From contig JBCCXZ010000010.1 of assembly GCA_039190745.1 (NCBI GenBank), positions 15,161-79,160 on the forward strand: a stretch of DNA of 64,000 nt, written 5' to 3'. The translations under genes were made by a program, and so were the position numbers. The notes below the pieces were generated by a model. That model was given only the letters and a program-made list of their open reading frames with translations, had not been told where the DNA came from and made no database searches. Positions 1 to 64,000 of the stretch are shown here, piece by piece. The DNA comes from Planctomycetota bacterium. Lineage in GTDB: Bacteria; Planctomycetota; Planctomycetia; Pirellulales; Lacipirellulaceae. Within the stretch, counting starts at the first letter, position 1; each line of letters starts with the position of its first letter.

Positions 1-855
1 TTCGCCACGTGCATCCCGCGCGAGCTGGACGTGCCGCTGCAGATCGCCAGCGGCGCGGCCTTGGCGGCTCCCAAAGACTTGGTGCCCTACCTGACGAACG
101 CGACGAAGGGATCGGTGCTGTTCATCGACGAGATTCACCGGCTGCCCAAAGCGGTCGAGGAATTCATGTACCCGGCGATGGAAGACTTCCGCATCGACAT
201 CACCCTGGGGGAAGGGGTGGGGGCGCGGACGACCAACATCGGCGTGCAGCCGTTCACACTCATCGGCGCCACGACGCGGAGCGGGCTGCTGTCGGCGCCG
301 CTCCGGGACCGGTTCCAGGTCCGCGAGCACCTCGACTTCTACTCTCTGGCAGAGTTGACCGAGATCGTCACCCGCAACGCAGCAAAGCTGTCGGCCCCGA
401 TCGACACAGAGGCCGCCGAGAAGATCGCCGCGTGCAGCCGGGGGACGCCCCGGATCGCCAACAACCGCCTGCGGTGGGTGCGGGACTACGCCACGAGCCG
501 GGCCAACGGGGCAGCAACCCTGGAGACGGCCACTGCGGCGCTACAGATGCTGGGCGTCGACCGGCTGGGGCTCGACCCGCAGGACCGGAAGTACCTGGAG
601 ACGGTCCACCGCGTGTTTGGCGGCGGCCCGGTGGGCGTCGAGGCGATCGCGCACACCATCAACACGGCTACCGACACGCTGACCGACGAGGTGGAGCCTT
701 TCCTCTTGAGGGCCGAGCTGGTGGTGCGGACCCCGCGCGGCCGGCGGCTGACCGCGGCGGCGTACGAACACCTCGGGCTCGCCCAGCCAGACCCGGAGGA
801 GGCTAGGCGCGAGCCCGAGATGCCTTTGTTCGACGAAGGCCCGAACGAAGGGTAG
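1..855 (+). CDS. ruvB: Holliday junction branch migration helicase RuvB (5' end outside window)
   Basis: Frame open from base 1; Walker B LFIDEIHRL, YPAMEDF, GATTRSGLLSAPLRDRF, RGTPRIANN, EPFLL...RTPRGR. Confidence 0.97.
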   Translation, partial: FATCIPRELDVPLQIASGAALAAPKDLVPYLTNATKGSVLFIDEIHRLPKAVEEFMYPAMEDFRIDITLGEGVGARTTNIGVQPFTLIGATTRSGLLSAPLRDRFQVREHLDFYSLAELTEIVTRNAAKLSAPIDTEAAEKIAACSRGTPRIANNRLRWVRDYATSRANGAATLETATAALQMLGVDRLGLDPQDRKYLETVHRVFGGGPVGVEAIAHTINTATDTLTDEVEPFLLRAELVVRTPRGRRLTAAAYEHLGLAQPDPEEARREPEMPLFDEGPNEG

Positions 856-859
856 CCGC

Positions 860-1867
860 CTACAGTCGGTCGCCGGGGATCATGCGACCGTCGGCCCGCG
901 AGGCGAGCAGCACGAGGACTTCAGGGTCGAGGTCCATCGAGATCGGCTCGACATGCCCATCCAGAAACACGAAGTGGCAGATCTGCGCGTGCTCGCTGCC
1001 GAACTTGGTGTTGGCGGGCTGGCCTGAAAGGTTGAGGTCTGGGTCAGATTCCGACTCGGGGTCGGAGTCGTCGAACCGCGTCTCGGGGAATCCGCCCTTC
1101 GTGCCGGCGAAGATGGTAGCGGGTGTGTCTCCGGCGAAGAACGCGGTGTCGCCCTGCCGGTAGTGGACCCGGCCCGGTTCGGCGTCGGGCGACTCGGGCG
1201 GGATGTGGCGCTCGCCGACGGCGATGGTGTTGGAGAGGCCGTCGGTCACACGGCGGGCCGGGACCTTGGAGCTGGTGTGGATCGGGCCCGCGAGGTCTTC
1301 GTCCTGATCGACCAAAGGCACGGCCGGCTGACCGGTGTTTCGGTTAACGGTGCCGAAAAGGTAGTGCCGGCCGGCGTTGGCCGCGTAGTCGCCGCCCGCC
1401 GCGAGGCCTTGCACCTTGGACGGGGCGTCGTCGTCGTCAAAGTCGCGATCGGCTTCGGCGATGCGGCGGCTCGGGCAGTAGTACACCTCGACCGCGGTGC
1501 GCATCGCGGTGGCGTTGTCGATGTCGTCGACCCGTTTGGTGTCGTCGTGGGCGTCGACGATATTCTGCTGCTCCATGTAAGGCAGAATCACAAAGGCCCA
1601 GGAGACGCCGAACTGATCGAACCGCTCGCGGCCGGGCGGGAAGTTGCCGCGTGCGTCGTGGTAGGTCTGCACCGCCAGGCCCATTTGGCGGAGGTTGTTG
1701 ATGCACTGGGTCCGCCGGGCCGACTCGCGGGCGGACTGGATTGCCGGAAGCAGCAGCGCTACCAGGATGCCGATGATGGCGATCACCACCAGCAACTCGA
1801 CCAGGGTAAACGCGTGCCGCCTGAGGCGCGGGGGGCTGAAACGAACGTTCCTCGGAAAACCATTCAT
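860..1867 (-). CDS. DUF1559 family prepilin-type N-terminal cleavage/H-X9-DG protein
   Basis: [35 protein letters not shown]-terminus, [19 protein letters not shown] and C-terminal [14 protein letters not shown]. Confidence 0.95.
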
Positions 1868-2072
1868 CTCGGGGTCCTCGGGGAGAGGTTTGTCAGCAGC
1901 CCAGACGGAATGCGGGGTTCGGGCTACTGGGGAGGAGCCTCGCGGTGCGTCGACTGCGACAGCTTTGCGAGGCGTACATTGCCTGGACGGGGGCTTGGCG
2001 GGGGGACGATATGTCGGGAATTTATTGTACGGTTCGCCTGTCGACCGGGTCCACTACCCAGCGGTAGGCTGG

Positions 2073-2101
2073 TTGACCAAGGCGGGGGCTGGCGGTAGAC
2101 T
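2073..2101 (+). promoter_or_regulatory. Putative sigma70 promoter for rpmF-fab operon
   Basis: TTGACC-N17-TAGACT about 60 nt upstream of the rpmF ATG. Confidence 0.55.
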
Positions 2102-2160
2102 GCCGCGTTTTCCCGCAAACTATCGCCCTCAATGGGTCGGCGGTCTCCGCCGGAAGCGTC

Positions 2161-2340
2161 ATGGCCGTTCCCAAACGCAAGCACTCCAACTCCCGCAGCG
2201 GCAAGCGTCGGTCGCACGACGCCCTCAAAGCCAAGAAGCTGCAAACGTGCCCGCGTTGCGGCGTCGCGACTCCCTCGCACGTGATCTGCGCCAACTGCGG
2301 CTACTACATGGGGCGGACCTTCGTCGAGACCGACGAGTAA
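2161..2340 (+). CDS. rpmF: 50S ribosomal protein L32 (Zn-ribbon form), missing from ORF track
   Basis: Manual translation MAVPKRKHSNSRSGKRRSHDALKAKKLQTCPRCGVATPSHVICANCGYYMGRTFVETDE; position ahead of fab genes. Confidence 0.96.
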   Translation: MAVPKRKHSNSRSGKRRSHDALKAKKLQTCPRCGVATPSHVICANCGYYMGRTFVETDE

Positions 2341-2507
2341 CCGGTCCGGCATCGGTCGAGGCCGATCGGCAGCCGGGTTCCCGCGCACCCGGGCGGTGCG
2401 CTCGAACCATCGCCGCCTGCTGCGGCGTGGATGCTGACCACGTTTCCTCAGTGTGACTCTCAGAGAACCCGGCACGCGATTACCGTCCGGGTCGCAAGGA
2501 TGGCGCC

Positions 2508-3443
2508 GTGAGTGAGACCGCGTTCCTTTTTCCCGGGCAAGGGGCCCAGTACGTGGGGATGGGGCAAGCCCTGGCTGAGGCGCCTGCGTGCCGCGTGTTG
2601 TTCGACCGTGCCGCAGAGGTGCTCGGGTACGACCTGCTCAAGCTCTGCACCGAGGGACCGCAAGAACAGCTCAACGCGACCGTGCATAGCCAGCCCGCGC
2701 TGTTCGTCACGAGTTTGGCAGCATTGGAGCAGCTGAAAGCAGACCAGCCGGAAGCGGTCGCGGCTTGCAAGATGGCCGCGGGGCTGAGCCTGGGCGAGTA
2801 TACAGCATTGGCGTTCGCAGGGGCGCTGAGTTTCGAGGACGGGCTGAAACTGGTGCAAGAACGCGGCGCCGCCATGCAGGCGGCCTCCGACGCCACGCCC
2901 AGCGGCATGGTCAGCGTGCTCGGCCTGGAACGCGACAAGGTGGAAGAGCTTTGCGCACAAGCCCGCGAGGGCGGCGTCTTGCAGGTGGCGAACCTGCTCT
3001 GCCCGGGAAACATCGCCGTCTCGGGAGACAAAGACGCCTGCGAGCGCGTGACCGGCCTAGCCGAAGAAGCGGGGGCGATGAAGGTCATCCCGCTGGCGGT
3101 AGCGGGGGCGTTCCACACGCCAATCATGCAGCCGGCCTACGAGCGGCTTCAGGCTGCGGTTGCCGAGACCGAAATCCTGGCGCCGCGGGTGCCGGTGGTC
3201 TCGAACGTCGACGCCCGGCCGCATACCGACCCGGCAGAGATCCGCGAGCTGCTGGTCAAGCAGCTTGTTTCGCCGGTGCTGTGGGAAGACTCGGTCCGCT
3301 GGATGCTCGCGCCGGCGGGTGGAGAGGGCAACGGTGAGGGAGGCGGCATCGAGGGCTTTTTTGAGATCGGCGCCGGCAAGGTATTGCGTGGTCTCTTGAA
3401 GCGCATCGCCCGCAAGACGCCCTGCGAGACGATCGCGGCCTAG
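2508..3443 (+). CDS. fabD: Malonyl-CoA:ACP transacylase
   Basis: FPGQGAQ, GLSLGEY active-site Ser, AGAFHT, PVLW, EIGAGKVL. Confidence 0.96.
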   Translation: MSETAFLFPGQGAQYVGMGQALAEAPACRVLFDRAAEVLGYDLLKLCTEGPQEQLNATVHSQPALFVTSLAALEQLKADQPEAVAACKMAAGLSLGEYTALAFAGALSFEDGLKLVQERGAAMQAASDATPSGMVSVLGLERDKVEELCAQAREGGVLQVANLLCPGNIAVSGDKDACERVTGLAEEAGAMKVIPLAVAGAFHTPIMQPAYERLQAAVAETEILAPRVPVVSNVDARPHTDPAEIRELLVKQLVSPVLWEDSVRWMLAPAGGEGNGEGGGIEGFFEIGAGKVLRGLLKRIARKTPCETIAA

Positions 3444-3493
3444 ACCGTCAGCACAACAACAAATCAACACTAGCTGAGACGGAGTAACCAATC

Positions 3494-4264
3494 ATGGCGG
3501 ACGAAGCCAACCGCAGGGTGCAAGTCGACCTGTCGGGCAAGACGGGCCTGGTGACCGGGGCGTCCCGCGGCATCGGCAAGGGCATCGCGGTCGCGCTGGG
3601 CGCGGCCGGCTGCAAGGTGGCCTGCCTGGCACGGAACGAAGACAAGCTCAAGGAAACCGTCGGCGAAATCGAAGCGGCCGGCGGCTCGGCCACGGCCTTC
3701 GTGTGCGACGTGACCGACTCCGAGGCGGTACAGAAGGTGTTCGACCAGCTCGTCGAAGAGTGGGAGAAGCTTGACATTGTCGTCAACAACGCCGGCATCA
3801 CCCGCGATACGCTGATCCCGCGGATGAGCGACGAGGAGTGGGACGACGTGATCCAGGCCAACCTGCGGTCGGTGTTCCTCTGCACGCGGGCGGCTTCGCA
3901 GGCGATGATGCGGAAGCGGGTCGGGCGGATCATCAATATCTCCAGCGTCTCGGGCCTGATGGGCAACCCCGGGCAGTCGAACTACTCCGCCTCGAAGGCG
4001 GGCATCATCGGCTTCACGCAGACGGTGGCCCGCGAGCTGGCCGGGCGGAAGATCACGGTGAACGCGATCTGCCCTGGCTTCATCTCCAGCGACATGACCG
4101 ACGCCTTGGGCCCGGCGCTGGCGGACGAGGTCAAGAAGCGCGTCCCCGCCAAGCGTTTGGGCGAAGTGGAGGAGATCGCCGACGCGGTGCTGTACCTGTC
4201 GAGCGACTCGGCGGCGTACATCACGGGGCAAGTGCTCACGATCGACGGCGGCCTGACGGCCTAA
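3494..4264 (+). CDS. fabG: 3-oxoacyl-ACP reductase
   Basis: TGASRGIG, NNAGITRD, YSASK, fab operon context. Confidence 0.96.
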   Translation: MADEANRRVQVDLSGKTGLVTGASRGIGKGIAVALGAAGCKVACLARNEDKLKETVGEIEAAGGSATAFVCDVTDSEAVQKVFDQLVEEWEKLDIVVNNAGITRDTLIPRMSDEEWDDVIQANLRSVFLCTRAASQAMMRKRVGRIINISSVSGLMGNPGQSNYSASKAGIIGFTQTVARELAGRKITVNAICPGFISSDMTDALGPALADEVKKRVPAKRLGEVEEIADAVLYLSSDSAAYITGQVLTIDGGLTA

Positions 4265-4333
4265 ACCCATGCCCAAGGCCGCCGATCGGCCGTGGGCGGT
4301 GACCTGGACACCAAATCGTCAAACCGCTATCTC

Positions 4334-4363
4334 TTGACCTCGTTTACGGAATCGCTCTATTTT
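4334..4363 (+). promoter_or_regulatory. Putative internal promoter for acpP-fabF
   Basis: TTGACC-N18-TATTTT in the fabG-acpP spacer. Confidence 0.4.
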
Positions 4364-4577
4364 TAACCGCTTGCACAGAGCCGCAGGGACGGGTTTTCCG
4401 GCGATCCGATGGAGTGGATGAAGCGCCCCACGGGCGCGTTACGCATAACCTTCCAACAGATAAGCACTCACCCCACGCACGCAACGTGCGGCTCGGGCCC
4501 CGCCTGAGCCAGAGTTTTCAAGTCAAACAACTAGACAAATCATCGGTATCCCAGGGATACGAAGGAGGACCGATATC

Positions 4578-4817
4578 GTGGCCTCAGTCATGGAACGCGT
4601 CACCGACATCGTCTCGGAGCAACTCGGTGTCGAGAAGGACAAGATCAGCGCAGAAACGTCGTTTGTAAACGACCTCGGGGCGGACTCGCTCGATACGGTC
4701 GAGCTGGTAATGGAGCTCGAAGAGGAGTTCGACGTGAACATCCCCGACGACGCGGCTGAGAAGATCCAGACCGTCGGCCAGGCGGTCGAGTTTATCGAGC
4801 AGAACTCCGGCGGCTGA
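4578..4817 (+). CDS. acpP: Acyl carrier protein
   Basis: [31 protein letters not shown] before GTG. Confidence 0.97.
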
Positions 4818-4913
4818 GAGGGCGCGCAACGGGTCCCGGCGGGCGGACCGCCCGCTTGAGTGTTTCCTGCCGCCGCCGTGCGGGACGCCCGAATCTATGC
4901 GTGATGGAATGCC

Positions 4914-6152
4914 ATGAAGCGACGTGTTGTCGTCACAGGCGTCGGCGCCGTGACCGGCTTGAGCTGCAAGGTGGAAGACCTGTGGCAGAAAGTGCTGGCC
5001 GGTAAGAGCGGCGTCCACAAGATCGAACACTTCGACACGACCGACCACAAGGTGGACTTCGCCGGCGAGGTCCTCAACTGGTCGGCCGACGGGTACGTCA
5101 CCCCCAAAGAGGCAAAGCGGCTCGACCGCTTCGTGCAGTTCGGGCTTGTGTCGGCGATCGACGCGGTGACCGACAGCGGGCTCGACTTCGAGAAGGAAGA
5201 CGTCACCCGGTGCGGGGCCATGGTCGGCTCGGGCATCGGGGGGCTGAACGAGATCGAAGAGCAGGAGCGTCGGTTGATCCACAAGGGTCCCGACAAGGTT
5301 TCGGCGTTCACGATCCCCAAGCTGATGCTCAACGCGGCGAGCGGGCACGTCTCGATCCGCTACGGCCTGAGGGGCCCGAACCACGCGATCGCGACCGCCT
5401 GCGCCAGCGCCACCAACGCGATGGCCGACGCCTTCCGGGCGATCCAGCACAACGACGCCGACGTGATGATCACCGGCGGAAGCGAGGCGGCCCTGACGCC
5501 GATCGGGTTGTCGGGCTTTGCCAACATGAAGGCCCTCTCCACGCGGAGCGACGCCCCGCAAGAGGCGAGCCGGCCGTTCGACGCCGACCGCGACGGGTTC
5601 GTCCTCTCCGAGGGCGCGGGCATCCTGGTGTTCGAAGAACTCGAGCACGCCCAGAAGCGCGGCGCCAACATCTACGGCGAGGTGCTCGGCGTGGGCGCCA
5701 GCGCCGACGCGGGGCACATCACGCAGCCCGATTCCCACGGCACCGGCGCCGCGGCGGCGATGGCGGGGTCGCTGAAAGACGCGGGGATCAACCCCGACGC
5801 CATCGACTACGTGAACGCCCACGGCACGAGCACGCCGCTGGGCGACAAGGCGGAGACGACCGCCATCAAGCGTGTGTTCGAGGACCACGCCTACCAGATG
5901 AACGTCTCGAGCACCAAGAGCCACCTCGGCCACCTGCTGGGGGCGAGCGGCGGCGTCGAGGCGATCTTCTCGCTGCTAGCGATACGCGACGGCGTCTGCC
6001 CGCCGACGATCAACCTCGAGACGCCCGACCCCGAGTGCGACCTCAACTACACGCCCAACACGCCGCAGGAGCGGTCGCTGGAGCGGGTGATGAGCAACAG
6101 CTTCGGCTTCGGCGGGCACAACGCGACGATTGTGCTTGGGAAGCTCAGCTGA
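4914..6152 (+). CDS. fabF: Beta-ketoacyl-ACP synthase II
   Basis: TACAS, NAHGTST, KSHLGHLLGA (intact Cys-His-His), SNSFGFGGHN. Confidence 0.97.
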   Translation: MKRRVVVTGVGAVTGLSCKVEDLWQKVLAGKSGVHKIEHFDTTDHKVDFAGEVLNWSADGYVTPKEAKRLDRFVQFGLVSAIDAVTDSGLDFEKEDVTRCGAMVGSGIGGLNEIEEQERRLIHKGPDKVSAFTIPKLMLNAASGHVSIRYGLRGPNHAIATACASATNAMADAFRAIQHNDADVMITGGSEAALTPIGLSGFANMKALSTRSDAPQEASRPFDADRDGFVLSEGAGILVFEELEHAQKRGANIYGEVLGVGASADAGHITQPDSHGTGAAAAMAGSLKDAGINPDAIDYVNAHGTSTPLGDKAETTAIKRVFEDHAYQMNVSSTKSHLGHLLGASGGVEAIFSLLAIRDGVCPPTINLETPDPECDLNYTPNTPQERSLERVMSNSFGFGGHNATIVLGKLS

Positions 6153-6263
6153 TTGCGGAGTTCGGAATCGCCTGGGTGAAGCGCGCCCTTCAGGGACATA
6201 TCTAGCCAGAGCCGTTCCCTGTCTTCTGAGCTGCAGCAAGCCTTCGTCGCTTTGACCGTTTTC

Positions 6264-6584
6264 TTAGGAAGCAGACTCTCGCACTGCGTTGAGGATGTCC
6301 GACACCGGCAACTCGCCTTTAGTGTTGGCCGACTTGCTCCACACTACCTCCTGCCAGGTGTCAGGAGATTTGCGCGACTCGGACCGCTGCAACAAGTACT
6401 CGCGATCGCGACCGTCGAAGACGACCCTAAGTCGCACGCCTCCACATCGCATTGTAACGCTCCAAGAGCCGAAAGACTCGTAGGAGTATGTGTGCGCGCA
6501 GAGCTGAGCTGGTAGTCCCTTCAGTGCATCGCACAGAGTCGACATTTCCTGAAAGTGCCGAGTGGGATAGTCCAGTGCATCCAT
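6264..6584 (-). CDS. Small hypothetical protein (106 aa), atypical codon usage
   Basis: MDALDYPTRHFQEMSTLC...YSYESFGSWSVTMRCGGVRLRVVFDGRDREYLLQ; lower-GC look; the longer 238-aa track ORF runs through repeats and overlaps the toxin. Confidence 0.55.
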   Translation of the reverse strand: MDALDYPTRHFQEMSTLCDALKGLPAQLCAHTYSYESFGSWSVTMRCGGVRLRVVFDGRDREYLLQRSESRKSPDTWQEVVWSKSANTKGELPVSDILNAVRESAS

Positions 6585-6638
6585 CGAGAGTGCTTGGGCT
6601 GATCGGTTAGTTATTGGTGGGGAACAGACCAGGGGTGG

Positions 6639-6700
6639 CACCGACTGTCGGCCGCGAACAGAGCTGCCTCCGAACGAACTCTGTCGGCCGATTGTCGGTG
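6639..6700. repeat. Imperfect inverted repeat, possibly a degenerate REP-like element
   Basis: CACCGACTGTCGGCCGCGAACAGAG...CTCTGTCGGCCGATTGTCGGTG, preceded by GGGGTGG as in the adjacent REP family. Confidence 0.5.
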
Positions 6701-6751
6701 TGCGCAGCGCAGGAGGCAATCCGGCTAGCCCTATGCCACGAACATGCTCAC

Positions 6752-6818
6752 GGGTGGCACTGGCGTCTCGCCAGTGCTTTCTTGCGGGTTCTGCACTGGC
6801 AAGATGCCAGTGCCACCC
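6752..6818. repeat. REP doublet (REPIN-like), family A copy 1
   Basis: GGGTGGCACTGGCGTCTCGCCAGTGC + 15-nt spacer TTTCTTGCGGGTTCT + GCACTGGCAAGATGCCAGTGCCACCC; each arm is GTGG plus a hairpin. Confidence 0.9.
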
Positions 6819-6846
6819 AGAAGAGACACTTCGCAGCTTCCACGGG

Positions 6847-7176
6847 CTAAGGCTCAGCCAACTCCTCAGCTTGCAGAGGCGGTTGCCCATGACCTCGGAT
6901 GCGGAGGATGGTGACCTCATCGTCTTCGACCAGGTAGACGGCAAGGTAGGTGTTGCCTTGGGTCGTCTTGAATGGAGCACTGCGTAACCCCCGCCTCAGC
7001 CACGGTTCTTCTAACGCGGGGCCGTAGATCATGGGGTTCTCAGCTAGCCTCGCCTTCATCGCCTCGAACGCATCCTCCCACCGGAGTGCACCTTCCAACG
7101 ACCTCTGAGCGATGTAATCAAACTGCTCTTCGAAATCTTGCGCCGCGGCAGGGTGGATGCGGACGGCGTAGCTCAC
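6847..7176 (-). CDS. RelE/ParE family type II toxin
   Basis: MSYAVRIHPAAAQDFEEQFDYIAQRS...LAENP...AVYLVEDDEVTILRIRGHGQ; GTGA overlap with upstream small gene. Confidence 0.85.
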   Translation of the reverse strand: MSYAVRIHPAAAQDFEEQFDYIAQRSLEGALRWEDAFEAMKARLAENPMIYGPALEEPWLRRGLRSAPFKTTQGNTYLAVYLVEDDEVTILRIRGHGQPPLQAEELAEP

Positions 7177-7406
7177 TTGCCGCCTTCTGCGCGGGCCGCA
7201 CGCCTTGCGGCTAAAAACTCGTCGACCGGCACGCCCCGTTCGCCGGCGTCGTAGGAAGCGAGCCGCTCTCGGAGAACCGCGATCTCGGCGGGGTCCACTT
7301 CCTTCCACTGTCGGAAGATGTCGTCGAGGGTGAGTTGGTCGCCGTGCTGCGCCGCGAGGCGTCTGGCGAACTCGGTGAATCCCTCAATTTGCTCGGTGAT
7401 CGTCAT
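7173..7406 (-). CDS. Putative antitoxin (77 aa)
   Basis: Small acidic ORF translationally coupled to the ParE-like toxin; C-terminal LASYDAGERGVPVDEFLA typical of such partners. Confidence 0.75.
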   Translation of the reverse strand: MTITEQIEGFTEFARRLAAQHGDQLTLDDIFRQWKEVDPAEIAVLRERLASYDAGERGVPVDEFLAARRAARAEGGK

Positions 7407-7459
7407 GCAGTGAAGGATAACACCGAACCCATTAGAGGGTCAAAATAAGCCGTAATGAC

Positions 7460-7526
7460 GGGTGGCACTGGCGTCTCGCCAGTGCAGAACCCTCAGCAAA
7501 GCACTGGCAAGATGCCAGTGCCACCC
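7460..7526. repeat. REP doublet (REPIN-like), family A copy 2
   Basis: Arms identical to 6752-6818; 15-nt spacer AGAACCCTCAGCAAA. Confidence 0.9.
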
Positions 7527-7655
7527 AGCCATCCTACGGCGTGCCTGGTTGGGGCCGCCGCCCCCCTGCTAGCACCCCGCCGTTCGGCGTTGTGACGCCC
7601 TTGCGCCGCTTCTATACTCCTCGCCCCTTATTTGGCGCCACGTGAGGAGTGCGGT

Positions 7656-8903
7656 ATGCGAGTTCGAACCACAGCGATGTCCGCCCTGTTGATGCTGTCC
7701 GCGGCGACCGCTTCCGCGCAGTTCCCCCCATCCCAACCTGGGGCGAGCAACTGGCGTTCGGCGACCGACAACGCTGCTGGTCCCGGCAACTCACCCTTCG
7801 CGCAGCCGGCTCCGCAACAAGCGACGCAGCCGGGCAGGCAGGCCGCCGCGCCGCCGCAGCAACAGCCGCCGCAGCCCACGCGGGCCCGCGTGACGAAGGG
7901 CTCCGGCCAGTTGCCCAACGAGCACGGGCAGGTGTGGCGCGACTACGACATCACGCCCTACACGCTCCGCGTGCAGAACGCGTCGCAGCCGGAGCAGGCG
8001 ATCGTCGACTGGATTCTCCGCGAGACCGGCTACGAGGCGTGGCACTCCAAGCCGCTGGGCCTGTTGAGCGCCGACACCAAGACGCTCCGAGTATACCACA
8101 CGCCGCAGATGCAGTCGATTGTCGCCGACATCGTTGACCGCTTTGTGAACAGCCGCGCCGAGAGCCACAGTTTTGGGCTGCGGATTGTGACCGTCGATAA
8201 CCCAAACTGGCGTGCCCGGGCGCTGCCGTTGATGACGCCTATCCCCGTGCAGTCGCCGGGCGTGCAGGGGTGGATCCTCGCGAAGGAAGACGCGGCGTTG
8301 ATGATGGCCGAGATGCGCCGCCGGGGCGACTACCGCGAGCACAACCCGCCGCACCAGATGGTGCTCAACGGCGAGTCGCTGGTGGTCTCTTCGATGCGGA
8401 ACCGCTCGTACACGAAGGGCGTGATCCGGACGCAGGCGGCCTGGCCCGGTTATCAGCCGGAGTTGGGCCAGCTCGAAGAAGGGTTCTCGCTGGAGTTCAG
8501 CCCGCTGATGTCGCTCGACTCGCGGACCACCGACGGGGTGGTGAAAGTGCGGCTGGCGCAGGTGGAGAAGATGCTTCCGGTGAAGCTGGAGGTGGCGAGC
8601 ACGGTGGCGCCCAATCAGCGGACCGAGGTGCAGGTGCCTCAGATGACGCAGGTGCAGGTGCACGAGCGTTTCCGGTGGCCGACCGACCAAGTGTTGCTCT
8701 TGAGCATGGGCGTGGTGGCGACGCCGGGGCCGGCGAAGCCGAACATGCTGACCGACGTGGTGCCGATGCTAAACACGGCCCCGCGGGCCGACGCGCTGCT
8801 GTTCGTGGAGAGCAAGGGCCCGGTGGCCCCGCCGACCGCCGGCGGCGTGAGCCCCGCGGTGACGGCCAGCCGGCCGGAGCAGACCTACCACGGGCGGTAC
8901 TAA
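7656..8903 (+). CDS. Exported hypothetical protein with possible secretin-like C-terminal domain
   Basis: GAGGAG RBS, signal peptide (ATASA-Q), P/Q-rich linker, HQMVLNGE...GFSLEFSPLMSLD segment reminiscent of secretin beta domains. Confidence 0.6.
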   Translation: MRVRTTAMSALLMLSAATASAQFPPSQPGASNWRSATDNAAGPGNSPFAQPAPQQATQPGRQAAAPPQQQPPQPTRARVTKGSGQLPNEHGQVWRDYDITPYTLRVQNASQPEQAIVDWILRETGYEAWHSKPLGLLSADTKTLRVYHTPQMQSIVADIVDRFVNSRAESHSFGLRIVTVDNPNWRARALPLMTPIPVQSPGVQGWILAKEDAALMMAEMRRRGDYREHNPPHQMVLNGESLVVSSMRNRSYTKGVIRTQAAWPGYQPELGQLEEGFSLEFSPLMSLDSRTTDGVVKVRLAQVEKMLPVKLEVASTVAPNQRTEVQVPQMTQVQVHERFRWPTDQVLLLSMGVVATPGPAKPNMLTDVVPMLNTAPRADALLFVESKGPVAPPTAGGVSPAVTASRPEQTYHGRY

Positions 8904-8917
8904 GCGCAAGTTCTATT

Positions 8918-8990
8918 GGTGCTATGCCCACGCTCGCGTGGGCATGGCCAATCGTGGTTCTCATGCCCACGCGAGCGTGGGCATGGCACC
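8918..8990. repeat. REP doublet (REPIN-like), family B
   Basis: GGTGCTATGCCCACGCTCGCGTGGGCATG + 15-nt spacer + CATGCCCACGCGAGCGTGGGCATGGCACC. Confidence 0.88.
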
Positions 8991-9086
8991 GAGCCTACTG
9001 CTCTGCCTGCCTAGAGCCCGGCGTGCCGAAGCGGTAAGCTGTCGGTTTGCTCAGAAGCCGACCCGCCTCTCCCATACCGACCGGCT

Positions 9087-10394
9087 ATGCCTCCGTCTTC
9101 CGATTCCCCCCGCCGTGTTGCGATTACCGGCATCGGCGTCGTCTCGCCGATCGGCTCGTCGCTCGATGCGCTGCGCGAGGCGCTGTGGGCGGGCCAGAGC
9201 GGCGTGAAGCCGCTGGAGTGGATGGCCGAGCTGCCCGAGCGGGTCCACTACGGCGGCGAGGCTTGGGGCTTCGCCGGCAAGATCGACGACTTTGGCGATC
9301 TGCCGAAAGAGCGCAAGAAGTACATCCGCAAGGCCATCAAGCTAATGTGCCGCGAGACGGTGATGGGTTTGGCCGCGGTCGAGCACGCGATCCAGAATGC
9401 CGGCGGCGACGAAGCCCTGGGCGACCCCGAGCGGTTCGGCGTGGCCTTCGGCAGCGACTACATGCTGACGATGCCCGAGGAGTTTGAAGACAGCATGGCG
9501 AAGTGCCGCGAGAGCGGCGACTTCCGGTACGACGACTGGGGCTCGGCGGGGCTGGCGGAGATGAACCCGCTATGGATGCTGAAGTACCTGCCGAACATGC
9601 CGGCCAGCCATGTGGCGATCACCTACGACCTGCGAGGGCCGAACAATTCGCTCACGCTGCGTGAGGCGTCGGGCGTAGCGGCCGTGCGCGAGGCGGCCCA
9701 GACCATCGCCCGCGGCCACGCCGACCGGATGGTGGCCGGAGCCACCGGCACGCGGCTGCACCCATTCAAGACCGTGCACGCGGTGCAGACCGAGCAGCTG
9801 GCCGACCCAACGCTTGAGCCCGCCGAGGCGAGCCGGCCGTTTGATTCGTCCCGCACCGGCATGGTCGTCGGCGAGGGCGCCGGAGCCGTCGTGCTAGAAG
9901 AGCTGGAGTCGGCCCGGGCGCGGGGCGCGACGATCTATGGCGAGGTCATCGGCTCGGGGAGCAGTTCCGTGACCGACCGCGAGCTGCGGGGCAACCCGCG
10001 GCAGGCTTTGGAGAACGCGGCCAAGGCGGCGCTGAGAGACGCCGGCGTCGACGCGGTGGGCCACGTCAATGCGAACGGCCTGGCGACCCCCGATGCGGAT
10101 CTGCAGGAAGCGAAGGCCATCGCCGCGTCGACGGGCCGGGAAGATACGCCGGTCGTGGCGCCAAAAAGTCGATTCGGCAACCTTGGCGCCGCCAGTGGCG
10201 TGGTGGAATTAGCCTGCAGCCTGCTGGCCCTGGAGAAGGGTTCGCTCTTCCCCGCAATCAACTGTCCGACGCCTGACCCTGAGTGCCCGGTGGACGCGAG
10301 CCCCGCCGAGGGGAGCGATGCGGGGGGCTCCTTCTTAAAGCTCAGCGTGACGCCGCAGGGCCAGGCCGCGGCGGTGGTCGTGCGAGCCGTCTGA
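9087..10394 (+). CDS. FabF-like ketosynthase homolog lacking the catalytic triad
   Basis: RRVAITGIGVVSPIG, LPNMPASH, ASRPFD, GEGAGAVVLEE; Cys->Glu (LREAS), His->Asn (VNANG), His->Asn (FGNLG). Confidence 0.9.
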   Translation: MPPSSDSPRRVAITGIGVVSPIGSSLDALREALWAGQSGVKPLEWMAELPERVHYGGEAWGFAGKIDDFGDLPKERKKYIRKAIKLMCRETVMGLAAVEHAIQNAGGDEALGDPERFGVAFGSDYMLTMPEEFEDSMAKCRESGDFRYDDWGSAGLAEMNPLWMLKYLPNMPASHVAITYDLRGPNNSLTLREASGVAAVREAAQTIARGHADRMVAGATGTRLHPFKTVHAVQTEQLADPTLEPAEASRPFDSSRTGMVVGEGAGAVVLEELESARARGATIYGEVIGSGSSSVTDRELRGNPRQALENAAKAALRDAGVDAVGHVNANGLATPDADLQEAKAIAASTGREDTPVVAPKSRFGNLGAASGVVELACSLLALEKGSLFPAINCPTPDPECPVDASPAEGSDAGGSFLKLSVTPQGQAAAVVVRAV

Positions 10395-10479
10395 TTGCTG
10401 ACCAGTCTTGCGTGGCTGTTGGCCAGGCTTTGCCGGCTCTCCAAAGCCCTACGCGACGCTTGTTCGCCCTGTGTGGTAC

Positions 10480-10508
10480 TTGACACTCCCCCGTTAGAGT
10501 CCTAGGCT
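10480..10508 (+). promoter_or_regulatory. Putative sigma70 promoter of nusA-infB-rbfA
   Basis: Consensus TTGACA-N17-TAGGCT about 170 nt upstream of nusA. Confidence 0.65.
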
Positions 10509-10679
10509 GATGGATTCCCCGGAGGTGCTTAAGGCCTTACGGGGCAAGGGTTTTCTGGCGTGCGACTGAAGAGCGGCCGAGGGCAGCAGCTCACGGTTCG
10601 CTCTCCTTGCGCTTGGGCCCCATACAACTCGAACAACCTGGTATGCCCGGCGGCGGGCGTAAACGCCGCGGAGACCTAC

Positions 10680-12089
10680 ATGAACGCCACCGAAGTGCTG
10701 CGGATCGTTGATGCCATCCACCGCGATAAAAACATCGACAAGGAGATCGTCTTCGAAGGGATCGAAGCCGCGCTCGTGTCGGCGACCAAGCGGCACTACG
10801 GCGAAGAGGAAGAGGTCGAGATCAGCATCGACCGCGACAGCGGCGAGATCAGCGGCACCCTGAACGGGGAGCCGCTCGATTCGGAAGAAACGGTCGGCCG
10901 CATCGGGGCCCAGACCGCCAAGCAGGTGATGATCCAGAAGATCCGCGAGGCGGAGCGGGACGCCCTGTACGACGAGTACACCGAGCTGAGCGGCCAGATG
11001 GTCAGCGGCGTGATCCAGCGCTACGAAGGCGGCGCCGCAACGGTAACGCTCACCAACGTCGAGGCGATCCTGCCCCGCAGCGAGCAGATCCCCGGCGAGA
11101 CGCACCACGTGAACGAGCGCGTGCGGACCACCGTGTTCGAGGTCCGCAAGTCGGGCAGCCGGGTGAAGGTGATCCTCAGCCGCGCGCGGCCGCAGCTGGT
11201 GCAGCGGCTGTTCGAGCAGGAGATCCCCGAGATCATCGACGGCGTGATCGAGATCCGGGCGATGGCCCGCGAGCCGGGCTACCGCTCGAAGGTGGCGGTG
11301 ATTAGCAGCGACCAGCGGGTCGACTGCGTGGGCGCCTGCGTCGGCGTGCGGGGCAACCGGATCAAGAACATCGTCGACGAACTCGGCGGCGAGCGGATCG
11401 ACATCGTCCGTTGGGACGAAGACCTGGAGGTGTTGATCCCCAACGCCCTGCAACCGGCCGAGGTTGAGCAGGTGATCCTCTGCAAGATGCTGGGCCGGGC
11501 GATCGTGCTGGTGCGGGAAGACCAGTTGTCTCTGGCGATCGGCCGCCGGGGGCAGAACGTCCGCTTGGCGAGCAAGCTCTCGGGGTGGGACATCGAGATC
11601 ATGACCCAGGAAGAGCTGGCCGAGTCGATCGACCGGGCGGTGACGGGCTTCGGCGAGCTGGAAGGGCTGGAGATCGAAGTCGCGGAGAAGTTGGTCGAGG
11701 AGGGCTTCCTGAGCTACGATGACCTCTCGGTGATCGAGCCGGACGCGCTCATGGCGATGGGCAACCTGGACGAAGAGACGGTCGACAAGATTGTCGAGCA
11801 AGCCGAGAAGCTGGCCGAAGAGGCCGAGGCCGCCGCGGCCGAGGCACGCCGAGAAAAGCGAGAACGGGAGCGTTTGGCTGCGGAGGCGGAAGCCGCTCGT
11901 GAGGCCGCTGGCGAGGCGGCTGAGGGAGACGCCCCCGCTGAGGCAGGGACGTCCGATGAGGGAGACTCGCCCGCAGAAGCAGTCGGCGAAGTTGAAGAGC
12001 CGCCTGCCGCGGAAGCTCCCGCCGAGCCGGCTCCAGAACCCGCCTTGGAGGGCGAGGCCGCCGTTGAAGAAAAGAGCCCGGAGGCTTAG
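10680..12089 (+). CDS. nusA: Transcription termination/antitermination factor NusA
   Basis: [49 protein letters not shown] 10680 preferred over track start; acidic Ala/Glu tail. Confidence 0.97.
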
Positions 12090-12236
12090 GCCGGCGGGCA
12101 GTGAGTTGTTCCGGGGCGCGAGCCGCCCCGTGGTTGAGTCACGTGTGTTGTTGGAGGACGCCGTCCATGGTTTCCTGACACAGGCATTGAACGCCGGGGC
12201 AAAGCCCGTGGGCCGCCCCGGCCCGGAGAGGTCATT

Positions 12237-15050
12237 TTGGCGCTTCGTATTTACGCACTCGCGAAAGAACTCAAGATCGACAGCAAAGAGCTGGTCGATA
12301 TCTGCACGCAGATCGGTATCCGCGGCAAAGGCTCTGCGCTGGCGAGCCTCAGCGACGAAGAGGCCGCGAAGCTGAAAGAACACTTGCAGGGCGGAGGCGG
12401 CGTGGCCACCGAAGCGCCGCCGAGCAAGCAGCAAGCCCCCGCGCCGGTCCGCCCGAAAGAACCGTCGCGGAGCGGCAAGATGAAGGTGTTGCCGACCACC
12501 GCGTCGACAGACGCCCTCACCAACCTGCGCAAGAGCCGGGCGAAGGACGAACCCGAGACGCAGCCCGCCGAGGAAGCGCCGGCCGGAACGCCCAGCGACG
12601 AGGCTGCGGAACAGACTGGGTCCGAATCTGCCGCCGCAAGCGAAGCAGCAGAAGCCCCAGCGACAGAAGCGGCCGAGGCGTCGGACGCTTCCAAGACGCT
12701 GCAGCACGCGGACCCCAGCGAAGCAACCCCCAGAGGTCAGGGCCCGCTAGCGGGCGTAATGCGGCGGGACGACTACGTCGGGCCGGGACGGGTAGGCGGA
12801 AAGCCCCCCGCGCTGGGTGATCAAAAGGGCGGCAAGGGCGGCAAAGGCGGTGCGGCCGGCGCGGGCCGCGGCCGACCGGCGATCAAGCTGGCCCCTATTC
12901 CAAGCGGCGAGGCGCCCCCGCCCCCCCCGAAGCCGACCGGGGCCGATCCCCCCGCCCAGAAGCCGGACATGAAGCTCCCGGCCGACGCCCTCAAGGCCGG
13001 CAAGAGTGGGAGCAAGCCGCTGGCGGCGCACCTGCGGAAGCACGAAGACGCACTCGAGGACGCCAAGAAGCAGAAAGAGGACGAGGGCGGACGGCGAGGG
13101 CGCAAAGGCAAGGACAAAGGCGGGAAGAGCGAAGAAACGCCGATGCTCGGCGGTCGCGAGCAACGGCAGCTCAACCGCAAGCGGACCCCCGGCCGCAGCG
13201 GCGGGCGGATGCCCTTCCGCCAGAGCCGCCGCCCGAGACGCAAGGGCGTTAGCACCGCGGCGCCGCGTAAGGACAGGATCACCGTCCAGTTGCCCTGCAC
13301 GGTGCGGGAATTGTCGGAGGCGGCCGGCGTGCCGGCGACCGACATCCTGCGGATCCTGATGTCCGAGGGCGTGATGACCACCATCACCGCGGCGATGGAC
13401 CCGGAGATGACCGAGTTCGTCGCGGCAGAGCTGGGCGTCGACGTTGAGTTCAAGCAGCCCGAGACGATTGAGGACCGGCTGCTCACGCAGCTCGAAGAGC
13501 TGGAAGACCCCGAAGACCAACTCGCCGACCGGCCGCCGGTCATCACGTTCCTGGGGCACGTCGACCACGGGAAGACGTCGCTGTTGGACAGCATTATCGG
13601 CATCAACGTGGTCAGCGGCGAGAGCGGCGGCATCACGCAGCACATCCGGGCGTACACGATCGACAAGGACAACAAGCAGATTTCGTTTGTCGACACGCCG
13701 GGCCACGAAGCGTTCACGGAGATGCGGGCCCGCGGGGCGAACGTCACCGACATCGCGGTGCTGGTCGTGGCGGCCGACGACGGCGTGATGCCGCAGACCG
13801 AAGAAGCGATCAGCCACGCCCAGGCGGCGGAGGTGCCGATCGTTGTCGCGCTCAACAAGAGCGACCTGCCGGGCGTCGACCCGATGAAGGCCCTCCAGCA
13901 GCTCTCGCAGAACGGCCTGCAGCCGAGCGAGTGGGGCGGCGACATCGAGGTCGTGAAGACCAGCGCCATCACCGGCGACGGCATCGACGACCTGCTCGAC
14001 ACGGTACTGACCGTGGCCGAGCTGCACGAGTACAAGGCCAACCCCGAACGCAGCGCGATCGGCACGTGCCTCGAAGCCCAGCAAGAAGCCGACCGCGGCG
14101 TGGTCTCGAAGCTGATCGTGCAGAAGGGCACACTGAAGGTGGGCGACGTCGTGGTGTGCGGCGACGCCTTCGGCCGCGTGAAGGCGATGTACGACACGCT
14201 CAAGCCCAGCGTCCGGCTGGAAGAGGCCGGCCCCAGCACGCCGGTGAACGTCACCGGCTTCGACTCGGCCCCGGGCGCGGGCGAGCGGTTCTACGTGCTT
14301 GACGACATCGCCGACGCCCGCGAGATCGCCGAGTCCCGCGCCGACGACGCGCGGGCGGCGTCGCTGGGCGGGGTGGTCTCGCACGTCACGCTGGAAAACC
14401 TGTTCGACCGGCTCGACGGCGCCGACGAGGTGCAGACGCTCAACATCATCTTGCGTGCGGATGTCCGCGGGTCGATCGAGGCGATCGAGAAGGAACTGCT
14501 GAAGCTGGAACACCCCGAGGTGAAGATCAAGCTCCTGCAGGCCACGGTCGGCGGGGTCACCGAGGCCGACGTCACGCTGGCGGACGCCTCGGACGCGATC
14601 ATCATCGGCTTCAACGTCGTGCCGGACGAGAAGGCGCGCGTGCTGGCCGAACAGAAGGGCGTGCAGGTTCGGCGGTACGAGGTGATCTACAAGATCACCG
14701 AAGACCTGAAGGCCGCGTTGGAGGGCATGCTGAAACCCGAGGAGCGGGAGGTCGACCTCGGGCGTGCGTTGGTGCAACAGGTCTTCAAGATCAGCCGCGT
14801 CGGCACGGTCGCGGGCTGCCGGGTGCTCTCGGGCACGGTCGAGCGCAACGCCCGTGCCCGGGTGATCCGCGACAGCACGATTATTGGCGACTACGTGCTC
14901 GACACGCTCCGCCGCGAGAAGGACGACGCGAAAGAAGTGCGTGAGGGTTTTGAGTGCGGTATGAAGCTGTCCGGGTTTAACGACGTGAAGGAAGGCGACA
15001 TCTTTGAGGTCTACCGGGTGGACGAGGTCGGCCGGAGCTTCGACGACTAA
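12237..15050 (+). CDS. infB: Translation initiation factor IF-2
   Basis: RIYALAKEL N-terminus, GHVDHGKT, DTPGHEAF, NKSD, GFECG; TTG start. Confidence 0.98.
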   Translation: MALRIYALAKELKIDSKELVDICTQIGIRGKGSALASLSDEEAAKLKEHLQGGGGVATEAPPSKQQAPAPVRPKEPSRSGKMKVLPTTASTDALTNLRKSRAKDEPETQPAEEAPAGTPSDEAAEQTGSESAAASEAAEAPATEAAEASDASKTLQHADPSEATPRGQGPLAGVMRRDDYVGPGRVGGKPPALGDQKGGKGGKGGAAGAGRGRPAIKLAPIPSGEAPPPPPKPTGADPPAQKPDMKLPADALKAGKSGSKPLAAHLRKHEDALEDAKKQKEDEGGRRGRKGKDKGGKSEETPMLGGREQRQLNRKRTPGRSGGRMPFRQSRRPRRKGVSTAAPRKDRITVQLPCTVRELSEAAGVPATDILRILMSEGVMTTITAAMDPEMTEFVAAELGVDVEFKQPETIEDRLLTQLEELEDPEDQLADRPPVITFLGHVDHGKTSLLDSIIGINVVSGESGGITQHIRAYTIDKDNKQISFVDTPGHEAFTEMRARGANVTDIAVLVVAADDGVMPQTEEAISHAQAAEVPIVVALNKSDLPGVDPMKALQQLSQNGLQPSEWGGDIEVVKTSAITGDGIDDLLDTVLTVAELHEYKANPERSAIGTCLEAQQEADRGVVSKLIVQKGTLKVGDVVVCGDAFGRVKAMYDTLKPSVRLEEAGPSTPVNVTGFDSAPGAGERFYVLDDIADAREIAESRADDARAASLGGVVSHVTLENLFDRLDGADEVQTLNIILRADVRGSIEAIEKELLKLEHPEVKIKLLQATVGGVTEADVTLADASDAIIIGFNVVPDEKARVLAEQKGVQVRRYEVIYKITEDLKAALEGMLKPEEREVDLGRALVQQVFKISRVGTVAGCRVLSGTVERNARARVIRDSTIIGDYVLDTLRREKDDAKEVREGFECGMKLSGFNDVKEGDIFEVYRVDEVGRSFDD

Positions 15051-15128
15051 CCTCTCTACCCCGCCTCTCGGTCCCTGCTCCGCCCCACCGAACCCCGATC
15101 CCGTGCCGGCCGCGGCGAATAAACAGCG

Positions 15129-15542
15129 ATGAGTTCAAGACGCGTACAGAAGGCCGAGGCGGCCATCCGCGAGGTGGTCAGCATGGCCATCCTGGCCGAC
15201 CTGAAAGACCCTCGGATCGACGGCGTGACGGTGACGTACGTTGAAGTGTCGCCCGATATGCGCCTGGCGAAGGTGCACGTCTCGGTGATGGGCGACGAGA
15301 CCGCCCAGAACCTCTGCCTGCACGGCCTGCAGAGTTCGGCGGGCTACCTGCAGCAGAAGGTGGCCAAGCGGATCGACACCCGCTACACGCCGAAAATCCG
15401 TTTCGAGCTCGACCAGGGCGTGAAGCAATCGATCGCGATCGCCAAGCTCCTGACCGACGTGCTGCCCGAAGATGAACCGGGCGGCGGGCCGACGTCCGGC
15501 GGCGACGGCAACGACAGCGTAGACCACGACGACGAAGTGTAA
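15129..15542 (+). CDS. rbfA: Ribosome-binding factor A
   Basis: KDPRI...VEVSPDMRLAKVHVS...RYTPKIRFELD directly after infB. Confidence 0.95.
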   Translation: MSSRRVQKAEAAIREVVSMAILADLKDPRIDGVTVTYVEVSPDMRLAKVHVSVMGDETAQNLCLHGLQSSAGYLQQKVAKRIDTRYTPKIRFELDQGVKQSIAIAKLLTDVLPEDEPGGGPTSGGDGNDSVDHDDEV

Positions 15543-15613
15543 TCCATGCGTTCCGGACGGCCCCCGGGCCGACGCCGACCGCAAACCGTAAACCGCTCCT
15601 GAACACGACAACG

Positions 15614-16588
15614 ATGGCAACCAACAACCGAGCCGCTCTGATCAATCGCGTCGTCAAAGTCGCGAAAAAGCACTTCAAGCCCGCTGCGCCCGAGAGCGGC
15701 CGGACGGTCTTCGACCACTTGGTGTTCGCGTGCCTGCTGGAGGATTCCCTGCAGGAGCCCGCGGAGCAGGTGTTCCAGAAGTTGCGTGCGGACTACTTCG
15801 ACTGGAACGAGGTCCGCGTGAGCTCGATCCGCGAGCTGACCGACGTCTGCAAACCGCTGAACGACCCGCAAGAGGCGGCGACCCGCTTGCGCCGCGTGCT
15901 GCAGAGCGTGTTCGAGAGCCAGTACTCGTTCGACCTCGAAGCGACCAAGAAGCAGAACATCGGCCAGGCGGTCAAAGACCTGCACAAGCACAAGGGAACC
16001 ACCAACTTCACGGTGTCTTACGTGGTGCAGAACGGGCTGGGGGGCCATTCGATTGCCGTAAACGACGGCCTGCTCGAGTCGCTGCGGATCGTCTCGGTGG
16101 TCTCCGACGCCGAGGCGGCCAAGCGGACCGTACCGGGGCTGGAGCGGACCGTGCCGAAGAACAAGGGCGTCGAGGTCGGGTCGCTGCTGCACCAGATCGG
16201 CGTGGAGATGGCCCGCAGCCCGTTCGGCCCGACGATCCGCAAGCTGCTGCTTGAGATCGATCCCAAGTGCAAAGACCGGCTGCCGAAGCGGGCCCCCAAG
16301 AAGGCGCCCGAGCCGGAAAAGAAACCCAAGGCGACGAAGAAGCCGGCTAAGCCCGCGGAGAAGAAACCCGCCGAGAAGAAGGCGGCGGAAAAGAAGCCCG
16401 CCAAGAAAGCCGCTAAGCCCGCAGCGAAGAAAGCCGTCAAGACCAAGACCGCGAAGGCGGCGACGCCAAAGAAGAAGGTGAAGAAAAAGGTCAAGAAGAA
16501 AGTGGTCAAGAAGAAGGTCGTGAAGAAGGCCCCGGCCAAGAAAAAGAAGAAGGCCGCGAAGGGCCTCGCGAAGCGCAAACCAAGGTAG
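15614..16588 (+). CDS. HhH-GPD/endonuclease III-like fold with Lys/Ala-rich C-terminal tail
   Basis: DYFDWNEVRVSSIREL, SFDLE, LGGHSIAVND region; about 100-aa KKPAEKK/KKKVKKK tail. Confidence 0.75.
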   Translation: MATNNRAALINRVVKVAKKHFKPAAPESGRTVFDHLVFACLLEDSLQEPAEQVFQKLRADYFDWNEVRVSSIRELTDVCKPLNDPQEAATRLRRVLQSVFESQYSFDLEATKKQNIGQAVKDLHKHKGTTNFTVSYVVQNGLGGHSIAVNDGLLESLRIVSVVSDAEAAKRTVPGLERTVPKNKGVEVGSLLHQIGVEMARSPFGPTIRKLLLEIDPKCKDRLPKRAPKKAPEPEKKPKATKKPAKPAEKKPAEKKAAEKKPAKKAAKPAAKKAVKTKTAKAATPKKKVKKKVKKKVVKKKVVKKAPAKKKKKAAKGLAKRKPR

Positions 16589-16590
16589 GG

Positions 16591-16680
16591 AATCGAAGAT
16601 CTAAGATTGTAGATTGAAGACCCGACGAGTCGTTGGAGCGCTTCTTGTAGATCTGCAATCTGCAATCTTCGATCTTAAAT
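16591..16680. repeat. Inverted pair of heptamer tandem arrays
   Basis: AATCGAA GATCTAA GATTGTA GATTGAA ... GATCTGC AATCTGC AATCTTC GATCTTA AAT. Confidence 0.7.
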
Positions 16681-16732
16681 CCGCCCTACATTCGGCTCTC
16701 AAGACACAAGCACCGCAACCCACGAATCACCC

Positions 16733-17485
16733 ATGGCTGGTCACTCCCACTGGGCCGGGATCAAACACAAGAAGGCCCTGATCGACAACAAGCGGGGCAA
16801 GCTCTGGAGCAAGCTCTCCAAGGCGATCATCATCGCCGCACGCACCGGCGGCGGCGACCCCTCGATGAACCTAAGGCTCCGTTACGCGATCAACGACGCC
16901 AAAGCGGTGAGCATGCCGAAGGACAACATCGAGCGTGCCATCAAGAAAGGCACCGGCGAGCTCGACGGCGGTAACCTCGAAGAAGTGCTCTACGAGGGTC
17001 ACGGGCTGGGCGGCGTGGCGGTGCTGTGCGAGATCCTCACCGACAACCGCAATCGTACGGCCCCGGAAGTGAGGAAGATCTTCGAGATCAACGGCGGCAA
17101 GCTCGGCACCAGCGGCAGCGCGGCGTGGATGTTCGAGCGGAAGGGCGTAGTCACGGTCGCGGCCGACAAGACCACCGAAGACGCCTTGATGGAGCTGGCC
17201 CTCGAGGCCGGCGCCGACGACGTGCGCGAGGAGGGCGAGGGCTTCGAAGTGCTCACCACGCCGGACGCCTTCGCGGGGGTGTGCGACGCGCTCGACGCGG
17301 CCGAGTTGCCGACCGAGAGCCGCGAGATCGCCTGGGTGCCCAACGAGCCGCTCGACCTGGAGGGCGACGACGCCCGCAAGGCAATCAAATTGATGGAAGC
17401 GCTCGACGACCACGACGACGTGCAGAGCGTGGCCGCGAACTTCAACGTGCCCGACGAGGTGATGGCGGAGCTGGACGCGGGGTAG
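16733..17485 (+). CDS. yebC: YebC/PmpR family protein
   Basis: MAGHSHWAGIKHKK, MPKDNIERAIKKG, LTDNRNRT, LDDHDDVQ. Confidence 0.96.
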   Translation: MAGHSHWAGIKHKKALIDNKRGKLWSKLSKAIIIAARTGGGDPSMNLRLRYAINDAKAVSMPKDNIERAIKKGTGELDGGNLEEVLYEGHGLGGVAVLCEILTDNRNRTAPEVRKIFEINGGKLGTSGSAAWMFERKGVVTVAADKTTEDALMELALEAGADDVREEGEGFEVLTTPDAFAGVCDALDAAELPTESREIAWVPNEPLDLEGDDARKAIKLMEALDDHDDVQSVAANFNVPDEVMAELDAG

Positions 17486-17722
17486 TCGACAAGGTTCTTG
17501 AGACGCAAGACAGAGGACCGAGAGTGCCTCACCGCGAACGCTGTCTAGCCTTACTCTTTCCGATATGTTTCCATTTCTGGCGTAGGGGTGCATCCGAGAT
17601 ACGAGGAGCTCTATCGGTATCTCACGGAATAGGGCTATAGATCCACGCACCAATTCGCAGTGTCGGTTACGATAGGTTTCAACGAGTCTGTTCACTCACC
17701 CGTCGACTGAAGTAACCCTCCA

Positions 17723-17920
17723 GTGAGCATCCAAGAACTCGAAGACGCGATCCGCCAACTCTCTCAAGAGGAGTTCGCTCAGCTCGCGCACTGGATCGAC
17801 GAGTACCGGGCGGAGCAGTGGGACCGGGAGATCGAGGCGGACGCCGGATCTGGTCGCCTTGATGAAGCTGCTCAACGGGCGGACGCCGACTTCGATAGCG
17901 GCCGTTGCAAGCCTCTATGA
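17723..17920 (+). CDS. Putative antitoxin (65 aa)
   Basis: MSIQELEDAIRQLS...WDREIEADAGSGRLD; ATGA overlap with downstream toxin-like gene. Confidence 0.75.
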   Translation: MSIQELEDAIRQLSQEEFAQLAHWIDEYRAEQWDREIEADAGSGRLDEAAQRADADFDSGRCKPL

Positions 17921-18174
17921 AGCACTTCGCAACGCCGGAGTTCTGGGAGTGCTACCGCAGACTGCAACCGGAAATTCGGCAATTGGCCGACAAGAACTTC
18001 GAGCTGTTGAGGGCGAAGCCGCAGCACCCTTCGCTGAGACTCAAGAAGGTTGGCCGGTACTGGTCGGCGCGGGTAGGCTTGCGTTACCGCGCGCTGGCAA
18101 TCGATCGGGCCGAGGGCTTGGTCTGGTTCTGGATCGGCGACCACGAGGCGTACGACCAACTCCTCAAGCGATAA
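17917..18174 (+). CDS. ParE/RelE-like toxin
   Basis: MKHFATPEFWECYRRL...HPSLRLKKVGRYWSARVGLRYRALA...WFWIGDHEAYD. Confidence 0.8.
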   Translation: MKHFATPEFWECYRRLQPEIRQLADKNFELLRAKPQHPSLRLKKVGRYWSARVGLRYRALAIDRAEGLVWFWIGDHEAYDQLLKR

Positions 18175-19734
18175 TCAGTACTTCCCGGTGTGCTCGATCA
18201 TCGGCCAGTACTCCTGGAAGTCGAATTCCGGGCTGTTGTCGATGTCGTGGCACTCCAGGCAGTTCTTGACCGAGGGGCCGAGCACCTCGCCGCGGGCCTT
18301 GTTGTTGCCCTCGTTCTCGACCAGTTCCATGTGCATCTCGGCGCGGAGGGCCTCGATCTGCTCGTCGGTGTAGTCGCCCTCGCCGTTTTCGGCGGCGACG
18401 TGCGCGGCGCCGGGGCCGTGGCAGTTCTCGCAGCCGTTCTGCAGCATCAGCGGGGTCGCTTCCAAGCCAAGGTAGCCCGAGTCGTAGGGGAAGTAGCCCT
18501 GCGGGTCCCAGCCCACGACGTGGCAGCTGAGGCACTCGGGGTCGTAGTGCCGCGGCGGGTCGAGTTCCACTAGCGTCTCGGTGGCGTGGGCGTGGGGCGT
18601 GCCCTCGAAGACGGCCATCGCCTCGGTATGGCAGTCGGCACAAGCGGCCGTGCCGGCGAACTCGCCTTTGGGGTGCGCCATGCCTTGCCCGCTGGCGCCG
18701 AGCAGTCCGAGCCCGCTGAGGCCGAGCGTCTCGACCTCGCGTTGGTACTCGATCAGCATCTGGTGCATCTCGGGCGAGTCGCTGTAACGGTGGTCGAGCG
18801 GAGCCTTTTGGTACTCGAAGGGTTGGCCTTTGCCGTAAAGCCCGAGCACGATGGCGTACATGCCCTTGTGGCCGGTTTCGATGAGTTGGGACTTCGTGCC
18901 CTCGATGGGCCGCGCGGCGTTGGCCGGTTCCTCGGCTCCGCCGGTCGTGACGACAAAGTCGAACTGCGGGAACCGCTTGGCGAGGGCGACCGCTTCTTCG
19001 CGGGTGGTGTGGGCCAGCAGCACCTGGTAGTCGCACCGCTGCCGCTTGAGCTGGGAGGCGGCTTGCCGGAGGCCGGCGGCGGGGTCGGTCCACTCGATCT
19101 CGGCGGAGTTGGCGAGGTCTTCCTGGTGCTCGGAGCCCAGCACCGACGTGACGCCCACGCGTAAGCCCCCCTGTTCAAGCACGCGGTACCGGCGGGTGAA
19201 GCCGTTGTCGAACCCGAACACGCCGACGTTGGCGGAGATGAGCGGGTTGGTCTCGGGGTCGAGGTTCGCGATGGCGTAGAGAACCGCGTCGGCGCTGAGC
19301 AGAAGCTCGCGACCGCCCACGCCGATGGCCGCGTAACCGATGTCGACCAGCGCATCGAGGCCGTAGCGGTACTTCATCTCGGCCTGGGGGCCGATGCGGC
19401 GGACCATGCCGCCGGCGTCGAGCGCCAGAAGGGGCCACTTCCGCTTGTCGCGGAGTTCACGGATCAGGGTGTGGCGCCGCTTGAGGCCGCCCTTCTGGTT
19501 GTCCAGGCCGGCGCAGCCGCAGGGTTCGAGGTAGCCGTTCATGCGGCCTGTGAAGAGCAACGCAAGCTTTGGCTTCTTCCAGTCGACGAAGACCGGGCCG
19601 TTCTTGTCGAGCGCGTCGGCGATCGCCGCGTCGTCGGCGACCTGCAAGCCGGAGGGCCCGCTGCGGACGATCGAGGAGAAAAGCGTGAGGGCAACGAGAA
19701 CGCCCGCCAGAGGCATGACTGCGCGGAGCTTCAT
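18175..19734 (-). CDS. Multiheme cytochrome c (c554-like, 4 CxxCH) fused to a 5'-nucleotidase-like domain
   Basis: CADCH, CLSCH, CENCH, CLECH; N-terminal GYLEPCGC...GGLKRR...LDAGG; N-terminal hydrophobic segment. Confidence 0.85.
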   Translation of the reverse strand: MKLRAVMPLAGVLVALTLFSSIVRSGPSGLQVADDAAIADALDKNGPVFVDWKKPKLALLFTGRMNGYLEPCGCAGLDNQKGGLKRRHTLIRELRDKRKWPLLALDAGGMVRRIGPQAEMKYRYGLDALVDIGYAAIGVGGRELLLSADAVLYAIANLDPETNPLISANVGVFGFDNGFTRRYRVLEQGGLRVGVTSVLGSEHQEDLANSAEIEWTDPAAGLRQAASQLKRQRCDYQVLLAHTTREEAVALAKRFPQFDFVVTTGGAEEPANAARPIEGTKSQLIETGHKGMYAIVLGLYGKGQPFEYQKAPLDHRYSDSPEMHQMLIEYQREVETLGLSGLGLLGASGQGMAHPKGEFAGTAACADCHTEAMAVFEGTPHAHATETLVELDPPRHYDPECLSCHVVGWDPQGYFPYDSGYLGLEATPLMLQNGCENCHGPGAAHVAAENGEGDYTDEQIEALRAEMHMELVENEGNNKARGEVLGPSVKNCLECHDIDNSPEFDFQEYWPMIEHTGKY

Positions 19735-19909
19735 GGGTCGGTTAGCCCGGGCTGAAGTCGGACGTGGGTGCGGGTCGAGGAGGCGTGAGTCGCGCCGTAA
19801 CCTCTGACACGTAGCCTCTGACAGTTGTCTCTGAGAAAACAACGCTCACAAGAATCCTATCGGCTCGGGATGGGGCCGGCCAGCACAGTTGCTCCCCACA
19901 CAGAGCAGC

Positions 19910-21070
19910 CTAGGGCTGCACCGCGACCCGCACTCCGAGACGGACTTCCGAAGTATTCGGGAGGTTGGTCCCCAAGACGATCTCGGCGAGGTCGCTCGCG
20001 GGGCCCCCGGAGCGGGTGAAAGGAGCCGTCCCCGGGGGGATGGTCACGGTGAGCGGCACGCGGAAGAGGCCCTCGACGATCTCGTCCCCTTGGCCGACTT
20101 CGACCTTCATGGCCGGCGGGTCGACCCTCTCGACTGTAAACTCGGCGGACGAGGCTTTTTCTCCACGCACGTTCAAGTGGAGTTCCGCAACGCCGCCCTC
20201 GCTGCTGCGGAGAGTGCCGAGTGCCAGCAACGCCAGCCGTTCGTTCCAGCCCCGGCCGAAGACCGAGACGTCGCCCACGACGCGCCCGGAGAGCGGGATG
20301 CTGAGATTCGCCGCTTGGGCGAGGCTCGTCTCGAGGTTGAGCGACCCGTAGAACGGGCCGATCGAGTCGCCCCCGCTGACAGTGGCGGTGATCTTGAGTG
20401 CGGCCCGGACGCCTTCGATACCGATTTCTTCAGGGTCGAAGTCCTCGAACGAGACCTCGGCGTTACCCTCAACGGTTTCGCCGATGAACTCGTGGGAGAG
20501 GACCTTGATCTCATCCTCGACGAAGGACATGAGATAGACGCTGTCGTCGGCGGAGTCTCCGGTCCGGACCGTGCCGAAGCCGAAGTTGTTGGGCCTCAGC
20601 GCGGTCGACTCAACGACTGTGCCCTCGACGTTGAGATCGAACCGCGACCTGAAGGGGTCGCTCGTCACAAGCGTGGCTCCGTGGCGGAACGGGCCGGGGC
20701 CGGTCTTGGCGGTCCACTCGAGTTCGACGGTAGTTTCGTCCCCGGGCTCGATGGTCTCGGTCTCCCCCTCGGCAAGGTTGCCGACGGTGCACTTGCATGT
20801 GGTCGCGGTGACCTGCAACTTGAGGGGCGCCGATCCGGTGTTCTGAACGATGAACGAGTGCTTGAGCGAGGTGTTCTGCTCCATCGTGCCGAAGTTGTAG
20901 ACCGTCTCCGGAACAACGGCGACGGGCAGTTCCTCGGGCGTTTCCTGTTGAGGCTCAACGGCCTCCGGTGCTTCGGGCTTCGGGAGGCGGGTCTGGTAGA
21001 CGCCGATCGAGGCGCCAACGGCGGCGCCCGCTGCTGCTGAGAGTGCGAGGATGAGCAGAACGCTTTTCAT
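19910..21070 (-). CDS. DUF1573 domain protein (Ig-like repeats)
   Basis: YNFGTM...HSFIVQNTGSAPLKL...TTCKCT...IEPGD; N-terminal membrane anchor. Confidence 0.85.
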   Translation of the reverse strand: MKSVLLILALSAAAGAAVGASIGVYQTRLPKPEAPEAVEPQQETPEELPVAVVPETVYNFGTMEQNTSLKHSFIVQNTGSAPLKLQVTATTCKCTVGNLAEGETETIEPGDETTVELEWTAKTGPGPFRHGATLVTSDPFRSRFDLNVEGTVVESTALRPNNFGFGTVRTGDSADDSVYLMSFVEDEIKVLSHEFIGETVEGNAEVSFEDFDPEEIGIEGVRAALKITATVSGGDSIGPFYGSLNLETSLAQAANLSIPLSGRVVGDVSVFGRGWNERLALLALGTLRSSEGGVAELHLNVRGEKASSAEFTVERVDPPAMKVEVGQGDEIVEGLFRVPLTVTIPPGTAPFTRSGGPASDLAEIVLGTNLPNTSEVRLGVRVAVQP

Positions 21071-21169
21071 ATTTTGCTTGCGCAAGAGTATCAGTGGTTC
21101 GTAGCAGTACTGCGAAAAGCCCAGTCTAGGTAGCGACCAGGAGCACGGTCAAACCGATCGCGCAGTCGA

Positions 21170-22675
21170 CTAATACGCCCGGGCGAACACGCCTCGGCGG
21201 GTACTCGGCTGGCAGGTGAAGAGGCACTCGCCGGGGTCGTCCTCCGCGTCGAGAGGCACGCAGCGGGCGGTCACTTTCAGCTCTTTGAGCTTCCCCTCAA
21301 TCTCGGGCGTGTCGACGAAACGGCAGTACGCCAGCCCGCCGGGGGAGCCCTCGGCGAAGAACTCCTCGAACTCGCCGAGCGAATCGATCGTCACCGTGGC
21401 GTCGGTGCGGGCCTGGGCGGCGCGGTCGAACAAGCCCTGCTGGATCTCCGCGAGTGTCGACGCGATGTTGGCCACGAACTCGTCGCGGGCGACGCCCTGC
21501 CCTTTCCCGCCGACGTCGCGGCGGGCGACAAACGCCTTTCCCTCGCCCACGTCGCGGGGGCCGACCTCCACCCGCAGCGGCACGCCGCGTTTGACCCACT
21601 GCCATTTCTTCTCGCCGCCGCGGATGTCGCGGTCGTCGATCCGGACCCGCACGGCGGCTTTGTTGTAGGTTTGCGTTTCCAGTTCGGCCTTCAGTTTCTC
21701 GACGTAGGGCATCACCTGCCCGCGTTCGTCGTCGTTGCGGTAGATGGGGAGCAGCACCGCGTGCGCCGGGGCCAGCTTAGGCGGCAACACCAGGCCGTCG
21801 TCGTCGCTGTGCGTCATGATCAGCCCGCCGACGAGCCGCGTGGAGACGCCCCACGAGGTGGTCCAGGCGTAGACCTCTTCGCCCTTGTCGTCCTGGAACT
21901 TGATCTCCTGAGCCTTCGCAAAGTTTTGCCCCAGGAAGTGCGAGGTGCCCGCCTGCAGCGCTTTGCGGTCCTGCATCATCGCCTCGATGCTGTACGTGGC
22001 CACGGCGCCGGGGAACCGCTCGCCACTGGTCTTTTCGCCTTTGATGACCGGCATGGCCATGTCGCCCTCGGCGAACTCGGCGTAGACGTCGAGCATCTGC
22101 CGCGTCTCTTCTTGAGCCTCCTCGGCCGTGGCGTGCACGGTGTGGCCTTCTTGCCAGAGGAACTCAGCGGTCCGCAGGAACATCCGCGTCCGCAGCTCCC
22201 AGCGGACGACGTTCGCCCACTGGTTGATCAGGATCGGCAGGTCGCGGTACGACTCGACCCAACGTGAGAAGGTGGCGCCGATGATGGTCTCGCTCGTGGG
22301 GCGGACGATCAGCGGCTCCTCGAGCTTGGCGTTGGCCGCCGGCCGCAGGCCGCCCTCGGGGTCGGGCTCCAGCCGGTGGTGCGTCACCACGGCGCACTCC
22401 TTGGCGAACCCCTCGACGTGCTCGGCCTCTTTCTCAAGAAAGCTCATCGGGATGAACAGCGGGAAGTAGGCGTTCTCGTGCCCCGTGGCCTTGAACATGT
22501 CGTCCAGCCGCCGCTGGATGTTCTCCCAGATGGCGTAGCCCCAAGGCTTGATGACCATGCAGCCGCGGACGTCGGAGGTCTCTGCCAGGTCGGCTGCCTT
22601 GACCACCTGTTGGTACCACTCGGGGTAGTTCTCGGCGCGGGTCGGTGAAATCGCGTTCTTGGGGGGCTTGGCCAT
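21170..22675 (-). CDS. proS: Proline--tRNA ligase (archaeal/eukaryote-like type)
   Basis: VRGCMVIKPWG, RPTSET, EFLWQEGHT, LQAGTSHFLGQNF, SWGVSTR, C-terminal FARAY. Confidence 0.97.
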   Translation of the reverse strand: MAKPPKNAISPTRAENYPEWYQQVVKAADLAETSDVRGCMVIKPWGYAIWENIQRRLDDMFKATGHENAYFPLFIPMSFLEKEAEHVEGFAKECAVVTHHRLEPDPEGGLRPAANAKLEEPLIVRPTSETIIGATFSRWVESYRDLPILINQWANVVRWELRTRMFLRTAEFLWQEGHTVHATAEEAQEETRQMLDVYAEFAEGDMAMPVIKGEKTSGERFPGAVATYSIEAMMQDRKALQAGTSHFLGQNFAKAQEIKFQDDKGEEVYAWTTSWGVSTRLVGGLIMTHSDDDGLVLPPKLAPAHAVLLPIYRNDDERGQVMPYVEKLKAELETQTYNKAAVRVRIDDRDIRGGEKKWQWVKRGVPLRVEVGPRDVGEGKAFVARRDVGGKGQGVARDEFVANIASTLAEIQQGLFDRAAQARTDATVTIDSLGEFEEFFAEGSPGGLAYCRFVDTPEIEGKLKELKVTARCVPLDAEDDPGECLFTCQPSTRRGVFARAY

Positions 22676-22868
22676 GGCGGGCTGCGTCAGCTTGCTGGTG
22701 GTTTGCGGGGAAGCGTGAACGCGGCATTCTAGAGAATGGGCCGCCTGCGCGGAATCGCTCCTGAAGGAGGGGCCCGCGGAAGCGGTTTGGTTTTGGTAGG
22801 ATGCTCGGTTTCCACAGCCGCCAGCGACGCGTAGCGTCGCGGCTATTCTCTACTCTCATCCTGTTGCC

Positions 22869-23843
22869 ATGCCCTCCACCGAACGCAAATTCGTCAGCCA
22901 GCTCGGCCAGAACGAGCCGATCGACCAGGTCTTCATCGCCTCGGAGAAGCAGCTGCGGCCCAACCGCAACGGCAACCTCTACCTGCAGGTGGACCTCACC
23001 GACCGCAGCGGCTCGATCCAGACCCGCATGTGGAACGCCAGCGAGGACGACTACAAGGCGTTCGAGAACGGCGACTACGTGCACGTCGACGGCGCAACGC
23101 AGCTGTTCCAGGGCAACATCCAGCTGATCGCCAACCGCATCCGCCGGGCCCGGCCGGACGAGGTCGACGAATCCGACTTCGTCACGCTGCAGACCGAAGA
23201 CGTGGCGAAGATGCGCGGGCGGCTGGAAGCAATCCTCGGCGGCATCCAGTCGCAACCCATCGCCCGGCTGGCGAAGGCCTTCACCGGCGACGACGCCTTC
23301 ATGAGCAAGTTCTGCCGCGCCCCCGCCGGCATGAAGAACCACCACGCCTACCAGGGCGGCCTGCTGGAGCACGTGGTCTCGCTGATGGAGCTGGTACTGG
23401 TGGTGGCTCCAAAGTACCCGCAGCTCGACCAAGACAAGCTGCTGATCGGCGTGCTGCTGCACGACGCCTCGAAGGTGGACGAGCTCACCTACGACCGCGA
23501 CATCGCCTATTCCGACGAGGGGCAGCTCCTGGGCCACATGGTGATGGCGATGACGCTGCTCGACGCGAAGGTGGCCGAGACGGTGCGCTCGGACGGCCAG
23601 CCGTTCCCGCAGCGGCTGCTCACCGAGATCAAGCACATGATCGTCTCGCACCACGGCGAGTACGCGTACGGCAGCCCCAAGCTGCCGATGACGCTCGAGG
23701 CGCTCGCCCTGCACATGCTGGACAACCTCGACGCCAAGATGGCGAGCTTCACGCAGCTGATGAAAGACTGCCCGAACGTCGACAGCCCGTGGACGCAGTA
23801 CTTCTCACAGATCGGGCGGAAGCTGTACAAGCCGGAGTCTTAA
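22869..23843 (+). CDS. YhaM/CBF1-like OB-fold + HD-domain 3'-5' exoribonuclease
   Basis: LTDRSGSI OB fold; PAGMKNHHAYQGGLLEH, LLHD, SHHG, LDNLDAK. Confidence 0.9.
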   Translation: MPSTERKFVSQLGQNEPIDQVFIASEKQLRPNRNGNLYLQVDLTDRSGSIQTRMWNASEDDYKAFENGDYVHVDGATQLFQGNIQLIANRIRRARPDEVDESDFVTLQTEDVAKMRGRLEAILGGIQSQPIARLAKAFTGDDAFMSKFCRAPAGMKNHHAYQGGLLEHVVSLMELVLVVAPKYPQLDQDKLLIGVLLHDASKVDELTYDRDIAYSDEGQLLGHMVMAMTLLDAKVAETVRSDGQPFPQRLLTEIKHMIVSHHGEYAYGSPKLPMTLEALALHMLDNLDAKMASFTQLMKDCPNVDSPWTQYFSQIGRKLYKPES

Positions 23844-23888
23844 CGCGGGCTCTGATCGCCCGACTCCCAAACCCTTAGCTGGCTTTCT

Positions 23889-26192
23889 ATGCCCGACCTC
23901 GTCGACGCCATCCTCCGTCATGTGAACGACCCCAAGTACCGGCCGGTCAAGCCGCGGATTATTGCGAATAAGCTCGGCCTGCTGGCCGGCGACGACATCG
24001 CACGCGTCAAGAAAACCGTCAAAGGCTTGGTGCGTGAGGGCAAGCTCGCCTACGGTCCAAACCATTTGGTCTGCCCCATTGACCAGTCGCACCCGGCGGC
24101 GACGGTCGGCCAGCAACCGGCCAAGCGCGACCTGCCCAAGCACCTCGTCGGCACGTTCCGGCGGAACGACAACGGCTACGGCTTTGTGAAGCCCGAGGGG
24201 ACGCCCGCCGCGGTGGGCCGCGACGCCGATGTGTATATCCCCGCCAATGGAGCCGGCGACGCGGCCAGCGGCGACATCGTGCGGATCCGGCTCTCGGGCA
24301 AGAAGGGCCGCATGGGGAAGTCCGAGGGGCAGATTGTCGACGTCGTCGAGCGGGCCACCAACCGCTTCGTCGGCACCTACTTCGAGACCGGCGGCATGGG
24401 CCTGGTGCGCGTCGACGGCAAGGTTTTCGCCAACGCCGTGTACGTCGGCGACCCCGGCGCCAAGGGCGTGCAGGCGGACGACAAAGTGGTCATCGAGATG
24501 GTCCGCTTCCCCTCGCACAGCCGCGACGGCGAGGCGGTGATCTCCGAGGTGATCGGAGCCCGCGGCGAGCCCGGTGTCGACACGCTCTCGATCGTCCACG
24601 AGTACGGCCTGCCGGGCGACTTCCCCGAAGACGTGATCGAGAACTCCCGCGGCCAGGCGGAGAAGTTCGACGAGTCGATCCCCCGCGGGCGGAAGGACCT
24701 CACCGGCGAGACGGTGATCACGATCGACCCCGTCACGGCCCGCGACTTCGACGACGCGATCTCGCTGGTGAAGCTCGACAACGGCCACTGGCTGCTCGGC
24801 GTACATATTGCCGACGTGTCGCACTTCGTGCGGCCGAAGACGGCGCTCGACCGCGAGGCGAAAGACCGGGCCACGAGCGTCTACCTGCCGGACGAGGTGA
24901 TCCCCATGATGCCGGAGGTGATCTCGAACAACCTCGCCAGCCTGCAGCCCGATCGGGTGCGTTATGCGATGACGGCCCGCATCGAGTTCACGCCCGAGGG
25001 GCAGCGCGTGGGGGCCGACGCGTTCAAGAGCGCGATCAAGAGCTGCCGGCGGTTCACTTACGAGGAGGTCGACAAGTTCCTCGACGAGAAGGGGCTGGTG
25101 AAGAACAACGCCGTCCAGAAGGAGGGCGTCGCGGAGACGCTCACCCCGCCTGTCGACGGGCTGCTGCAAGACATGTTCGCGCTCGCCATGACGCTCCGCC
25201 GGCGGCGGATGGAGCGGGGGTCTCTGGAACTCTCAATGCCGGAACTGGCGATCGACCTCGACAAGGACGGCCGCGTCACCGGAGCCCATCTGGAGCAAAA
25301 CACCGAGAGCCACCAGATCATCGAGGAGTTCATGCTCGCGGCGAACGAGGCCGTCGCCGAGACGCTCGCCGAGAAGGGCCTCTTGTTCCTGCGGCGGATC
25401 CACGGCTCGCCCGACCCGCGGAAGCTCAAAGCGCTGAACGACTTCGTCCGCGAGCTCGACCTCGATGCCGACAGCCTGGAGAGTCGCTTTGCGCTGCAGA
25501 AGCTGCTGGCCGACGTGAAGGGCGACCCCCGCGAGCACGCGGTGAACTTCGCCGTGCTCCGCTCGATGCAGCGGGCCAACTACGGCCCCGACGAGCAGGG
25601 GCACTTCGCCCTGGCGAGCGACTGCTACTGCCACTTCACCTCGCCGATCCGGCGGTACCCCGACCTGACTGTGCACCGGCTGATCGACGCCCTCAACCGC
25701 GGCAAGCCGCCCGAGCAGCACGAGAGCGAGCTCTTGCAGCTAGGCGACCACTGCAGCGAGCGCGAGCAGCGAGCCACCGAGGCCGAGCGCGAGCTGAAGA
25801 AGGTGAAGCTGCTGAACTATCTCTCCGACAAGATCGGCATGGAGATGGACGGCATCGTCACGGGCGTAGAGAGCTTTGGACTGTTCATCATGGGCACCGA
25901 GCTGCCGGCCGAAGGTTTCGTGCACATCAGCGCGCTGTCGGACGACTACTACCGCTTCGAGCGCGTGGGGCACGTCATCAGCGGCCACCGTTCGGGCAAC
26001 ACCTACCGGCTGGGCGACCGCGTGCGGGTGGCGGTGGCCACCGTGGACGTCGACCGGCGGGAGCTCGACTTCCGGCTGCTCGGCAAGGAGGGCCAGGCCG
26101 CGGGTTCCGCCAAGCGGTCGCGCAAGGCCAAGGGCAAAGGCAAGCACATGAAGTCGCACGGCCGTGGCGGCAAACCGAAGCGCCGCAAATAG
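23889..26192 (+). CDS. rnr: Ribonuclease R
   Basis: GYGFV CSD, TIDPVTARDFDDAIS, HFTSPIRRYPDL, S1 domain, basic tail. Confidence 0.96.
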   Translation: MPDLVDAILRHVNDPKYRPVKPRIIANKLGLLAGDDIARVKKTVKGLVREGKLAYGPNHLVCPIDQSHPAATVGQQPAKRDLPKHLVGTFRRNDNGYGFVKPEGTPAAVGRDADVYIPANGAGDAASGDIVRIRLSGKKGRMGKSEGQIVDVVERATNRFVGTYFETGGMGLVRVDGKVFANAVYVGDPGAKGVQADDKVVIEMVRFPSHSRDGEAVISEVIGARGEPGVDTLSIVHEYGLPGDFPEDVIENSRGQAEKFDESIPRGRKDLTGETVITIDPVTARDFDDAISLVKLDNGHWLLGVHIADVSHFVRPKTALDREAKDRATSVYLPDEVIPMMPEVISNNLASLQPDRVRYAMTARIEFTPEGQRVGADAFKSAIKSCRRFTYEEVDKFLDEKGLVKNNAVQKEGVAETLTPPVDGLLQDMFALAMTLRRRRMERGSLELSMPELAIDLDKDGRVTGAHLEQNTESHQIIEEFMLAANEAVAETLAEKGLLFLRRIHGSPDPRKLKALNDFVRELDLDADSLESRFALQKLLADVKGDPREHAVNFAVLRSMQRANYGPDEQGHFALASDCYCHFTSPIRRYPDLTVHRLIDALNRGKPPEQHESELLQLGDHCSEREQRATEAERELKKVKLLNYLSDKIGMEMDGIVTGVESFGLFIMGTELPAEGFVHISALSDDYYRFERVGHVISGHRSGNTYRLGDRVRVAVATVDVDRRELDFRLLGKEGQAAGSAKRSRKAKGKGKHMKSHGRGGKPKRRK

Positions 26193-26287
26193 CCGCAGTA
26201 GTCGGACCCGCGGCCCTAGCACCGGCGTGTGGTTGCCCTAGAATCTAGGCTTCACCGCACAACCGCCCTGCCCCGCTGCTGCCCCGT

Positions 26288-27412
26288 ATGGCCGAACTCG
26301 CGAAGACCCCGCTGCACGACTGGCACGCCGCCCACGGCGGGCGGATGGTCGACTTCGCAGGGTGGTCGATGCCAGTGCAGTACACGTCGATCGTCGAAGA
26401 GCACATCGCCACCCGCACCGCGGCGGGGCTGTTTGACATCTCGCACATGGGCCGGCTGCTCGTCGGCGGCGACGACGCCGAGGGCTTTCTTGACGGCCTG
26501 TTCACCCGCCGGGTGACCGACTTGTCGCCCTCGCAGATCCGCTACTCGCTCGTCTGCAACGAGTCGGGGGGCGTGCTCGACGACGTGCTGGTATACCGGA
26601 TGACCACCAACGACACGCGCCGCGAACCGACCGGCTTCGGCCTGGTAGTCAACGCCGACAACCGTGAAAAGATCGTCGCGCACCTGAAGCAGCACGCGGA
26701 GGGCAAGGCAGTCGACCTGGAAGACATCACCCACGAGTGGGCGATGATGGCGCTGCAGGGCCCGCGGGCGATCGAGCTGCTCGATCCGCTCGTAGAGCAC
26801 GAGCTGACAAGCCTCCGCTACTACAACGGCGTGATGACCCCCTTCGCCGAAGTCGGCGGCTGCTACGTGAGCCGCACCGGGTACACCGGCGAGGACGGCT
26901 GCGAGGTGATCTGCGAGGCCGCCGCGGCGCCCACTATCTGGGAGACGCTCCATAAGGCCGCCACCGACGCGGGAGGCATGGCCGTCGGGCTCGGCGCCCG
27001 CGACACGCTGCGGCTCGAAGCGGGGATGCCGCTCTACGGGCACGAGCTGTCTGAAGAGATCAACCCCATCCAGGCAGGGCTCGCCTTCGCCGTGAACCTG
27101 AAGGACCGAACCTTCGTCGGCAGCGAAGCCATGGCCGCCGCCGGCAAGAACAAAACACAAGCCGTCCGCGTCGGCCTGCAGCTCGACGGCAAGCGGGTGG
27201 CCCGCGAAGGCAGCGTCGTGCTGCAGGGCGGCGAGCAGGTGGGCGAAGTCACCAGCGGCACGTTCTCGCCGACGCTCCAGAGGCCGCTCGCGATGGCGAT
27301 GCTCAAGCCGACCGCCGCCGCGGCCGGGACGCACCTGGCAGTCGACATCCGCGGGCAGCAGCACGACGCCCACGTAGCGCCGCTGCCCTTTTACACGCGT
27401 GGCCAAGCGTGA
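26288..27412 (+). CDS. gcvT: Glycine cleavage system T protein
   Basis: KTPLH, FAGWSMPVQY, FDISHMG, RTGYTGEDG, GLGARDTLRLEAG. Confidence 0.97.
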   Translation: MAELAKTPLHDWHAAHGGRMVDFAGWSMPVQYTSIVEEHIATRTAAGLFDISHMGRLLVGGDDAEGFLDGLFTRRVTDLSPSQIRYSLVCNESGGVLDDVLVYRMTTNDTRREPTGFGLVVNADNREKIVAHLKQHAEGKAVDLEDITHEWAMMALQGPRAIELLDPLVEHELTSLRYYNGVMTPFAEVGGCYVSRTGYTGEDGCEVICEAAAAPTIWETLHKAATDAGGMAVGLGARDTLRLEAGMPLYGHELSEEINPIQAGLAFAVNLKDRTFVGSEAMAAAGKNKTQAVRVGLQLDGKRVAREGSVVLQGGEQVGEVTSGTFSPTLQRPLAMAMLKPTAAAAGTHLAVDIRGQQHDAHVAPLPFYTRGQA

Positions 27413-27521
27413 ATGCAATCGGAGTGGCGTGGGCGGCAAGCCGGTGCGGCCGGCCGTCATTTGTTAAGCTGTAATCTTCAAGCCGGTAGAGCCAGAGGCG
27501 ACTCAGGAGGACCCCCGACCG

Positions 27522-27926
27522 ATGCCAGACGTCAAGCCAGAAGAGTTGTTGTACGCCAAGACGCACGAGTGGGTGTCGATCAGCGAGGAGGGCGGCTCCA
27601 AGGTCGCGACGCTCGGCATCTCCGCCTTCGCGGTCGAGGCACTCACCGACCTCGTGTTCATCGAGCTGCCGCAGGTCGGCAAGCAGGTCGAGAAGAGCGA
27701 GCCCTTCTGCGAGGTAGAGTCGGTCAAGGCAGTGAGCGACATCTACTCGCCGGTCGACGGCGAAGTGATCGCGGTGAACGAATCACTGCCCAACGAACTC
27801 GAGATCCTCGGCGATGACCCGTACGAAAAAGGCTGGATCGCCAAGATCAAGATCAGCGACGATTCCGGCCTGGCCGACATGCTCGACCACGCGGCCTACC
27901 AGAAGCAGTGTGAAGAGGAAAGTTAA
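27522..27926 (+). CDS. gcvH: Glycine cleavage system H protein
   Basis: THEWV, EVESVKAVSDIYSPVDG lipoyl-Lys motif, DPYEKGW. Confidence 0.97.
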   Translation: MPDVKPEELLYAKTHEWVSISEEGGSKVATLGISAFAVEALTDLVFIELPQVGKQVEKSEPFCEVESVKAVSDIYSPVDGEVIAVNESLPNELEILGDDPYEKGWIAKIKISDDSGLADMLDHAAYQKQCEEES

Positions 27927-28052
27927 ATCCGAACGGCGTAATGACAAAGCCCGAGCGGGCTGAACAGAGTCCTTCATCGCCGTCAACGAAGTCCCGCCAA
28001 CAACCCCCCGCCCGAAACATTCGGATTCCGTCATCCGGAATCCGTCGTCACT
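27927..28052. repeat. Degenerate short-period inverted repeat in gcvH-gcvPA spacer
   Basis: TCCGAACGGCGTAATGACAAAGCCCGAG ... ATTCGGATTCCGTC ATCCGGAATCCGTC GTC (14-nt period). Confidence 0.45.
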
Positions 28053-28057
28053 TTCTT

Positions 28058-29434
<1,377 letters not shown>

Positions 29435-29443
29435 AGAAACACC

Positions 29444-30910
29444 ATGAAAAACACCCGCGACACCCAATCGCTGTTCGACCTCTCCAAACCCGGCCGCCGC
29501 GCCGCCCGGCTGCCGGCGTGCGACGTGCCCCAGCAGCCGCTCGAAGCGCTGCTGCCCGAGGGATCGTTCACCCAGTCGGCGCCGGAACTGCCGGAAGTCT
29601 CCGAGCCGCAGGTCGTGCGGCACTTCGTGAATCTCTCCACGCAGAACATGTCGGTCGACACGCACTTCTACCCGCTCGGCAGTTGCACGATGAAGTACAA
29701 CAGCAAGCGGAACGAACGCGCCGCCGCCCTGCCGGGCTTCGCCGACCTGCACCCGCTGCAGCCGGAGTCGACGCTCCAGGGCATGCTTGAGATGCTCTAC
29801 GGCCTGCAGACCTACCTGCAGGAAATCTCCGGCTTGGGGGCCTGCTCGCTGCACCCCGCCGCCGGCGCCCACGGCGAGTACGCCGCCCTGCTCGTGGCGG
29901 CAGCCTACTTCCAAGACATCGGCGAAGAGCGCACCAAGGTGCTCGTGCCCGACAACGCCCACGGCACGAACCCGGCCAGCGCCGTCATGGCGGGCTTCGA
30001 GTCGGTCTCGGTGAAGACGACTGATTCTGGGTTCGTCGACCTCGACGACTTCGAGGCGAAGCTGGACGACCAGATTGCCGTGTTCATGATCACCAACCCC
30101 AGCACGCTGGGGCTGTTCGAGGTGAACATGCAGGAGATCGCCGACCGGGTGCACGCCCGCGGCGGACTGATCTACCTCGACGGCGCCAACATGAACGCCA
30201 TCCTCGGCATCTCACGGCCGGGCGACTTCGGCGTCGACATGCAGCACTACAACCCGCACAAGACGTTCAGCGGCCCCCACGGCGGCGGCGGGCCGGGGGC
30301 GGGGCCGATCTGCGTGACCGACAAGCTCGCGCCCTACCTGCCGATGCCCGTCGTGCGGAAGCACGAGTCCGACGGCGGGGTACGCTACGCACTCGACCAT
30401 GAAATGCCGAAATCGATCGGCCAGATCCGCTCGTTCTTCGGCAACGTCGGCGTGCTGCTGCGGGCCTACTGCTACATCCGCACGCACGGGCCCGACGGGT
30501 TGAAGAGCGTCTCGGAAAACGCGGTCCTCAACGCAAACTACCTACTGAGCCGCGTCAAGCACATACTCCCCGTGCCGCAGGGCGACCGCTGCATGCACGA
30601 GTTCGTCGCCAGCGGGTCGGAGCTCAAGAGCGAAAAGGGCGTCACGGCGATGGACATCGCCAAGCGGCTGTTGGACTACGGCTTCCACGCCCCCACGGTC
30701 TACTTCCCCCTGACCGTGCCCGAGGCGATCATGGTCGAGCCGACTGAGACCGAGAGCAAAGAAACGCTCGACGCGTTCGCGGAGGTGTTGTTCCGGATCA
30801 CCGAAGAAGACCCCGAGCTGCTGCACGAGGCGCCGCACACCACCGCGATCAGCCGCCCCGACGAGGTGCAAGCCGCTAGGCAGCCGGTGCTCGCCTGCCC
30901 GATGTGCTAA
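29444..30910 (+). CDS. gcvPB: Glycine dehydrogenase subunit 2
   Basis: PLGSCTMKYN, AHGTNPAS, NPHKTFSGPHGGGGPG, EPTETESKE. Confidence 0.97.
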   Translation: MKNTRDTQSLFDLSKPGRRAARLPACDVPQQPLEALLPEGSFTQSAPELPEVSEPQVVRHFVNLSTQNMSVDTHFYPLGSCTMKYNSKRNERAAALPGFADLHPLQPESTLQGMLEMLYGLQTYLQEISGLGACSLHPAAGAHGEYAALLVAAAYFQDIGEERTKVLVPDNAHGTNPASAVMAGFESVSVKTTDSGFVDLDDFEAKLDDQIAVFMITNPSTLGLFEVNMQEIADRVHARGGLIYLDGANMNAILGISRPGDFGVDMQHYNPHKTFSGPHGGGGPGAGPICVTDKLAPYLPMPVVRKHESDGGVRYALDHEMPKSIGQIRSFFGNVGVLLRAYCYIRTHGPDGLKSVSENAVLNANYLLSRVKHILPVPQGDRCMHEFVASGSELKSEKGVTAMDIAKRLLDYGFHAPTVYFPLTVPEAIMVEPTETESKETLDAFAEVLFRITEEDPELLHEAPHTTAISRPDEVQAARQPVLACPMC

Positions 30911-30930
30911 AGGGGCGCCTTCAAGAGTCT

Positions 30931-31716
30931 GTGGCCGAACCCGACTACCGCCTGATTCAGGACCCGCCCGGCGACGGCGCCTGGAACATGGCGGTCGACC
31001 AGGCGTTGCTTCACGCAGCTGCCGACGGCGGCCCCGTCACGCTGCGGCTCTACCGGTGGGAGCGACCGACGCTGTCGCTCGGCTACTTCCAGGCGCACGC
31101 GGAGCGTGACGCCCACGCAGCAAGCCGGGGCGCCGACCTCGTGCGGCGCCAAAGCGGCGGCGGGGCGATCCTCCACGACCACGAGCTGACCTACAGCCTG
31201 GTCATACCGCCGGGGCGCCCGCTCGCGACGCAAACCCAGGCGCTCTACGACACGGTCCACGAGTCGCTCATCGCGATACTAACAGCGCTCCCTCCGCTGG
31301 CTGCCGACAGCGCATCTCTCCAACGGTTTGAAGCAGCCGATGGCGCCTTGCCGACAAATGAGCCGTTTCTCTGCTTCGAACGCCGCTCCGCGGGCGACAT
31401 CCTGCTCTCTTGCGGCAGCGGGTCCCACAAGATCGTCGGCAGCGCCCAACGCCGCTGGCGGGGAGCGGTTCTGCAGCACGGGAGTATCCTTCTGCGCAGA
31501 TCGGTGTCTGCCCCAGAATTGCCCGGGTTCTGCGACCTCACAAAAGCCGAGGAAAACGAAACCGAGCGTGCGCTCAGGCAAGAGTTGCCACAGCTGCTGA
31601 CCGGCTCCGCGGGCGGCCCGTTCGAAGAGTCCAGCCTCCCAGACGGTCTGCACGAAGCCGCCGCCGCGATCGCCGTCGATCGCTACCGCAGCAAGCTGTG
31701 GACGCAGCGTCGCTAA
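30931..31716 (+). CDS. Lipoate-protein ligase/octanoyltransferase family protein
   Basis: NMAVDQALL, TLSLGYFQ, RRQSGGGAILH, KIVGSAQRR, LQHGS; follows gcvPB; start uncertain (30904 or 30931). Confidence 0.9.
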   Translation: MAEPDYRLIQDPPGDGAWNMAVDQALLHAAADGGPVTLRLYRWERPTLSLGYFQAHAERDAHAASRGADLVRRQSGGGAILHDHELTYSLVIPPGRPLATQTQALYDTVHESLIAILTALPPLAADSASLQRFEAADGALPTNEPFLCFERRSAGDILLSCGSGSHKIVGSAQRRWRGAVLQHGSILLRRSVSAPELPGFCDLTKAEENETERALRQELPQLLTGSAGGPFEESSLPDGLHEAAAAIAVDRYRSKLWTQRR

Positions 31717-31971
31717 CGGCGGCGGCCCCATTTGGTCGATACTGAGAAAGGCTGTTCCGACGAGGCGAACCTAGCCTCGGGCCGCCAAAGCCTATAATTC
31801 CTGTGGCCGGCTTTCTGGGCAGGCCCAACTCGTCGTGCTAGTATGTTTAGCTTAGGAACAGAGTAGGTCGTCTCGGCCTGCCGCGGGGTCCCGCCCCGCG
31901 TCCCGCCTAATGGGTGCCGTGGGGGCCCCGAAAGGGCGGATTGAGCCGAAGAACGCCAAAGGTGTGCGCGT

Positions 31972-32664
31972 ATGGACGTCATCCTCAAGGTCATCAGCGG
32001 CGGCAAAAAAGGCGCTAAAGTTGCGCTCAAGAAGCCGGAATTCCTCATCGGCCGCAGCCAAGAGTGCCACCTCACCGCCGGCACCAACTCAATCAGCCGC
32101 AAGCACTGCGCCATCCGCCGAGACGGCACGCGGGTGACGATCGCGGACCTTGGCAGCCGCAACGGCACCAAGGTCAACGGCGAGAAGATCGCCGAAGAAA
32201 CCGAACTGAAGAGCGGCGACGAAATCGGCGTCGGCCCGCTGCAGTTCATGATCACGATGTCCACGGGCATCGCGAATGAGAAGAAGCCGAAGGTGAAGTC
32301 CGTCGCCGAGGCCGCAGAACGGGCCGCCGAACGAGGCTCCGACAGCGGCAGCCACAGCGTGGCCGAGGAAGACATCACCGAGTGGCTGCTAGGGACGCCA
32401 GACCCCGCACCCGCGGTCACCGAAACGCAGACGATCCGCATGGACGACACCGACGCGGTGCGCGTCCAGGCCGCGATCGCGACCGAGAATCAGAACGAAA
32501 CATCTACCGAAGACAACGCGGAGGCCGCCGAGGCGGAAGGCGAAGAAGGCGACAACCCAGACCAGCCGGAACCGGGCAAACTCCCGCCGATCCCAAAAGA
32601 GACTACCAAAGACAGCCGCGAAGCGGCGGCCCAGGCCCTGCGGAACTGGAACCGCCGCCGGTAG
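31972..32664 (+). CDS. FHA domain protein
   Basis: FLIGRSQEC...ISRKHC...DLGSRNGTKVNG; acidic C-terminal half. Confidence 0.93.
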   Translation: MDVILKVISGGKKGAKVALKKPEFLIGRSQECHLTAGTNSISRKHCAIRRDGTRVTIADLGSRNGTKVNGEKIAEETELKSGDEIGVGPLQFMITMSTGIANEKKPKVKSVAEAAERAAERGSDSGSHSVAEEDITEWLLGTPDPAPAVTETQTIRMDDTDAVRVQAAIATENQNETSTEDNAEAAEAEGEEGDNPDQPEPGKLPPIPKETTKDSREAAAQALRNWNRRR

Positions 32665-32689
32665 CGGCTTCTGTCTCGGTTTTCGCAGC

Positions 32690-33286
32690 CTAGAAGGCGG
32701 CGGCTTCTTCGGGCAACTCGGCGAGTTCGTCGCCGGCAGCTTGCTCATCCGCAGCTAGCCCATCGTCCCCGGCAGGGTTGTACTCGCCCGAAGCGAACGA
32801 GGCGTCGACGCTGGCCTCGCCCGTCGCGGCGACCGCGGCTTGCTCCGCCGGCGAGAGCTTCACGTAGCCAAGGCCGCGGACGACTTCCAGCACCTCGCTG
32901 CAAGTGGGGAACATCCGGCCGTTGTTCCGCTTGTACTCGTCCATGGCGTTCATGAACTCCACCTCTAGGTCGCTGTAGTCGCGTTCGCAGGTGGTGGGGT
33001 CGATCTGGCGCCGACGCTGTACCTTCTGGCGCCGCTCGCCGGTGGCGGGCACGGCCGGCTCAGAACCGTCCTCGTTCTCACGGCGGCGGTCGATCGTCAC
33101 CAACTCCTCAGCCGGGTCGGCGGCCTTCTTCTTCGAGGCCTTTTTCTTCGCAGAATCCGAGGCCGCGGCCTTGGGGGAACGCTTGGAACCGGCCGCGCTC
33201 TTCTTGGCGGGGGCCTTGCGCTTGGCGGAGGCGGTCTTGGCGGAAGCGGACAACTTTTTGGACGAAGCGGTCTTCTTGGTCGGCAC
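32690..33286 (-). CDS. Hypothetical protein with Lys/Ala/Ser-rich N-terminus
   Basis: GGAGA RBS; DRRR...[51 protein letters not shown] core. Confidence 0.8.
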
Positions 33287-33566
33287 GGGGAAGGTCTCCA
33301 GGGGCGGGTGAGAACTGGGGAGGGCCGCGGGTCCGTCCCGGCATTGCTAGCAGAGTTCGACAAACATACCCGGCAAAATAGACCGACGGGGCCAAGTTTC
33401 CGGCCTGCGTAGAGATAACGGCCAGTCCGGGTGGTCGGGTCTGCGCAAGCGTTCGGGTTGTGCATCCGCCTTGCCGCGGTTTGGCGCGGTTGCTACGGTC
33501 CGCACCCCTCAGGCCGCCCCCGCCGGTCCTGGGACCCGTTGTTGCCAATCCCCGGAGCACGCGGAC

Positions 33567-34325
33567 GTGTGCACCCACCGACCTCGCCGCCATAACCCGA
33601 CCGCCCGTGTGATGCTCGCCGTGGCCGCCGCCTCGCTCGCCTCGGCGGCCGGCTGCAGCCGCGTCACCTCGCAATCGCTCAACGCCGACGGCGTGCGGCT
33701 CTACCAGTCGGGCAACTACCAGGCGGCGACCGAGCAGTTCCAGAAGGCGATCGCCAGCAACCCCGAATCGGCCGACGGCTACTACAACCTGGCCTCGTCG
33801 CTCCACCAGAGCGGCAAGGTGCAGAACCGGCCCGACGACCTCCGCCGGGCCGAGGAATTGTACAACCAGGCGTTGAACTACTCGCCAGACCACGCCGACA
33901 GCTACCGCGGCCTGGCCGTGCTGCTGACCGACACCGGCCGCCGCGACGCGGCGTTCCGGCTGCTCGAGGGCTGGGCCGCCCGGAGCCCGCAGCTCGCCGA
34001 CCCCCGGATCGAACTGGCACGGCTGCTCGAAGAGAGCGGCAGCTCTCAGCAGGCCACCACGCGGTTGGTCGAGGCGCTGGTGATCGACCCCCAGAACGCC
34101 CGGGCCCTAACGGCCCTAGGCCGGCTCCGCGAGCAATCGGGCGACACCGCCCAAGCGCTGGCCAACTACGAGCGGTCACTGAACGTGAACCGGTTCCAGC
34201 CGGAGATCGCCGCCCGCGTCGCGATGCTCAAAGCCAACGGCAGCGCGTCGGCGCTGCCCATGGGCCCGCCGAGCCAGCCTACGACGCGCACCGTGCAGCA
34301 GACGCGGCCGACAGTCCGCTACTAG
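33567..34325 (+). CDS. TPR-repeat lipoprotein
   Basis: Lipobox-like AAGC; TPR repeats (ADGYYNLA, ADSYRGLA, ARALTALG); start uncertain. Confidence 0.85.
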   Translation: MCTHRPRRHNPTARVMLAVAAASLASAAGCSRVTSQSLNADGVRLYQSGNYQAATEQFQKAIASNPESADGYYNLASSLHQSGKVQNRPDDLRRAEELYNQALNYSPDHADSYRGLAVLLTDTGRRDAAFRLLEGWAARSPQLADPRIELARLLEESGSSQQATTRLVEALVIDPQNARALTALGRLREQSGDTAQALANYERSLNVNRFQPEIAARVAMLKANGSASALPMGPPSQPTTRTVQQTRPTVRY

Positions 34326-35596
34326 CGGAGGCCGTGCTTCCGGCCGAGATGTTCCAGCGCCTCGCACGTCTTGCCGAGCCCGTTTCCGCCGTCGGCCCGT
34401 TCCGCTAAACGCTCGGCGGTCTCCCCGGCCTCGTCGTCGGAAAGCAAATCATCGAGCAACCGGTACAATCGGTCCGCGTCGACCCTGCCCCAGCGGAGCA
34501 CACGGGCCACCCCTAGCTCAACCAGCCGCGAGGCGTTGTCAAACTGGTCGAACGCAATCGGCGTCACCAGATGCCGCACTCCCGCGGCGAGCCCCTGCGA
34601 GCAGGTGCCGATACCCCCGTGGTGCACCAGCGCCGCCGCCCGCGGAAGCAGCGTGCTGAACGGCACGTAGTCGAAGTGAGCGACGCCCTCCGGCAGCGGG
34701 TCCGGGATTTGGTCGGGGTACTTGCTCACCAACAAGCCGCGGCGACCGAGCCGCCGGCAGGCCTCGGCCGCGGCGTGGAAGAAGTCGGCCGAGCGGGTCA
34801 TCGCAGAGCCCGGCGCGAACACGACCGGCCGCTCGCCCGCGGCGAGGAAGGCTTCGACGCGCTCGTCGAGGCGCCCACCGGCGGGATCGTCGCCAACCCT
34901 GTCCCACAGCGGGAAGCCGGTCGCGGTGTAGCTCGCCGGCCAGTCGGGCTGCGTCGGGGCGAACCACTCCGGGTACATTCCCACAACCAGCTCCGGCGAG
35001 AGGAACCAATCGCCCAAGATACGGCTTGCGGCCGGCAGCCCCTTCTCGGCGAGCAAACCGTTCACCGCGGGGCCCAGCAGCCGATCGACAATCAGCTTGT
35101 CCGCAAGCCAAAACTGGGCCCGCCGCAACCACCTCGGCGTCCGCTCGGACATCAGCATCCCGAACATCTGCGGCGAGCGGTGCATGCTCCGCAGCGAAAT
35201 CGGCGCGTAGAAAACGGTGGCCATGGGGGCCCGTCCCTCGAGCTGGAGCACCCGGCTGGCCAGGTCGAGCGTGTGGGCGCCGAGCAGCGTCCTCCCCGGC
35301 CGCAGTTTCGTGTCGAGCAGCTCGTAGAGCGGGCGGACCAGGTGGGCGCCGTTAGCCCGCAGGACGAAGGCCGGCCCGCGGAGCGGGTGCCACAAGTCGG
35401 GGTCGGAAGTCAGCTCGTGGTACTCTTCGACGGTACCGATCGGAAGGATATCGACGCCCGCCGCCTCCAGCACTGGGGCGAAGTAGGGGTTGGCGACCAC
35501 CTCCACATCGTGCCCGCGGGCCCGCATCGCGGCGCCAAGCCCCGCCATCGGCAGCACGTCGCCGTAGCTGCCCAGCGCTGTTAGGATCAGGTGCAT
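34322..35596 (-). CDS. Family 1 glycosyltransferase (RhlB/sterol GT-like)
   Basis: GSYGDVLP N-terminus; HHGGIGT...FDQFDNA. Confidence 0.9.
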   Translation of the reverse strand: MHLILTALGSYGDVLPMAGLGAAMRARGHDVEVVANPYFAPVLEAAGVDILPIGTVEEYHELTSDPDLWHPLRGPAFVLRANGAHLVRPLYELLDTKLRPGRTLLGAHTLDLASRVLQLEGRAPMATVFYAPISLRSMHRSPQMFGMLMSERTPRWLRRAQFWLADKLIVDRLLGPAVNGLLAEKGLPAASRILGDWFLSPELVVGMYPEWFAPTQPDWPASYTATGFPLWDRVGDDPAGGRLDERVEAFLAAGERPVVFAPGSAMTRSADFFHAAAEACRRLGRRGLLVSKYPDQIPDPLPEGVAHFDYVPFSTLLPRAAALVHHGGIGTCSQGLAAGVRHLVTPIAFDQFDNASRLVELGVARVLRWGRVDADRLYRLLDDLLSDDEAGETAERLAERADGGNGLGKTCEALEHLGRKHGLR

Positions 35597-35655
35597 CCGT
35601 TCAACTCGGTGATCTTCGACCGCAAGGACAGGGCAGGCAATAGAGAGTATTGGGC

Positions 35656-36423
35656 ATGAGCGACGCCTCGGCTACACCCCCTCACCCGGACGACGACGAG
35701 GACGACGACCTGGAGCTCGAGATCGAGCCGGTCGACCCCGAGATTCTCGCACGGGAAAAGCAGCGCGTTGCGGAGAAGGCGAAACGCGCGGAGGCCTCGA
35801 TCGAGTTCGACGACCTCTACGACCGCTCGGAAGCCGACGAGCTGATGGACTTCAACTGGGTGAAGGACTTCCGCTTCACGACCCGGCACCTGCTGGTCGC
35901 AACGGCCCTGCTCGCGATCTACTTCACGCTGATCAACCTCTTCAACTTCGCGGCCGGCACCTTCGTGGCGTTCCTGCTCTCGGTCAGCTACGGCTGGTGG
36001 TTTGTCCGCAGGGAGGAAGCACGCAAGGAAGCCGAGCTGGAAAAGCGTCGTGCGGCTTACAAAGCACGCCTCCGCGCCGAACGCAAAGGGGAGCCGCTCA
36101 CCGACGGACGCCCGCCGCTGGAGTTCGACGCATCGCCCGACGACGCGTCCCCCAACAATGCCGTGGGCAAGGGCGCGGCGTTCCGCCCTTCATTCTCCGT
36201 GAAGGAGCTGCTAATCGGGATGACGGTCGCCGCAGTGTTCCTGGCTTCGGCGAAGTTCGTCGGCGGCACCGACAACCTCGCCCTGCTGCTCGGCTTCCTC
36301 TCACTGGGAGGGCTGCTCGTGAACGCCTTTGGCTTCGAGCCGCCCAAGCAGGTGACGCTCGCCTGGTGGTGGCTGCTGGTGCTGTACATCGGCGTCAGCC
36401 TCTGGTCCGCGTTCATAGGGTAG
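35656..36423 (+). CDS. Hypothetical membrane protein
   Basis: Acidic N-terminus, several TM helices, two F(T/S)xxxLL repeats. Confidence 0.75.
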   Translation: MSDASATPPHPDDDEDDDLELEIEPVDPEILAREKQRVAEKAKRAEASIEFDDLYDRSEADELMDFNWVKDFRFTTRHLLVATALLAIYFTLINLFNFAAGTFVAFLLSVSYGWWFVRREEARKEAELEKRRAAYKARLRAERKGEPLTDGRPPLEFDASPDDASPNNAVGKGAAFRPSFSVKELLIGMTVAAVFLASAKFVGGTDNLALLLGFLSLGGLLVNAFGFEPPKQVTLAWWWLLVLYIGVSLWSAFIG

Positions 36424-36430
36424 CCGGGCT

Positions 36431-38236
36431 CTACTCCGAGGCGGCAGTGGCCCCGGCCTGCGTGTGGACCCAACGGTCGACGTTCTGCTCCAAGATGTCC
36501 AGCGGCACCGCGCCGCCGCCGAGCACCACGTCGTGAAACGCCCGCACGTCGAACCGCGAGCCGAGTTGCTCTTCCGCCCCGGCACGCAGCTCGCGGATCT
36601 TCAGCTCGCCCGTCTTGTAGGCTAGCGCCTGCCCAGGCCAGGCGATGTAGCGGTCCACCTCAGCCGCGATGTTGTGGGCCGACATCGCCGAGTTGGCCTG
36701 CAGAAACTCGATCGCCTGTTCGCGCGTCCAACCGAAATAGTGGATGCCCGTGTCGACCACCAATCGGCAAGCCCGCCAGATTTCCATCGTCAGCCGGCCA
36801 AAATTGCTGTAGGGGTCTTCGTAGAAGCCCATCTCCAGGCCCAGCCGCTCCGCGTAGAGGGCCCAGCCTTCAACAAACGCCGTGAAGCCGCCGAACTTGC
36901 GGAAGTTCGGCAGGCCCTCCATTTCCTGCTGCAAAGCCAGCTGCAGGTGGTGCCCCGGCACGGCCTCGTGCAGAGACAACGCCGCCACCGTGTACAACGG
37001 CCGGCTCTTCAGGTTGTAGGTGTTCATGTAGAAGAACCCCGCGCGGCTGCCGTCGCCGCTGGGACGCATGTAGTAGGCCGAGGTCGTCCGCGGGGCGATG
37101 TACTCCGGCACCGGCCGCACCCCGTAGGGCATCCGCGGCAGCCGTCCGAAGAGCTCCGGCAGCTTGCCGTCCGCCGTCTTCAGCACAAACGCGACCTCTT
37201 TCAGCAGCGTCTCTTCGTCGTCGGCGTAGAACTGCGGCGCGGTCCGCAGGTGCTCGGTGAACGCGGCGAAGTCGCCGTCGAAGCCGACCTCGCGGATGAT
37301 GTCGTCCATCTCACCGCGGATCCGCTCCACCTCGGCCAGCCCGCGCTGGTGCACCTCTTCGGGCGTGGTGTCGAGCGTCGTGTACCGTCGCACGCGGTGG
37401 CGGTAGAATGCCCGCCCGTCCTCCAAAGCCGAGATGCCGATCGACCCCCGCGCCTGCGGCACGTACTCGTCGGCCATGAAGTCGCGGAACCGCCGGTACC
37501 CGGCCACCACGCCCTCGGCGATCGCCGCCCGGCCGGCGCTGCGGAGGCGCTCGTGCTCGGCGGCGTCGACCGTCGAGGGGAATTCCGCCAACGGTTCGTA
37601 GAGCAAACTCTGCTCGGGGCGGTCGACGATGTGCGTGTCGACCGACTCTTGCCAACCCTCCAGTGTCACCGCGGACAGCGTCTTGCCCGACTCGATCCCG
37701 GCGCGCATCAGCTCGATGTGCCCCGCGGCGTACCCGTCGAACGACGCCAGCCGGGCGATGTAGTCCTCGTAATCGTCGACCGTCACGAGCGTCATCTCGC
37801 GCCGCAGTTCGGGGAAATCAACGTGGAAACCGCTGCGGTGCGTGATCGGCCGGAAGTGCGCCTGGTACTTGTGCTCGGCGATCCGCTCTTCAATCTGCCG
37901 GAACTGGATGTCGTAGTCGGCCAGCCGACCGGCGGGCAATGCGTCGCGGTCAATCGCCGTGAGTTGATCGCGGAAGACGCGCATCCGCTCGGCGCGGCGG
38001 TCGCTGTCGGCCAGCGACGTCGGCGAGAGCCGGTCGTTGTACCGGCGGTCGCCCACGCTCGTGGCGAACCAGGGGAACTCTTGGAGCCGGAACTCCCAAA
38101 CGTCGTTGGCGATTGCGTCGAACGCGGCCTCCGCGTCGGACGCTCCCCCGTCTGTTGCCAGCCCCGAGCGGCACGGCGTTAGGACAAATGCGATCAAGAA
38201 CGAAACGGGGAGAATCAGGAGGCGCAAATGTGGCAT
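36431..38236 (-). CDS. DUF885 family protein
   Basis: HEAVPGHHLQ, EGWALYAE, RLVVDTGIH, EVDRYIAWPGQALAYK; signal peptide from ATG 38236. Confidence 0.93.
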   Translation of the reverse strand: MPHLRLLILPVSFLIAFVLTPCRSGLATDGGASDAEAAFDAIANDVWEFRLQEFPWFATSVGDRRYNDRLSPTSLADSDRRAERMRVFRDQLTAIDRDALPAGRLADYDIQFRQIEERIAEHKYQAHFRPITHRSGFHVDFPELRREMTLVTVDDYEDYIARLASFDGYAAGHIELMRAGIESGKTLSAVTLEGWQESVDTHIVDRPEQSLLYEPLAEFPSTVDAAEHERLRSAGRAAIAEGVVAGYRRFRDFMADEYVPQARGSIGISALEDGRAFYRHRVRRYTTLDTTPEEVHQRGLAEVERIRGEMDDIIREVGFDGDFAAFTEHLRTAPQFYADDEETLLKEVAFVLKTADGKLPELFGRLPRMPYGVRPVPEYIAPRTTSAYYMRPSGDGSRAGFFYMNTYNLKSRPLYTVAALSLHEAVPGHHLQLALQQEMEGLPNFRKFGGFTAFVEGWALYAERLGLEMGFYEDPYSNFGRLTMEIWRACRLVVDTGIHYFGWTREQAIEFLQANSAMSAHNIAAEVDRYIAWPGQALAYKTGELKIRELRAGAEEQLGSRFDVRAFHDVVLGGGAVPLDILEQNVDRWVHTQAGATAASE

Positions 38237-38316
38237 CTCTAGAGGCGCCCCGGGGATTGAAAAGTCGTCGGCCGGCAGCCGCAACTTAACACGCCCCCAA
38301 CGCCCGGGCCAACCGC

Positions 38317-38826
38317 CTACCGCAACGGCTTCTTGCCCATCAGACGCCGCAGCAGCGCGATCTGCCCGGCGTGTACCAGCTCGTGCTTGCTGCACCACTC
38401 GACGGCCCCGAGCTTCGTGGTGAACACCGGATGCGGCGGCTCCGTCGGCGTGTCGAGCGCTTCGCCGGTCGTCTCGGCAAGCTCCGCGAGCGTCCGCTCG
38501 TGGACACCGCTGAGCACCCGGCGGAACTCTGCGACCGAAGGGTTGTCCGCAGGATCGGGCTCGGCGTAGCTGCGGATCTTGAACAGTTCCATGAACCCGA
38601 TCGGCGCGAACGACTCGTCCTCCTCACGCCGGCCGCGCACACGTTTGAGGCACAAGCTGTACTCGGCGTACGCGATGTGGCCCACCTGCCAGGCGACGTG
38701 CGTGTCAAACCCCGGCGGACGCCAGTACCACTGCTCGTCGGTGAGGTCTTCCAAGAACGGCAGCGTGAAGTTGCGCGAGAAACGGAGCTGCTCGATCGCT
38801 TGGGCTAGTCGGTCGTTGGGAGTCAT
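38317..38826 (-). CDS. DinB family protein
   Basis: HVAWQVGHIA...HELVHAGQI three-His pattern. Confidence 0.88.
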   Translation of the reverse strand: MTPNDRLAQAIEQLRFSRNFTLPFLEDLTDEQWYWRPPGFDTHVAWQVGHIAYAEYSLCLKRVRGRREEDESFAPIGFMELFKIRSYAEPDPADNPSVAEFRRVLSGVHERTLAELAETTGEALDTPTEPPHPVFTTKLGAVEWCSKHELVHAGQIALLRRLMGKKPLR

Positions 38827-38866
38827 ACTCGAAGGGTCCTTTCCTGCGTCAGGCTAGCACAAGCCG

Positions 38867-39226
38867 CTAACGCGCACACCGTCCCTCGCAAGAGTCTGAG
38901 CATCGCGCGCCGTTCTTCTTAGCGAGCATTGCCTTGGCCAACAGATCCTCGGCACGCTTCCGCTTGGCATGAGCCCGCGCCCGGCAGAGCAGGCACGGCA
39001 TCCGCACCAACCCGCCGCAACCCCCGCACCGCTCGGGCAAGTAGCTCAGCCCGTCGCGGCCGACGTGCTGCTCACCCGGCTCGCGGCCGTATAGACCACG
39101 CGCACCGCTGGCGACCTGGGCCACCGTTCCACGGCTGACGCCCACGCTGCGGGCGATCGCCCGTTGTGAGTGCCCGCCGTCGTCCAGCAGCTTGCGGACT
39201 TCTTTGATCTTCTCGAGTGGCAGCAT
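38867..39226 (-). CDS. Small HTH + CxxC/CxxC Zn-finger protein
   Basis: SQRAIARSVGVSRGTV HTH; RCGGCGGLVRMPCLLC. Confidence 0.8.
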   Translation of the reverse strand: MLPLEKIKEVRKLLDDGGHSQRAIARSVGVSRGTVAQVASGARGLYGREPGEQHVGRDGLSYLPERCGGCGGLVRMPCLLCRARAHAKRKRAEDLLAKAMLAKKNGARCSDSCEGRCAR

Positions 39227-39287
39227 CGCAGTACCTAACCAGAGGGTCCCGGGGAGCAGAACGACGCGGAATCGCGACCGCGGGGCA

Positions 39288-39554
39288 TCATGCGTCGCCG
39301 GTCCAGAAGTCCCCCGGCTCGGGGTACGGGTCCAACTCGCCTTCTTCGGGCAGGAAGGCGTCGAGGTCGGCGTCGCTCAACACTCGCTGCGATCTCGGGA
39401 CGGGCGAAGTGCGCGACGGCTCGGGCGTGCCGCCGCTGCCTGGGTGCGAGGGGGTGCGCGGCGAATGAGCTTGCCGATCTATGCCTTCTCGAATCGAGGG
39501 CTCATTGCGGAAGGGGCGGGACTCGTGGGGGCTGGAGAAGCTGGGGCGGCTCAT
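39288..39554 (-). CDS. Small disordered protein with acidic PEPGDFW C-terminus
   Basis: Purine-rich RBS before ATG 39554; Pro/Ser-rich body then DADLDAFLPEEGELDPYPEPGDFW. Confidence 0.55.
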   Translation of the reverse strand: MSRPSFSSPHESRPFRNEPSIREGIDRQAHSPRTPSHPGSGGTPEPSRTSPVPRSQRVLSDADLDAFLPEEGELDPYPEPGDFWTGDA

Positions 39555-39667
39555 GGTGGTTTCTTCTCTCGTTACTGGCGGCGGTTTTTTCTGGCGGCTC
39601 CCGCCCGTGTCCTTAAGGCGGCCGGACATTCCTGCGCCGAGGCAGCCTCGACGCGAACAGAAAACTA

Positions 39668-39712
39668 GCAGAAATAGTGGCCACAAAATATACAATTGTT
39701 CACTATTTTTGC
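39668..39712. promoter_or_regulatory. AT-rich imperfect palindrome, putative operator
   Basis: GCAGAAATAGTG...CACTATTTTTGC (11/12 dyad) enclosing TATACA-AT-TGTTCA. Confidence 0.5.
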
Positions 39713-39917
39713 CGAGACTAGAACCGTCTGTCATCTGCCCTCGCGCGCCTAAAGAAACCGCTGAATTGCGGTTGAGCGCGAGTCGGCCAGCTCACATAAG
39801 AGATACTCGTCGCCCAAGCACAGCGGGCGGCAACGCTTACGCCCGAGCCGGTGCATCAGGCGAGCGGTAGAGATTGGGGTGAACACGCTAGCCGTCCACC
39901 GCGACACGCCGAAGGAC

Positions 39918-41435
39918 TCAAGGCTGCAGAGTTTGCTGGGTCGATAAGAAGAGTTCGTGCATCAGCCGATCGTCCCGACGCAAGTCGTCCCGCATCGCCG
40001 CGGTGAGGGTCCCCGCGGCTTCGCGCGCACGGTCTGCTTCGCCCAGGCCAGAGAAAGCGATCGACAGCCCTGCGTACGTAAAGGCGGCCAAGCCGCCTTG
40101 CGACTCATTCTCCAGGCACCAACGCCGCAGACGGTTCAGAGGTCGCAACGCCTTGCGGTACTCCTGCGAAACCTGCAGGTAGTAGCGCACCAGGCCTTGG
40201 TCGGCCAGCTGCAGGATGAACTCGTCGGCCTCCGGGAAGTGCCGCCTCACGGCGAGCCAAGCGTTCTCGCTGTTGGCGAGCTTGGCCTGGTAGACCTGCT
40301 GCCAGGGCGAGTCCCGCTTCTGCACTGGGCTAGCGGACGCACCGGAAAGGTACGGCTCGGGCCGTGTCGCGAGGCCGACCAAGCCGCCGACGACCAGCGC
40401 CCCCAGCCACAGCGCCCCCCGACGCCAGAACCGATGGGTGCCGACCGCCCGATCGGCAGCCGACTCTTCACGCATCAGCTGCCCCAACTCCTGCGTGTGC
40501 GTCGCAAGGGGCGTCGCCGCGGAAACCAGCTCGGGCAACGCCCAGTCGGCCGTGCCGTCGGCCCATCCTTCGCGTTCGCCCTCGGCGGCCAGACGGTGCA
40601 GGTCGGCCAGCAGTTGTTGGGCCGATTCGTACCGGGCCTCCGGCTTCTTGGCCATCATCCGGTGCACCAAGCGGGCGAGGGCCTCCGGCACGCCTGGCCG
40701 GGCGTTCTCCAGCGCCGCCGGCACGCTGTTGAGGTGTTGCACGGCGATCGACAGCGCGGTGTCGCCCGTGTGCGGAGGCGTGCCGGCGAGCAGGTGGTAC
40801 GCCGTGACGCCGAGGGAATAGATGTCGCTCCGCGCGTCCAGCTTGCCGCCCTCGACCTGCTCGGGGCTCATGTAGAGCGGCGTGCCCATCGTGACGCCCA
40901 CTTGGGTGAGCGTGCTGCTGTTGCCGTCGTAGGCCCGGGCCAGGCCAAAGTCCGCCACCTTCACCTCGCCGCTGCTGGAAAGCAGCAGGTTCTCCGGCTT
41001 GATGTCGCGGTGGATGATCGACCGCTCCGCCGCCTTGGCGAGCGCCCCCGCCGCCTGGCGGAGCACCTGCAGCACCAGCCGCGGCGGTAATGCGCCGTCC
41101 CGCTGCAGAACCTGCCCGAGGTTCCGCCCCGGGACGTACTCTTGGGCGATGAAATGCAGGCCGTCGTGGCAGCCGACCTCGTAGACCTGCACGATGTTGG
41201 CGTGCACCAGGGAAGCGGCCGAACGCGCTTCGTTGGTGAACCGCTGCACGTAGCTCGCGTCGCGCGCCAGGTCGGGCGGCAGCACCTTCACCGCGATCTG
41301 CCTGCCTAGCGAGACCTGCTCGGCCAAGTAAACATCGGCCATGCCGCCCGAGGCGATCCGCCGCAGCATGCGGTACTCGCCGACCGATTGGCCGACCAGA
41401 TCGGGACGCGGCGTCGTGGCGGAGCTCTCGGTCAT
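39918..41435 (-). CDS. Hanks-type Ser/Thr protein kinase with TM helix
   Basis: IASGGMADVY, AVKVL, HRDIKPEN, DFGLAR, GTPLYMSPEQ, SDIYSLG. Confidence 0.96.
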   Translation of the reverse strand: MTESSATTPRPDLVGQSVGEYRMLRRIASGGMADVYLAEQVSLGRQIAVKVLPPDLARDASYVQRFTNEARSAASLVHANIVQVYEVGCHDGLHFIAQEYVPGRNLGQVLQRDGALPPRLVLQVLRQAAGALAKAAERSIIHRDIKPENLLLSSSGEVKVADFGLARAYDGNSSTLTQVGVTMGTPLYMSPEQVEGGKLDARSDIYSLGVTAYHLLAGTPPHTGDTALSIAVQHLNSVPAALENARPGVPEALARLVHRMMAKKPEARYESAQQLLADLHRLAAEGEREGWADGTADWALPELVSAATPLATHTQELGQLMREESAADRAVGTHRFWRRGALWLGALVVGGLVGLATRPEPYLSGASASPVQKRDSPWQQVYQAKLANSENAWLAVRRHFPEADEFILQLADQGLVRYYLQVSQEYRKALRPLNRLRRWCLENESQGGLAAFTYAGLSIAFSGLGEADRAREAAGTLTAAMRDDLRRDDRLMHELFLSTQQTLQP

Positions 41436-41480
41436 ACGCCCTGCGTGGGGTGTCCGATCAGCAAACACTCGGCGGCTGCT

Positions 41481-42362
41481 CTACGCGCGGGCCGGGACCG
41501 TCACGCTGTTGAGCACCCGCTCGGTCGCCTGCGACTTGTTCAGCACATAAAAATGGATGCCCGGCACGCCGTGCGTGAGCAGCTCGTGCGTCTGCCGCGT
41601 GGCGAACTCGACGCCGATCTCGAACTGCGCCGCCGCGTCTTCGGCGTGCTCCTCCAGGCCGTCCTGGAACTCCGCGGGCAGCTTCGCCCCGCACAGCGCC
41701 GCGATCCGTTTGATCTGCGCAAGGTTGGTCACCGGCAGCAGCCCGGGCACGATCGGGGCGTCGATGCCCGCCGCCTCGCACCGCTCGCAGAAGTCGAAGT
41801 AGTCGCGGTTGTCGTAGAACAGCTGCGTGATGATCACGTCGGCGCCGGCGTCCATTTTCCGCTTGAGGTTCTCGATGTCGGCCTCGGGGCTGGGCGCCTC
41901 CTGGTGCGTCTCGGGGTACCCACCCACCGCGATGCCGCACTCGGGGAACCACTCGCGGACCGCTGCCACGAGTTCGTTGGCGTAAGCAAAACCGCCCTCG
42001 ACCGGCTTGAACGACTCTTCGCCCTGCGGCGGGTCGCCCCGGAGGGCCACCACGTTGTGCACGCCCAACGCCTGGGCCCGGTCGAGATACTCACGGATCT
42101 GATCGGGGGTCCGGCCGACGCACGTCAGGTGCGTCGCCACGGGCAGGCCGTACTTTTGACGGACCTGCCCGATAACCTCCAACGTCTTGTCCTGCGTCGA
42201 GCCGCCCGCGCCGTAGGTGCAGGTCATGAAGCTCGGCTCGAACGCCGACAGCTTGTCGGCGTGCTTGAACAGCGCCGTCATGCCCTCGGCGGTCTTCGGC
42301 GGGAACAACTCGAACGACAGCCCGAATTGCCCCGGCTGGAAGCAGTTTGCGATGGAATCCAA
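41481..42362 (-). CDS. metF: 5,10-methylenetetrahydrofolate reductase
   Basis: SFELFPPK, TYGAGGS, HLTC, ALRGDPP, ITQLFY, HFYVLN. Confidence 0.96.
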   Translation of the reverse strand: MDSIANCFQPGQFGLSFELFPPKTAEGMTALFKHADKLSAFEPSFMTCTYGAGGSTQDKTLEVIGQVRQKYGLPVATHLTCVGRTPDQIREYLDRAQALGVHNVVALRGDPPQGEESFKPVEGGFAYANELVAAVREWFPECGIAVGGYPETHQEAPSPEADIENLKRKMDAGADVIITQLFYDNRDYFDFCERCEAAGIDAPIVPGLLPVTNLAQIKRIAALCGAKLPAEFQDGLEEHAEDAAAQFEIGVEFATRQTHELLTHGVPGIHFYVLNKSQATERVLNSVTVPARA

Positions 42363-42817
42363 CGTTGTCTCCGGCCTTCTGAGTTGTGTGCTGCTGGTCT
42401 TGGGTGCGGCCTAAAACCTAGGTCTACTCTAGAATCTACTCGGTCGACAGGCAACGAAAGGCCCGCGGGGACGGTCCGACCGTCGGCAAGTGGAAAAACA
42501 AGTTTCCAGCAACCGCAGGCGGTTAACCACCCGCTCCCAAAATTCGATGTCCGTAATCGTAGAAAAGGGCGGCGAAAAACGAACAGTAGTGCGACAATCT
42601 GCGATTCCCTGTAGAATCCGCACACCCTGCGGAGACGGACGCTCTGAGCCCGTCTAGCGCTGGCGGGCCTGCCACGGGCAAGAAGGTTGTTTACCCGCTT
42701 GGTTGGCCTCCAAATCGATCCCCAGCCGCGCCTCGGCGCCGAGCCCCAAATGATTCCCTGCGAGTCCGCCATTCCGAGCGGTCCCTGCAGCCAAGCCCCG
42801 TCCAACGCGAGACCGTT

Positions 42818-45016
42818 ATGAGCCAGACCGAACTGCCCGCCACAGCCGTGACCCGGGAAAACTGGGCCGAGATCACCCCCCAGGCGATCTACGAGAAGCT
42901 CGACGCGGTGGCACGCAACCTCTGGTGGAGCTGGCACCCCGAGGTGATCAACCTGTTCCGCGACCTCGACCCGGTCCGTTGGCGGCAGCTCGACCACAAC
43001 CCGATCGCTCTGCTAAAGGAGATGACCCCTGAGCAGGTCGCCCAGCGCGCCTCGGAGATGGTGCTCTACACCCGCATCAACCAAGCCCACCGCCGACTGA
43101 AAAGCTACCTGCGGGACAACCGCACCACCTGGGGCGCCCGCAAGGCCGGCGTCCTGGGCGCCAAGCCGGTGGCGTACTTCTCCGCCGAGTTCGGCATCCA
43201 CGAGTCGGTGCCCATTTACTCCGGCGGCCTCGGCGTGCTCTCCGGCGACCACATCAAAAGCGCCAGCGGCCTCGGCGTGCCGCTGGTGGCAATCGGGCTG
43301 TTCTACGACCAGGGCTACTTCAAGCAGCTGCTCAACGGAGAGGGATACCAGGAAGAGCAGTACCTCGACACCAAAGTCGAGCTGCTCCCGATGGAACCCG
43401 CGCTTTGCGAGTCGGGCAACCCGATCACGGTTGAGGTCAACACGACCGAAGGCTCGCTGCTGGCCAAGGTCTGGCTCATGCGGGTCGGCCGCGTCAGCCT
43501 CTACCTGCTCGACTGCGACGTCGAAGGCAACAGCCCCGAAGACCGCGAGCTCACCTCCCGCCTCTACGGCGGCGACACACGCACCCGCATCCGCCAAGAG
43601 CTGGTGCTCGGCGTCGGCGGCGTCAAGGCGCTCCGCGCCCTCGGCATCACCCCCGGCGTGTACCACCTGAACGAAGGCCACAGCGCCTTCGCCCCGCTGG
43701 AAGTCATCCGCGAGCGGATGGAGGACGACGGCCTGTCTTTCGACGAGGCCCTCCGCGAGGTCGCCCACTGCACGGTGTTCACCACCCACACGCCCGTGCC
43801 CGCCGGCCACGACCGCTTCGACGCGGCGCTGGTCGAGGAGCACCTCGGCCCGCTGCGGAACCAACTCGGCATCTCCAACGAACAACTCATGGGCCTCGGC
43901 CGCGTCGAGCCGCAGAACGAGCAAGAAACCTTCTGCATGACCGTCATCGGCCTGAAACTCTCCCGCAGAGCCAACGCCGTCAGTTCGCTGCACGGCCACG
44001 TCTCACGCCGGATGTGGGCCCACCTCTGGCCGTGGCGCGTTGAGGAAGAAGTGCCCATCGGCCACATCACCAACGGCGTGCACATCCCTAGCTGGCTCGC
44101 CTACCCGATGCAGCTGTTGTACGACAAGTACCTCGGCGCGGGCTGGCAGAACCGCATGGGCGACCCCGAGGTGTTCCAGTGCATCTACAACGTCGAGCGG
44201 GGCGAGCTCTGGGAGACGCACAACGCGCTGAAGAGCCGGCTGCTGGACTTCGTCCGCCGCCGCGTGAGCCGTCAGTGCCGCCGCCGCAACGAGGACGAGG
44301 CCAGCATCGAGGCGGCCCGCAACGTGCTCGACCCCAGCGCGCTCACCATCGGCTTCGCCCGCCGCTTCGCCACCTACAAGCGGGCCGACCTCTTCCTGGC
44401 CGACCTCGACCGGATCGCCGACCTGCTGAACGACCCCAACCGCCCCGTGCAGTTGATCTTCGCCGGCAAGGCCCACCCGGCCGACCAGCCCGGCAAGCAG
44501 CTCATCCAGCGGATCGCCAACCTGCGGAACGACGCCCGCTTCGCCGGCCGCGTGGTCTTCATCGAAGACTACGACATCAACGTCACCCGCCACATGATCC
44601 AGGGCGTCGACGTCTGGCTCAACAACCCCCGCCGTCCGCTCGAGGCCTCCGGCACGAGCGGGCAGAAGGTCGTCCTCAACGGCGGGCTCAACTGCTCGAT
44701 CCTCGACGGCTGGTGGGCAGAGGCCTACGACGGCCGCAACGGGTTCGCCATCGGCAAGGGAACCCACCACGCCGACACCGAGATCGACGACCAGCGCGAC
44801 GGACTCGACCTCTACCGCGTGCTCGAAGAAGAAGTCGTCCCCCTGTTCTACAACCGCGACGCGGACGGCCTGCCCCAGCAGTGGATCGAGCACATGATGG
44901 ACTCGATCGCCACGCTCGCCGCACGCTTCAGCGCCCACCGCATGGTGATGGACTACGTCGAGAAGAGCTACCTCGTCGCCGCCGGCGGAGTCAGCTCCGA
45001 CATGAGCGAGCGGTAG
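42818..45016 (+). CDS. glgP: Alpha-glucan phosphorylase
   Basis: YSGGLGVLSGD, HLNEGH, FARRFATYKR, EASGTSGQK PLP motif. Confidence 0.96.
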   Translation: MSQTELPATAVTRENWAEITPQAIYEKLDAVARNLWWSWHPEVINLFRDLDPVRWRQLDHNPIALLKEMTPEQVAQRASEMVLYTRINQAHRRLKSYLRDNRTTWGARKAGVLGAKPVAYFSAEFGIHESVPIYSGGLGVLSGDHIKSASGLGVPLVAIGLFYDQGYFKQLLNGEGYQEEQYLDTKVELLPMEPALCESGNPITVEVNTTEGSLLAKVWLMRVGRVSLYLLDCDVEGNSPEDRELTSRLYGGDTRTRIRQELVLGVGGVKALRALGITPGVYHLNEGHSAFAPLEVIRERMEDDGLSFDEALREVAHCTVFTTHTPVPAGHDRFDAALVEEHLGPLRNQLGISNEQLMGLGRVEPQNEQETFCMTVIGLKLSRRANAVSSLHGHVSRRMWAHLWPWRVEEEVPIGHITNGVHIPSWLAYPMQLLYDKYLGAGWQNRMGDPEVFQCIYNVERGELWETHNALKSRLLDFVRRRVSRQCRRRNEDEASIEAARNVLDPSALTIGFARRFATYKRADLFLADLDRIADLLNDPNRPVQLIFAGKAHPADQPGKQLIQRIANLRNDARFAGRVVFIEDYDINVTRHMIQGVDVWLNNPRRPLEASGTSGQKVVLNGGLNCSILDGWWAEAYDGRNGFAIGKGTHHADTEIDDQRDGLDLYRVLEEEVVPLFYNRDADGLPQQWIEHMMDSIATLAARFSAHRMVMDYVEKSYLVAAGGVSSDMSER

Positions 45017-45167
45017 TACCGGGCGTGAAAGTGCCCAAACTGCGCCGGCTACGGCGGCAACGACCGCAAGGCAGCGGCAAGGCGACGCTGCCAGTTGGCT
45101 GCTGCGCCGCCGCTAGGGTACACTGAGTAGCACCGACGCCCTCCCTGTCACCCCCCTGGTGCTTCTC

Positions 45168-46268
45168 ATGGTAGGCGCAAAAATCGCTGCCCCCGACGAC
45201 GCGGCCCTCACCGTGTTGTGCGAACGGCTGGCCGAGCTGGCCGTCGACCTCGACCAATCCGGCGACTGGCCCGCCGAGCAGCTCCGCCTCTGCGGCGAGC
45301 ACGGCGTCTTCGAGTGGTTCCTGCCAGAAGAGTGGGGCGGGTTGGCCTGGGACGCCGAGGCCATCACCCGCGGCTACCTCGCCTTGAGCGGGGCCTGCCT
45401 CACCACAACGTTCATCATCACGCAACGCACCGGCGCCTGCCGGCGGATCGCGGCCTCGGCTAACCGACCGCTCCAAGAAAAGCTCCTGCCGGGGCTCGTC
45501 AGCGGCGACACCTTCGCCACGGTCGGCATCTCACACCTAACCACCAGCCGGCGGCACCTCGCCCGGCCGGTGCTGCGGGCCGAACGCCGCCCCGGCGGGT
45601 TCGTCCTCTCCGGGTTCTCGCCCTGGGTCACCGGCGCCGCCCACGCCGGCCACGTCGTCGTGGGGGCCTCGCTGATGCACGACAACGCTGCCACCGGCGA
45701 GGAACTCCTTGTCGCGGCCCCGGCCGACCTGCCGGGCGTCACGGTCCCCGAGCCCGCCAAGCTCACGGCCCTTTCTTCGAGCCACACCGGCGAGGCCCGT
45801 TTTGATCAGGTGTTTGTCGAAGATGAGTGGCTCGTCGACGGACCGAAAGAAAACGTCATGGGCGGCGGAACCGGTGCCTCGACCGGAGGGCTGCAAACCT
45901 CCACCCTCGCCCTGGGGCTGTCGCGCAAGGCTGTCGAGTACCTGGAAGACGAGGCCTCTCGCCGCGTCGACCTCGACGAACCCGCCGGCGCACTCCGGCA
46001 GGATTACGAAGACCTGCAGGCCCGCCTGCTCACCGCACTAGGAGGCGGAGAGGACAGCGAATCGAAAGACGACATCCGCACCGACGCCAATAGCTTGGCC
46101 CTCCGCGCTACCCAAGCCGCACTCGCCGCGGCCAAGGGCAGCGGCTACGTGCTCGGCCACCCCGCCGGACGCTGGTGCCGCGAGGCGTTGTTCTTCCTCG
46201 TGTGGAGCTGCCCCCAACCGGTGATCCAGGCCAACCTCTGCGAGCTCTCGGGCGTCGGGTCGGTTTAG
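45168..46268 (+). CDS. Acyl-CoA dehydrogenase family flavoprotein
   Basis: [28 protein letters not shown]...RWCREA. Confidence 0.85.
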
Positions 46269-46273
46269 TCGAT

Positions 46274-46537
46274 TGAGGTTGAGGAAAGGCGGGGGTGAAG
46301 CCGGTGATAGGGGGATGGCCTTCCAGCGGAGCGGGCCACAACGGGCGTTGCTAACTCGCTGCTTAAAGGGGAAAAAGAAGGGAAGAGGCGTCTCGAGCGC
46401 ACTCCCATCTCCCGTTTCCTGCCCCCTCGCTTACGCTCGGGGCTCCGTCCCAATTGAGATTCACTGCCCCCTATCCCCCGTCTCCTTCTTCTTTCATCCC
46501 CCCTCCATCACCAACATCCCCCTAATCCCCTTCCCTG
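46274..46537. repeat. Purine-tract/pyrimidine-tract degenerate inverted repeat region with a REP-like half site
   Basis: GGGGGTGAAGCCGGTGATAGGGGGATG ... CATCCCCCTCCATCACCAACATCCCCC; internal CCCCTCGCTTACGCTCGGGG hairpin. Confidence 0.45.
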
Positions 46538-46554
46538 TAATCGAGCCCCCACAA

Positions 46555-47220
46555 ATGCCCGATCCCGAACAACCCATCGTCGTCTGGCACGAACAGTCGG
46601 TCTCGCGTGAAGAGCGGGCCGAGCTGAACGGCCATCGCGGCTGCGTGGTGTGGTTCACCGGGCTCTCCGGCTGCGGCAAGAGCACCGTGGCCAACGCCCT
46701 GGCCCGCCTGCTGCACGACCGGGGCGTCCGGGCCTACGTGCTCGACGGAGACAACGTCCGCCACGGCCTGAACTCCACCCCCCAGCTGCTCGCCGAGCGT
46801 TACGGCCAGGAGTTCGCAAAACGCTTCGGGCTCGGCTTTTCGCAGCAAGACCGCGAAGAGAACATCCGCCGCGTCGGCGCCGTCGCCGGCCTGCTGGCCG
46901 ACGCGGGGGTCGTCACGCTCACCGCCTTCGTCAGCCCCTACCGCTCCGATCGCGACGCGGTCCGGGCCGCTCTCCCCGAGGGCGACTTCTTCGAAGTGTT
47001 CGTCGACGCGCCCATCGAGGTGTGCGAGTCGCGCGACCCCAAAGGCCTGTACAAGAAGGCCCGCGCGGGGGAGATCAAAAACTTCACGGGCATCGACGCA
47101 CCCTACGAACCGCCCGCGAGCCCCGAGCTCGTCCTCGACGCTGCGGCACACCAACCCGACGTGCTGGCAGAACAGGTCGCCGGTCTGCTAGCGGAGCGGG
47201 CGGTGCTGCGGACGCGCTAG
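46555..47220 (+). CDS. cysC: Adenylyl-sulfate kinase
   Basis: [45 protein letters not shown]. Confidence 0.96.
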
Positions 47221-47423
47221 GCGTTTGGCGAGCCGCTTCCCGCCGGACGCCTTTTCTATGATTGACGCGCGCTCGTCGATGCGGCTAGATTCGGTGACAC
47301 GAGCGGTGACGACGGGCGGCTCTTCCGCCCGCGTGGTGGCAGCCAACGCTCGGAAAGGACACAGTCCACACACTCACGCCACGCTCAGACCGAAGCGAGA
47401 CGCGACTCAAGGAGGGTCCACTC

Positions 47424-47693
47424 GTGCCCCACGCCGTGCAAGACATGCTCCCGCCTACCCCGCCCGCGCGCACCCAGCCCGTGGAAGAACCGCGCCTCGT
47501 CCGAGAGATCCGAGGCCGTATCCAGCAACGCCTGCCGGGACGGGTCCACTTTCTCTCTGTGGAACTCTCCGACGAGGGCATCGTCCTCTCTGGCGAGTGC
47601 TGCACCTTCTACTCCAAGCAGATGGCCCAGCACGTCGCGATGGGCGTCGTGGAGTACGAGCGGCTGATCAACAACATCACGGTGCGGCACTAG
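47424..47693 (+). CDS. Single BON-domain protein
   Basis: IVLSGECCTFYSKQMAQH...LINNITV; GGAGG RBS; TTGACG-N18-TAGATT at 47262-47291. Confidence 0.8.
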   Translation: MPHAVQDMLPPTPPARTQPVEEPRLVREIRGRIQQRLPGRVHFLSVELSDEGIVLSGECCTFYSKQMAQHVAMGVVEYERLINNITVRH

Positions 47694-48768
47694 CCCCAGG
47701 CTCGTCCACGGCGAGAGCACGCTCGGCCGCCCCGTCGATCGCGGCCGCCAGCGACTCCTCACCCGCGAGCACCTCCAGCCGCACCTCGACGGCCCACACC
47801 GGCATGCCCTCGATGTCCGCCGCGGCGATCTTCACCAGGTCTTTCCGCGTGCAGACCAACGCCCCGGCGCCCGCCTCGCTCGCCCCGCGAGCCAACCCCA
47901 GCACCTCCTCGGCGGTGTAGCTGTGGTGGTCGGGGAACTCCCGCCAATCGGCGATTTCCAGCGGCAGCCCGTCGAGCGTGTACCGGAAGCCCGCCGGGTT
48001 GCCGATCCCGCAGAACGCCGCGACCCTCTTCCCAGCAAGCTCTTCGAACCCGCGTCGCTCGCCGTCGGCGTTCACCAAGCACGCGGGCCGGTGGGCCGCT
48101 TCGCACCACGCTGCGCGGGGCGCGAGTCCCGCAACGCGCTGCCGGACTTGCGAGCGTCCTTCCTCTTCAAGCATCTCTGCGCGGCTCAGCACCACGACAT
48201 CCGCGCGACGCAAGCCAGAGGCCGGTTCGCGGAGCGTCCCCCGGGGGAACACGCGCCCGAAGCCAAACGGCTCGGTCGCGTCCAGCAGCACGATGTCCAG
48301 GTCGCGCCCCAGCCGCCGGTGCTGGAAGCCGTCGTCCATCACCACCAACTGCGTGGCCAACTCCTCGATCGCCACAGTGGCCGCCGCCACGCGGTCGGGG
48401 TTCTGCACGTGCGGCACGTCCGGCAGCGCGAGTTCCAGCTCGAGCGCCTCGTCGTTGTGGCCCTGGTCGTCCGCCCCGTAGCCGCGGCTGACCAGCGAGA
48501 CGCGCACGCCCCGCCCGCGCAGCCGGCGGGCGATCCACTCCACCATCGGCGTCTTGCCCGTGCCGCCGAGCGTCAGGTTGCCGACGCTGATCACCGGCAC
48601 ATCGACGCAAACCGTTTCCCGCTTGCCCAGTTCGTAGCCCCGGTTCCGCCAGCGGACGGCCAGGGCGTACGGCACCTCGGCGGCCGCAAACGCCGTGCGG
48701 GCCGCCCACGCCCCGAAGCCGCGTTTGCGGCCGCTGACCAGCTCCCGAAAGTCCGTCCCGTTAATCAC
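47677..48768 (-). CDS. lpxK: Tetraacyldisaccharide 4'-kinase
   Basis: SVGNLTLGGTGKTP, SRGYG, DDGFQH, FPDHHSY, TRKDLVK; GTG 48768 preferred. Confidence 0.94.
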   Translation of the reverse strand: MINGTDFRELVSGRKRGFGAWAARTAFAAAEVPYALAVRWRNRGYELGKRETVCVDVPVISVGNLTLGGTGKTPMVEWIARRLRGRGVRVSLVSRGYGADDQGHNDEALELELALPDVPHVQNPDRVAAATVAIEELATQLVVMDDGFQHRRLGRDLDIVLLDATEPFGFGRVFPRGTLREPASGLRRADVVVLSRAEMLEEEGRSQVRQRVAGLAPRAAWCEAAHRPACLVNADGERRGFEELAGKRVAAFCGIGNPAGFRYTLDGLPLEIADWREFPDHHSYTAEEVLGLARGASEAGAGALVCTRKDLVKIAAADIEGMPVWAVEVRLEVLAGEESLAAAIDGAAERALAVDEPGASAAP

Positions 48769-48965
48769 TCGGCCGCCCGCATGGTTGCTTTTCTGAAAGT
48801 TCTGCAGGGAGTATCGCCCCGCCCTACGCGGGCTCGCCAGCCCAACTAACGCGTCTTTCCCCGCCTCTCTTCTCCCTCTACCGCACGCTCGATTGCTCGC
48901 AAGCTCTCGCCTCTGGTTAAGAAGCCCTATAATAGAGGGCCGACCGCTAACCCCGCCGAGCCCGC

Positions 48966-51900
48966 ATGTCGACCGCTGCACCACCGCCCCCCGCCGAGTC
49001 CCCGCAGAGCGGGCCCCCGCGGAAGGACCGACTGAACACGGTCGACCGCGACATCGCACGCACCCGGCGTTCGCTGCAGCGGGTCGACCTGCTGGGCGGG
49101 CTGCTGACGCTGGCGATCGGCGTGCTGCTCTACCTGCTCGCGGTCTCGGCGATGGAGCACTGGGTCGTCCCCGGCGGCTGGAGCGGCCCGGCCCGCGCCG
49201 GCCTGCTCGCGCTGCTCGCCGCGGGCGTCGTCTGGTACGCCGTCCGGAGGATCGTGCCGATCTTCCTCAGGCCGATCAACCCCGCCTTCGCCGCTCGAGC
49301 CATCGAGGATCACAGCCCCGGACTCAAGAACAGCCTAGTGAACCTGCTGATGCTCCGCGGCCACCGCCGCGAGATCCACAGCAGCGTCTACCAGGCCATC
49401 GAGCAGCAAACCGCCGAGCGGCTCGCCGGCGTCCAAATCGATTCCGCCGTCGACCGCGCCGGCGTGCTCCGGCTGGGCTACGCCCTCGCCGGCGTCGTGC
49501 TGGTGTGCGGGCTCTACCGCGTACTCTCGCCAAAAGACATCTTCACCTCGGCCACCCGGGTCCTCGCGCCGTGGTCAGACATCGCCGCGCCAAGCCGCGT
49601 GACGGTCACGAAGATCGAGCCCGGCGACGTCTCGGTCGCCAAGGGCGAAACGGTCGAGGTCTCCGCCGAGGTGCTCGGCCTCGCGCCCGACGAGCCGGTC
49701 GTCCTGAAGTACTCCACCGCCGACAAGCAAGCGGTCGATCGCCCGGTGACGATGAACAGCGAGACCGAACTCGACTACCGTTGCACCCTCCCCGGCCGCG
49801 GACCCAGCACTGGTCGGGGAACCGCCGGCGTGCAGCAGGAACTCACCTACTGGATCGAAGCCGGCGACGCACGCTCCACCCAGCACAAGATCACCGTCTT
49901 CGAGAAGCCGACGATCGTCGTCCAAAGCGTGCGGTACGACTACCCGGCCTACACGGGCCTCGGCGCGCGCGAGGACGACGCCGGCGGAGACCTCAGCGCC
50001 GTCGAGGGCACGCGGGTCACGCTGTTCGCGCTGGCCAACCAGCCGATCGACGCGGCGCACGTCGACTTCGCCGCCGACGGCCGCAACGACCTGCGGATGC
50101 AACCCGACAACCAAGGAGCCAACGCAACCTTCAAACTCGCCCTGCGGGAAGACCGCCGCACACCGCAGCACACAAGCTACGTCCTCCGCTACCGAACCCC
50201 CGGCGGGCGCGTGAACGACGACCCGCCCAAGCACACCATCGACGTCACCCCCGACTACGCGCCGGAGACCGAAGTGCTCCGCCCCGACGCCGAGGTGATC
50301 GACGTGGCGATCGGCCAGCGGGTCCGCTTCGAGGTCGAGGCCCGCGACCCCGACTTCGCCTTGTCCGACGTCGCGCTCGTCGGCGAGGTCGAGGGCAAAC
50401 CCCTGCTGCGGAAACGCCTCCTCACCGAGCGGCACACCGGCCGCTTCCTCGGCACGGTCGCGTTCACCCCGGAAGAAATCGGCCTGCAAGAAGGGCAGGT
50501 GATGGAGTACTGGTCGGTCGCCCAGGACAACCGCTCGCCGGAACCGAACCTCGCCGCTTCCCAACGCCGCAAGCTCCGCGTGGTCGGCGGCGACCCCCGC
50601 GACCGGCACTTCGACAAGCCCGAGCAGCAGCAAGGCGAAGGCCAGAACCGTGGCGAGCAGGAAGGAGAACCCGGCGAACAAGGCGAATCAAACGGCGAAG
50701 GCCAACAAGGCGCCGGCAGCGAGGGCGGCCAGGGCGAGCAGTCGGGCGAGCAGTCCGACCAGCAGGGACAGTCCGGAGAAGGCGGCGAGCCCAACGGCGA
50801 CAGCCAGCAGCAAGGCCAAGGCGGCGAGGGGTCCGGCCAGCAAGAGGGCCAAGAACAGAGACAAGGAGACCAGCAGCCCGGCGAGGGCGGGCAGCAAGGC
50901 GACCCCAGCAGCGACGGCCAGAACCAAAACCAAGCACAAGAAAATAACGCCGAACCCAACGGCAACCAACGCCAACCCGGCGAGAAGGGCGGCGAGCAGA
51001 AGGTCTCCAGCGAGGGCGACAACGACGGCGAAGCCTTCGAGCGGATGCGCGACCACTTTGCCGAGCAGGAAGCCAACGACCAGGGCCAGTCCGGCGACGG
51101 GCAGCAGCAAGGAACCAGCCAACAAGAAGACGGAGCCAACGAGCAGCAACAGCCCGGCGCCGAGGCCGGCGATGAGCCGACCGGCCAGCAGCAGCCCGGA
51201 CAGCAGCAACCCGGTCAGGAACAATCGGGCCAACCACAAAACGGCCAGCAGCAAGGCGAGCAGCAACAGGGCGCCGAGCAACAGCCGGGCGAGCAGCAAG
51301 GCAACCAGAACCCACGCGAGCAAGGCGACGCCGGAGCCGGCGAGCGCCAAGGCGAGCCCCAGCAATCGCCCGACCCAGGCGAGGGCAACAGCCCCAAAGA
51401 CAAGCAGCCGAGCCAGGACCAGAACGGCGAGCAGCCCGAGGGCTCGGCCCCCTCAGGGGATCAAGGCCGAGAAGAGTCCGACTCCGAAGGCGGCCAGGAC
51501 GGCGACCAGAGCGGCGGCGGGGCCGAAGGCGGCGGCCAGCAAGCCGACCAGCAAGGCGAGGGCGCCTCGGGCGAGAACACCGCGGCCGACTCCGGCGGAC
51601 AGTCCAACGAGCAAGGCCCCGGCGAGGACACCCGCCCCGGCGACCAGCAACAAGCCGACGGCCAGACCGGCCAATCCGACGGCCAGCAGCAGCCCGGCGA
51701 GGGCAGCCAACAGCGCGAGGGCCAGCAGGGTGACGGCCAGCAAGGCGATCAGCCCGGCGGCGAAGGCCAACAGGGGCAACAACCAGAAGGACAAGGCGAA
51801 GAGGCGCAACGCCCCGATCAGCAACAAGACGGCGACCCCCAGTCCCCGCAAGGCGGCGAGGGTTCCAACCAGCAAGACAGCCAGCAGCAGGAGAATCCGT

Positions 51901-52400
51901 CGGAGCAACCCCCAGAAGGCCAGGCTTCCCAAACCCCCGGCGAGGGTCCTAGCAACTCCGGCGGCAAGCTCTCCCCGCCCCCCGAGGGCGAGCTCGCCGG
52001 CGCCGACGACCCCACCGTCGAATTCGCCAACAAGCAGACCGACATGGTGCTCGACAAGCTCGAAGACCAGCTCGCCAAGAAAGACGTCGACCGCGAGCTG
52101 CTCGACAAGCTCGGCTGGAATCAGGACGAGCTCCGCCGCTTTGTCGACCGCTGGAAGAACCTCAAGAGCGACGCCGCCGGCACGGGTGAGCAGGCCACCG
52201 ACGCCCGCCGCAAGCTCGACGACGCCCTCCGCAGCCTCGGCCTCGGCAAACCCGGCGACCGCGGCTTCCGCTCGGTGACCGCCAAAGACCGCCTCCGCAA
52301 ACTGCAAGACAGCTACCGCGGCCGCGTGCCGCTGGAGTTCCAAGACGATGTCCGCGCCTACCAGAAGGGCACCGCCTCCGGCGGCAAGAAGGACGATTAG
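48966..52400 (+). CDS. Large membrane-anchored protein with Ig-like region and Gln/Gly/Glu-rich low-complexity tract (DUF4175-like architecture)
   Basis: Three N-terminal TM helices, YDYPAYTG, EYWSVAQDN, about 450-aa Q/G/E tract, helical C-terminus. Confidence 0.8.
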   Translation: MSTAAPPPPAESPQSGPPRKDRLNTVDRDIARTRRSLQRVDLLGGLLTLAIGVLLYLLAVSAMEHWVVPGGWSGPARAGLLALLAAGVVWYAVRRIVPIFLRPINPAFAARAIEDHSPGLKNSLVNLLMLRGHRREIHSSVYQAIEQQTAERLAGVQIDSAVDRAGVLRLGYALAGVVLVCGLYRVLSPKDIFTSATRVLAPWSDIAAPSRVTVTKIEPGDVSVAKGETVEVSAEVLGLAPDEPVVLKYSTADKQAVDRPVTMNSETELDYRCTLPGRGPSTGRGTAGVQQELTYWIEAGDARSTQHKITVFEKPTIVVQSVRYDYPAYTGLGAREDDAGGDLSAVEGTRVTLFALANQPIDAAHVDFAADGRNDLRMQPDNQGANATFKLALREDRRTPQHTSYVLRYRTPGGRVNDDPPKHTIDVTPDYAPETEVLRPDAEVIDVAIGQRVRFEVEARDPDFALSDVALVGEVEGKPLLRKRLLTERHTGRFLGTVAFTPEEIGLQEGQVMEYWSVAQDNRSPEPNLAASQRRKLRVVGGDPRDRHFDKPEQQQGEGQNRGEQEGEPGEQGESNGEGQQGAGSEGGQGEQSGEQSDQQGQSGEGGEPNGDSQQQGQGGEGSGQQEGQEQRQGDQQPGEGGQQGDPSSDGQNQNQAQENNAEPNGNQRQPGEKGGEQKVSSEGDNDGEAFERMRDHFAEQEANDQGQSGDGQQQGTSQQEDGANEQQQPGAEAGDEPTGQQQPGQQQPGQEQSGQPQNGQQQGEQQQGAEQQPGEQQGNQNPREQGDAGAGERQGEPQQSPDPGEGNSPKDKQPSQDQNGEQPEGSAPSGDQGREESDSEGGQDGDQSGGGAEGGGQQADQQGEGASGENTAADSGGQSNEQGPGEDTRPGDQQQADGQTGQSDGQQQPGEGSQQREGQQGDGQQGDQPGGEGQQGQQPEGQGEEAQRPDQQQDGDPQSPQGGEGSNQQDSQQQENPSEQPPEGQASQTPGEGPSNSGGKLSPPPEGELAGADDPTVEFANKQTDMVLDKLEDQLAKKDVDRELLDKLGWNQDELRRFVDRWKNLKSDAAGTGEQATDARRKLDDALRSLGLGKPGDRGFRSVTAKDRLRKLQDSYRGRVPLEFQDDVRAYQKGTASGGKKDD

Positions 52401-52413
52401 AAAACGAAAGAGC

Positions 52414-52598
52414 AGGAACACTAATCAGCACTAATCTTCACTAATCCGGATTAGCGTCGATCAGCGCAGTTCGTAGTTCGTAGGATGGGTGCTCGCACCC
52501 ATCGATGCCTAACCCGATACTTCCGAGATGATGGGTGCAAGCACCCATCCTACGTTTCTAATCCGGATTAGCGTCGATTAGCGAAGATCAGTGTTCCT
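52414..52598. repeat. Decamer-period palindromic repeat (CACTAATC units) interrupted by a REP doublet
   Basis: AGGAACACTAATC...GATCAGTGTTCCT termini; CTAATCCGGATTAGCGTCGAT at both 52441 and 52558. Confidence 0.75.
52479..52554. repeat. REP doublet (GTAG type), family C copy 1
   Basis: CGTAGGATGGGTGCTCGCACCCATC + 26-nt spacer + GATGGGTGCAAGCACCCATCCTACG. Confidence 0.92.
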
Positions 52599-52645
52599 AT
52601 CCTTCTTCTTGGTCTTGGAATCGGTTCAAGCGTAAGGGATTCGCA

Positions 52646-54598
52646 ATGAGACTCGCCCTAGCAACATTGCTGTTCTTCTTGACCCCGCTTTGCAACGTCG
52701 CTTCCGCCACCGGCGTCATCGGCAGCCCCGTCCCCGACTTCACCCTGCCCGATTACCTCGGCAAGGAACACTCCCTCACCGACTTCGACGACCAGCAGCT
52801 CGTGGTCGTCGCCTTCCTCGGAGTCGAGTGCCCGCTGGCAAAGCTCTACGCGGGCCGGTTGCAGTCGCTCGCCGACGAGTACGGCCCCCAAGGCGTCGGC
52901 TTCCTGGCGGTCGACTCCAACGCGCAAGACTCGCTTACCGAGATCGCCTCCTACGCCCGCCGGCACGGGGTGCGCTTCCCCGTCCTGAAAGACCGCGGCA
53001 ACGAGGTCGCCGAATTGATCGGAGCCGAGCGCACCCCGCAGGTGTTCCTGCTCGACCGCTCCCGCAAAGTCCGCTACGCCGGCCGGGTCGACGACCAGTA
53101 CGTGGTGGGCATCGTCCGCGACGCCCCCACCCGCGAAGACCTCCGCGAGGCGATCGACGAGCTGCTCGCCGGCCGCGCGGTCTCCACGCCCATCACCCAA
53201 CCCCTGGGCTGCCTCATCGGCCGCGTCAAAGAGCCGGTCGCCGGCAGCGCGGTCACCTACACGCGCGACATCGCTCCCATCATCCAGGCCCGCTGCGTCG
53301 AGTGCCACCGCGCCGGCGAGATCGGCCCCTTTGCGATGGACGCCTACGACGAGGTGGCCGGCTGGGGCGACATGATCGCCGAGGTCGTCGAGGAAAGACG
53401 TATGCCGCCCTGGCACGCCAGCCCCGACCACGGCGCGTTCGCCAACGACCGCAGCATGACCGACGCCGAGATCGCAACCATCCGCACCTGGGTCGACAAC
53501 GGCTGCCCCGAGGGCGACCCGGCAGACCTGCCCGAGCCCCGCGAGTTCACCGCCGGCTGGCAGCTCCCCCGCGAGCCCGACCAGGTGTTCCTGATGCGTG
53601 ACGATCCGTTCCAAGTCGCCGCCGACACCGGCCCCTCCGGCATCCCCTACCAACGCTTCCGCGTGCCGACCGGTTTCGACGAAGACCGCTGGGTCCGCGC
53701 CGCCGAGGTGCAGCCCGGCAACCGCACGGTCGTGCACCACATCATCGTCTACGTCCGCCCGCCCGGCACGAAGAAGCAGTGGGACAAGATTTTCCTGGCC
53801 GCCTACGTCCCCGGCCTGCGGCTCGACCCGCTCCCCGAGGGCGCCGCCAAGCTGGTGCCCGCCGGCGCGGAGCTGGAGTTCGAGATGCACTACACGCCAG
53901 TGGGCACACCGCAGGAAGACGTCAGCCGCGTCGGCCTGATCTTCGCCGAAGACGCCGACGTCACGCACGAGGTAATCACCGCCGAGATCGGCAACCTCCG
54001 CTTCCGTATCCCGCCGGGCGCCTCCAACCACCTCGTCACCGGCTCCAGCCGGGCCATCCAACAGCCCGTCACGCTGCTCTCGCTCTCGCCGCACATGCAC
54101 CTCCGCGGCAAGTCGTTCCGCTACGACCTCATCGGCCCCGACGGCACGCGCCAGACGCTGCTCGACGTTCCCCGCTACGACTTCAATTGGCAGACACGCT
54201 ACGTCCTCGCCGAACCGATCACGCTCCCCAAGAACGCGGTACTCCACGGCCGGGCCCACTTCGACAACTCGCCGGCAAACCTCGCCAACCCCGACCCCAC
54301 CAAGGAAGTCCGCTGGGGCGACCAGTCGTGGGAAGAGATGATGCTCGGCTACTTCGACGTCATGATGGCCCGCACGCCCGACCGCCGGCCCGGCAAGAAG
54401 CCCGTCACCCCCGGCATCGACGTGGTCGGCTCGTTCGACTCCGCCGACGCCGACGGCGACCGCGCCCTCACGTTCGACGAGGTGCGGGACAACCACATGA
54501 TCCGCAACCACTTCCCCAGCATCGACGCCGACGGCGACGAGCGGATCACGCTCAACGAACTGATGACCGCGGCGCGGAAGCTTGCCGCCGGGCGTTAG
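52646..54598 (+). CDS. Redoxin + cytochrome c + copper type II monooxygenase-like + EF-hand fusion protein
   Basis: Signal peptide, ECPL redoxin, CVECH, VVHH, PHMHLRG, YDFNWQ, EEMM, two DADGD EF-hand-like loops. Confidence 0.88.
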   Translation: MRLALATLLFFLTPLCNVASATGVIGSPVPDFTLPDYLGKEHSLTDFDDQQLVVVAFLGVECPLAKLYAGRLQSLADEYGPQGVGFLAVDSNAQDSLTEIASYARRHGVRFPVLKDRGNEVAELIGAERTPQVFLLDRSRKVRYAGRVDDQYVVGIVRDAPTREDLREAIDELLAGRAVSTPITQPLGCLIGRVKEPVAGSAVTYTRDIAPIIQARCVECHRAGEIGPFAMDAYDEVAGWGDMIAEVVEERRMPPWHASPDHGAFANDRSMTDAEIATIRTWVDNGCPEGDPADLPEPREFTAGWQLPREPDQVFLMRDDPFQVAADTGPSGIPYQRFRVPTGFDEDRWVRAAEVQPGNRTVVHHIIVYVRPPGTKKQWDKIFLAAYVPGLRLDPLPEGAAKLVPAGAELEFEMHYTPVGTPQEDVSRVGLIFAEDADVTHEVITAEIGNLRFRIPPGASNHLVTGSSRAIQQPVTLLSLSPHMHLRGKSFRYDLIGPDGTRQTLLDVPRYDFNWQTRYVLAEPITLPKNAVLHGRAHFDNSPANLANPDPTKEVRWGDQSWEEMMLGYFDVMMARTPDRRPGKKPVTPGIDVVGSFDSADADGDRALTFDEVRDNHMIRNHFPSIDADGDERITLNELMTAARKLAAGR

Positions 54599-54749
54599 CA
54601 GTCGAAGACGCTCTCCGCGTCCGTACCTTTTTTGCCCGGCACTCGGCCTCGTAAAATCGTGCGCTATCTCTGCGCTATCCGCGTCCTCTGCGGTTAAACT
54701 ACCCACCATGATCACTCGACTAGCTCTTCAACTCTTCAAGCGTCCATTC

Positions 54750-55583
54750 ATGACCCGGTCGCTGCTGCTGACTCCGCTTGCTGCCCTGTTTCTCGTCACG
54801 GGGAACCCGCAACCGGCTTCTAACGCCGAGGAGGCGCCAACCAAAATGAAAAACACCTTCGACCAGTGGCACGACTTCCCCACCGGGCGCATTGTCGAGT
54901 TCAGCGGCCACGCCTGGCGCGTGAAGGGCAGCGGGCCCGAGGTCCGCTACGGCCCCGGCGGGTTCCCGTTCGGCCCCAGCGAGCAGAGCGTCTGGGTCGA
55001 CCAGCGCGGCCGGCTCCACCTCAAGGCGCTCCAGATCGACGGCGCTTGGCACTCCGCCGAGGTGCGCATCACCGAGTTCCTCGGCCACGGCGACTACCGC
55101 TTCACCACCGCCGGCCGGGTCGACGACCTCGACCCCAACCTCACCTTCGGCCTGTTCCTCTGGGAGTACGTCGCCGACCACGACCAGCGCTTCCACAACG
55201 AGAACTCCGCCAGCGAGTTCGACATCGAGTTCGGCCGCTGGAAAGACCCGGCCCGCTTCCCTTTGCAGTTCGTCTGCCAGCCGTACCACCGCGAGGGCAA
55301 CCTCTGGTCCTACGACCTGAAGCTCGACGCGCCCGACGCGGTCTGCACGCACGCCTTCCGCTGGCTCCCCGACCGCGTCGAGTGCCGCGGCTGGCTCGGC
55401 GGCCCCGAAGCCGAGCACGACCCGCACGCCCAACGCGCCAACTGGACCTACCGCGGCCCCGACAACGGAACCGGCAAGCCGCAGGTGCACCTCAACCTCT
55501 GGTGCAACGAAGAGCCGCCCGCACGCGGCGAGCCGGTCGAAGTGATCGTCGAACGCTTCGAGTTCATCCCCGCCGAAAACTAA
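54750..55583 (+). CDS. Secreted GH16-like glycoside hydrolase
   Basis: Signal peptide; SEFDIEFGRW (E-x-D-x-E), HAFRWLPDRV, VHLNLW. Confidence 0.75.
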   Translation: MTRSLLLTPLAALFLVTGNPQPASNAEEAPTKMKNTFDQWHDFPTGRIVEFSGHAWRVKGSGPEVRYGPGGFPFGPSEQSVWVDQRGRLHLKALQIDGAWHSAEVRITEFLGHGDYRFTTAGRVDDLDPNLTFGLFLWEYVADHDQRFHNENSASEFDIEFGRWKDPARFPLQFVCQPYHREGNLWSYDLKLDAPDAVCTHAFRWLPDRVECRGWLGGPEAEHDPHAQRANWTYRGPDNGTGKPQVHLNLWCNEEPPARGEPVEVIVERFEFIPAEN

Positions 55584-55625
55584 CGGCCTCCTGCGCGCAA
55601 GCACGCCGAGGCCGGGAGACCCCCT

Positions 55626-57440
55626 ATGCACCCCGCGATCCGCGCCGGCTCCGCGCTGTTGTTCTTCTGTGCTTTGCCTTCAGAAGCTCGCGCTGAGCCT
55701 ACCCTGGAAATGCTCGCGCCGACGAAGTCCGAAACTCCGTCCGAGGTCTGCCACCTCCTCTGCCGCACCGACCCGGACGCTACGGTCACCGTTGCCGGCA
55801 AGCCTGCCGAGGTTTACCGCAACGGCGCCTTCGCCGCCGACAACCTGCCGCTCGAATTGGGCGCCAACGCCATCGAGATCGTCGCAACGGCGCCCGACGG
55901 AGTGACAACCACCCAGACGCTCCAAATCACCCGCGTCGAGCCGGCGCCGCCCAAGCCCGTCACCACGCTCACCGTCAGCGAGCCCGCACGCGACGCCGTG
56001 CTCCCGCCGGGCGAGCAAGTCGTCGTCCGCGCCGTCGGCCCCCCCGGCCTCAGCGGTACCGCGTCAATCGTCGGCCAACCGCTCACCACGCCGCTCGCCG
56101 AAGAGCTCGCAGAAGGTGAACCGACCGGCCGCTACACCGCCGTCCTCCGCGTCCCTGACGAGCTCTCATCCCCCGCCGAGATCACGGTCCGACTCGAAGG
56201 CGAGTCGCCGCTCGAATCTGCCGCCCCCGGCAAGCTCGCCGCTTGGCCGGCTGGCCTGCCGCGCGTCGTCGAAGTCACCGCCGACCGCCTCGGCGTCGTC
56301 CACGGCCTGCACTACATCCGACTCGGCGGGCCCTACCTCGCCGAGCTCCCCCGCGGCACCAGGCTCGAAGCGGTCGGCAGCGTCGGCAACATGCTCCAGG
56401 TGCGTCTGTGCGAAGGCCTCACCGGCTGGGTCCGCGCCGAAGGCCGCGACGGCCAGCCCACCGTCGACGACCTCCCCCCCGGCACGCCCGTGCCCGCGAA
56501 CCACTTCACCTACTTCCTGATTACCGGCGGCCCGCTCCCCTCCAACCCCCCCGACGGAGAACCGGTCGACACGGTCACCATCGGCCTCTCCGCCCCCGTG
56601 GCCCACGCCGTCCGCTCGCGTGTCACCCCCACGGCCGACGGCGACCGAAACGAACTATTGCTCGACCTGTTCAACACCCACCACGCCACGACCTGGATCA
56701 GCCGCAAAGAAACCGCCGCCCTCCTCGGCGACCCGACCGTCGAGCAAGTCACCGACGGCCGCCTACGCATCACCGTCCCCGTCGCCGGCCGGCAGCTGTG
56801 GGGCTACTGGACCGAGCTCACCGGCAACACGCTCCGCCTGCACGTCCGCCGCGGCCCGGGGCCCGGCCAGCCCGACGCCCCCCTCGCCGGCAAGGTCATC
56901 GCCCTCGAAGCCGGCCACGGCGGCAGCGACTCCGGCGCCGTCGGCCGCCTCGGCCTCCGCGAGAAAGACGCCAACCTCATGGCCGTCACGGCGCTCGACG
57001 AAGAGCTCCGCCGCCGCGGCGCCGAAACCGTCCTGCTCCGCCCCGACGACACCAGCCCCAGCCTCTGGCAACGCGCCGAACAAGCGAACGCCTCCGGCGC
57101 ACACTTGCTGGTCTCCATCCACGCCAACGCCGCCGGCACAGCCCGCGGCTTCCTGCGCGTCTCCGGCACAAGCGTGTATTTCCTGGGAGAACACAACCGC
57201 CGCCCCGCAGAGATCCTCTGGCGGCAGATGTTATCACTCGACTGGAACGACTTCGGCCTCGTCGGCAACTTCCATTACACACCTCTACGAAACACCCGCA
57301 CCCCCGCGGTGCTCATCGAGCAAGCCTTCCTCAGCCACCCCGGCGACGAAGCCCGCCTCGGCGACCCGGAGTACCACCGCCAACAGGCCGTGGTGATTGC
57401 CGACGGCCTCGAGTCCTTCTTCCGTGAATCGTCCGATTGA
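55626..57440 (+). CDS. N-acetylmuramoyl-L-alanine amidase (Amidase_3) with N-terminal Ig-like/SH3-like domains
   Basis: LEAGHGGSDSGA...EKDAN, SIHANA, VLIEQAF Zn/catalytic motifs; signal peptide. Confidence 0.9.
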   Translation: MHPAIRAGSALLFFCALPSEARAEPTLEMLAPTKSETPSEVCHLLCRTDPDATVTVAGKPAEVYRNGAFAADNLPLELGANAIEIVATAPDGVTTTQTLQITRVEPAPPKPVTTLTVSEPARDAVLPPGEQVVVRAVGPPGLSGTASIVGQPLTTPLAEELAEGEPTGRYTAVLRVPDELSSPAEITVRLEGESPLESAAPGKLAAWPAGLPRVVEVTADRLGVVHGLHYIRLGGPYLAELPRGTRLEAVGSVGNMLQVRLCEGLTGWVRAEGRDGQPTVDDLPPGTPVPANHFTYFLITGGPLPSNPPDGEPVDTVTIGLSAPVAHAVRSRVTPTADGDRNELLLDLFNTHHATTWISRKETAALLGDPTVEQVTDGRLRITVPVAGRQLWGYWTELTGNTLRLHVRRGPGPGQPDAPLAGKVIALEAGHGGSDSGAVGRLGLREKDANLMAVTALDEELRRRGAETVLLRPDDTSPSLWQRAEQANASGAHLLVSIHANAAGTARGFLRVSGTSVYFLGEHNRRPAEILWRQMLSLDWNDFGLVGNFHYTPLRNTRTPAVLIEQAFLSHPGDEARLGDPEYHRQQAVVIADGLESFFRESSD

Positions 57441-57449
57441 AGCAACTCT

Positions 57450-57525
57450 CGTAGGATGGGTGCTCGCACCCATCACTTCAGGGTTTACAGATGAGGCATC
57501 GATGGGTGCAAGCACCCATCCTACG
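57450..57525. repeat. REP doublet (GTAG type), family C copy 2
   Basis: Arms identical to 52479-52554; 26-nt spacer ACTTCAGGGTTTACAGATGAGGCATC. Confidence 0.92.
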
Positions 57526-57643
57526 GACTACGGACTGCTGTTCTTCGAGCGATGCAATTTAGGTATTCACCGGAAGACCTATCAGCTCAGCCAATCGGCG
57601 TGGATCGCCCTTAGAGAGCACCGCTGACGAAAAGGAGGATGAC

Positions 57644-58171
57644 GTGAATAGACTCGCAAGTCGATCAGCTCGCCCCCTACCGCTGCTAGCATTCCGAACC
57701 ACAGTGTTTGCATTGTGCCTTACATATGCGGGAATCACATACGCCGCTACGCAGGCAACGGCAACGGTCGAGTTTATCGAAGGCGGCACAACAGAAGCGA
57801 CCATCGATCTCATTTCACTTCTGCCGGGGGAGCAGGGGAATGGATTGATGATCTCTTTTACAGAACAGAATCTCTCGGGAGCAGGCGTCAATCTGACCGG
57901 CAGTCCTAAGGGAGGATACAACCTGGCTATAGATAGCGTCTTCGACGTCACCTACTCTGACATCGTCTCCGGTCTCAATGGCATCTCTGAGGTTTATGCT
58001 ACCCTTCGAAGCTCGAATGCCGCCGATAAGTACGACGCTTCCCTCCAAGAACTTCCGTCGCCCGTGGTTCTCTCTGGCGGCGCAGACGCGCATATCCCCG
58101 AGCCAAGCACGATCACGCTAAGCGTAGCCGTCGGGGCTCTGCTCGTCGGCACACGGCGCCAGCGACCTTAG
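57644..58171 (+). CDS. PEP-CTERM-like surface protein, paralog 1
   Basis: AAGGAGG RBS, signal-like N-terminus, IPEPSTITL-TM-RRQR tail; lower-GC codon usage. Confidence 0.8.
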   Translation: MNRLASRSARPLPLLAFRTTVFALCLTYAGITYAATQATATVEFIEGGTTEATIDLISLLPGEQGNGLMISFTEQNLSGAGVNLTGSPKGGYNLAIDSVFDVTYSDIVSGLNGISEVYATLRSSNAADKYDASLQELPSPVVLSGGADAHIPEPSTITLSVAVGALLVGTRRQRP

Positions 58172-58261
58172 GTGAGATGCTCAGTGACGGGCACTCTAGA
58201 TTCTTATCACTGGCTTTCTTGAATCGCGGAAATTGTCGTTCGATAGAAGGAGCTTGATAAC

Positions 58262-58819
58262 GTGGACGGACCCATCAGCAGAAGAGCGCATTCCCTAGGC
58301 CTGCTAGGCCTCCTGAATGCCGTCCTTGCTTCTCACCTAGCGCACGCAGGGATCATATCCCCCGCAACGCCAGCAACGGCGACCATCGAGTTCACCCAAG
58401 ACAACACGGTCGAAGCCACTATCGATCTCGTTTCCGTCCTGCCAGGAGAACAGGGCAACGGCTTGCTGATCGGTTTCGCGACAGCGCAGCTCGGAGCTGC
58501 AAATCCAACAACTAACGTCATTGGTAACGCGCAGGCTGGGTACTCGGTCCAAATCAACGCAGACTCTTTCGGAGACATCCCATACGCCGACATCCTAGTC
58601 GCGATCGATTCCATACCCGAGGTGTCCGCGACGCTGGCATTTGCTGTCCCGGGGTCTGCTTTCGATCCCCGCCTGCAGGGCGCTCCACCATTTGCGACTC
58701 TCTCTGGAGGAACCGACGCAATCGTCCCCGAACCGCTCTCGATCGCGTACTGTGCTGCAGCCGGTTTGCTGTTTAGTACTTCGCGATCCCGAACTTGGCG
58801 TTCAGAGAGGCAGCTTTAG
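58262..58819 (+). CDS. PEP-CTERM-like surface protein, paralog 2
   Basis: AAGGAG RBS, AHA signal motif, VPEPLS-TM-RSR tail; shares EATIDL.S.LPGEQGNGL and LSGG.DA with paralog 1. Confidence 0.8.
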   Translation: MDGPISRRAHSLGLLGLLNAVLASHLAHAGIISPATPATATIEFTQDNTVEATIDLVSVLPGEQGNGLLIGFATAQLGAANPTTNVIGNAQAGYSVQINADSFGDIPYADILVAIDSIPEVSATLAFAVPGSAFDPRLQGAPPFATLSGGTDAIVPEPLSIAYCAAAGLLFSTSRSRTWRSERQL

Positions 58820-59333
58820 TGAGTTCGCCTCCTCTGCTGAACGTTGCTTCCTAAGCCGAATCCCGACATCGCCCGGTGTCACTCCGCTTGTATTCCACTA
58901 CCTTGAAACTAGCCACCTGATCGGATATACAGGCATCGCCATCGAGCACCGTTCTTTGAAATCTCAGCCGTTAGCTTCGATCCGTTAGCTCTCCGCCAGA
59001 GCGTCGATCAACTGCGAACACCCTGCGTGTCCGCGCCTCTGCGTGAGGCTTCACTTCCGTCCCTAAGCACCTTGAACCCGCGTGCAAAAAACTCACCCCC
59101 CGCGCGTGGCGCCTGAAGACGCCTAAGCCGCTACTCAACAAGCACTTTGAGTGGGTGCGGTCGATCCCCAAAGAGCAACTTCTGCAAGGCCGCAAGCACA
59201 AAACCCCAAGTATCGCTCGCCCTCGAACAAGGTCTCCGCCCTACAATCTCCGGCCTCTCACCTCCCGACACCGACCCCCCCCAACGACTTTTGGCCCTAT
59301 CGCCGTGAACCGGGTATTCGCGACAATACACAG

Positions 59334-60944
59334 ATGGCTGTCGTCGTCCCCCGCTATCTGGTCCCCTTCCACCCGAAGCGCATCCCGCACCACTTCGTCG
59401 ACGTGCTCATCGTCGGCGGCGGCATCGCCGGCCTCCGCGCCGCCATGGGCGTCGACCCCGCGCTCTCGGCGCTGATCATCACCAAAGACCGCCTCCAGGA
59501 ATCCAACAGCGCCTACGCCCAAGGCGGCATCGCCGGCGTGCTCGACCCCGACGACCGCTTCGAAGACCACGCCGCCGACACCCTCGACGCCGGGGCCGGC
59601 CTCTGCGACGCCGAGGTCGTCGACCTCGTCGTCCGCCAGGCGCCGGGGCACATCCGCCAGCTCATCGAGTGGGGCACCACGTTCGACAACGAAGACGGCG
59701 AACTCACCCTCGGACGCGAGGGCGGCCACTCCGCCCGACGCATCGCCCACGCCCTCGGCGACGCCACCGGCAAAGAAATCATGCGGGCCATGATCCACCG
59801 CGCCCGCGAGGTGCTCAAAGCCCAGGTCTGGCAAGACACCTTCACCATCGACCTGTTGACCCACGAGGGCCGCTGCCGCGGGGCGCTCGTCTGGAACGCC
59901 GACCACGGCCGCACCTTCGTCTGGGCCAAGGAGACCATCCTCTGCACCGGCGGAGCCGGCCAGGTCTACCGCGAGACGACCAACCCCGCGGTCGCCACCG
60001 GCGACGGCCACGCCATCGCCTACCGCGCCGGCGCCGAGCTGGTCGACATGGAGTTCATGCAGTTCCACCCCACGGTGCTCTACATCGCTGGCAGCAACCG
60101 CACGCTGATCACCGAAGCCATCCGCGGCGAAGGCGCCCGCCTCGTCGGCTCCGACGGCGAGCGGTTCATGCACCGCTACGACGACCGCGGCGAACTCGCC
60201 CCACGGGACATCGTGAGCCAGTCGATCGTCGACTACCTGCTCCAGCGGCACGAACCCTGCGTCTACCTCGACCTCAGCCACCTCGACCCCGACCACATCC
60301 GGCGCCGCTTCCCCGGCATCACCAAGCGCTGCGCCGAGTTCGGCCTCGACCTAGCGACCGACCGCATCCCGGTCCGCCCCGGCGCCCACTACATGGTCGG
60401 CGGCGTGCGGATCGATCACCGCGGAGCCACCACGCTTCCCGGGCTCTGGGCCGCGGGCGAGGTGACCAGCAGCGGCCTGCACGGCGCCAACCGCCTGGCC
60501 TCCAACAGCCTTCTGGAGGGGCTCGTCTTCGGGGCCCTCGCCGGCGAAGCCGCCTCGGCCGCCGCGCACGAACAACCCGACACCTACCAGGCGATCCCAC
60601 TGGAGAACCCGCACGGCGACGCTGCGGACGAGCCGCTCGACCTGACCGACATCCGCAACTCTCTCCAGAGCCTCATGTGGCGAGCGGCCGGCGTCCAGCG
60701 CGAAGGGGGCCAACTCCGCTCGGCGGCCGAGACGATCGACGGATGGTGCCGCTACGCGCTCCGGCAGCAGTTCACGAGCCCCGAGGGCTGGGAACTGCAG
60801 AACCTGCTGCTGGTTTCGCGAGCGATGATCGGAGCCGCCCTCCGCAGAGAGGAGTCGCGCGGCGTTCACCTGCGGGCCGACTTCCCCGAACGCGACGACG
60901 CCCAATGGGACCAGCGCCTGCCCTCGCCGCCGGCCGGTGTATGA
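59334..60944 (+). CDS. nadB: L-aspartate oxidase
   Basis: GGGIAG, SAYAQGGIA, REGGHS, QFHPT, HYMVGG, GLHGANRLASNSLLEG, ESRGVH. Confidence 0.96.
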   Translation: MAVVVPRYLVPFHPKRIPHHFVDVLIVGGGIAGLRAAMGVDPALSALIITKDRLQESNSAYAQGGIAGVLDPDDRFEDHAADTLDAGAGLCDAEVVDLVVRQAPGHIRQLIEWGTTFDNEDGELTLGREGGHSARRIAHALGDATGKEIMRAMIHRAREVLKAQVWQDTFTIDLLTHEGRCRGALVWNADHGRTFVWAKETILCTGGAGQVYRETTNPAVATGDGHAIAYRAGAELVDMEFMQFHPTVLYIAGSNRTLITEAIRGEGARLVGSDGERFMHRYDDRGELAPRDIVSQSIVDYLLQRHEPCVYLDLSHLDPDHIRRRFPGITKRCAEFGLDLATDRIPVRPGAHYMVGGVRIDHRGATTLPGLWAAGEVTSSGLHGANRLASNSLLEGLVFGALAGEAASAAAHEQPDTYQAIPLENPHGDAADEPLDLTDIRNSLQSLMWRAAGVQREGGQLRSAAETIDGWCRYALRQQFTSPEGWELQNLLLVSRAMIGAALRREESRGVHLRADFPERDDAQWDQRLPSPPAGV

Positions 60945-61309
60945 CCAGAGATTCTCAGGTTTTTTCGGGTCCGACGGACGAACACTCCAGGGCCAAGCCG
61001 CGTAAGCCAGCGGTATAGACAACCTATCCCGGTAGAGATAGCTTTTACGGTTTGCCCAACCGGGAGGGCGGCCCGCCCGGGTAGTTTCAAGCAACTCCGC
61101 AAGCGGCCTCGGCCGCTCCAGCCGGGGCCATCCAGCGTGGCAGAACATCACGCTGCTCGCATTCGCCCTGATTGTCTGCCGCCGGCCGTCGCCCGGCGTT
61201 GCAGCACAGACCCCGCAGCAGTCCCCAAAGTCGACACCCCTCCCAACGCTCTGTCTCAGAACCACCCTTTCAAGACCACCGTCGCCCAGAAACGCCGCCG
61301 GACTTACCG

Positions 61310-62056
61310 ATGAGTGAAACCCCTGACGCAACCGGCCCGCAGCCGATGATCGAGGCCGACGGGCTCTCGAAGTTCTACGGCAGCTTCGCGGCCAGCCGGA
61401 ACGTGACCTTCGCAATCAACCAGGGCGAAGTCGCTGCGTTCCTCGGCCCGAACGGCGCGGGCAAGAGCACCACGATGAAGCTGCTCACCGGCTACCTTGC
61501 CCCGTCGGCCGGCAAGGCCCGCATCGCCGGTCACGACATGGCCGTCAACCGCATTGAGGGCGCCAAGCGGCTGGGCTACCTGCCCGAGAACGGGCCGCTC
61601 TACCCAGACATGACGCCCCGAAGCCTGCTCACGTTCTTCGGCACAGCCCGCGGGTTGGACGAGAAGCAGCTCGCCGACGGCATCGACCGCGTGATCCACA
61701 CCTGCCGGCTAGAGACCGTTATCGGCAAGCCGATCGGCAAGCTCTCTAAGGGCTACCGCCAGCGGGTCGGCATGGCTCAGGCCCTGCTGCACGACCCCGA
61801 TGTGCTGGTGCTCGACGAGCCGACCGCCGGCCTCGACCCCAACCAGATCCGCGAGGTCCGCAAGATGATCCGCGAGCTGGGGGCCTCGAAGACCATCCTG
61901 CTCTCGACGCACATCCTCCAAGAGGTGCACGCCATGTGCAACCGCGTCGTGTTCATCAACGAGGGCCGGCTCGTGTTCGACGGCACGCCCGACGGGCTCG
62001 GCGAGCAGCACTCCGACCTCGACTCAAAGTTCAGCCAACTCACCGGCGCCGCCTGA
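61310..62056 (+). CDS. ABC transporter ATP-binding protein (GldA-like)
   Basis: GPNGAGKS, LSKGYRQRVG, LDEPTAGLDPNQI, STHIL. Confidence 0.94.
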   Translation: MSETPDATGPQPMIEADGLSKFYGSFAASRNVTFAINQGEVAAFLGPNGAGKSTTMKLLTGYLAPSAGKARIAGHDMAVNRIEGAKRLGYLPENGPLYPDMTPRSLLTFFGTARGLDEKQLADGIDRVIHTCRLETVIGKPIGKLSKGYRQRVGMAQALLHDPDVLVLDEPTAGLDPNQIREVRKMIRELGASKTILLSTHILQEVHAMCNRVVFINEGRLVFDGTPDGLGEQHSDLDSKFSQLTGAA

Positions 62057-62122
62057 GCGAAGAAGCTCAAGCCCGCCGCGTACCGTTCAAGACCGCACCG
62101 AGAAGCGAAGAGACCCCCCGCC

Positions 62123-64000
62123 ATGAACCTGACGGTCCTGCGAGCGATCTTCCAACGCGACTTCGTCAGCTATTTCTCGAGCCCGACGGGCTACGTGTTT
62201 ATCTGCGTGTTCGTCGTGCTCAGCTCGCTGGCCACCTTCTGGCCGCCCGAGTTCTTCCAGAGCAACCTGGCGAACCTCGACCAGCTCAGCCGCTGGCTGC
62301 CGTTCATCATGCTCGTGTTCATCCCCGCGATCACGATGAGCACCTGGGCCGAAGAACGCCGCCAGGGCACTGACGAGCTGCTGCTCACGCTCCCGGCGAC
62401 CGACTTCGACGTCGTGCTCGGCAAGTACAAGGCGGGCGTGGCCATCTTCACCGTCTCGCTGCTGTTCTCCGCCATGTCGATCTGGGTCGTCTTCAAGTGG
62501 GGGCTGGGCGACCCCGACTTCGGCTTGTTCGTCAGCACGTACATCGGCTACTGGTTCATCGGCATCGCGATGGTCGCCGTCGGCATGGTCGCCTCGTTCG
62601 TGACCGACAACCTCACGGTCGGCTTCATCCTCGGCACGGTCTTCAACCTGCCGCTCGCGCTGTTCGGCGTAGCCGACTGGTTCCTCAAGAACCCGTCGGT
62701 TTCCTCGTTCGTCCGCCGCTGGAGCGCGGCCGAGCAGTTCCAAGACTTCGAACGGGGCGTCATCAGCCTCGGTGGGGTCACCTACTTCGTGATGATCGCC
62801 GTGGTCATGCTCTACCTCAGCATGGTGCTCATCGGCAGGCGCCACTGGCAGGCCCGCGACGACGGCGAGTCGCTCGGTGGGCACTACCTCGTCCGCACGA
62901 TCGCCCTGCTCTTGATCGCCGTCGGCGTCACCCAGTTTGTTCGCGACCGCAACAGCCTCCGCGTCGACATCAGCACCGAACAGCTCAGTTCGCTCTCGGG
63001 CGACACGCTCGCCTTCCTAAAGCAGCTCCGCGATAACGACGACGCGAAGCCGATCGAGATCGAGGCCTTCGTCAGCCCGCAGGTCCCCGCCGAGTACGCC
63101 CCCGTCAAACTCAGCCTGCTATCGACGCTTGAGGAACTGAAAGCCCGCAGCGGCGGCAAGATCCGTGTCACCAAGAACGAGATCGAGAACTATGGCCCCG
63201 AGGCCGTCCGCGCCGAACGCACCTACGGCATCACGCCCGAGGAGATCGTCGTCACCAGCGGCAAGGAGCGTTCGCAGGAAGAGTTCTTCATGGGCGCCGC
63301 CTTCACCTCCGGCGTCCGCAAGGTCGTGGTGCCGTTTATCGGCAAGCGGACCCCGGTCGAGTACGAACTGGTACGCTCGATCTGGACCGTCTCCGAACCC
63401 GAACGCAAACGCATCGGCATTGTCGGCACCGGCTTCCCGCTCATGCGGGACTTCTCCGGCGGCCAGAACGACGATTGGCCGCTGGTCACCGAGCTCCGCA
63501 AGCAGTACGACGTCGACGACCGGCCCATCGATCCCACCCGTCCGATCCCCGACAACTACGACGCGATCCTCGCCGTGCAGCCCTCGATGCTCGGCCCCCA
63601 AGAGATGGACCACCTCGTCGACGCGGTCCGCCGCGGCACGCCGACCGTCATCCTGGAAGACCCTCACCCGCACCTGTTCTACGCCCAAACCGTTCCCGGC
63701 ACGGCCGAACCGAAGCAGGCCGGCGGCGGCATGATGGGCATGTTCGGCGGCGGCGGCAACGAACCCAAGGGCGACATCAACCAGCTCTGGCGGACCCTCG
63801 GCATCGATTTCAGTCCCATTGAAGTCGTCTGGCAAGACTACAAGCCCGAGCAGAGCGTCCGCGCCGAGAGCGACCTGCAGTGGGTCTTCATCGACGAGGG
63901 CAACGGCGCCCCCGAGCCGTTCAACGAAGAGAACCCGATTACCTCCGGCCTCAACCAGGTGCTGCTGCTGTACCCGGGCGCCGTTTCGAAAGACTCCGAC
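62123..64000 (+). CDS. ABC-2 permease / GldF-GldG-like fusion (3' end outside window; absent from ORF track)
   Basis: Manual translation MNLTVLRAIFQRDFVSYFSSPTGYVF...IPAITMSTWAEERRQGTDELLLTLP...RVDISTEQLSSLS; no stop seen before window end. Confidence 0.9.
   Translation, partial: MNLTVLRAIFQRDFVSYFSSPTGYVFICVFVVLSSLATFWPPEFFQSNLANLDQLSRWLPFIMLVFIPAITMSTWAEERRQGTDELLLTLPATDFDVVLGKYKAGVAIFTVSLLFSAMSIWVVFKWGLGDPDFGLFVSTYIGYWFIGIAMVAVGMVASFVTDNLTVGFILGTVFNLPLALFGVADWFLKNPSVSSFVRRWSAAEQFQDFERGVISLGGVTYFVMIAVVMLYLSMVLIGRRHWQARDDGESLGGHYLVRTIALLLIAVGVTQFVRDRNSLRVDISTEQLSSLSGDTLAFLKQLRDNDDAKPIEIEAFVSPQVPAEYAPVKLSLLSTLEELKARSGGKIRVTKNEIENYGPEAVRAERTYGITPEEIVVTSGKERSQEEFFMGAAFTSGVRKVVVPFIGKRTPVEYELVRSIWTVSEPERKRIGIVGTGFPLMRDFSGGQNDDWPLVTELRKQYDVDDRPIDPTRPIPDNYDAILAVQPSMLGPQEMDHLVDAVRRGTPTVILEDPHPHLFYAQTVPGTAEPKQAGGGMMGMFGGGGNEPKGDINQLWRTLGIDFSPIEVVWQDYKPEQSVRAESDLQWVFIDEGNGAPEPFNEENPITSGLNQVLLLYPGAVSKDSD

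Follow-up and report, generated by a model that had tools for sequence, protein, structure and literature searches.

REPINs and BIMEs are doublets of REP sequences that are served by RAYT (TnpA-REP) transposases of the Y1 type (Bertels & Rainey 2011, PMC3116915; Ton-Hoang 2012, PMC3333891; Di Nocera 2013, PMC3733652; Corneloup 2021, PMC8266576). As far as these sources describe them, such doublets are extragenic, combine two inverted short hairpins, whose GT[AG]G-type heads lie outermost (the 'HH' dimer), with a variable spacer, and are able to form one long hairpin; the differences among them are given as doublet orientations (TT-AA versus AA-TT; HH, TT or HT) and as spacer types. Inversions confined to the loop of a hairpin are described for other systems. 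In yeast, template switching between short inverted repeats leads to arm homogenisation and spacer inversion (PMC8604942). Loop-only inversions have been described in rRNA hairpins, bacterial ones included, where most span 4 nt and none exceeds 7-8 nt (PMC8794818), and the small inversions of plastomes, 4-50 bp long, are facilitated by hairpins (Kelchner & Wendel 1996 and Catalano 2009, cited in PMC12371153).

Here we describe two REP doublets, W1 and W2, located in a 64-kb stretch of Planctomycetota DNA (hereafter the window), which share with REPINs and BIMEs the extragenic location, the two inverted hairpins with outermost heads, the variable spacer and the ability to form one long hairpin but depart from those described in that the spacer of W1 is inverted with respect to fixed arms. 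We favour, with a probability of roughly 0.6, the reading that both doublets are REPIN/BIME copies and that the spacer of W1 was inverted in place between 8-bp inverted repeats, likely by template switching during replication. Spacer inversion by template switching is a known process, and the REP family concerned appears undescribed in the main texts searched.

The proposed event resembles template switching of the Ripley type, as far as the sources describe it (PMC8604942, PMC8794818), in that a perfect repeat abuts the segment, the length of the segment is kept (15 = 15), the outer arms are unchanged and homogenised arms occur in the family. It departs from the cases reported there in the length of the loop (15 nt in W1 versus 2-8 nt), in its shorter strictly perfect repeat (8 bp), in its location within a mobile repeat rather than a gene and in being deduced from paralogues. 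With the small inversions of plastids, as described in PMC12371153, it has in common that the loop of a stem-loop is turned around between stems that keep their position, a type of change that is non-coding, apparently neutral and recurrent; the genome and the replication system are different, and true flip-flop recurrence is documented for plastids by the same source and not for W1.

W1 also differs from two other systems in which DNA takes two orientations. The terminal hairpins of parvoviruses are T-shaped, with two small hairpins inside an outer stem, and their flip and flop forms are mutual reverse complements, the small hairpins being swapped by hairpin transfer at the end of a linear genome; in W1 the hairpins stay, only the linker is inverted and the site is chromosomal. 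Invertase switches of the Hin/Gin/Fim type hold a DNA segment between inverted repeats in two orientations, unlike W1, where the 15-bp segment is far too short and no recombinase gene lies nearby (none of the window ORFs scanned has a recombinase catalytic domain).

Two co-oriented doublets with discordant spacers

W1 (positions 6750-6820) and W2 (7458-7528), each 71 nt long, are the only two family-A doublets in the window, and both are intergenic. From left to right, W1 consists of the flank AC, the outer stem GGGTG (6752-6756), the alpha arm GCACTGGC-G-TCT-C-GCCAGTGC (6757-6777, + strand), the 15-nt spacer TTTCTTGCGGGTTCT (6778-6792), the beta arm GCACTGGC-A-AGA-T-GCCAGTGC (6793-6813, + strand), the outer stem CACCC (6814-6818) and the flank AG. 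In W2, the alpha arm (7465-7485) and the beta arm (7501-7521) enclose the spacer AGAACCCTCAGCAAA (7486-7500); doublets, spacers and half-stems carry no strand assignment. In each arm, a perfect stem of 9 bp carries a loop of 3 nt; the closing pair in W1 is G.C in alpha (6765/6769) and A.T in beta (6801/6805), and the loops, TCT on the left and AGA on the right, are identical whichever way the arm is read. Since the arms themselves are perfect hairpins, their asymmetry resides entirely in the closing pair (G.C left, A.T right; four bases) and in the 2-nt flanks. Whichever strand is folded, 67 nt of the doublet give a single long hairpin whose 15-nt loop is the spacer (energy between about -29 and -30 kcal/mol, z ~ -7). 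The inverted repeat that abuts the W1 spacer is formed by the inner half-stems, GCCAGTGC on the left (6770-6777) and GCACTGGC on the right (6793-6800), and is perfect over these 8 bp, the full repeat covering 26 bp with 2 mismatches.

As established by direct reading and repeat finding, the left block ACGGGTGGCACTGGCGTCTCGCCAGTGC and the right block GCACTGGCAAGATGCCAGTGCCACCCAG, 28 nt each, are 100% identical between W1 and W2 on the + strand (arms 56/56, 2-nt flanks 4/4). The spacers enclosed by these blocks agree at 1/15 positions when compared directly and at 12/15 when one of them is reverse-complemented, a match that was reached in 8 of 20,000 shuffles of spacer 1 with the better orientation taken; the gapped score was equalled in 27 of 20,000 shuffles run in the same way. 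An earlier, sequence-only reading of this DNA had reported this combination of same arms and flanks with reverse-complementary spacers, and the present analysis bears it out. Its further argument, that inversion of the whole element would have swapped the arms, is equally sound, as the reverse complement has ATCTT on the left, GAGAC on the right and the flanks CT..GT. In this regard, AC precedes the element in 1/33, and AG follows it in 3/33, of the other heterotypic doublets among the matches listed; flanks so rare in the family indicate, therefore, that W1 and W2 are direct copies of one 71-nt unit and not inverted copies.

The closest relative among the matches listed, the doublet L079 from a Lacipirellulaceae MAG, has its arms in the order alpha-beta and the spacer AGACCCCGCCAGAAA, an arrangement as in W2 and the one favoured in the family. 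Spacer lengths are equal (15 and 15) and, once inverted, the W1 spacer is 12/15 identical to that of W2 and 13/15 identical to that of L079, a comparison of paralogues and not of ancestor with descendant. Because the W1 spacer is thus nearer to that of L079 (2 differences) than to that of W2 (3 differences), W1 and W2 may not be mutual nearest relatives. Significant spacer similarity was found for six pairs (102 comparable pairs from 41 heterotypic doublets among the matches listed), four of them concordant and two discordant; W1 is present in both discordant pairs and is the sole discordant element among the testable doublets listed. When the spacer 15-mer was searched as an independent repeat, the window returned both spacers and one ORF match with 2 mismatches (1.3 expected by chance), and the 123 listed loci returned L079 only; a stand-alone genomic motif is unsupported by this search of the window and the listed loci.

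A second set of doublets in the window, family C, was compared in the same manner. Its copy 1 (52479-52554) is a GTAG-tagged REP doublet composed of CGTAGGATGGGTGCTCGCACCCATC, a 26-nt spacer and GATGGGTGCAAGCACCCATCCTACG, and copy 2 (57450-57525) has identical arms on the + strand. The two spacers share 4/26 positions directly and 15/26 as reverse complements, as reached in 20 of 20,000 shuffles, and their gapped score, equalled in 3351 of 20,000 shuffles, is non-significant. With the ungapped identity significant and the gapped score not, we do not count family C as a firm second discordance, and its likeness to family A is suggestive only; if real, it would imply that inversions happen in this genome more often than the words 'rare accident' suggest.

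A REP family across Planctomycetota

The family was sampled as at least 123 loci from genome contigs, the source genome of W1 and W2 not being among them. Canonical or one-off loops occur in 99 of the 123 listed loci, in Planctomycetota MAGs, several of which hold many family loci among the matches listed (e.g. CBDDGV01), and a regex count over these loci and positions 6001-8200 of the window gave 73 doublets versus 69 singlets. All four arm combinations occur among the matches listed, with homotypic alpha-alpha and beta-beta doublets accounting for 14/63 and 10/63, respectively. Alpha arms have a G.C loop-closing pair and beta arms an A.T pair, the latter often with a compensated CACGGGC..GCCCGTG stem; alpha and beta are thus distinct hairpins retained in many Planctomycetota genomes and, for this reason, a robust marker of orientation. 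At stem position 5/17, where T-A, G-C and A-T pairs are found, pairing is Watson-Crick in 120/126 cases within arms versus 78/126 between arms. A GTGG head lies outside both arms, ahead of CACTGGC..., and the outer blocks GGGTG and CACCC are present in 28/33 and 32/33 of the other heterotypic doublets among the matches listed. G.T and A.C pairs number 2 versus 11 in the arms, all 11 A.C pairs being at one beta-arm position adjoining the spacer; these probably represent one inherited variant, and a strand test built on the two counts was dropped.

Arm orientation and spacer polarity usually go together in the family. Read from alpha to beta, the spacer has more A than T in 25 of 37 heterotypic doublets among the matches listed, with 4 ties and 8 in the opposite sense, and W1 is the most extreme exception among the 37. 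Similarly, T-richness just after the beta' hairpin, compared with that after alpha, is higher in 23/37, tied in 8/37 and lower in 6/37 of the listed doublets, W1 again being the extreme exception with 5 against 0.

W1 and W2 are REPIN/BIME-type, head-to-head doublets of GTGG-tagged REP hairpins: they contain short palindromic stem-loops with a tetranucleotide head, and their two inverted REPs and spacer are able to form a single hairpin. Their partners form a heterodimer, as is described for the Y and Z REPs of E. coli, and a precedent for the GTGG heads is described in GTAG-20 of Opitutus terrae. The GT[AG]G head rule for REPs reportedly goes back to Nunvar in 2010. REP sequences are usually lineage-specific. 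The present one is conserved in MAGs recorded under several family- and order-level groups of Planctomycetota, which distinguishes the family from REPINs and BIMEs as described, and the main texts searched (supplements left out) hold no printed instance of it.

A link to a transposase comes from the listed locus L055, where 1 of the 377 stop-free segments from listed family loci matches Y1_Tnp (E 1.7e-6) and carries an HUH motif. This ORF lies ~170 nt upstream of a family REP and is broken, being devoid of the C-terminal catalytic-Tyr region that its relatives have; for two of these relatives, the source records name a REP-associated tyrosine transposase. A RAYT (Y1/HUH) transposase probably serves this Planctomycetota-wide REP family. 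A GTGG-headed alpha/beta heterodimer family conserved across many Planctomycetota MAGs, with an associated RAYT-like gene family, is in itself notable.

Origin of the inverted spacer in W1

According to the reading we favour, W1 and W2 would at first have been co-oriented 71-nt units with a spacer reading AGAAC..AAA from alpha to beta, and the central segment of W1, bounded by the perfect 8-bp repeats GCCAGTGC/GCACTGGC of the inner half-stems, would later have been inverted in place. An inversion with these bounds leaves the arm-specific closing pairs and the flanks untouched. The left breakpoint or switch point would fall within 6770-6777, since the closing-pair bases just outside are unswapped, and the right one would fall within 6793-6800. 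The nascent strand could have jumped to the opposite strand inside one inner half-stem, copied the spacer from there and returned inside the other half-stem. The same product could have arisen if the two half-stems had recombined within an extruded hairpin or cruciform. In line with template switching, the arm homogenisation expected from it is frequent in the family, as seen in the homotypic doublets. Against this reading, switch points that were uniformly distributed along the 26-bp arms would in most cases swap the closing pairs too, the spacers of W1 and W2 still differ at 3/15 positions after inversion, and the 15-nt loop is longer than the inverted rRNA loops reported.

That W1 has the derived orientation is indicated by L079 and by the polarity of the family as a whole, although the direction of change rests on this one outgroup element and on composition trends that are phylogenetically non-independent, as no orthologous pre-inversion locus was found. 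L079 was considered as an orthologue of the W1 locus when a tblastx match seemed to run into the flank, and was rejected: the nucleotide alignment ends at the element, and the L079 flank encodes an Rce1-like protein and is unrelated to the flanks of W1. Another listed locus, L019, is syntenic with the window at 27.6-28.4 kb (gcvH-gcvP) and has a doublet at a place that lacks one in the window; divergence of the intergenic DNA is too great for insertion ends to be recognised, and an empty-site comparison was given up. The presence of W1 in both discordant pairs against four concordant ones, together with the family polarity, argues for a rare single event. The proposal of the sequence-only reading that spacer orientation changed independently of the arms is supported, given arms that are robust markers and the alpha-beta doublet L079 with its W2-like spacer; repeated or reversible switching, the flip-flop that it envisaged, is the less probable course on the doublets listed.

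An unlikely alternative to a single inversion is that W1 was inserted or inverted as a whole (beta'-spacer-alpha') and that its arms were later converted back to alpha...beta via W2 or other copies, by short-patch gene conversion or template switching that changed the arms and not the spacer. Over 70 nt, the reverse complement of L079 differs from W1 at 6 positions, 4 in the arm closing pairs and 2 in the spacer, and shares the AC flank with it; closing-pair states do reassort in the family, as the homotypic doublets attest, and chimeric arms occur, such as the left arm of L067. This route, however, requires two separate tracts, each covering an arm centre and ending before the non-homologous spacer, and leaves unexplained the AC..AG flanks, which match W2 directly, are rare in the family and lie outside any tract; a single spacer inversion is therefore more parsimonious. 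Somewhat more doubtful is that a RAYT (Y1/HUH) enzyme, and not a replication error, catalysed the inversion; it would have cut and rejoined both strands at positions flanking the inverted REP as well as inside the linker, and the spacer could then flip back and forth. Cuts to either side of the inverted REP (iREP), and inside linkers too, are described for TnpA-REP of E. coli; Planctomycetota do possess a RAYT-like family, one broken copy of which adjoins a family REP, and family C may share the discordance. Yet none of the 58 ORFs or segments scanned in the 64-kb window is a RAYT gene, the REPIN/BIME sources describe no inversion activity as far as their accounts go, and W1 is the only discordant element among the testable listed doublets. 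Our literature search found no paper that combines REPINs with spacer inversion.

We consider it very improbable that the doublets were assembled piecewise or in a strand-polarised manner, with the strand of replication or transcription deciding how alpha and beta REPs were positioned about an existing target, which became the spacer and was free in orientation. Arms that are far better conserved than spacers, and the presence of all four arm combinations, would suit such an assembly; the spacer, however, does not behave as an independent repeat in the window and the listed loci, its polarity usually tracks the arms family-wide, and 4/6 related pairs are concordant among the matches listed. 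Moreover, an alpha-beta and a beta-alpha doublet (L042 and L043) lie within 7 kb of each other on contig CBDDGV010000001.1, which, along with the homotypic doublets, speaks against the strand-polarised assembly put forward by the sequence-only reading. A coincidental match between unrelated spacers is most unlikely: short length and a complementary composition (T/G-rich versus A/C-rich) would favour one, but the shuffles that so seldom reached 12/15 preserved composition, and L079, in another genome, matches in the same relative orientation. Hardly any more credible is an assembly or amplification artefact, a chimeric read or mis-resolved repeat having flipped one loop. Palindromes do provoke template-switch chimeras in amplification, but the perfect repeat adjoining the loop, at only 8 bp, would be far below the usual k-mer sizes of assembly, and the W1 spacer is no copy of that of W2, so that an artefact would need to invent a distinct sequence.

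Genomic setting and implications

A parE-type toxin-antitoxin cassette lies between the two doublets, which are 708 bp apart and both intergenic. The toxin gene (6847-7176, - strand) matches PF05016 ParE_toxin (E 8.1e-13) and has no NCBIfam match; its start is overlapped by 4 nt by a 77-aa ORF (7173-7406, - strand), a putative antitoxin assigned by position only, which has no Pfam or NCBIfam match. A promoter-like site lies near this ORF on the - strand (7443-7414). Scanned against Rfam at E<=1, positions 6000-8000 yielded nothing beyond look-alikes of microRNA hairpins below threshold (33.6 bits for the best, with a gathering score of 90), and a known RNA family was discarded. Elsewhere in the window, 32 kb off, there is an ORF with an HTH_7 match only.

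Among the matches listed, one strand has T-rich sequence just behind the beta' hairpin family-wide, a terminator-like polarity. The flip in W1 puts the T-tract TTTCTT on the + strand behind the alpha hairpin; consequently, the parE stop on the - strand no longer has this tract behind it, and the tract is turned instead against transcription that approaches the toxin gene from the fabF side. Since a consensus scan of 6100-7750 gave 0 terminator-like sites, it is the polarity of the T-tract by itself that suggests a terminator. That REPIN spacers are here recurrently invertible, by hairpin-driven or RAYT-assisted half-stem exchange, and that the flip is functional, seems to us improbable; were it true, the doublet, as neighbour of a toxin-antitoxin cassette, would constitute a minimal switch of terminator direction that needs no invertase, and the possible case in family C would agree with spacers flipping at a raised rate in this genome.

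Under the reading of a single in-place inversion, W1 would offer a clean natural example of hairpin-loop inversion in a bacterial REP doublet, with non-identical arms serving as built-in orientation markers. In alignments of REPIN populations, a flipped spacer mimics many substitutions and may inflate divergence or split a family. Counts of arm type against spacer orientation could, in turn, be used to gauge how frequently palindromes undergo template switching in vivo.

Layout and setting of the two doublets

Family A has exactly two members in the 64-kb window, the REP doublets W1 (6750-6820) and W2 (7458-7528), each 71 nt long and composed of an AC flank, a GGGTG outer block, a 21-nt left arm, a 15-nt spacer, a 21-nt right arm, a CACCC outer block and an AG flank. 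The left or alpha arm (21 nt; GCACTGGC-G-TCT-C-GCCAGTGC) and the right or beta arm (21 nt; GCACTGGC-A-AGA-T-GCCAGTGC) are both perfect hairpins whose TCT/AGA loops read alike in both orientations, and their asymmetry rests only on the loop-closing pair (G.C left, A.T right) and the flanks. On the + strand, the 28 nt on either side of the spacer are identical in W1 and W2. The spacers themselves (W1, TTTCTTGCGGGTTCT; W2, AGAACCCTCAGCAAA) agree at 1/15 positions when compared directly and at 12/15 as reverse complements, a level reached by 8 of 20,000 composition-preserving shuffles, with the better of the two orientations scored for every shuffle. The sequence-only reading had described co-oriented arms around a reversed spacer, and this description is therefore correct. 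In the window and the loci listed, the spacer 15-mer is not supported as a free-standing repeat. The minimum-energy fold of W1 and W2, whose arm stems are identical and thus make it available, is a single long hairpin (about -29 kcal/mol, vs -22 for the two-hairpin form).

W1 and W2 lie on either side of a parE-family toxin gene (6847-7176, - strand; PF05016, E 8e-13) and of the 77-aa ORF upstream of and overlapping it (7173-7406, - strand; no family match), W1 lying 27 nt beyond the parE stop and W2 upstream of a promoter-like site (7443-7414). At a collection locus (L116, 301-890), two family A doublets 519 nt apart likewise flank a small YbaB/EbfC gene (ybaB), so that such flanking seems to follow from the doublets' residence between genes and not from a composite element.

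Family A among REP elements

A pattern scan for family A arms in a species-representative genome collection returned at least 123 stretches, and the source genome of the window is not among the loci listed. Among these matches, 99/123 carry canonical loops (GTCTC, GAGAC, ATCTT, AAGAT) or one-off variants, 92 of the 99 being labelled as Planctomycetota MAGs, including Pirellulales, Lacipirellulaceae, Thermoguttaceae, Planctomycetaceae and others. The window, too, comes from a planctomycete chromosome, with DUF1559 bearing an N-methyl motif, DUF1573 and housekeeping genes that include ruvB, fabD, fabF, nusA and infB. Canonical family A REPs, one of them a full doublet, are also found in MAGs labelled Saprospiraceae (L052), beta proteobacterium (L071) and Bacteroidetes (L123); these contigs may be mis-binned planctomycete DNA or may reflect a wider distribution of the family. 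In a MAG labelled uncultured Planctomycetaceae, a further locus (L019) shares synteny with gcvH-gcvP of the window (27599-28417; ~79% nucleotide identity in the best block) and differs by a family A doublet in the intergenic spacer that the window lacks; its ends are not definable, and the two relatives thus differ in presence or absence of the element.

Regular expressions applied to the listed loci and to window 6001-8200 gave at least 73 doublets and at least 69 singlets. Outer GTG...CAC blocks are present in 63 of the listed doublets, which by closing pair (a, alpha; b, beta) comprise 25 ab, 12 ba, 14 aa, 10 bb and 2 unclassified. The b arm of many lineages carries another, internally compensated stem, CACGGGC..GCCCGTG or also CACAGGC..GCCTGTG. 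At the variable stem position, Watson-Crick pairing holds in 120/126 cells within the arm vs 78/126 between arms; the conserved units are therefore two separate hairpins, alpha and beta, within a short outer stem.

Family A matches the REP 'HH dimers' (REPINs, BIMEs) portrayed in PMC3733652, PMC3116915, PMC3337134, PMC3333891 and PMC8266576, with its outer GTGG head on each hairpin, inverted pairing and placement outside genes; GTGG heads are also recorded there for Opitutus terrae REPs (PMC3733652). REP doublets are a known kind of element, and this particular Planctomycetota family is new: a literature search did not find the family A arm sequences in any relevant main text, supplements lying outside it.

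No gene for a REP-associated tyrosine transposase (RAYT) was found among 58 ORFs or segments scanned in the window. Of 377 stop-free segments from the listed family loci, a single one has a Y1_Tnp match with the HUH motif (L055, 2-595, + strand; REPs at 402 and 739), located in a Planctomycetota MAG ~170 nt upstream of a family A REP. Its relatives are proteins of about 180 aa; the sources call two of them 'REP-associated tyrosine transposase', and several come from records of Planctomycetota. Since this ORF departs from them after 'DPIW' and lacks their C-terminal catalytic-tyrosine region, it looks disrupted. Taken as a whole, the data are consistent with a RAYT link of family A and do not establish it. 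In the window, a 119-aa ORF (38870-39226, - strand) has only a resolvase-type HTH_7 match (E 4e-6), has no catalytic domain and, lying between two small ORFs without assignment, may be a mobile-element remnant.

Probable origin of the reversed spacer in W1

Arm order marks orientation reliably, since alpha and beta are separate hairpins of long standing. Four lines of sequence evidence agree in indicating that the odd part of W1 is its spacer and not its arms. The closest relative among the matches listed (L079, a Lacipirellulaceae MAG) reads alpha then beta around the spacer AGACCCCGCCAGAAA, in the orientation of W2 and matching the reverse complement of the W1 spacer at 13/15. Across the 37 listed heterotypic (ab or ba) doublets, set alpha-to-beta and not phylogenetically independent, A outnumbers T in the spacer of 25, equals it in 4 and is outnumbered in 8. 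The six bases after the beta' hairpin (other strand) contain more T than those after alpha in 23 of these doublets, as much in 8 and less in 6; in each count no exception is more extreme than W1. Among 102 comparable pairs from 41 listed heterotypic doublets, six have similar spacers (at most 4/2000 shuffles as alike): the spacer follows the arms in L001/L038, the two L026 doublets, L072/L073 and L083/L084, and is discordant in W1/W2 and W1/L079. Finally, the AC and AG flanks common to W1 and W2 are rare in the other listed doublets (1/33 and 3/33), which argues for direct copying of both from a single 71-nt unit. These observations support the earlier claim to the extent that spacer orientation changed independently of the arms; reversible flip-flop, like any function of the flip, would be a further, hypothetical property.

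On the beta'-to-alpha' strand of the listed loci, a T-rich tract usually directly follows the beta' hairpin, whose last stem base is often T (G.T pair). The tract lies at 6778-6783 in W1, behind the alpha hairpin on the opposite strand, and at 7495-7500 in W2. This lends the family a terminator-like polarity; a consensus terminator scan of window 6100-7750 found no site.

W1 has the geometry of inverted-repeat spacer inversion, with perfect inverted repeats abutting the reversed segment. The inverted segment has to end inside the 8-bp repeats at 6770-6777 (GCCAGTGC) and 6793-6800 (GCACTGGC), because the next base outward on each side belongs to the closing pair, which is unswapped. In published work, polymerase template switching between short inverted repeats yields arm homogenisation and spacer inversion (PMC8604942), loop-only inversions occur in rRNA hairpins, bacterial ones included (PMC8794818), and small inversions of 4-50 bp are associated with hairpins in plastomes (PMC12371153). 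Homogenised arms, the companion product, are common in family A (aa or bb in 24/63 listed doublets). This geometry, the published products and the homogenisation lead us to read W1 as the derived copy, in which the spacer was inverted once and in place, template switching being the likeliest route; half-stems recombining within an extruded hairpin would lead to the same outcome. Several points weaken this reading. An orthologous 'before' locus was not found among the listed loci, and the W1 spacer, once inverted, still differs from that of W2 at 3 positions. W1 also has a shorter strictly perfect repeat and a longer loop than the published spacer and loop inversions (PMC8604942, PMC8794818), and template switches would be expected to fall beyond the inner 8 bp more frequently than within it.

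Inverted insertion of W1 followed by arm conversion would need two separate conversion tracts and leaves the W1/W2 flanks unexplained. Flipping catalysed by a RAYT is conceivable, because TnpA-REP is described in REP work as cutting both sides of inverted REPs and in linkers, on both strands; nothing in the W1/W2 data requires it. Two observations contradict strand-polarised assembly of doublets, which the sequence-only reading had also entertained: a single contig has an ab and a ba doublet separated by 7 kb (L042, L043), and spacer polarity is coupled to the arms. Chance similarity is unlikely given the shuffles, and so is an assembly artefact at W1, whose spacer differs from that of W2 at 3/15 positions after inversion.

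Other doublets and standing of the spacer flip

The window holds further palindromes. A degenerate doublet-like one (6633-6702; fold -24.4 kcal/mol, z -3.6), ~50 nt upstream of W1, joins a family A head GGGTGGCAC to a different hairpin body, CACCGACTGTCGGCCG ... CGGCCGATTGTCGGTG. Directly after the stop of the 7632-8903 ORF, a third family is represented by one single-copy doublet (8918-8990; arms GGTGCTATGCCCACGCTCGCGTGGGCATG / CATGCCCACGCGAGCGTGGGCATGGCACC, 15-nt spacer; fold -43.7 kcal/mol, z -10.8). Copy 1 of family C, a second, GTAG-headed family, sits inside a larger structure (52414-52599) with a flanking 42-nt direct repeat (52441-52482 and 52558-52599; 83% identical, spacing 117), three 10-nt-spaced CACTAATC units (52419-52453) and a 41-nt inverted repeat spanning the doublet, none of which is seen at copy 2.

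That mutation can invert a spacer or loop lying between inverted repeats is already known; what is new is the combination of such an inversion with a REP doublet, in a new Planctomycetota REP family. The portions available of two REPIN/BIME texts (PMC3116915, PMC3337134) do not mention a spacer flip, and a literature search did not find REPIN together with spacer inversion. The discordance between arms and spacer in W1 is real, and an ordinary mechanism explains it well.

The two family C doublets (52479-52554 and 57450-57525) have identical co-oriented arms (left loop CTCG, right loop CAAG) and 26-nt spacers that agree at 4/26 directly vs 15/26 as reverse complements, with an identical terminal 7-mer. 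The ungapped identity is reached by 20/20,000 shuffles and the gapped score by 3351/20,000, which is not significant; a second discordance between arms and spacer is thus possible, and the evidence is suggestive only. If real, it would suggest that spacer flips are not very rare in the genome from which the window derives.

Follow-up and report, generated by a model that had tools for sequence, protein, structure and literature searches.

The window analysed here, a stretch of 64,000 nucleotides, encodes a ketosynthase (KS)-fold protein that has lost the Cys-His-His triad of FabF and has kept its reading frame, its predicted fold and the marks of purifying selection (Table 1). We interpret this protein (hereafter the target) as what would be a folded, selectively maintained and non-condensing member of a planctomycete KS-β lineage, most likely serving as the silent subunit in a heterodimer of KS proteins. 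On balance we favour its being a non-condensing, chain-length-factor-like (CLF-like) partner of an active KS, with the KS-α of the same genome as the likeliest partner and FabF as the alternative.

Table 1. Features of the window around the target gene, in window positions.
Feature	Positions	Strand	Basis
Core FAS II operon: fabD 2508-3443, fabG 3494-4264, acpP 4578-4817, fabF 4914-6152	2508..6152	+	Domain matches
ParE-toxin-like ORF with small upstream ORF, between fabF and the secretin-like gene	6847..7406	-	PF05016, E 1.8e-12
Secretin-like secreted protein (Sec423), 423 aa	7632..8903	+	ESM Atlas clusters
Two REP-like palindromes that fold into one long hairpin, located between secretin-like gene and target	8917..8990		RNA fold
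KS-fold, Cys-less KS-β paralog (target), 435 aa	9087..10394	+	Pfam, BLASTP, AF2 model, tree
Lengthened helix-loop-helix, residues about 121-175	9447..9611	+	Alignment columns 201-250; residues at the interface of the complex model
Arg192-Glu193, replacing Ala-Cys of the catalytic loop	9660..9665	+	BLASTP alignment, codon reading
Asn330 (AAC), first catalytic His site	10074..10076	+	Codon reading; other close homologs have His
Lys360 (kept) to Asn365 (replaces the second catalytic His), motif KSRFGN	10164..10181	+	Alignment

As the initial annotation had stated, the reading frame of the target is full-length, open and intact, and its codon use is normal (GC3 0.865; codon-usage cosine of 0.95 to the pool of fab, nusA, infB and rbfA). 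The product matches both KS domains in Pfam (PF00109 at 124.9 bits, PF02801 at 60.6 bits) and shares 131 of 388 aligned residues with the fabF product of the window (34%, BLASTP E 2e-50). This alignment pairs GPNHAIATACAS with GPNNSLTLREAS, VNAHGT with VNANGL and GHLLGA with GNLGAA, and the MAFFT alignments gave the identical pairing of motifs. The FabF triad is accordingly absent and Glu, Asn and Asn stand in its place, with Glu193 (GAG, 9663-9665) at the catalytic Cys site and Asn365 (AAC, 10179-10181) at the second His site. The reported replacement of all three catalytic residues was thus confirmed, with the refinement that the first His-to-Asn change is unique to the target copy while the other two substitutions are traits of its family. 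At Asn330 a Logan contig of run X1, probably the source sample, carries the same letters and does not count as independent evidence. Beyond the triad, the acyl-gate Phe loop GFGG has become TPQG, and the helix-loop-helix is 13 residues longer than in FabF, through an insertion that the alignment shows to be common to the target, the C3 paralog and KS-α and missing from FabF, and that lies within the predicted dimer interface of our complex model. Against the equivalog model for FabF (TIGR03150, cut-off 493.75 bits) the target scored 229.4 bits and the fabF product of the window 615.6 bits, and none of the NCBIfam KS models reached its own cut-off on the target.

Sequence comparison indicates that the loss of Cys in the target family is conserved under purifying selection. 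Measured against an ortholog of 91% identity, the target has a dN/dS of 0.109 (dS 0.49, 433 codons), and fabF of the same genome pair has 0.091. Among the 120 nearest homologs the Cys site holds Glu in 119 and Asp in one, and Arg162 (119), Glu163 (119), Lys335 (120), Asn340 (119) and Pro399 (120) are near-invariant; 119 keep the first His, the single Asn being the target copy, the Leu at the Leu300 site of Table 2 of Rattray et al. is kept in 104, and 36% of alignment positions are at least 95% conserved. Asp311, Glu314 and Lys335, which are structural residues of FabF, are likewise retained in the family. A sister family of Planctomycetaceae type keeps Asp, His, Lys and Asn in 118-119 of its 119 members, and the Cys site of the 80 nearest full-length representatives of 50% clusters is Glu or Asp in 70 and Cys in one. 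Either His position is highly variable across the broader β clade. Each of the 24 sampled genomes of the host's order yielded an ortholog of the target, as did 598 of 600 scanned stretches. A copy under relaxed selection whose orthologs retain the Cys, named at the outset as one outcome that would overturn the initial reading, is rejected, as is a pseudogene, on the dN/dS of 0.11 and the conservation in the 120 homologs.

To place the target among other ketosynthases, we built a tree of 57 KS sequences, a quick IQ-TREE run with SH-aLRT support and without bootstrap, which set a FabF clade apart from an α clade (SH-aLRT 100) and a β clade (97). The α clade, in which all members carry CHH, is sister to the β clade, and the target is nested among the Cys-less β members in a set of eight rows with Pirellulales orthologs. 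The tree was taken without CLF or anammox reference sequences, and the PKS KS domains L001 and L002, the fragment L013, own-genome duplicate loci and a 262-aa fabF fragment of L012 were left out of it. The observation is thereby refined in a second point, in that the target is no close duplicate of fabF and falls into a KS clade apart from it.

Gene order within this radiation suggests how the target came to stand where it does. All 101 sampled Planctomycetia genomes contain stand-alone KS-like matches (4 to 8 per genome), the target genome having five stand-alone KS proteins, and one to three Cys-less copies occur in each of the ten complete genomes in which we assigned KS classes in detail (the tables of G173 and G204 being incomplete). 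Within families f94-f96, a Cys-less β gene lies directly upstream of an α gene in five of five examined genomes, the order in G204 being read from the coordinates of two Pfam matches alone and not from the triads, and in G269 and G263 the pair sits inside DH-(KR)-ACP-DH-β-α-hydrolase operons. The corresponding cluster in the target genome and in G254 is DH-ACP-DH-α, without a β gene. KS-α of the target genome is a single copy on another contig (C85) than the target, and in none of the Pirellulales-type genomes examined does the target adjoin KS-α. Each of five examined genomes of families f1, f2, f88 and f3 holds an α gene with two or three dispersed Cys-less paralogs, the target lineage itself having two dispersed β paralogs and a KS-α that stands alone. 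By BLAST bits the operon-encoded β proteins are closer to the group B/C3 paralog than to the target, which is the more diverged of the β paralogs. These arrangements show the β-α operon to be the ancestral layout, and the scheme that we worked out here leads from that operon through loss of Cys to duplication and dispersal, with one copy becoming tied to the fab operon.

Structure prediction agrees with this placement in the KS fold. The AF2 model of the target has a pLDDT of 95.7, and Foldseek against the PDB returned FabF structures as best matches (8r1v_A, E 6.3e-40, TM 0.85/0.90), so that Pfam, AF2 and Foldseek all identify a KS fold; a type II PKS ketosynthase complex (6smp_B) also appeared, at rank 49, and the Foldseek search gave no information about a partner or a function. 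Modelled as a complex, KS-α and the target scored 0.96, with 0.00 for the best of three controls, a result that may owe something to the resemblance between this complex and known KS dimer structures; the score mark used is reached by 116 of 157 solved complexes versus 2 of 215 mismatched pairs. Three runs agreed in at least 94% of contacts, with a partner pLDDT of at least 92. The modelling covered the pair of KS-α and target, and it does not discriminate among KS-α, FabF, the C3 paralog and a homodimer.

From these observations we infer heterodimerisation, the identity of the partner and an effect on chain length or activity as follows. The target is unable to carry an acyl chain, since Glu, after a conserved Arg, replaces the Cys. 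Segments at its interface, among them the lengthened helix-loop-helix and the active-site loop, would close off the substrate tunnel of an active partner and determine its shape, and the target may even be required for that partner's activity, by analogy with CLF/KS pairs and with anammox FabFmut/FabF2. By descent the likeliest partner would be the single KS-α, whose cluster on contig C85 has an empty β slot in this lineage; by gene neighbourhood it would be the housekeeping FabF. The proposal of a CLF-like partner has thus gained support from the β clade, the operon-encoded kin, purifying selection and the KS-α model (with the caveat on its score given above), but FabF, though encoded nearby, is not necessarily the partner; we favour KS-α, on the other contig, because descent points there. 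Against this reading stands the position of the target in Pirellulales-type genomes, not beside KS-α but recurrently linked to the fab operon. The C3 paralog could be the partner of α, since the operon-encoded β proteins are closer to group B/C3 than to the target, and the target could then have taken up a different role. That Arg-Glu, His, Lys and Asn are nearly invariant also goes beyond what a merely dead site needs and would suit a site that still binds a ligand or catalyses a reaction, and homodimers of such proteins exist, as in the crystal of S. brodae amxFabFmut.

The neighbourhood itself was described correctly at the outset as lying beside the core fab operon, and this linkage recurs across loci. 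In 58 of 74 loci the secretin-like gene lies ahead of the target ortholog in the same orientation, which makes it the most conserved upstream neighbour of target orthologs; fabF lies at most 4 kb upstream in 20 of 57, and the common gene order is fabF, secretin-like gene, target. In L142, L151 and L164 and in the f3 loci L016, L017, L021 and L022 fabF directly adjoins the target ortholog, it is immediately upstream of a target-type gene in two MAGs with the label Schlesneria as well as in the f3 loci, and in L119 and L149 the fab operon (fabD) is divergent from the target ortholog. The secretin-like protein itself had no Pfam or NCBIfam match, and among ESM Atlas clusters it came nearest to planctomycete ones named 'type II and III secretion system protein' (0.98) and, at a distance, to Secretin clusters. 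The ParE-toxin-like ORF has a GC3 of 0.65 and a codon-usage cosine of 0.74, in a stretch of locally lower GC. The RNA fold of positions 8905-9086 reaches -107.2 kcal/mol (z = -8.9), and the core palindrome has 37 copies in the genome. Scans of positions 6100-10700 gave three promoter-like sites, none immediately before the target, and zero terminator-like sites. A look for expression data over positions 9600-10400 turned up no RNA data set.

Such recurrent linkage, in arrangements as varied as these, is what speaks for a reading in which the same kind of protein pairs with the housekeeping FabF, the heterodimer of E-type β and FabF tuning how long the chains grow or how much passes through core type II fatty-acid synthesis; we consider it possible but unlikely. 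That the target is the more diverged β paralog is as expected after a change of partner. FabF, however, is without the interface insertion common to α and β, it lies 0.2 to 3.4 Mb from the target ortholog in G206, G215 and G043, and the presence of nusA-infB downstream of the target ortholog in 32 of 60 loci implies that the block is in part a conserved housekeeping gene order.

Quite unlikely, in our judgement, is a target that is not silent, with an acid-His-Lys-Asn site that performs its own chemistry (malonyl-ACP decarboxylation for priming, or thioester hydrolysis or transfer) either as a homodimer or within a heterodimer. KAS III-type enzymes use a His and Asn pair for decarboxylation, and this parallel, the near-invariant residues of the target family and its sister family, and the decarboxylation of malonyl-ACP by the anammox heterodimer would all suit such chemistry. 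Yet the target copy has Asn for the first His and remains under purifying selection, both His positions vary widely in the broader β clade, the gate Phe loop is replaced, and a carboxylate at the place of the acyl thioester or the Gln amide should repel the malonyl carboxylate. FabH is encoded in the target genome and available for priming, which also leaves no need for a FabH-less initiation. Cys-to-Gln KS variants can decarboxylate malonyl-ACP, but the analogy that the initial annotation drew with them does not transfer directly to a protein with a Glu carboxylate, a family-wide Asn at the second His and the first His lost, in a genome with FabH. Likewise quite unlikely is the broader idea that the acid-His-Lys-Asn site is no scar but still functions in catalysis or ligand binding, and that the E-type β is an essential, fab-linked enzyme or sensor of planctomycete envelope-lipid synthesis (e.g., carboxylate-based processing of malonyl- or acyl-ACP), its conserved pairing with the secretin-like outer-membrane gene meaning that both take part in making or exporting an envelope lipid. 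Hardly credible, finally, is a decaying or role-less duplicate (pseudoenzyme), to which the loss of all three catalytic residues, the first His in this copy alone, might point, in the face of a dN/dS near that of fabF, near-universal orthologs, extensive conservation and a confidently predicted fold.

A lead on the importance of such proteins comes from a transposon study of Planctopirus limnophila (PMC10632474), whose available text describes a paralog group of five KS proteins, all essential, and whose supplements give insertion indices of 0.0024 for Plim_2564 and 0.0031 for Plim_2562, with Plim_2563 (0.232) between them and fabD (Plim_2566) nearby. As far as these data extend, the order Plim_2562-2564 recalls fabF-x-target and offers a candidate match to the β type. 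Because KS-like matches occur in every sampled genome, Cys-less copies occur in all ten genomes studied in detail and these five KS proteins are reported to be essential, the silent KSs of Planctomycetia are probably part of essential lipid synthesis. Planctomycetota envelopes are unusual, and within this phylum biochemical tests of silent KSs have so far been confined to anammox bacteria. Our scheme names concrete protein pairs and would show how a CLF-like system arises inside primary metabolism; for the target gene itself, the outcome is mostly clarifying and less so surprising.

Compared with known systems, the target shares a KS fold without Cys with the CLFs of type II PKS (actinorhodin CLF, Iga12, ApeC). 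These CLFs are non-condensing KS homologs that heterodimerise with an active KS as its obligate partners and shape the tunnel at the dimer interface, and in aromatic CLFs the Cys is replaced by Gln. This hallmark Gln is absent from the target, whose homologs hold Glu or, once, Asp. Encoding beside KS-α and ACP, a further CLF trait, is found in the β relatives of f94-f96 but not in the target. In sequence the target is not kin to the characterised CLFs, being closer to FabF (E. coli 2gfv_A, 173.8 bits) than to actinorhodin CLF (1tqy_B, 103.4 bits). Since it has Glu and not Gln, is closer to FabF than to that CLF and does not stand beside its own KS, the target appears to represent an independent loss of Cys within a FabF-like radiation. 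FabF (KAS II) and its C163Q and C163A laboratory mutants have the same fold as the target, which differs from FabF in lacking the Cys and the second His and in its changed gate loop and longer helix-loop-helix.

A nearer precedent is the anammox pair amxFabFmut/amxFabF2, which, according to the available part of a preprint, co-purify and decarboxylate malonyl-ACP only together (Granatino et al., bioRxiv 10.64898/2026.05.19.726425); the crystals of S. brodae amxFabFmut described there contain a homodimer. As described there, amxFabFmut resembles the target in coming from the same phylum, in being FabF-like and in its mutated triad, and its working partner is an active KS; the gene cluster, which has an ACP and a FabZ-like dehydratase of its own, places the inactive gene immediately ahead of the active one, and this is the layout of the f94-f96 β-α operons (G269, G263). 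This likeness is one of layout and described features. The described amxFabFmut has Val or Thr at the Cys site and both His replaced, where the target has Glu (its relatives Glu or Asp), and the anammox cluster carries radical-SAM genes. Unlike the anammox gene, the target is unlinked from KS-α and is one of two paralogs, and the anammox-type upstream layout is absent from its genome.

Closest of all are proteins of Rhodopirellula baltica, and with them the kind of protein to which the target belongs is not new. Table 2 of Rattray et al. (2009, Biol Direct 4:8; PMC2649909) already lists RB4527 (NP_866153) with Glu163, His298, Leu300, Lys328, Asn333 and Pro392. The consensus of the target family matches all six of these residues (Glu 119, His 119, Leu 104, Lys 120, Asn 119 and Pro 120 of 120), and the target copy matches five, with Asn at the His298 position; the match to RB4527 is one of tabulated residues. 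A second R. baltica paralogue with Asp163 in that table corresponds to our group B/C3 paralogs, and the paralogues are reported there to group with Kuste3606. The available text of that paper notes that these residues deviate and proposes that the protein has another substrate or function, without giving there a partner, an operon history or an assay. The target is a further member of this already noticed planctomycete kind of Cys-less KS.

The KS-fold ORF under study (hereafter the target) is an uninterrupted frame of 435 codons with normal codon usage (GC3 0.865; cosine 0.95 against neighboring housekeeping genes), which bears out the initial annotation on that point. It carries both ketosynthase (KS) Pfam domains (PF00109 at 124.9 bits, PF02801 at 60.6 bits), and 20 NCBIfam KS models touch it, none at its curated cut-off, the top one being fabF with 229.4 bits vs. 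a cut-off of 493.75; the window's genuine fabF scores 615.6 bits on the same model. Aligning target and fabF (34% identity, E 2e-50) placed REAS opposite ACAS, NANGL opposite NAHGT and GNL opposite GHL, with MAFFT alignments concurring and the replacements described in the initial annotation confirmed, and the codons read at the three catalytic positions are listed in the table. In an alignment of the genome's own stand-alone KS genes, the gate loop reads VTPQG in the target instead of FGFGG. A Logan contig, probably from the source sample and so not independent evidence, is identical letter for letter over 9600-10400. Acyl-enzyme formation is impossible for this protein.

Features of the target, its neighborhood and the other stand-alone KS genes of the genome (window positions unless a contig or locus is named)
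Feature	Position	Strand	Remark
fabD	2508-3443		upstream of target
fabG	3494-4264		upstream of target
acpP	4578-4817		upstream of target
fabF	4914-6152		upstream of target
ParE-toxin-like ORF with small overlapping upstream ORF (7173-7406)	6847-7406	-	between fabF and 423-aa gene
423-aa secreted protein, secretin-like	7632-8903	+	immediately before target
Palindrome pair	8917-8990		in 183-nt gap 5' of target
Target	9087-10394	+	435 codons
Glu193	9663-9665	+	GAG, Cys position
Asn330	10074-10076	+	AAC, first His position
Asn365	10179-10181	+	AAC, second His position
nusA, infB, rbfA			downstream of target
KS-alpha	contig C85		active, Cys/His/His (alignment of stand-alone KS genes)
KS-alpha cluster and adjoining gene	C85, L045:2103-7612
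Divergent KS with adjoining FAD/amine-oxidase gene and nearby FabH-like gene	contig C13, L046:5706-8862; L048		KS active (alignment of stand-alone KS genes)
C3 paralog, second Cys-less KS	G000:C3:86754-88019 (L044:6755-8020)		Asp/His/Asn, 43% identical to target

Evaluating the 120 nearest database homologs (54-91% identical to the target, the few named ones belonging to Pirellulales genera such as Adhaeretor, Bythopirellula and Lacipirellula), we found, at FabF alignment positions, Arg162, Glu163 (Asp in the one exception), His303 and Asn340 in 119 of 120 each, and Asp311, Glu314, Lys335 and Pro399 in all 120. Only the window's sequence carries Asn at 303, so the earlier claim that all three catalytic residues are replaced holds for this copy alone, the family pattern being Glu-His-Asn; this pattern of conservation and the His loss unique to the window's copy are additions of the present analysis. 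More broadly, an exhaustive search of 50%-identity representatives gave, among the 80 nearest full-length ones, 44 with Glu, 26 with Asp, 9 with other residues and 1 with Cys at the Cys site. Against a 91% identical ortholog, dN/dS was 0.109 (L008; dS 0.49), with 0.091 for fabF in the same genome pair, showing that the target is kept under purifying selection with no decay. Orthologs retaining the Cys together with relaxed selection, which the initial annotation had named as grounds for abandoning its reading, are thus not what these data show.

At 3.9 Mb in 125 contigs (95% complete), the genome encodes seven KS domains, of which two lie in one large PKS frame and the others are fabF, the target and three further stand-alone genes. 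To place them, we inferred a quick maximum-likelihood phylogeny (SH-aLRT support only) for 57 KS sequences, drawn from the genome itself and about 30 further planctomycete genomes, leaving out PKS domains, fragments and duplicates and without CLF or anammox references. This tree sets a FabF clade apart from two sister clades, alpha (12 rows with Cys/His/His throughout, among them the C85 gene, support 100) and beta (35 rows, support 97), and groups the target, with good support, among its Pirellulales orthologs. The basal beta members (family f53) retain the triad, and all later members have lost the Cys, mostly to Asp or Glu. As further observations on the genome's other KS genes, the C3 paralog stands alone, flanked by smpB and a divergently oriented fatty-acid desaturase gene; the KS-alpha cluster adjoins a gene whose product, of a type unusual in bacteria, combines an HTTM domain (E 2.2e-70) with a vitamin-K-dependent gamma-carboxylase lumenal domain (E 1e-38); and the divergent KS on C13 lies directly 5' of an FAD/amine-oxidase (phytoene-desaturase-like) gene, with a FabH-like gene about 7 kb away. 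The C13 arrangement recalls the anammox/Desulfotalea clusters of a KS plus 'phytoene dehydrogenase' discussed in Rattray 2009.

Extending the comparison to gene order, we found an alpha-type gene directly downstream of the beta-type match at seven loci of a phylum-level sample (L024, L028-L032, L036), and a Cys-less beta immediately 5' of alpha in five genomes of the same class, complete or nearly so (families f94-f96; the G204 pair by coordinates alone). By Pfam, the operon runs dehydratase - ketoreductase - ACP - dehydratase - beta - alpha - alpha/beta-hydrolase in G269 and dehydratase - ACP - dehydratase - beta - alpha - hydrolase - GH3-type ligase in G263, whereas the target's own genome (C85) and G254, of the same family, have dehydratase - ACP - dehydratase - alpha with beta absent. 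In each of the five genomes examined from families f1, f2, f88 and f3 (one G173 locus left out of the count), fabF is accompanied by one or two alpha genes, and two or three Cys-less paralogs are dispersed over the genome. The target lineage started out as partner to an active KS, encoded just 5' of it in an operon that supplied a dedicated ACP and dehydratases. The simplest history would begin with a tandem KS pair whose upstream member lost its Cys, followed by duplication of the Cys-less gene, after which the beta genes left the alpha operon in Pirellulales-type lineages; this alpha/beta history is new to the present analysis. Separately, f94-f96 genomes (G263, G212, G229, G269, G204) carry, besides the beta-alpha pair, an extra stand-alone beta-clade KS with Cys/His/His, a type not found in the five Pirellulales-type genomes examined.

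Structural modeling gives the target a confident KS fold: an AF2 model from a 100-row alignment reached pLDDT 95.7 and pTM 0.94, and its top PDB matches are FabF structures (8r1v_A, E 6.3e-40, TM 0.85/0.90). A model of KS-alpha with the target scored 0.96 against 0.00 for the best of three controls, a mark that 116 of 157 solved complexes and 2 of 215 mismatched pairs reach; since many KS dimers have been solved, this pass may reflect memory. Three runs share at least 94% of contacts, with partner pLDDT of at least 92, and the predicted interface comprises the active-site loop as far as Arg192 and segment 121-175, which carries a 13-residue insertion common to the target, the C3 paralog and KS-alpha and missing from FabF. 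This model does not discriminate between candidate partners.

Taking ancestry and analogy together, we consider it reasonably likely that the target is a silent subunit of a KS heterodimer, which would pair with an active KS as its non-condensing member and shape or enable the partner's tunnel, as CLFs do. Within this reading KS-alpha is a tentative choice of partner, given descent, the empty beta slot in its operon and the shared interface insertion, and FabF, favored by synteny, a doubtful one. Operon-encoded betas of other families are closer to the C3 paralog type than to the target, so C3 may pair with alpha and the target may have acquired a new partner. That the Arg-Glu/His/Lys/Asn site itself retains some function seems improbable: the constellation is nearly invariant among the 120 homologs, and a Planctomycetaceae-type sister family keeps Asp/His/Lys/Asn in 118-119 of 119, but the genome's own copy lacks the His, a carboxylate at the Cys site should disfavor malonyl binding, and FabH is present. 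The CLF-like interpretation in the initial annotation is supported in part, by beta-alpha operon ancestry and purifying selection.

To evaluate the neighborhood, we scanned species genomes with an alignment, obtaining 598 relatives from 600 candidate stretches, and took the best 80 loci, all 48-62% identical to the target and labeled mostly as Pirellulales, Planctomycetia or member genera, with a few odd ones resembling mis-binned contigs. Loci L112, L157, L179 and L180 and protein P0275, clearly Pirellulales- or Planctomycetaceae-like, come from MAGs labeled Granulosicoccus, Kuenenia stuttgartiensis, Chitinophaga or Saccharimonas, and their contigs are probably mis-binned. The most conserved neighbor is the 423-aa protein gene: of the 74 loci whose flank was long enough, 58 have a homolog of it directly 5' in the same orientation, at a median gap of 178 bp. 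This protein has no match in Pfam or NCBIfam; its closest ESM Atlas clusters (0.98) are planctomycete ones named "type II and III secretion system protein", with Secretin clusters farther off (0.91-0.93, TM 0.43-0.46), a lead suggesting a short, divergent secretin. A conserved secretin-like neighbor of a silent KS is likewise an addition of this analysis. Linkage to the fab operon recurs without being universal: 20 of 57 loci have fabF no more than 4 kb upstream (nusA is 3' in 32 of 60), fabF directly adjoins the ortholog in L142, L151, L164, the f3 loci L016, L017, L021 and L022 and two MAGs labeled Schlesneria, and the operon is divergent from it in L119 and L149, but fabF and the ortholog are widely separated in G206, G215 and G043. 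Within the window, the ParE-type toxin-antitoxin region has atypical codon use and a GC3 of 0.65 vs. 0.86-0.93 in its neighbors, which suggests that it entered an otherwise conserved block recently. The palindrome pair 5' of the target consists of two copies of a 25-nt palindrome forming a long near-perfect hairpin (fold z = -8.9); its core occurs in 37 copies in the genome, often paired about 40 nt apart, as a REP-like element family.

Among the papers listed by a full-text search on FabF in planctomycetes, as far as titles and abstracts go, nothing on these paralogs appeared besides the anammox work and Rattray 2009; further searching added only work on CLFs, and no biochemical study of a Glu- or Asp-type KS was found outside subscription journals. 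In P. limnophila, a Tn-seq study (PMC10632474) states that five KS proteins forming one paralog group are all essential, and its insertion indices fit this. By sequence, E. coli FabF (173.8 bits) is a closer match to the target than the actinorhodin KS (126.7 bits) or CLF (103.4 bits). Rattray 2009 (PMC2649909) reports two R. baltica fabF paralogues without Cys163, NP_865682 with Asp163 and NP_866153 with Glu163/His298/Leu300/Lys328/Asn333/Pro392, a residue set that is the consensus of the target's family; its authors grouped them with Kuste3606 and its like and suggested a different substrate and function. The target thus adds a member to a family of silent planctomycete ketosynthases, of putative function, that earlier work had already recorded, and for the role proposed here the anammox amxFabFmut/amxFabF2 heterodimer, active only as a pair according to the Granatino et al. 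2026 preprint, offers a precedent in which a silent KS serves an active one.
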